Virus record (IMG/VR): IMGVR_UViG_3300024239_000354
Length of the DNA stretch: 20,000 bases
Strand: one strand, 5' to 3'
Source of the DNA: an uncultured virus (IMG/VR IMGVR_UViG_3300024239_000354)
Lineage: Duplodnaviria > Heunggongvirae > Uroviricota > Caudoviricetes
The stretch's first letter is position 1. Every line of letters starts with the position of its first letter. This document shows, piece after piece, positions 1 through 20,000 of this stretch. The notes beneath the pieces were generated by a model. It was not told where the DNA came from, ran no database searches, and saw only the letters and a program-made list of their open reading frames with translations. A program made the translations under genes and the position numbers.

Positions 1-31
1 CACCCAATTCCGCCAGTGAGTCCGATCACTT

Positions 32-331
32 TCATCGTCTGCGCTTCCTACTCCGTTCGGAACTATCCTTGTGGGAAACATAGAAGTGTGGGGGTTTTGT
101 TTTAACCCATTCCACGAATTTCTGCATTTCCTCGTTTTCAAGGATACGTTCCGGTGTGTGATAGTATCTCAGAAGTTCGCGCTCTGTAAAGACTGCATGT
201 ATTTTATTATGGCAGAGACGATGAAGGAGTGCCGTGTCCTTGCCTTTGAAGGTCTTCGGCTTCCAATGATGTTCGTTTGTGGTGTCCGCTGGCATTGGAC
301 GACCGCAAATCGGGCAGACCGAATCAGTCAT
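32..331 (-). CDS. Small HNH endonuclease (YisB-like)
   Basis: CPICGR...EHHWKP...LHRLCHNKIH zinc/HNH pattern, followed by the FTERELL...FVEWV tail typical of YisB-like HNH proteins. ATG at 331 overlaps the upstream stop; GTG at 337 is an alternative start. Confidence 0.75.
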   Translation of the reverse strand: MTDSVCPICGRPMPADTTNEHHWKPKTFKGKDTALLHRLCHNKIHAVFTERELLRYYHTPERILENEEMQKFVEWVKTKPPHFYVSHKDSSERSRKRRR

Positions 332-605
332 TGACACTTTTCAGGTACCGCGTTACCGCCTGAATACGAGCAAGGGCAACGTTTTTCCAGCACCGTTTTT
401 CATCCATCCCAACTTTACTGGGAAGAATAACGCCAGACCCAAGGAGTTTATTGTTTGCCGTCTTGCGGACGGGATCATTCAGTGCGGATAAGGCGCCTTG
501 AAGATTGGTGATGATTTCCTCGAACCGCGCTTTTTCAATGAAAGGTTCATCTTTAATCGTGTCACGGATCGAAATTAGAGAATCAATGGCGTTTCCAATG
601 GTCAT
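324..605 (-). CDS. Hypothetical protein (93 aa)
   Basis: ATGA overlap with the clpS stop at 602-605; fills the gap between two genes of the operon; no recognised motif. Confidence 0.65.
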   Translation of the reverse strand: MTIGNAIDSLISIRDTIKDEPFIEKARFEEIITNLQGALSALNDPVRKTANNKLLGSGVILPSKVGMDEKRCWKNVALARIQAVTRYLKSVND

Positions 606-913
606 TTCATTACCTTCACATTCAAGGGGTACTTCTGGTTTCGCGCCAAACTCATCGTCTCGGTAGCCTTTGTTTCGGCAATTTCAAACGGATAGGTACC
701 AGCAACCCCGTTACCTTTCTCATGGATGCGCAGCATTAACGTCGAAGCAGTGTCTTCGGAATGTCCGAAAATGTGCATTAGGACATGAACGACGAATTCC
801 ATCGGAGTGTAGTCATCGTTGAATACGACAACCTTGAACAAGTCCGGTGTAGGAATCTTGATCTTCGTTTTGGTGTTCGCTTTTTGCGATGGGCTTAGCT
901 GTGTTCCGGGCAT
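602..913 (-). CDS. clpS: ATP-dependent Clp protease adaptor ClpS
   Basis: FKVVVFNDDYTPMEFVVHVL...MLRIHEKG.GVAGTY.FEIAETK...YPL signature. ATG at 913 lies 1 nt after the upstream TAA, so the ORF-track extension to 991 is unlikely. Confidence 0.95.
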   Translation of the reverse strand: MPGTQLSPSQKANTKTKIKIPTPDLFKVVVFNDDYTPMEFVVHVLMHIFGHSEDTASTLMLRIHEKGNGVAGTYPFEIAETKATETMSLARNQKYPLNVKVMK

Positions 914-914
914 T

Positions 915-1529
915 TTATTTGGTCTGTGTGTCGTGAACGATTTGGGTAGCGCCACCAAACAATACGTCAATAACACTCCTGCACCGCTCATCTAACGGAC
1001 CTGTGAGGTGGATGATGTTGTCCAGCTTGTGAAGCCGCGTAAACGTTATCAGCATGTGGTCGTCAAGTTGGTTGATGTCATCCTGGGTTTGGTACCGAGT
1101 ACCGTCTTTCAGGATATTCTTATTGGCCTTGTAAGTTTCTTCCTTATCGAGCAGGAAGATGAAGTCATAACGACGCAAATAAAGGTCATCAAGCAGGTGT
1201 TTGTACATATCAGCAAGCACAAGGCGCTGCCGAGCGTCATTGTTGTCTGCATAAAGACATGCGTAGAAGTACGGCGTCAGGGTGCCTGAATCGGTGATGA
1301 TATAATCTACCGCATCAGGTACCGAATCTTCGATTCGACGCTGGTTTTCTAGGGTGCGGTATTGTTCCCATATATTCTTCATGGGACCATGGAGATTTAT
1401 ATCAGTACGAATCCATTCTGTAATGAGTTCGGCATTGATATGGCGCTTTTTCAGTGCCGATGTCACATCCAGTGTTAGGGTGGACTTACCGGAACCTGCC
1501 GGTCCAATGAAAGCGATTCGTTTAGTCAT
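915..1529 (-). CDS. NadR/Ttd14-like AAA-domain P-loop kinase (AAA_28-like)
   Basis: N-terminal RIAFIGPAGSGKST Walker A, EWIR motif, IITDS Walker-B-like strand, YDFIFLL and DGTR; GGGG RBS upstream of ATG 1529. Substrate cannot be determined. Confidence 0.7.
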   Translation of the reverse strand: MTKRIAFIGPAGSGKSTLTLDVTSALKKRHINAELITEWIRTDINLHGPMKNIWEQYRTLENQRRIEDSVPDAVDYIITDSGTLTPYFYACLYADNNDARQRLVLADMYKHLLDDLYLRRYDFIFLLDKEETYKANKNILKDGTRYQTQDDINQLDDHMLITFTRLHKLDNIIHLTGPLDERCRSVIDVLFGGATQIVHDTQTK

Positions 1530-1554
1530 GTGCAAGCCCCTTTGCTTGGGCTTT

Positions 1555-1583
1555 GTATAACATCACTGTAAAATACGGCTCAA
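1555..1583 (-). promoter_or_regulatory. Putative sigma70-type promoter for the kinase-clpS-HNH operon
   Basis: Minus strand TTGAGC-N18-TATACA with TG preceding the -10 (extended -10-like), just downstream of the hsp20 terminator. Confidence 0.4.
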
Positions 1584-1596
1584 TAAACTTCTGGAC

Positions 1597-1630
1597 AAAA
1601 AGAAAAGGGGTTGGTGAAAGACCAACCCCT
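1597..1630 (-). terminator. Intrinsic terminator of hsp20
   Basis: 10-bp stem AGGGGTTGGT/ACCAACCCCT (1606-1630) followed by TTTCTTTTT on the minus strand. Confidence 0.85.
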
Positions 1631-1654
1631 TTCTATGGCTACACAAGTAAGGGA

Positions 1655-2182
1655 TTACTTGAGTTTCTTCGGCTCTTTAGCCGTAATATCGGCTTCGATG
1701 ACTTGGCCAGCCGCAGTAATCCCGATTTTCTTGGGCTTGCGCTCTTCGGGAACATTCCGGAACAAGTCAATTTCAAGAATGCCATTGACCATACGGGCAC
1801 CAGATACTTCGATGTACTCTGCTAATTGAAAGGTGCGCGTGAAATTACGCGAAGCAATACCCTTGTGGATGAATGTCCGTTCGGTGGTATCGGCTTGTTG
1901 CTTACCTTCGACGGTCAGCTTACGATCATGTTCGGTGATCTCGATGTCGGATTCTGAGAACCCGGCAACCGCAATCGAAATGCGGTACTGGTCTTCGCCC
2001 AACTTCTCGATGTTGTAGGGCGGATACCCGTGTGGGTCCATTACGGTTCCGGTGTCTTCAAATAGACGGAACAACGGCTCGTAACCGATAGCGGCATTCA
2101 CCAAGCGGTTCAGGGTCTTATCGAGATTGGTGGTGTTGAGAGTAAGGGTGTGCGGTAACGCACGGGCGTTGTAATTAGTCAT
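1655..2182 (-). CDS. Small heat shock protein, Hsp20/IbpA family
   Basis: YPPYNIEK...YRISIAVAGF...HKGIASRNFTRTFQLAEYIEV.GA.M.NGILEIDL.R..PEE.KPKKI alpha-crystallin signature; strong SD AAGGAGGT. Confidence 0.95.
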   Translation of the reverse strand: MTNYNARALPHTLTLNTTNLDKTLNRLVNAAIGYEPLFRLFEDTGTVMDPHGYPPYNIEKLGEDQYRISIAVAGFSESDIEITEHDRKLTVEGKQQADTTERTFIHKGIASRNFTRTFQLAEYIEVSGARMVNGILEIDLFRNVPEERKPKKIGITAAGQVIEADITAKEPKKLK

Positions 2183-2263
2183 AGTACCTCCTTCAAAAGC
2201 AAGGTCGTTGTAGTTGGCCCCTCGCGGGCACCAGATCAGGAACCTCTCATGAGCATTCCTGAA
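2183..2263 (-). ncRNA. ROSE-like RNA thermometer in the hsp20 5' UTR
   Basis: Three successive hairpins at 2236-2262, 2215-2233 and 2186-2205. The last, ACCUUGCUU-UUG-AAGGAGGU, pairs the ROSE UUGCU motif (bulged G) against the SD. Confidence 0.75.
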
Positions 2264-2265
2264 CC

Positions 2266-2273
2266 TATTTATA
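2266..2273 (-). promoter_or_regulatory. T4-type late promoter TATAAATA upstream of hsp20
   Basis: Exact TATAAATA on the minus strand, a few nt before the first leader hairpin. Confidence 0.65.
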
Positions 2274-2366
2274 CTTCGTCCGCCGAGATAAAACCAAATT
2301 TAATTTCGTTCCCAACGACGTAAATACTTCTCAGTTATTGATAAATGCATCAGGAATAGTGCATAA

Positions 2367-3650
2367 ATGGATTTTGTAACAAAAGCTGTAATCATTCATA
2401 AAGGCTTATATGACTATTCCTTGGTGGAATATACGAATTCATACACTAAAGTAAAAATTATTTGTAAAGAGCATGGAGTATTTGAACAACGCCCGGATTC
2501 GCATTTGAGTGGTAATGGATGCAAGCAGTGTTCTGCTGAAAAACGGCGAAGTAGTAATGGTGATTTTATTACTAAAGCTATTGCAGTACATGGCTGTTTA
2601 TATGATTACTCATTGGTTGAGTACAAAAGTGTCCATAACAAGGTAACAATTATTTGTCGGGAGCATGGAGAATTTGAACAATTTCCAAATAATCATTTGA
2701 GAGGATGTGGATGTCCCAAATGTAGAATAAAAACATCTGACCAATTCATTAATGAAGCGATTGCTATTCATAACGGCTTATATGATTATTCGTTGGTAGA
2801 CTATCGGAGAAGTGATGAAGGGGTATTAATTATTTGTAAACTACATGGACCATTTCGGCAAGAACCTAATAATCATTTGCGAGGCTATGGATGTCCCAAA
2901 TGCGCTGTAGACAGGAAACGATTTACTCAATTTGAATTTGTTAATGAATGCACAAATATCTATGGCACAAAGTATGATTATTCAGCCGTCGATTATGTTA
3001 ATTCTCAGACAAAAATTAAAATAGGGTGTCACACTCATGGGGTATTTGAAGTAACTCCGAATAATTTTTTACGTGGTTATGAATGCCAGTTCTGTAAAAA
3101 CAAAGACAAAAAGAAAGGGAGACGAATATCGTTATCAGAGTTTATTGAAGACTGTAGGTTGGTACATCAAGGAAAATATGACTATAGTTTGATAACGAAA
3201 TACACCAATAAGTCAGACAAACTGGATATTATTTGTCCAACACATGGCGTCTTTACACAAACTGCGTATATTCATAAAAGTGGTAAAGGGTGCCCGCGTT
3301 GTGTCCACCGTATATCAAAACCAGAAACCAAATGGTTAGATATGCTTGGGGTGGATATTCACCATCGAAACAAATATGTTCTTCTACCTGATGGAAAACG
3401 TTATCAGGTAGACGCCTACAATTCAGTGACTAATACCGTCTATGAATTTTTAGGAGACTATTGGCACGGCAACCCAAGCGTATTCCCACCAACACAAATG
3501 AATAAAAATGCGAAACGCACACATGGCGAGTTGTACGCCCGCACAATGAGGAAAATGAACCTGATTGCTCAGGAGTACAACCTGATATACATATGGGAGC
3601 AGGATTGGAAAAAGATGCTCGCAGAAACGACCCGACGCATCTCAAGCTGA
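2367..3650 (+). CDS. Putative homing endonuclease: five DUF723-like zinc-ribbon repeats plus a C-terminal Vsr/PD-(D/E)xK-like nuclease domain
   Basis: Five copies of YDYS.(V/I)..Y...C..HG.F...C..C. C-terminus VDAY...VYEFLGDYWHGNP...IYIWEQDW. Visibly AT-rich and oriented opposite to its neighbours. Confidence 0.8.
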   Translation: MDFVTKAVIIHKGLYDYSLVEYTNSYTKVKIICKEHGVFEQRPDSHLSGNGCKQCSAEKRRSSNGDFITKAIAVHGCLYDYSLVEYKSVHNKVTIICREHGEFEQFPNNHLRGCGCPKCRIKTSDQFINEAIAIHNGLYDYSLVDYRRSDEGVLIICKLHGPFRQEPNNHLRGYGCPKCAVDRKRFTQFEFVNECTNIYGTKYDYSAVDYVNSQTKIKIGCHTHGVFEVTPNNFLRGYECQFCKNKDKKKGRRISLSEFIEDCRLVHQGKYDYSLITKYTNKSDKLDIICPTHGVFTQTAYIHKSGKGCPRCVHRISKPETKWLDMLGVDIHHRNKYVLLPDGKRYQVDAYNSVTNTVYEFLGDYWHGNPSVFPPTQMNKNAKRTHGELYARTMRKMNLIAQEYNLIYIWEQDWKKMLAETTRRISS

Positions 3651-3668
3651 TCTACGAGCGCCGCTAAC

Positions 3669-3995
3669 TTACTCAAATCGGCGTCTAGCAGTTTCCATGT
3701 CCCCTTCGTATTGGAAGATTACTTCCAGTACGTGGGGGAAGCTGCCTGCCACCAAGAAACATCCGGTGCAGTTGGTCGCGAGCCATGCCACGATCTGATC
3801 TTGCTCACCTCGCAATTTAGCGTGATTGACCAAGTAAGTGTCACCATTCCGATGATCCCAGCCTGGAAACCCTTGCTGGAATAATTTCCAGAACTGATCA
3901 TGGGTCAATGCCTTTTGAAGTGGTACAACAATACCGCCGGTCGGAACTACTTCAAATTCTGGTTCTTGGTATACTGGATTGAGATTACATTCCAT
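3669..3995 (-). CDS. Hypothetical phage protein (108 aa), WL..NC.G family
   Basis: GGAG lies 9 nt before ATG 3995. The ORF-track start at 4091 would run through a terminator. Motif AWLATNCTG...VIFQYEGD. Confidence 0.65.
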   Translation of the reverse strand: MECNLNPVYQEPEFEVVPTGGIVVPLQKALTHDQFWKLFQQGFPGWDHRNGDTYLVNHAKLRGEQDQIVAWLATNCTGCFLVAGSFPHVLEVIFQYEGDMETARRRFE

Positions 3996-4021
3996 CAGTC
4001 GCATCTCCGGTGTTGTGAGCA

Positions 4022-4053
4022 CAAAAAAAGAGCTACCGATACCGGTAGCTCTT
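4022..4053 (-). terminator. Intrinsic terminator ending a short upstream transcript
   Basis: 11-bp stem AAGAGCTACCG/CGGTAGCTCTT with a 4-nt loop (4028-4053), running into a T-tract on the minus strand. Confidence 0.8.
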
Positions 4054-4160
4054 GAGAAATGGGGATGATTCGCCCTCAACGGCAGACCCATGCCGAATTT
4101 GTGTGGTTTTGCGTTGAGGCGTGCCCCGCATAATGCCCTTTTGTCTAGCTCAAGTAATTA

Positions 4161-4189
4161 TTTGGTTTTAATGAACCATTAAAACCAAA
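4161..4189. repeat. Perfect 13-bp inverted repeat, operator-like
   Basis: TTTGGTTTTAATG-AAC-CATTAAAACCAAA; overlaps the predicted start site of the 4193-4221 promoter. Confidence 0.85.
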
Positions 4190-4192
4190 GTT

Positions 4193-4221
4193 AATGTAAC
4201 GATCCGCCTGTGTTTTGGCAA
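4193..4221 (-). promoter_or_regulatory. Sigma70-type promoter
   Basis: Minus strand TTGCCA-N17-TACATT. Confidence 0.65.
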
Positions 4222-4263
4222 ATTTATTGATTACCACTGGGACTATACATTTGCGTATGACGA

Positions 4264-4302
4264 ATAAAAATGAGGGGTCGGACTTTCATCCGACCCCTCA
4301 TT
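4264..4302 (-). terminator. Intrinsic terminator of the kinase-amidase-vWA operon
   Basis: 14-bp stem AATGAGGGGTCGGA/TCCGACCCCTCATT (4269-4302), ending in a TTTTTATT run on the minus strand. Confidence 0.85.
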
Positions 4303-4371
4303 GCGGGCTTTGGTACTATGGATGGAACTTCCGGGACCAACAAGAGTACATTCACCCGCAACTTGATCTGC

Positions 4372-5154
4372 TCAGTTCCAGAAGCTCGCGCCCTTGGAGA
4401 ACGAAGCAGCAGACTGAGACGACCGCACTGCGCTTTGTGAGAACATGCGCATGACTTTGCGGACTTCGCTGGCGGTGGCGCCAGAGGTCATGATCCAGTC
4501 CTTCGGGATGCCCATTTCCTGGGCAATTTGCTCGTAAGCGACACCGCCATAGGTTTTGATGCCGTAGAAGGCGACGATGTGCTTCTCGGCGTTGATCATG
4601 TCATTGACGACCTTCGCCACGTCAGCGGCACGGGCACGGCTGGCATTGTCGTCGCCATCGGTGATGATCAGGTTGATCGAACGAGCCGCGACGCCCTGCT
4701 TGCTGAATTCCGCCACCTTGGCGATGGAGGTGCCCAGCATGACCAAGGATTGGTCGTACAGCGGGGTGCTGCCGCCGTTGGCTTGGTAGTTGCCGCGATC
4801 CAGCTTGGTGGCGCTCTTGACGCCCACAAACGGGAACAGCGTGCGCTTGCTGTACAGGTAGCTGGTGGACGCCAGGATGGAACTCGCCTGCTTGGAGTCC
4901 GACAGGGCGTCCAAGGTTAGGTTGTGACCTTCGATGATGGCATCCACCGCCTGGGACACCGAGCCGGTGTCATCGATCAGCAGGTTCATCAGGATCACGT
5001 CGTCGGCGGCGCCTACGTCATCGACACTGATGCCGAGCGCGGTCTGCATTTGGGCGTTGATATTCACGCCAGTCAGGATGTTCAGGCTGGCGGTGGTCAG
5101 ATCGCCATCGTCAGCCGCATTGCCCAGAAGGGCGTTGATGTTCTGTGAAGACAT
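4372..5154 (-). CDS. vWA-domain protein (TerY/YegL-like)
   Basis: MIDAS-like LLIDDTGS, GGSTPLYD and LIITDGDDN. GGAG 9 nt before ATG 5154; ATG 5169 is an alternative start. Confidence 0.85.
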   Translation of the reverse strand: MSSQNINALLGNAADDGDLTTASLNILTGVNINAQMQTALGISVDDVGAADDVILMNLLIDDTGSVSQAVDAIIEGHNLTLDALSDSKQASSILASTSYLYSKRTLFPFVGVKSATKLDRGNYQANGGSTPLYDQSLVMLGTSIAKVAEFSKQGVAARSINLIITDGDDNASRARAADVAKVVNDMINAEKHIVAFYGIKTYGGVAYEQIAQEMGIPKDWIMTSGATASEVRKVMRMFSQSAVRSSQSAASFSKGASFWN

Positions 5155-5209
5155 TGTTTTTTGCTCCATACTCGATCTCTTGGGGGCGGGGTTTCCCCCG
5201 CCGCTCCGC

Positions 5210-6253
5210 TTAGAGATCGATGCCCTTCCAGTTGCGCATGTCGTCGGTGGACTTGACCAGCTTCATGCCCGCCGCCTCGTACCGTTGGAAAGCGGCTTCG
5301 GCATTCGGGGTGAAGTCAGCGATGAAACCGCCCTGACCATTCGGCACCGTCACTGCCGACATGCAATCGGTCAGCACGTAGACCTTCTCGGCAAGCGAGG
5401 GGTCTTTCGCCAGAATATCGGTCAGCAGATCATCGACCGAGGACATGACGCAGTGGGAGGCAGCCTGCCCGGCGACCACCACGTAGTCGTTGTTCAGCAG
5501 GGTTTCGATCAGACGGGTGTTCTTCTGATCCAGCGCCTTGCCGTCCCAGCGGGTCAGCACCTCGGCACCGAACACCGAATAACACTCGGTCCAGGCGTTC
5601 TGTCCCTTGAAGGCGATCTCGCGCTGATCGCCACGTACCAGGGCGTGGAACGCCGTGGCTTCATCGATCACGCCCGCCAAGGCATAACCGGCGCTGCCAG
5701 CGAGGCAGTGGAAGGGCCACAGGTACAGGGTGTACTTGCCCGCCTTCTTCAGTTCCTCGGCGTAGAACTTCGCTTGATTGCGCGCCCAGGTGTAGTTGCC
5801 ACCGGCACAGGCAGCCGCCGCAACCGGCGAGACGACGTACTTACCCGAGGCGATGTCGTCCACCGAGATTTCGGTGAAGGGCGGGACGGGGTTGCCGTCA
5901 GCATCGTTCCAGAACGTCGAGAAGAAAATCTGGAACGGGAAGTGGGTGTCCATGGTGAGGACAGTGTGGGTGATCAGACCCACGTTCTTGTACAGGAATT
6001 CCGCGATGCGCACGTTGTCATCGATGGCGCCGGTACCCGAGCGACCACCCACGTACAGGGTGCCCTTCGGAAAGCAGAAATCCTTTTGAAGGTCGATGCC
6101 CAGGAACGCCACCTTCTTGCGGGCATCCTTGATGCTGGTGAAGTTGCTCGACTTGGCAAGGGCGGTAGCTGCCGCCAACAACTTACCGAAGTCGGGAGCG
6201 TAGTTGAAATCGGCGGCGTTGCCAGCCGAAAAGAAATTCGGAATTGCGTTCAT
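5210..6253 (-). CDS. Nicotinamidase/isochorismatase-family cysteine hydrolase (long PncA-like)
   Basis: IDLQKDF catalytic Asp, MDTH metal ligands, LWPFHC, FKG catalytic Lys and GQAASHCV catalytic Cys; SD AAGGAG. Confidence 0.85.
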   Translation of the reverse strand: MNAIPNFFSAGNAADFNYAPDFGKLLAAATALAKSSNFTSIKDARKKVAFLGIDLQKDFCFPKGTLYVGGRSGTGAIDDNVRIAEFLYKNVGLITHTVLTMDTHFPFQIFFSTFWNDADGNPVPPFTEISVDDIASGKYVVSPVAAAACAGGNYTWARNQAKFYAEELKKAGKYTLYLWPFHCLAGSAGYALAGVIDEATAFHALVRGDQREIAFKGQNAWTECYSVFGAEVLTRWDGKALDQKNTRLIETLLNNDYVVVAGQAASHCVMSSVDDLLTDILAKDPSLAEKVYVLTDCMSAVTVPNGQGGFIADFTPNAEAAFQRYEAAGMKLVKSTDDMRNWKGIDL

Positions 6254-6336
6254 CTTCGTTTTTCTCCTTCCTTCCTTCCGTGGTTTGGGGACGACCTAAC
6301 GCGGTGTTGGTAATCCCCGATGACCGGAAAGTAAGG

Positions 6337-8253
6337 TCATGCGAGTTTGAGCCTTGTAACTTCGTGGCGGTTTACCACGAAGATTCCACTTACATGCCCC
6401 TGGTCATATGCCGGGAACAAATGATCACCCGCTTTCACGAACGGTTCCGTGTCAGGAAATTCTTTCGTCACGGCGGGTACACCATTACTTAGCTCGACCC
6501 GGACAATACCATCATCCGTCGATGCCATCAAGAAATTTTTCACAACTTTTCCGGAATTGTCGCGAATCGCTACCGCACACTTTCCGCGCAAAGTGCCCAG
6601 CCACGTTCCATCGCCATCTTCAGTTTCGTCCTGCCCGATCAGTTTACCGCTATCGGACACCACGAAGACCTTGTTGATGGTGCGACCACCGGTCTGCGCT
6701 TTCACGAAAAACCAGCAAAGGTCGTCCGAGAAAGCACAATCCGCGTCGATGATCTGACCCTGGATCGGGGGCAGGTTCACCGTATTGTTCAGCACACCGT
6801 TGATCGTGGGAAACACGAAGGCGCCATAGAAGTCGCCCGCACGGTAGTAACCGAAACCGAACTTTTCACCCGTCCAGAACTGGGTCTGTCCTTTCAGGAC
6901 ATCACCGACTTTTTCCGGGTAGCCGAGGCGGCTATCGCGCATCAGCACGCCATCCTCGATCCACAGACGGGTGTTGCCCGTGCCGCCGATCACCGGGGTA
7001 TTCCCCAGACGGTCCACCGACTTGCGTTCCGGCGGGTTGCTCGGGTCCAAGGTGATCATGTTCGCGCCGCGTCCAATGATGGTGCGGTCGCCATTGATGC
7101 GGTACCGCATGCCGTTCTCGGGCGTACCACCGGTCACCGACATATCCCCATCACGGCGGAAATCGGCGCCATCGTGGTACAACCAGCGCAGCTTGCCGTT
7201 CTGAACCGACGCATAGAGGATCGTGCCGGTGGTTTTGAACACCGTCGTGGCAGTAACAGTACCCCGAATGCGGACAGTCTGGACGACTTTACCAATTCCT
7301 TTCTGACCACATGCCGGGCAGATGGTTTTAGCATGGACCAAACCACAATCCTTGCACGTGATCCATTCCAGTTGTTCGAGAAGAAGGCGTGGGAATTCGC
7401 CGCGCTGATCTTTCTCAAAGACCTGAACGAAGTAATGCAGCAGATCATCCGGCAGCGTATCCAACCGGTTCGCCGGTTTCGGATATTGGACTTCCGGGTG
7501 GAAGACTGTAATCCGATTCAGCGGACGCCGATCATTGCCCATTTTCTTGGTTTTGTCGGCGGGTTTGTACACACCACCATAGGGACCAACGAAGAGAAGT
7601 GACTGAAACAGCATCACGTTGTACGCATACCAGTCCGAAAGGCTATTATGCGGCTTCACCAACATCATTTTGTCGGGAGCGCACAACACCGGGTCCACGA
7701 ATTTTGCCGTGAACACATGGCACTGGTAGGGACCGAACTGCATGGAATCGGCGTCGATGAAGAACGCATCGGTGCCGACGACCATTACGTTGAGATCGTT
7801 GAAGTCACCGATCACCACACCGGACTTGTGGATACCGGAAATGGTGGTGTGCATGTTCAAGAAAATCTTGTTGATGTTCGGCTGGGGAACGTTCTGCCGG
7901 AATTGGCGTTCGCCATAACGCAGCAGCACTTCACCCTTCGCCAGGAAGTCCATGACGTAGCCGACAATCGGACCCTTGGGGTCCAAGACCAGCGGATGAC
8001 CTTTGGAATTGGGCGCGACGACGTTCAGCGGAAGGTTCTGCGGGAACGCCGGAAGCTTCAGTTGATGCTCCGCAATGCGGGCAATCGCAGCGTCCTTTTC
8101 CGGTTGGGTCAAGAGATCGGGGTGATGCGGACCCTTGAATACTTTGGCAACGGTGCCGTTACCCAAGTCATAAACGTCCGCCTCACCACCTTTACCAATG
8201 GCATTGGTCGGGTCCAATTTCAGCTTCTTGCCGCCAATGACGACCGTAGCCAT
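6337..8253 (-). CDS. Ser/Thr protein kinase, YegI/TerY-P-like, with Zn ribbon and beta-rich C-terminal domain
   Basis: G-loop GKGGEADVY, VAK lysine, catalytic loop VIGDFNDLNVMV and IDADS in place of DFG (YegI-like). CKDC...CPAC zinc ribbon. Start chosen at ATG 8253 after a GGGA SD. Confidence 0.85.
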   Translation of the reverse strand: MATVVIGGKKLKLDPTNAIGKGGEADVYDLGNGTVAKVFKGPHHPDLLTQPEKDAAIARIAEHQLKLPAFPQNLPLNVVAPNSKGHPLVLDPKGPIVGYVMDFLAKGEVLLRYGERQFRQNVPQPNINKIFLNMHTTISGIHKSGVVIGDFNDLNVMVVGTDAFFIDADSMQFGPYQCHVFTAKFVDPVLCAPDKMMLVKPHNSLSDWYAYNVMLFQSLLFVGPYGGVYKPADKTKKMGNDRRPLNRITVFHPEVQYPKPANRLDTLPDDLLHYFVQVFEKDQRGEFPRLLLEQLEWITCKDCGLVHAKTICPACGQKGIGKVVQTVRIRGTVTATTVFKTTGTILYASVQNGKLRWLYHDGADFRRDGDMSVTGGTPENGMRYRINGDRTIIGRGANMITLDPSNPPERKSVDRLGNTPVIGGTGNTRLWIEDGVLMRDSRLGYPEKVGDVLKGQTQFWTGEKFGFGYYRAGDFYGAFVFPTINGVLNNTVNLPPIQGQIIDADCAFSDDLCWFFVKAQTGGRTINKVFVVSDSGKLIGQDETEDGDGTWLGTLRGKCAVAIRDNSGKVVKNFLMASTDDGIVRVELSNGVPAVTKEFPDTEPFVKAGDHLFPAYDQGHVSGIFVVNRHEVTRLKLA

Positions 8254-8310
8254 TTGCAAGTTCCCCTTGTGTTGCATCTACTACACCGATGCAATAGCTG
8301 TGAGTTACGA

Positions 8311-8339
8311 AGAGTATCAGGCAGACTCAGGGTTGTCAA
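8311..8339 (-). promoter_or_regulatory. Sigma70-type promoter for the kinase operon
   Basis: TTGACA-N17-TACTCT, embedded in the 3' end of the Pth2 gene. Confidence 0.7.
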
Positions 8340-8742
8340 CCCGTAGAAAGTCAGAATCCTTCAGTAATTGTAGACGCTTTACTATTGGGTCTGCTTCACG
8401 TTTGGTCGTCGGACCCAACCCAAGCATGGTGACGGTGCCGGGGTCAATGCAGGTACGCCCGGCATCCTGAACCATGTAATAGGGAATGCCGAGTTCTTCC
8501 GCTTTGGTAATAGCCTTCTCGATCACTTCGAGATTCTTTGCCCGGAGCGCGACCTTCCCTTGCCCATCATGGTTCACATACGTTTCGGCGCGAACCGGGT
8601 CGGTTTTGAAGCATTTGTACCATGCGTTGAGAATGGCATGCCCGGCTTGACCCAACGCCTTGCTCAGCGTCATGCCAGGAATATCCGTGCGAACCAGCAT
8701 GTACATGCGCGGTTCGTCATCCACATTGAAATCGGTAGCCAT
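8317..8742 (-). CDS. Peptidyl-tRNA hydrolase, Pth2 (archaeal/eukaryotic-type) family
   Basis: MYMLVRTDI.GMT.SKALGQAGHA...GQGKVAL...VQDAGRT.IDPGTVT.LGLGP signature. ATG 8742 lies 1 nt after the upstream TAA. Confidence 0.9.
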   Translation of the reverse strand: MATDFNVDDEPRMYMLVRTDIPGMTLSKALGQAGHAILNAWYKCFKTDPVRAETYVNHDGQGKVALRAKNLEVIEKAITKAEELGIPYYMVQDAGRTCIDPGTVTMLGLGPTTKREADPIVKRLQLLKDSDFLRVDNPESA

Positions 8743-8743
8743 T

Positions 8744-9031
8744 TTAAACCTTCGTCTTTCTCCACGCCTCGAAGGCGTCGGCGTCAATCTCTAACGCAAA
8801 GAACACATCGCAGTCCAGGCATTCATTCTCGTCTTCATGACCGACGAAATTGAATTCCCACCGACCCTTGCAGTTCTCGTTGAGCCATGCGCCATATTCG
8901 GTTTCATTCAAGTCCCAGGCAGCGGTGACGGTATCGCGCCCATTACGACGGATGCCTTTCTAGCACGGCGGGATTTTGGGGAGCCGAACGGTTCGGGACC
9001 ACCAGACGCAGCCGATAATTGCCATACCCAT
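8744..9031 (-). pseudogene. 95-codon phage gene interrupted by one in-frame TAG (pseudogene or amber read-through gene)
   Basis: Manual translation: MGMAIIGCVWWSRTVRLPKIPPC*KGIRRNGRDTVTAAWDLNETEYGAWLNENCKGRWEFNFVGHEDENECLDCDVFFALEIDADAFEAWRKTKV. Fills the PP2C-Pth2 gap exactly; TAG at 8960-8962. Confidence 0.65.
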
Positions 9032-9033
9032 GT

Positions 9034-9975
9034 TTAGGGCATCCGACGACAAGAAATCAGCGTCGAATCGTCATGCAATATGCCATGCTTCTTGACGATG
9101 GCGACGTTATCGCGGTCGATCCGGTACTTGCTTTCGTTCAGTAAGTTCAGGCGCCGTTGAGCTTTCGGACTCACCCGCAGAATCTCGCCATTCTCGCCCT
9201 TCGCCAGCATCATGTTTTCGTGCCAGAACTGCGCCAGGGAGCCGACCGTATCACCACCGGCAGCCTTCAATTCGGCTTTCTCGATGATATCGGTGCAGCC
9301 ATCGGTACCGACCAACAGGCTCTCCACCTCGGCGGTCGGAATGCTCTTCTGCACGGTGAAGCGCAGAAGGTCCGGGTTCGTGGTGTCGAGCGCAGTGCCG
9401 GTGAGCGCGTAGGTCATGTAGACCGGGCGATTACCTTCCATCGGCGGAATAACCGTCACTTCGCCATTGAGGGCGAATACGCCGTCACCCAGCGAGAAAA
9501 TGTGGGTCATTTCCGGCGTCATCACGAACCCGACCACCGTAAACAGCAGGCAGTCCGATATCAACGCCTTCATTTCGTCGCTCGGACCCATGGCACCCAC
9601 AAGTTCATTGATGTAGTGCAGGGTCGCCGTGCGTGCCCATTCCAGATGCTCGGTGAATGGGATGGTTTCTGTCCGGGTGGGGATGTCCACCTCGTTACGC
9701 CATTCAACGAACGTTTTCTCACGCACCGGGACTTGGCGCGTCTGAACCTGATGCAGGGCGTAGAATAGTTTGTTCGCGATGATCCGCGAACCCAGCCGCG
9801 AGCCGAGTTCCGAGTGCCCGCCTGACCCACACCCATCGCTTACGATACCGACGATGCACGTGTCATCGAAGCGCAGCGAGTAGGCGTCTTGGTTGTTATG
9901 AAACCCCGGCTGATCCGGTTTGATATGCTCGGTACCCGCGATGGACGCGGGGGCAAATCGAAACTGGTTCAACAT
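9034..9975 (-). CDS. PP2C-family protein phosphatase (YegK/PphC-like)
   Basis: GTEH...NNQDA, GIVSDGCGS, SELGS, SLGDG, LVGTDG and DDSTL motifs. AGGA SD before ATG 9975; ATG 10023 could be a leaderless start. Confidence 0.88.
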   Translation of the reverse strand: MLNQFRFAPASIAGTEHIKPDQPGFHNNQDAYSLRFDDTCIVGIVSDGCGSGGHSELGSRLGSRIIANKLFYALHQVQTRQVPVREKTFVEWRNEVDIPTRTETIPFTEHLEWARTATLHYINELVGAMGPSDEMKALISDCLLFTVVGFVMTPEMTHIFSLGDGVFALNGEVTVIPPMEGNRPVYMTYALTGTALDTTNPDLLRFTVQKSIPTAEVESLLVGTDGCTDIIEKAELKAAGGDTVGSLAQFWHENMMLAKGENGEILRVSPKAQRRLNLLNESKYRIDRDNVAIVKKHGILHDDSTLISCRRMP

Positions 9976-10031
9976 GATCGGGCTTCCTGTGATGCTTCGA
10001 TGGGATGCTACCTTAAGCAGCATTTTAAAAA

Positions 10032-10060
10032 GTATTAGATAAATATCCCAGGGTTGTCAA
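10032..10060 (-). promoter_or_regulatory. Sigma70-type promoter for the phosphatase operon
   Basis: TTGACA-N17-TAATAC; shares TTGACAACCCTG with the kinase promoter. Confidence 0.6.
10038..10045 (+). promoter_or_regulatory. Putative late promoter (GATAAATA) for the structural genes
   Basis: One mismatch to T4 late TATAAATA, about 57 nt upstream of ATG 10103. TAAATA cores also precede the genes at 2367, 13828, 16623 and 18650. Confidence 0.5.
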
Positions 10061-10102
10061 GCCTCCTGAATGTAAATTTAGGGCGGGAAACAGGAGAATA
10101 AT

Positions 10103-11908
10103 ATGTCGGACGTGAAAAAGTTTGGTCAATCGGGCGTCGGGTCGGACGTTCAGTTTGGCAAAAAAGGTCCGCGCCTTATTGCGGACACCGGGACAATCAA
10201 AGTTACGGGTTCGGATGGAACCACTTTGACCACGGTGCAGGGTGCTGATGGTGTGTCGCCTAATGATTTTGTCACTGTACAACAAATATCCAGTGGAAGT
10301 GTGGTTGACGGTGCTGCGATTCCACTAGGTAACCCTACTGATGGTTCTTTGACTGATGGTGCGATTACACTTTCGAATACCATCAAGGTAACTGATGCAA
10401 TTGATCGAATGAATGAAGTTCTTGGACTTTTAATTCCTGCCGCCCCGCCAACGTGGCCAAATGGTTCGGCGTTTACTGTGACCGGGGCACAAAGTTTTGA
10501 AGTAGCATCTGGTACCCTGACTGACAATACGGGTGCGGGTGTTCCAACTTCAGGTAATACCGTCAGTGTTGTTTATAATGCATCAGTATCCACAAGTGTC
10601 GTCGGTGGTTCGGGTGCTGCTGGGGCGGGTCCGGGTACCAGCGGTACAATGGCTGCGTTGTTGAACGGAACTGCGATTGGTTCCCGCACTCTGACTGTTG
10701 GTAGTGATAATGGTACCTACGGTAAACTGGTTCTCAGCGGTAATGTTGATTATCCGTCTGACAAACCCGGTTTCTGGGAAGTAATTCAGGCGCAAATTTC
10801 CGGTGCGACTGCCCTTTCTGGCTATAATAAAGTCCAAATTACGCACACTGACGCTCAGAATACTGCTGAAGTGTTCTTCTTATACGATAATGTGTTGTCT
10901 GGTAATGCGTCGGTAGCCTCGCCGTCTGTTACCGTTGGTACCGGTTCCACTGCGATGTCCTCGGGTATTCCACACTATGTGAATGGTGCAACCGTCAATG
11001 TTTCTGGTACAGCAAACAACCTTGCTGGTCTGTCCTATCGCAAGACCGCGTTGCTGTCGGTTGATGGTATTGCGGAAGGTACTGACTACGTGGCGATAGC
11101 GTCACAGACCGACTACAATGCCGGTCAGGTCAGCATTCCAAACCCATTGCCTCAGGGTGCTACCGGTGTTGCATTCTCCAACGCAGCCCTAACCCTTGCT
11201 GATACCCACTCGTTGGGTCACGCACGTGTTCGCGCTCGTAATCCGAATGGCGGTAGCTTTGTGGATATTTCTTCCCCGAAGATTCTCGTTATGGGTACCG
11301 CTTCGACTTCTCGGATAGACGAAGACAACATTCTCGTGAACGGAGAACTGGGGTCATCCCCGGTCAGTGCCAATGCTGCTCGCATTGTGATGATTGATGG
11401 TGATACTCCGAATGCGACTTTCACTGGCACTACCACCGACTGGAATGCTTCTGCTATTGATGCCCATGATGCTGTTGTGGTCGGCGGTGTCCTGAAGCAT
11501 GACACGACAAATTACAGCACTGGTTATCTACCGAGTGGACCTGACTATTCGTCTAAGAATGCCAACCAGTACATCACGTTCATGTTCCGGCGTACTCCGG
11601 TGTCGAAATTTGATATCAGCATCACTGGTACTATTGCTGGTTGCTGGGTCAAACTTCCGGGCGTGACCAACGCGACGTACACCGCGAATAATGAATGGCG
11701 TAATCTGAACTTGGCTTATGGCAACGGTTATGGTTGCGCTCTCGGCGCAGTTATCCCGGTGGGTACTGCGATTTCCAGTGGTCGCTACACCTGTACGTTC
11801 GGACTTGATAGCTCGGCAAACTCCACTAACAACATCGTGTTGGTACGGTTGAAGCTGACTACTGGTCAGAAAGTTACCGCTTTGTCGTTCCGTGGCGCGT
11901 CTAACTAA
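10103..11908 (+). CDS. Putative virion structural protein (tail/baseplate-type, G/T/S/A-rich)
   Basis: 601 aa with beta-rich, low-charge composition; LGNPTDGSL..GA...DAID.MNEVL motif reminiscent of large-phage structural proteins; GGAG SD. Confidence 0.6.
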   Translation: MSDVKKFGQSGVGSDVQFGKKGPRLIADTGTIKVTGSDGTTLTTVQGADGVSPNDFVTVQQISSGSVVDGAAIPLGNPTDGSLTDGAITLSNTIKVTDAIDRMNEVLGLLIPAAPPTWPNGSAFTVTGAQSFEVASGTLTDNTGAGVPTSGNTVSVVYNASVSTSVVGGSGAAGAGPGTSGTMAALLNGTAIGSRTLTVGSDNGTYGKLVLSGNVDYPSDKPGFWEVIQAQISGATALSGYNKVQITHTDAQNTAEVFFLYDNVLSGNASVASPSVTVGTGSTAMSSGIPHYVNGATVNVSGTANNLAGLSYRKTALLSVDGIAEGTDYVAIASQTDYNAGQVSIPNPLPQGATGVAFSNAALTLADTHSLGHARVRARNPNGGSFVDISSPKILVMGTASTSRIDEDNILVNGELGSSPVSANAARIVMIDGDTPNATFTGTTTDWNASAIDAHDAVVVGGVLKHDTTNYSTGYLPSGPDYSSKNANQYITFMFRRTPVSKFDISITGTIAGCWVKLPGVTNATYTANNEWRNLNLAYGNGYGCALGAVIPVGTAISSGRYTCTFGLDSSANSTNNIVLVRLKLTTGQKVTALSFRGASN

Positions 11909-11919
11909 GGAGAAAGTCA

Positions 11920-12975
11920 ATGGCTATTACTGATACACAAAAAGTTGACTTTCTCTGGAAGAAAATCGGTTTTGGTGTCACCAAAACCGATACTGCCACT
12001 GCAAAGTCGGGCACTAATGAAAAATATGCGAGTGCTGTGCCGACCTATGCTCATGATATTTGGGCACAGGCATCGAGCATTCCCACGACCCCGCCAGCTT
12101 CCTCAACTAGTGTAGTGGAAGTTCGTACCGGTGCTAGTGCGGTGACTGCCACCCACGATGCCACTTCAACTGCGGGGCGTACATGGGTAACTGGGATTAA
12201 TGATTGGATTCCGGATACTTTCGGTGCAACTCCAAATCAATATGCGGTAAAGGTATGGGTTACTTCGGTCGGTGGTACTCGTTTGTACCCAGACGGTTCC
12301 GGATCAGATGATCAATGGTATTTTGATTACGTGTCGGGTATCCTACACTTTATTGGTCCAAATCTTCCAACCGGTATCAATGCATCATCGATAATTAAGA
12401 TCGAAGGGTATACCTACAAAGGCAACAAGGGACTTGTTGGTGCTGGTGCAGGGTCTTCAACCAAGTTCTTTGCTGATATTTCCGCACGTGATGTAGATAC
12501 CGCCGTCGTTGCGGGTGATCTTGCTCTAGTAGCGGATAATGGTGATGGGGAATACGCGGTTTATATTGCCAATGCAGATGGACCAACGAACAATTGGACA
12601 TTGATTTCAACCAAGGACTCGTCCGAAACTGACGCTAAGACGCTAACAGCAACAGTCGATGTCAACAGTGCAAGTCCACTTACTCTAGGAAACATTAGTG
12701 GGACTAAGCGCCCGGTGTCGGTCGTCGTAGAAGTGATTACCCCATTCACTGCGATTGGTGGTACTGCATCGTCTGCCGTTCTTGCCATTGGTGATGCGGT
12801 TTCTGTAGATCGGTTAATGAGTGGTACTGAAAATGATCTTACTGAAGTGGGATCGTATATGGTAGTTCCGACCTATGTATATCCGTCCAGTACCACGGAC
12901 ACTGATTTACTGGCAACTTTAACGGTGGGTGATGCTATCTCCGGGTTGGCAACTTTAACGGTAACGTTTGCTTAA
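11920..12975 (+). CDS. Putative virion structural protein
   Basis: N-terminus MAITDTQKVDFLWKKIGFGVTKTD and WYFDYVSGILHFIG...IEGYTYKG, reminiscent of large-phage structural proteins; AAGGAG SD; directly follows the 10103 gene. Confidence 0.6.
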   Translation: MAITDTQKVDFLWKKIGFGVTKTDTATAKSGTNEKYASAVPTYAHDIWAQASSIPTTPPASSTSVVEVRTGASAVTATHDATSTAGRTWVTGINDWIPDTFGATPNQYAVKVWVTSVGGTRLYPDGSGSDDQWYFDYVSGILHFIGPNLPTGINASSIIKIEGYTYKGNKGLVGAGAGSSTKFFADISARDVDTAVVAGDLALVADNGDGEYAVYIANADGPTNNWTLISTKDSSETDAKTLTATVDVNSASPLTLGNISGTKRPVSVVVEVITPFTAIGGTASSAVLAIGDAVSVDRLMSGTENDLTEVGSYMVVPTYVYPSSTTDTDLLATLTVGDAISGLATLTVTFA

Positions 12976-13006
12976 TAAGAAAGGGGGCAATTGCCCCCTT
13001 TCTTAT
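12975..13006. terminator. Bidirectional intrinsic terminator
   Basis: Perfect 32-bp palindrome ATAAGAAAGGGGGCAATTGCCCCCTTTCTTAT between convergent genes. Confidence 0.9.
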
Positions 13007-13344
13007 ACTTGCCCGGCGAGGTTTAATGCTGCTAATGCGATGGCGTGTTCGAGAGTCATTCCGAGGGAGTAATCCTTCCCCACCCCATCTTTGGTAAACG
13101 CGCATCGAAACCGCGTTTCACCATCTTTAATCACAGAACTATAATTGCAGAAAAAACCTTTGTGTTGGAGAAATTCTACCAACATATGGGCATGTTCCAT
13201 TCGTGTGGAATAATGCGGAAGTAAACCGGGACGCTTGGACCGAGGACTGACGACTTTATATTCGCCATCATTGTTATCCATAATGATCATGACCTTAATG
13301 ATTCGTTTTCCAATTTCAAGGTCAAGCTCTCTGCCCGGCTGCAT
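13003..13344 (-). CDS. Phage ABA-sandwich-domain-like protein
   Basis: GRELDLEI...LPHYST....A..LVE...TLEHAIALAAL pattern. ATG 13344 lies 2 nt after the rpsU stop. Confidence 0.6.
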   Translation of the reverse strand: MQPGRELDLEIGKRIIKVMIIMDNNDGEYKVVSPRSKRPGLLPHYSTRMEHAHMLVEFLQHKGFFCNYSSVIKDGETRFRCAFTKDGVGKDYSLGMTLEHAIALAALNLAGQV

Positions 13345-13346
13345 GA

Positions 13347-13574
13347 TTACCACTGCTCGATGGTTTCTGCCTTGCGGCGCCAACGACGAACGGCTTCTGC
13401 CTTCTTACGGCGACGAATTTCAGACGGTTTCTCGTATTCCATACGGCGACGAACTTCGCGTAGGATACCTTCATTGGCCATCTTCTTTTTAAGAATTTTC
13501 AGAGCCTTCTCGACATTACCGTCACGCACATCAACGGTCAGACCCTTACCAAACGGCGGCTTCTCGTAGGACAT
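13347..13574 (-). CDS. rpsU: Ribosomal protein bS21
   Basis: [47 protein letters not shown], resembling alphaproteobacterial S21. Confidence 0.93.
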
Positions 13575-13579
13575 CTATA

Positions 13580-13828
13580 TTACTCACTTTTACTAGTTTT
13601 AATGGTTGGTGTTCTTGGTTTGTTCTCTTGCGGAGTTTTCCGCTTACGAGCCGGGGGTTCGTCCTCACCAGACACCGCAAGCAGTCTCTCCAAATCACGG
13701 ATCGTGGATGATTGAGATTCAACAGTATCAACCAACTCATTAATCCGAGCTTCCATTTTAACCATTAACGACAACATGCCGTCAACTTTTTTCTTTAAGT
13801 AAATCACTTCATTCGGATGGACTTCCAT
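13580..13828 (-). CDS. Hypothetical coiled-coil protein with basic tail
   Basis: GGAGGA-like SD (GGAGAAC) and a TAAATA motif upstream; heptad-like N-terminal half. Confidence 0.65.
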   Translation of the reverse strand: MEVHPNEVIYLKKKVDGMLSLMVKMEARINELVDTVESQSSTIRDLERLLAVSGEDEPPARKRKTPQENKPRTPTIKTSKSE

Positions 13829-13867
13829 AGTTCCTCCAAAGTTTAAATCCGGTGTTTTCTATTTAGC

Positions 13868-13895
13868 AAAAAGAAAACCGGGCTTTCGCCCGGTT
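13868..13895 (-). terminator. Intrinsic terminator after the CYTH gene
   Basis: AACCGGGC-GAAA-GCCCGGTT followed by TTCTTTTT on the minus strand. Confidence 0.85.
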
Positions 13896-13912
13896 CTTTA
13901 ACTTGTAGACTA

Positions 13913-14632
13913 TTAAGTCATACTGCGACCTTTATCGACAGTGCCATTGTAAATGCGTGCGAGCATTTTTTCGGCATAGGCGCGATCAGCGAGTTTCTTA
14001 TTGGTGAAACGGCTATCGTTTTTGTGAACCTTGTAGATCACGTATTTATCCACAAGCGGTAGCACGACCGGCGGTTCTTCCATGTCCTCCGTGGGCATTT
14101 CCGCTTCGGACATAGACCAGTAGATATGGTGATCTTGGATTAGGAAATCGCTGTCCCAGGTGATATCGTGTTCATCAAGGAATTTGAAGCGTTCCTTACA
14201 AACAAGATTGCGACCTTTCGCCCACCATTGCTCGAACACCGGAACATCGACCGCAGTTTTGCTTTCGATCTCAACCAGTTTTCCATCCACGTCCCGCTTG
14301 TACGTGAAGTAGCGTTCGATGTCGGTTGGGTTGCTGGACACGCGCAGGCGGGCCCCATCATTCGGAAGAAGAATGGTATGTCCGTTTTTGGGCGTAGTGG
14401 GTACGAGAGAAATGAGTCGCGCGAAATCTTCCTCGCTAATCGGCAATTCAAATGAGTGCCCATCCTTGTGATATGTGAACACTGGCACCCCGTTGTCGAG
14501 CCGTATTCCGGCTTCGCCACCGATATAGGCTTGTTGGATAGCGTGGCGTTCGCCAAACTTGGCAGCGGCATCCCGAATTTCCGTCGCGCGGCGGTTATCA
14601 AGGATGTATTTTATTTCATTTTCAATCCCCAC
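13913..14632 (-). CDS. CYTH-domain (triphosphate tunnel metalloenzyme) protein
   Basis: N-terminal IENEIKY (ExExK), IQQAYI, RLRV, KERF, WDSD and EAEM motifs; GTG start with GAGGGG SD. Confidence 0.8.
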   Translation of the reverse strand: MGIENEIKYILDNRRATEIRDAAAKFGERHAIQQAYIGGEAGIRLDNGVPVFTYHKDGHSFELPISEEDFARLISLVPTTPKNGHTILLPNDGARLRVSSNPTDIERYFTYKRDVDGKLVEIESKTAVDVPVFEQWWAKGRNLVCKERFKFLDEHDITWDSDFLIQDHHIYWSMSEAEMPTEDMEEPPVVLPLVDKYVIYKVHKNDSRFTNKKLADRAYAEKMLARIYNGTVDKGRSMT

Positions 14633-14642
14633 CGTATCCCCC

Positions 14643-15206
14643 TCACTTTTTTGCGGCTTTGATTACCGCAAGCATATCGCGCCCCGCGAGGGTGATCGAC
14701 TGTTCAAAAATGATTTCCATACCGATCTGACTGATCAGACTTTCTATCACTTCACGACCATTTTGAGCGTGGGTTACTTCACGACCACGGAATTTTACCT
14801 TGATCTTGACCTTATCGCCATCCTCAAGGAATTCCTTGGTTTTGCGTGCCTTGATGGAAATATCGTTATCATCAGTCACAGGGCGAAGTTGGATTTCGCG
14901 AACGTGAACCTCATTAGCACGAGCTTTTTGACGTTCGGCGCGTTCACGCTTTTCCTTTTCAAATTTGTACTTCCCGTGGTCGAGTATCTTGCAGACCGGG
15001 GTATCCCCATCCGCGATCAAGACCAAATCCAGACCAAGATTACGGGCGCGATCTAATGCCTCCCGTCGAGAAATGATTTCGCTACCATTGTCGCTGACAA
15101 CACGAACTTGTTGGGCGCGAATGGCGTCGTTGATCATATCTCCGTGTACTTCTCGTTTCATGTTATCCTTTCTGAAGGCGTCCTGACTAAGTTTCAATGT
15201 GGACAT
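14643..15206 (-). CDS. infC: Translation initiation factor IF-3
   Basis: INDAIRA.QVRVV...EAL..A...GLDLVLI...PVCKILDHGKYKFE...REIQLRP.TD.ND...FLEDGDKVKI.VKFRGRE. Start at ATG 15206 or 15161. Confidence 0.95.
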   Translation of the reverse strand: MSTLKLSQDAFRKDNMKREVHGDMINDAIRAQQVRVVSDNGSEIISRREALDRARNLGLDLVLIADGDTPVCKILDHGKYKFEKEKRERAERQKARANEVHVREIQLRPVTDDNDISIKARKTKEFLEDGDKVKIKVKFRGREVTHAQNGREVIESLISQIGMEIIFEQSITLAGRDMLAVIKAAKK

Positions 15207-15320
15207 TTGTTGATCCCGGTCTTGATTGAATTTTGAAATGGGAAACCACGAGAGTAATACCCTCGTGGCTGTATGGTACTATTAGATAGTATGCATGTTT
15301 TCCCATGGTCGTTCGACCAA

Positions 15321-15349
15321 ACTCTACGGGGCGTTGAAGCGGTAGTCAA
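15321..15349 (-). promoter_or_regulatory. Sigma70-type promoter for infC-CYTH
   Basis: TTGACT-N17-TAGAGT on the minus strand immediately after the clpX stop. Confidence 0.6.
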
Positions 15350-15354
15350 CAAGA

Positions 15355-16623
15355 TTACGCCGGTTCGCTCTGCTCGGTTTGTTCGGTCATAAAAACCTTC
15401 AACGGTTCTGCTTCACCACGTACCACTTCCCCACTAATCACAACCTTGCTGATACCCTGATCATGATAGTCGGGGAGGTGATATTGAACCGGTAAAAGGC
15501 ATCCTTCCATCACGCTGCGTAGACCACGAGCGCCGGTTTTGCGGGTTTTGCAAGTCTTTGCAACTTCGGTGAGGGCATTTTCTGTAAATTCCAGACCAAC
15601 CTTTTCGAGACTGAACATCTTGCTAAACTGTTTTACCAGAGCGTTCTTCGGTTCGGTCAAAATTTGGACAAGCTGTTCTTCGGATAGATCGTTCACATGA
15701 GTGTGAACCGGGAACCGACCGATGAATTCCGGTATCATACCGAACTTGATGAGGTCGCTTGGTTCCAGGCGGCGCAGAAGATTCGCGGTGTCTTCGTCGG
15801 TGCGTTCCTTTGAGTGCTTCACCGTGGCGTTGAAGCCAATGCTGCCTTTGGGTGAAATGCGTTTGTTGACGATTTCATCCAACCCGACAAACGCACCTGA
15901 TGCAATGAACAGGATGTTGCGGGTATCGACGGTGAGAAATTCCTGCTGCGGGTGCTTACGACCCCCCTGCGGTGGAACACGGCACACGGTGCCTTCGACC
16001 ATCTTCAATAGCGCCTGCTGCACACCCTCGCCCGACACATCGCGGGTGATCGACGGGCTGTCGGACTTGCGGCTAATTTTGTCGATTTCATCAATGAAGA
16101 TGATGCCGCGCTGGGCTTTCTCGACGTTGTATTCGGCGTTCTGTAGCAGCTTTGCGATGATGCTCTCAACGTCATCACCCACATACCCGGCTTCGGTCAA
16201 CGTGGTGGCGTCGGCCATAGCGAACGGCACATCCAGCATCCGAGCAATGGATTGCGCCAACAGCGTCTTACCGCAGCCGGTCGGTCCAACCAGAAGAATA
16301 TTGGATTTTTCGATCTCCACATCATCGATGACGGGGTTCTGTAGGCGTTTATAGTGGTTATGAACTGCTACCGACATCACCATCTTCGCGTAATCCTGCC
16401 CAATCACATACTGGTCAAGGAATTCGTGAATTTGGCGCGGGGTAGGGGTTTGGTTATCCTTTGTGAGGATGGGTTTTTCCTCTTCTGCAATAATACCGTG
16501 GCACAATTCAATGCATTCATCGCAAATATAAACGTTTGGACCTGCAATCAGTTTTTTGACTTGATCCTGACGCTTAGAGCAGAACGAGCATTCCAGTGAC
16601 TTATCGTCTTTCTTATCGACCAT
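15355..16623 (-). CDS. clpX: ATP-dependent Clp protease ATP-binding subunit ClpX
   Basis: C4 zinc-binding domain (CSFC...ICDEC), Walker [13 protein letters not shown] pore loop, Walker [12 protein letters not shown] loop and IGF loop. Confidence 0.98.
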
Positions 16624-16657
16624 TTATACCATCCTCTGAAGAGAGCATCTTCTATAT

Positions 16658-17095
16658 TTAGTTTTCATACAAGGCACAGAAGTGGTTGGATAGTGTATCT
16701 AAGCTATCATACGGTATGATCCCGTGGAGTGTCAGTATTGCGTCAATCTCTGGTGTGATGCAATTACCAATTACTATTGGTTTTTTCTTACCTTCAATCG
16801 CTGCCCCGAGCGCAACCAGATCAAACGGGGCAGCATTATCTAGGTGAATGATTACATAATTGACGCATTGAAGGTGATGCCATGTCCAATGGAAATGATC
16901 CACAGAAATCGTTTCTTCCTCAATAGTGAAGAAAGAAAGATTTTTGCTGCGCCATTCATCATGCGCGATAGTGGTGAGATCATGTTTCCATTGATTTCCA
17001 CAACCAAGAAGGAGAAAACTAATTTCATCCTTCTTGGGGAGCCACAGGCTAGGGTATGTTACAAGGGTGAACGTTGTTTTACGTGATTCAATCAT
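16658..17095 (-). CDS. Hypothetical protein (145 aa)
   Basis: Start overlaps the upstream stop (ATGATTGA); alternating alpha/beta pattern; no confident family. Confidence 0.65.
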   Translation of the reverse strand: MIESRKTTFTLVTYPSLWLPKKDEISFLLLGCGNQWKHDLTTIAHDEWRSKNLSFFTIEEETISVDHFHWTWHHLQCVNYVIIHLDNAAPFDLVALGAAIEGKKKPIVIGNCITPEIDAILTLHGIIPYDSLDTLSNHFCALYEN

Positions 17096-18650
17096 GCTCT
17101 ACATGCTCATTGCCCGTAACAAAAGGCTGTTTCTTGGCTGGGCGAACGGTACGTGGGTCAAGCCAACCGGTACCAGCGACGGTTTTCTGCTTATTCATGT
17201 CAAGAGCTATCAAAACCTTTTCCAACTCACGTAACACCGGGAACGGAACTTCATCGCGGAGTTCCGCTTTTAGATCATCAACCACATTAGGATTGCGTTT
17301 GATGATCTGGACGATGTTTTCGGTAACTGCATCCTCGATATACATATCATCATGATCATCGATAATCACATGATCGGTAGTACCCATTTCGTTCGCAATC
17401 ACCATCGACCCTACCGCAGTTTCCATTGGGTTGTCGATTTCTTTTTCAATGTCCTCGATATCCGGTTCTGCCGTTACTTCTGGTTGTGGAATATTTATAT
17501 GTGGTACCCCTGTAATTACCGGTATCTCAAGGTGTTCGAGTGGGTCGCAAAATTCTTCAATGACATCTTCCAACACGGGTTCCAACACGGGGCGCCCCGC
17601 TACTTCTATTTCTGGTTCTATATCCGGGGTATGATGAACCACGTTTAGTTCCGGTTCCGGCTCATGATGAATAACCGGAGCTTGCATTATTTGTGGTGCT
17701 GCTTGGAATTGAACCACAACGGGTGTAGGCGCTTGAACTGGCGCAGGGGCGGGTGTTTGGTCAGCATGAATGATATGTTCTGCTTCTGCCTGTTTTAGAG
17801 CAATTTCCGCCCGAAGTTCTAACCGCTCCCGCTCCCGCTCATCTTCCCACTGTTGTTCTTCCTGCCGTTTCCGGGTGGCTTCTTCCGCCTCAATTTTCAT
17901 GCGTTCGGCGTTTTCTTCTTTGCGTTGAAGATGGCGTTCGTATGCGAACGTTGTGGCGATGACCAACCACACCGCGAATGGGTCAAACGGAATCATCAGC
18001 ATAATAATGAAAATGTTAACCGCTGAACTGGTGTCCATATTAAACATGTTTGCGGCATACGTCACCGGTCCCATTTTTGCAGAAACCGCAGCGACCGATT
18101 GGTGCTTGGCAAGTTTTGCTTTTTCTATTTCTTCGATTTGACCAAAAGCTACACGGATTGTGCTTTCCACTTCAGCGCGCTCTTTCCGCTGGCGGTCACG
18201 AATAGCTGATGCATTGGTAAGTTTGTCAGTACCGATCATCCCGTTAACCATGTCGTCCATCTGTTTGAGGCGCGCTTGGTTACGGCTGATGTTCTGTTGC
18301 TGAAGTTCTTTTTGCTGGTCAAGTAGCCGTATTTCGGCTTCTACCGCTTCGAGTGGGGTGTTCTGGTTGTGATGGGCGGCAGAGATGAAACCATAAATGC
18401 CCATCATGGTGATGAGCATGACTGATCCCACGAAAAAAACGCCAGTATACTTGAGATACCTCGGGGCAACCCCCCAGTAATAATGAAGGAAACCGGTGGC
18501 GATAAGTTTTGAAGTTTCAAGAACCGCGCCGAATACCATGATTGGTATGGCCGCAGCAGCCGCGAATTCCGCCAGACCTACTACGGAGAAAAAGCCTGCT
18601 ACGCCTGCCAATGCCAGTGCGGCTAATCCTAAAAGAATGACTGTTATCAT
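17088..18650 (-). CDS. Multi-pass membrane protein with coiled coils and an acidic/Pro-rich tail
   Basis: Three N-terminal hydrophobic segments, a coiled coil, a fourth hydrophobic segment (IFIIMLMIPFDPFAVWLVIA), an E/R-rich coil and a P/E/V-rich tail; GAGG SD. Confidence 0.8.
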   Translation of the reverse strand: MITVILLGLAALALAGVAGFFSVVGLAEFAAAAAIPIMVFGAVLETSKLIATGFLHYYWGVAPRYLKYTGVFFVGSVMLITMMGIYGFISAAHHNQNTPLEAVEAEIRLLDQQKELQQQNISRNQARLKQMDDMVNGMIGTDKLTNASAIRDRQRKERAEVESTIRVAFGQIEEIEKAKLAKHQSVAAVSAKMGPVTYAANMFNMDTSSAVNIFIIMLMIPFDPFAVWLVIATTFAYERHLQRKEENAERMKIEAEEATRKRQEEQQWEDERERERLELRAEIALKQAEAEHIIHADQTPAPAPVQAPTPVVVQFQAAPQIMQAPVIHHEPEPELNVVHHTPDIEPEIEVAGRPVLEPVLEDVIEEFCDPLEHLEIPVITGVPHINIPQPEVTAEPDIEDIEKEIDNPMETAVGSMVIANEMGTTDHVIIDDHDDMYIEDAVTENIVQIIKRNPNVVDDLKAELRDEVPFPVLRELEKVLIALDMNKQKTVAGTGWLDPRTVRPAKKQPFVTGNEHVEHD

Positions 18651-18786
18651 CGTGTTACCTCAAGTTTGTCCAAAGTTTTGTGCCTGTGTGTGCCCTTTTT
18701 CGAGCCATAGACACGTATTTATCCCTTTGGACAGGCAGGAACGTACCACGCACTCTCCTATAAACTCAATTTTGTAAAGGAACAGA

Positions 18787-19452
18787 TTAGAAACCCCACC
18801 ATGAAGTAATGTATTTCCGCCAGACGCGGGACTTCAGACCATAGTAATCGACTCCGGTGATTGCTACGTCATGGTGGGTGGCAAGAGCATCTGCGAAATT
18901 TGAATTGACAAAATCGGCTTCGGTTAGTGCCTCGCGGACGGTTTCATATGCAACCGGGTCTTCCGTAGTCAATGTGGCTAGGTCAACCCTTGTATTCGCC
19001 CCAATCCCTTTTACAAGGTCATGGTACTTTTTGCTCCATGTGTATCGGAACCCGTTCATCGGGAAGACAATGTATAGCATTCCGTCATCTACCACGCGGT
19101 GAGGGTCAGAATTACAGATGATGGACTCGTGGAAATTTGCGTGAACGCCCGCTTCATGCCCCGCATTGATCAACAGTTCATTCGCGGCGCTCGTTATGGG
19201 AAGATCGATTTTGCGAGGAATACGCGCCCTGAAGAGTGGGTGTTCGGTTTCACGGCATCCACGATAGAGAGGGTTACGACCGCGTTGGTACATTGCTATT
19301 ACTTCACTGCAATGCGCTTCTAATTTCTCCCGGACTTTCTCGGTAAATTCACCCCAGTCTTGGTTGAATTCCGGGGCTTCGGAGTGGAATTCCGAAGCCC
19401 CATCGATCATTGGACGGAATTGATATTCGGAGAGAAGTTCGCGGACGCGCAT
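18787..19452 (-). CDS. Hypothetical phage protein (221 aa)
   Basis: TAATG overlap with the upstream gene; MRVRELLSE N-terminus; PLYRG...YIVFP.NGF.YTWS motifs. Confidence 0.7.
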   Translation of the reverse strand: MRVRELLSEYQFRPMIDGASEFHSEAPEFNQDWGEFTEKVREKLEAHCSEVIAMYQRGRNPLYRGCRETEHPLFRARIPRKIDLPITSAANELLINAGHEAGVHANFHESIICNSDPHRVVDDGMLYIVFPMNGFRYTWSKKYHDLVKGIGANTRVDLATLTTEDPVAYETVREALTEADFVNSNFADALATHHDVAITGVDYYGLKSRVWRKYITSWWGF

Positions 19453-20000
19453 TAGATGTCGATCTTGGTTGCAGTGATCGCGCCTTCGGCAACCGTCAGA
19501 TCGGAAGTCAGCGGGCTGGCGCCAACGCTCCGAATAACGGAACCTTGTGGGATGCCATCAACAACGGTCGGGTTGTAGTAATAGGTGTTTGACGGGAAGA
19601 TGTCGGACATCATTGCACGAGCAACCAGACGTTTCACGGCGGTTTCCCCTTGGAGGATATCAACACCAGAAGGGGAGTTCTCAAGATTATGGGTATAGAC
19701 GCAATCAATACGGTCATACCCAACTGTAAATGCGAAAGAGGTCGGTGCTGTATCGGCGGAACCACCAATTTTTGTAAAATTTCCAACTAAAATTGGGGAT
19801 GCGTGCATACTAATTTGTTGTTGAATTTCCTGCCAGCGGAAATTGGCCGCTTCTTTCTTAGTAGAAGTGTCTTCCGAACTCGGTAATGGGTTATACTGTT
19901 CCGGCTGAGTGTTGTCAATGAAACCGTCGTTGTTCGCGGCAAAAGGGGTGCCGTCGATGGTCACTCGGTAATAAGCTTGTTGTTGGGAATAGGTAGGCAT
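19452..20000 (-). CDS. Hypothetical phage protein, possibly structural; start is at the window edge
   Basis: Open frame of 182 aa beginning with ATG at 20000; upstream context not visible. Confidence 0.65.
   Translation of the reverse strand: MPTYSQQQAYYRVTIDGTPFAANNDGFIDNTQPEQYNPLPSSEDTSTKKEAANFRWQEIQQQISMHASPILVGNFTKIGGSADTAPTSFAFTVGYDRIDCVYTHNLENSPSGVDILQGETAVKRLVARAMMSDIFPSNTYYYNPTVVDGIPQGSVIRSVGASPLTSDLTVAEGAITATKIDI

Follow-up and report, generated by a model that had tools for sequence, protein, structure and literature searches.

Introduction

NAD+ is a central battleground of bacteria and phages, and nicotinamide is the leaving group in every NAD+ cleavage. Phage genes that reconstitute NAD+ have been described as NARP1 (Adps and Namat), NARP2 (NadV and NMNAT) and NARP3 (PnuC and a NadR-like protein); the routes of NARP1 and NARP2, as described, both start from nicotinamide.

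TerY-P switches have so far been discussed in relation to tellurite resistance, metal sensing and defence. PMC11090510 defines TerY-P by three components, namely a vWA protein, a PP2C phosphatase and a Ser/Thr kinase carrying a fused zinc ribbon. It also reports modules that resemble TerY-P and have an OB-fold kinase as stand-alone defence (citing Gao 2020). A further system bearing on the locus described here is the nicotinamide-salvage regulon (nrtR-pncA-pncB and variants) of NrtR, which ADP-ribose releases from its DNA sites (Rodionov et al. 2008, PMC2330246). The regulon tables of that study contain pncA, pncB, nadD/E, nadV, prs, niaP and an nrtX-nrtY pair of unknown function.

Gene Content of the Operon

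ORF calling in the window (the whole 20-kb stretch of DNA analysed, numbered from its first letter) finds four intact genes co-oriented on the minus strand, encoding a vWA-like protein, an amidase, a kinase and a PP2C phosphatase. From the 5' end of the operon, the features are the following.

10031 to 10060, minus strand: sigma70-like promoter, TTGACA-18-AATACT, directly upstream of PP2C; 10 of 12 matches, a candidate by position only
9034 to 10023, minus strand: PP2C-type Ser/Thr phosphatase (PF13672), 329-aa ORF; likely start M17, nt 9975
8317 to 8787, minus strand: PTH2-type peptidyl-tRNA hydrolase, between PP2C and kinase; likely start an ATG at about 8739
6337 to 8277, minus strand: YegI-type Ser/Thr kinase with zinc ribbon and putative beta-propeller, 646-aa ORF; database form from M9, nt 8253
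7378 to 8250, minus strand: kinase domain, about aa 10-300, by YegI homology, invariant motifs and Foldseek
7309 to 7356, minus strand: four-Cys zinc ribbon (C308, C311, C320, C323), Cys invariant
6343 to 7278, minus strand: all-beta C-terminal domain, read as a 7-bladed beta-propeller from the AF2 model and Foldseek
5210 to 6253, minus strand: long nicotinamidase-like cysteine hydrolase, 347 aa, by fold and invariant residues
4372 to 5169, minus strand: vWA-domain protein with MIDAS motif; likely start M6, nt 5154
4269 to 4302, minus strand: intrinsic terminator closing the operon; 15-bp stem with 8 GC pairs, then TTTTATT

The true start sites are probably shorter than the full ORFs, as a first reading of the sequence had chosen. 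PP2C homologues start near M17, and the kinase from M9 (638 aa) and the vWA protein from M6 are the forms present in the protein database and the ESM Atlas.

That earlier note had described four co-oriented, GC3-rich genes with intact catalytic motifs, followed by one terminator, and this description is borne out. The motifs are intact because the window proteins keep every column that is invariant across their homologues; GC3 is 0.67-0.80 in the four genes versus 0.33-0.60 in 15 other genes of the window; and the terminator (4302-4269) is a strong one, with its 15-bp stem and T-run. The sigma70-type promoters it had listed hold up in part: one is well placed before PP2C, but the 4 promoter-like sites found, versus 4.5 expected, are a chance-level count. 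A hairpin between the amidase and vWA genes is marginal (z -1.94). Similarly, the operon does contain the four components that had been claimed for it, but a fifth gene, PTH2, had been overlooked. This protein matches PF01981 (E 3e-26) and scores 83.8 bits with NCBIfam Pth2, under the cut-off of 126. A PTH2 homologue is absent from all 166 related loci and the GC3 of the gene (0.59) resembles the phage background; it would have been acquired inside the phage operon.

A TerY-P-Like Triad

The kinase, phosphatase and vWA protein form a TerY-P-like triad, as had been proposed from the sequence: a MIDAS vWA, a PP2C and a kinase with a C-terminal zinc ribbon are all present. The kinase domain shows homology to that of E. 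coli YegI (28% identity over 283 aa, E 2e-13), retains the invariant residues G30, K45, D158, N163, D175 and D177 of the homologue alignment and matches protein kinases in Foldseek, while its Pfam Pkinase match (E 4.9e-3) lies under the gathering score. The ribbon cysteines that follow are invariant in 68 of 68 sequences. Beyond them the AF2 model (pLDDT 93) has a C-terminal domain of about 29 strands, whose strand list may be read as a propeller of seven blades; the best Foldseek matches are LRRK2 kinase+WD40, Nup133 and the DDB1 BPB propeller.

The phosphatase matches PP2C_2 (PF13672) above the cut-off (E 1.3e-14) and is weakly similar to E. coli PphC (E 7e-4); its metal-binding Asp/Gly columns D46, D63, G64, D180, D241, D318 and D319 are invariant in 68 homologues. 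In the vWA protein, the MIDAS columns D66, S70, T135 and D171 are invariant in the homologue alignment, and residue 68 is T in the window versus a consensus S. The window protein has no Pfam match, and Pfam VWA is matched by 1 of 60 members of its family. Its fold is nevertheless that of a vWA domain, the ESM Atlas structure giving TM 0.69-0.78 to VWA, VWA_CoxE and vWA-TerF-like clusters, one of them 67% vWA-TerF-like. Taken together, the YegI-type kinase with its ribbon and propeller, the PP2C and the vWA/MIDAS protein would constitute a reversible phosphorylation switch accompanying the amidase, in which the pairing of kinase and target is putative. A complex prediction on the propeller domain, the vWA protein and the amidase, the last of these taken as the partner, scored 0.01 and returned no answer, which counts neither for nor against binding.

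A Probable Long Nicotinamidase

By fold and motifs the amidase is predicted to be a long nicotinamidase hydrolysing nicotinamide, in agreement with its first annotation as nicotinamidase-like. Searches with its AF2 model (pLDDT 95.7) gave nicotinamidases or pyrazinamidases in all of the top 16 VIA rows (Z 22.2-17.6; best match Z 22.2, rmsd 2.9 over 212 residues) and nicotinamidases at Foldseek ranks 1-10 (2wta, E 1.9e-11). Two sets of residues, D54, K216, C268 and D102, H104, H182, show no variation across 63 of 63 amidase sequences; from their roles in PncA, we take the first to be the Asp-Lys-Cys catalytic triad and the second the metal ligands. The motifs align with M. tuberculosis PncA around D8, H71, WPPHC and C138, and relatives of the amidase carry the NCBI name 'nicotinamidase'. 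Profile scores are lower than the curated thresholds, with 21.2 bits versus a cut-off of 27 for PF00857 and 24 bits versus 174 for NCBIfam PncA (NF008623). Two loci (L007 and L015) have a second, shorter isochorismatase-family gene nearby, which allows for a substrate different from nicotinamide.

In loci anchored on the amidase, the kinase is found in 35 of 65 and the vWA gene in 35 of 61; the enzyme therefore also exists alone, and the triad is dispensable. Only two columns separate triad-linked (104) from stand-alone (15) amidases, both weakly, and with no residue clearly distinguishing the two groups, no phospho-site is indicated.

Distribution and Conserved Linkage

PP2C, kinase, nicotinamidase and vWA stay together as a fixed unit across bacteria, MAGs labelled as archaeal and huge phages, and are thus no phage oddity. 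The cassette is found in hundreds of genomes, with matches in those of at least 456 species and in 853 representative clusters (E<=1e-30). Of 82 kinase-anchored loci, counted without duplicates, those informative for a given gene contain PP2C in 77/77 cases and vWA in 61/64; the amidase, which follows the kinase and lies between it and the vWA gene, is present in 69/75. With duplicates counted, 67 of 86 loci contain all four genes in the same order, and six kinase loci, mostly cyanobacterial, have no amidase within reach. The neighbourhood check suggested by the earlier note thus finds the amidase co-occurring with the triad. Its view of the amidase as embedded specifically in a phage module does not survive, the enzyme being a core member of this widespread cassette.

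Many of the rows termed 'cellular' come from MAG contigs whose labels are inconsistent; firm cellular cases come from isolate or complete genomes, for example Nodosilinea PCC 7104, Sorangium cellulosum and Minicystis rosea. Copies from cyanobacteria group in a single clade of 20 rows (100*). Both the kinase and the amidase of the window cluster with the same Patescibacteria-labelled rows (L040, L074, L042, L044), and a relative at 60-63% identity (P0002, P0122) is found on another contig, of 252 kb. The four-gene unit, although widespread, is apparently undescribed. In the literature we found no paper describing a cassette of nicotinamidase, vWA, PP2C and kinase, none joining isochorismatase with TerY, and nothing relevant linking NrtR or nicotinamidase with a von Willebrand protein in such a cassette.

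NAD-Salvage Neighborhood and NrtR Operators

The cassette lies beside nrtR or NAD-salvage genes in 58 of the 82 loci. NrtR is a neighbour at 45 of them and NAPRTase at 18; NAD kinase or NadD-NadK occurs at 14, ADP-ribosylglycohydrolase also at 14, where it lies inside or beside the cassette, and NADAR/Nudix at 5. One further neighbour family, 'unk327', was discarded; its matches run antisense over nrtR, and it is most likely a shadow ORF of crude ORF picking. Searching for NrtR-type operators as GTGT-N7-ACAC, we found that 20 of 24 loci in the cyanobacterial clade have tandem sites at the 5' end of PP2C (44 matches versus 5.3 in shuffles) and that 31 of 55 other loci have an operator (versus 0.37 in shuffles), with 80 of the 121 sites upstream of PP2C. 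The operator core fits the GT-N7-AC 21-bp palindrome given in PMC2330246. The cellular operon would therefore be switched on during NAD+ breakdown, because ADP-ribose frees NrtR from its DNA sites (Rodionov et al. 2008).

The window copy differs in this respect from both NrtR regulons and its cellular homologues, having neither nrtR nor operator: the window contains no NrtR homologue and 0 GTGT-N7-ACAC sites, and a relaxed TGT-N7-ACA is absent near the promoter. The phage copy would have lost NrtR control and gained a sigma70-like promoter, a terminator and the intra-operon PTH2 gene. Without NrtR, and with signals of its own, the operon would thus be expressed on the phage's own schedule.

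On these grounds we hold, with moderate confidence, that a phage has captured, in the window operon, a copy of a conserved nicotinamide-salvage unit of four genes that is controlled by phosphorylation and sustains NAD+. Its enzymatic output would be the long nicotinamidase, converting nicotinamide to nicotinate for the Preiss-Handler route, and its purpose in the phage most plausibly that of keeping the NAD+ supply going during infection. The coupling of phosphorylation to nicotinamide/NAD+ metabolism suggested earlier was right in spirit, the loci being NAD-salvage loci, although enzyme activity and kinase targets stay at the level of prediction. Pfam searches identify no pncB, nadD or nadE in the 20-kb window, so the phage would have to rely on enzymes of its host or on genes that lie beyond the window. 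None of the NARP pairs (Adps+Namat, NadV+NMNAT, PnuC+NadR-like) was identified by Pfam among the 21 window ORFs. The only hint of one is the weak NadR-kinase-domain-like match of the ORF at 915-1535 (E 2.6e-4).

Nicotinamide could alternatively be removed for its own sake and not for NAD+ synthesis, either relieving product inhibition of NAD+-consuming enzymes or starving NARP1/NARP2 rivals, with the switch setting the timing. The lack of downstream salvage genes in the window would suit such a role, as would the dependence of NARP1 and NARP2 on nicotinamide, the ADP-ribosylglycohydrolase genes at 14 of 82 loci and the NrtR control that ties cellular expression to NAD+ cleavage products. We nonetheless consider it improbable, since the frequent NAPRTase, NadD-NadK and NadE neighbours argue that nicotinate is used and not discarded, and our results have no direct bearing on inhibition or competition.

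The same neighbourhood bears on a defensive role, which the earlier note had envisaged as a possible exclusion of competing phages. In this explanation the cassette would be a TerY-P-type anti-phage or superinfection-exclusion system whose switch senses a competing infection and whose effector is the amidase. The triad does fit the published TerY-P definition, with a YegI-homologous kinase domain; the OB-fold modules cited above set a precedent; and the patchy distribution of the cassette, GC-richer than its flanks in several genomes, is often seen in mobile defence genes. However, the neighbours are NAD biosynthesis genes, and PADLOC reveals no recurrent known defence system in 150 flanking ORFs, its repeated matches being the NrtR Nudix domain and NADAR. 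The single cyanobacterial clade, moreover, suggests long residence and not island turnover. The cassette proteins themselves have no PADLOC match at E<=0.1, a weak argument given that the E. coli PphC and YegL controls are also unmatched and that PADLOC may have no suitable model. As the cassette occupies NrtR-controlled NAD-salvage loci and not defence islands, and an anti-phage or exclusion role gains no supporting evidence of its own, we regard this explanation as distinctly unlikely.

Phage Context

The DNA around the cassette looks jumbo-phage-like, in keeping with the viral, jumbo-phage origin first assigned to the contig. The labels 'lytic' and 'early-expressed' in the earlier note find no support in the window. 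Beyond this phage, versions of the cassette are carried by at least two further phage lineages and by three huge phages already published. Among IMG/VR records it occurs in the lineages of L002 (with L001) and of L003 (with L004), L003 having NAPRTase directly upstream of PP2C. In the huge phage LR756500.1 the cassette reads amidase-vWA-PP2C-kinase, and NadE lies 3 kb upstream of it; LR745208.1 has the same cassette components; the main text of the huge-phage paper (PMC7162821) makes no mention of nicotinamidase, NAD, vWA, PP2C or kinase. Against 50,697 phage records, megablast of the region gave no match and tblastn of the kinase none at 1e-5, and the tail protein of the window phage retrieved 0 loci from viral contigs. 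With no close relative of this phage found, the insertion is not datable by locus comparison. That the operon is passenger DNA, recently acquired from bacteria and without a selected role, might be supposed from its outlying GC3, the absence of its kinase from those records and the want of a close phage relative for comparison, but is very doubtful, given that all catalytic and structural invariants are intact, that the operon has gained a promoter of phage type, a terminator and an inserted gene whose composition resembles that of the phage, that its relative on the 252-kb contig and the other phage versions exist, and that cassette GC exceeds that of the flanks in cellular genomes too.

Comparison with Known Systems

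Relative to canonical PncA/Pnc1 (3v8e, 2wta, 3pl1), the amidase has the fold, triad and metal ligands in common. It differs in length (about 350 aa versus 180-216 aa), in having about 45 extra residues at the N-terminus and an insertion at about residues 105-175, and in being usually linked to the kinase/PP2C/vWA set.

The cassette resembles E. coli YegL-PphC(YegK)-YegI in its YegI-like kinase domain and weakly PphC-like PP2C, while its vWA protein has no detectable sequence similarity to YegL. Unlike the three-gene TerY-P, it has a fourth core gene, the nicotinamidase, between kinase and vWA, and its kinase carries an extra beta-propeller of about 310 aa after the ribbon. Gene order also differs from that of TerY-P and YegL-PphC-YegI, and the neighbourhood is NAD salvage under NrtR instead of Ter, restriction or CoCoNuT genes. 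The unit joins a TerY-P-type switch with a metabolic enzyme and a regulator, NrtR, that are both defined, which would provide the first concrete, testable output for the TerY-P class.

With NrtR regulons the cellular cassettes share an adjacent nrtR, tandem GT-N7-AC-type palindromes at the operon 5' end and nearby pncB/nadD/nadE-type genes; unlike the cassette, the regulon tables of PMC2330246 list no kinase, phosphatase or vWA. The cassette would also point to a post-translational control of nicotinamide salvage, of which we found no mention in the NAD-regulon literature at hand, and the phage copy indicates that the unit works, or at least stays intact, without NrtR.

Finally, NARP1-3 and the cassette are alike in being phage-borne genes that act on NAD+ breakdown products, whereas NARP1-3, as described, include no nicotinamidase and no kinase/phosphatase switch. 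More speculatively, and as a possibility that we rate as rather low, the cassette might represent a fourth NAD+ strategy of phages, one that regulates its own entry into the Preiss-Handler route by joining the nicotinamidase with a dedicated kinase, PP2C and vWA protein. Jumbo and huge phages, expressing it free of NrtR, would outlast NAD+-depleting immunity and possibly deny nicotinamide to rival salvage routes, and in bacteria the unit would amount to an unrecognised, ADP-ribose-triggered layer of Ser/Thr phosphorylation over NAD salvage.

Linkage of the Amidase to the Triad

The amidase belongs to the core of the cassette. Across the kinase-anchored set of 82 non-duplicate loci, with partners counted over informative loci, PP2C accompanies the kinase in 77 of 77, the amidase in 69 of 75 and the vWA gene in 61 of 64, which answers in the affirmative the question, raised in an earlier note on this DNA, of whether the four genes co-occur. 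Six kinase loci lack the amidase; they are mostly cyanobacterial and their downstream genes are unrelated. In the reverse test, anchored on the amidase (80 metagenome loci), the kinase is found in 35/65 and the vWA gene in 35/61 informative loci, and three amidase-anchored loci have the order amidase-vWA-PP2C-kinase. The long nicotinamidase also occurs alone, while the kinase subfamily almost never occurs without it, and on these grounds our reading is that the triad serves the enzyme. The amidase tree implies at least 5-6 switches between linked and stand-alone states, and no residue was found that cleanly discriminates the two groups of amidases.

The amidase model obtained with AlphaFold2 (pLDDT 95.7; 63-row alignment) has nicotinamidases as its nearest structures. 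Foldseek ranks 1-10 are nicotinamidases/pyrazinamidases throughout (2wta, E 1.9e-11), and nicotinamidases fill all 16 best rows of VIA-align, with yeast Pnc1 at the top (Z 22.2; rmsd 2.9, 212 residues) and Mycobacterium tuberculosis PncA at the bottom (Z 17.6), against Z <=17.4 for non-nicotinamidase isochorismatase-like hydrolases. Residues D54, K216 and C268, which we take to be the Asp-Lys-Cys catalytic triad, and D102, H104 and H182, presumably the Asp/His/His metal site, are invariant in 63/63 sequences and align with M. tuberculosis PncA at its D8, WPPHC and C138 motifs. The amidase scores under the curated Pfam and NCBIfam cut-offs and, relative to canonical nicotinamidases, carries some 45 additional N-terminal residues and an insertion. 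Four loci encode amidases of ~580-600 aa (L015:8908-10650, L049:8925-10739, L051:8912-10648, L076:8919-10670), whose N-terminal extension of ~230 aa gave no Pfam or NCBIfam match.

NAD-Salvage Context and NrtR Operators

Gene context decides the biological reading of the cassette. The gene immediately upstream of PP2C is NrtR (NUDIX plus NrtR_WHD), and further recurrent neighbors are NAPRTase, NAD kinase or NadD-NadK fusions, ADP-ribosylglycohydrolase (ARH), NADAR/Nudix and an ADP-ribose-pyrophosphatase-like Nudix. Among 82 loci, NrtR is present in 45, NAPRTase in 18, a NadK-like gene in 14, ARH in 14 and NADAR in 5, with at least one of these in 58. A cyanobacterial subgroup has an ARH gene between PP2C and kinase (L026:6222-6995, L024, L025, L063, L066). 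PADLOC analysis of 150 flanking ORFs found no recurrent defence system.

Tandem copies of the palindrome GTGT-N7-ACAC mark the 5' end of PP2C in 20/24 loci of the cyanobacterial clade, where 348 kb contain 44 matches versus 5.3 in shuffles, 42 of them at the PP2C 5' end. Of the other loci, 31/55 have one, versus 0.37 in shuffles. Altogether there are 121 sites, 80 preceding PP2C and 28 preceding nrtR. This motif agrees with the NrtR site, a 21-bp palindrome with a GT-N7-AC core, as given in the published account, which also reports that ADP-ribose suppresses binding of NrtR to its DNA site in vitro (PMC2330246). Kinase, phosphatase and vWA are all absent from the accessible portion of the regulon table in the same source.

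Kinase and vWA Protein

In the kinase model (pLDDT 93, 68 rows), a protein-kinase domain is followed by a ribbon, whose four cysteines are invariant, and then by a third part of ~29 strands that is all beta. The best Foldseek matches of this third part are LRRK2 kinase+WD40 and propellers such as Nup133 and the DDB1 BPB. Over 283 residues, the kinase domain shares 28% identity with YegI of Escherichia coli (E 2e-13). The family is large, with at least 1320 matches in a set of 5.8 billion proteins and 853 clusters at E<=1e-30 among 1.84 billion representatives; a scan in which each species was represented by a single genome gave 456 relatives, the best 80 of which were kept. For the vWA protein, a Pfam search found nothing, and a Pfam VWA match exists in only 1/60 members of its family. 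Its MIDAS columns are invariant, and the ESM Atlas model compares with VWA, VWA_CoxE and vWA-TerF-like clusters at TM 0.69-0.78.

The Window Copy and Its Phage Setting

The window carries five co-oriented genes at 4372-10023, all on the minus strand.

Genes and signals of the cassette in the window
10060-10031, minus: promoter-like site TTGACA-18-AATACT, preceding PP2C
9034-10023, minus: PP2C phosphatase (PF13672, E 1.3e-14)
8317-8787, minus: PTH2-type peptidyl-tRNA hydrolase (PF01981, E 3e-26)
6337-8277, minus: kinase ORF, 646 aa
5210-6253, minus: cysteine hydrolase (amidase) ORF, 347 aa
4372-5169, minus: vWA-like protein ORF
4302-4269, minus: terminator with 15-bp stem, 3' of the vWA gene

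All four genes proposed in the earlier note are present, but the fifth, PTH2, had been overlooked; the shorter gene starts it favored match the database protein forms and the homolog alignments. From its promoters and terminator, the terminator and the site before PP2C are retained, but promoter-like sites as a class are at chance level in the window (4 seen vs 4.5 expected). GC3 is 0.67-0.80 in the four cassette genes, 0.59 in PTH2 and 0.33-0.60 in 15 further window genes. Since cellular copies of the cassette also exceed their flanking DNA in GC, this excess alone is no proof of recent capture. The PTH2 value agrees with the phage background, and no PTH2 gene occupies the position between PP2C and kinase in 166/166 related loci. 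A 71-codon candidate open frame, unannotated, fills the 246 nt that separate PP2C from PTH2 (8744-8959, minus), and may have an in-frame TTG start giving ~55 aa. The 40-nt amidase-vWA spacer holds a marginal GC-rich hairpin at 5165-5215, minus (dG -21.4 kcal/mol, z -1.94), without a T-run.

Judging from its neighbors, the window copy sits in phage-like DNA. An adjoining protein of 601 aa has ~40% identity to tail proteins in 53 jumbo-phage records, from phages of Caulobacter, Brevundimonas, Agrobacterium and Sinorhizobium, and it also matches phrog_8578 (E 4.9e-125). The window ClpX shares 59% identity with its counterpart in Phosso, a Sinorhizobium phage of 469 kb, and another ORF resembles proteins of jumbo Xanthomonas and Stenotrophomonas phages. 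The exact window kinase (P0001) is found on 4 database contigs, the longest of 869,618 bp, which to our knowledge exceeds every published phage genome. The window may come from a free megaphage, from a prophage or from a chimeric assembly. The jumbo phage of the earlier note is borne out as far as its phage-like neighbors go. Neither an NrtR homolog nor an NrtR-type operator was found in the window, and among five viral loci an operator-like site is seen only in the IMG/VR locus L002, upstream of its amidase. What sets the window apart is a phage copy that lacks NrtR control, has a putative promoter and a terminator of its own, and carries PTH2 inserted in the operon.

Other window genes deserve mention. 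ClpS, Hsp20, IF3 and ClpX, at 602-2182 and 14643-16623 (minus), are cell-like proteostasis and translation genes in a non-bacterial arrangement, a set typical of very large phages. An AAA_28 P-loop protein (915-1535, minus) weakly matches NadR in its ribosylnicotinamide-kinase portion (TIGR01526 positions 160-314, E 2.6e-4), with only P-loop noise in a PDB search. Its gene, which lies 3 kb away from the cassette, may be a second one related to NAD. Adjoining the cassette, an HNH/DUF723 endonuclease (2367-3650, plus; GC 37.5%; phrog_681, E 1.8e-86) looks like a homing endonuclease.

Phylogeny of the Unit

A quick IQ-TREE analysis of 74 kinase rows pairs the window with P0002, a relative from a 252-kb contig, with starred support of 100; next come the Patescibacteria-labelled loci L040, L074, L042 and L044, with an unstarred support of 92. 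These neighbors recur in the amidase tree, in a clade of 11 rows with starred support of 96. The IMG/VR lineages L002+L001 and L003+L004 branch elsewhere, indicating that phages gained the unit more than once. More distant versions exist in three published huge phage genomes: NadE followed by amidase-vWA-PP2C-kinase in LR756500.1, the same components scattered across 7 kb in LR745208.1, and amidase and vWA in LR756511.1. Their kinases have the kinase domain alone in common with the window family.

Near-identical kinase rows bear differing phylum labels (L051/L061, L072/L073, L041/L043), and MAG taxonomy is thus unreliable here. These rows stem either from faulty binning or from mobile or phage contigs that are shared, and some contigs labelled bacterial may be phages. 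As firm cellular carriers we consider isolate or complete genomes, namely Nodosilinea PCC 7104, Leptolyngbya FACHB-321, Tumidithrix PCC 7403, Sorangium cellulosum and Minicystis rosea.

Proposed Mechanism and Comparison with Known Systems

The analysis establishes the parts, folds, linkage and regulon context of the unit, and shows that the phage copy has lost this context. We propose a mechanism in which the enzyme would convert nicotinamide to nicotinate, while kinase and PP2C would toggle a phosphorylation controlling the enzyme and/or the vWA adaptor, with the propeller or the ribbon as putative input sensor; the phage might keep NAD+ available by means of the unit.

No description of the four-gene unit was found in the accessible literature, including the main text of the huge-phage paper (PMC7162821), and the cassette matches none of NARP1-3. 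TerY-P, by its published definition, comprises vWA, PP2C and a kinase with zinc ribbon, which the window triad fits (PMC11090510). The TerY-P-like module of the earlier note is upheld in these three components, but strict membership fails, for the cassette has more than three genes and lacks a conflict-gene context. By analogy, the unit appears to work as if a TerY-P triad had been attached to a pncA gene under NrtR regulation.
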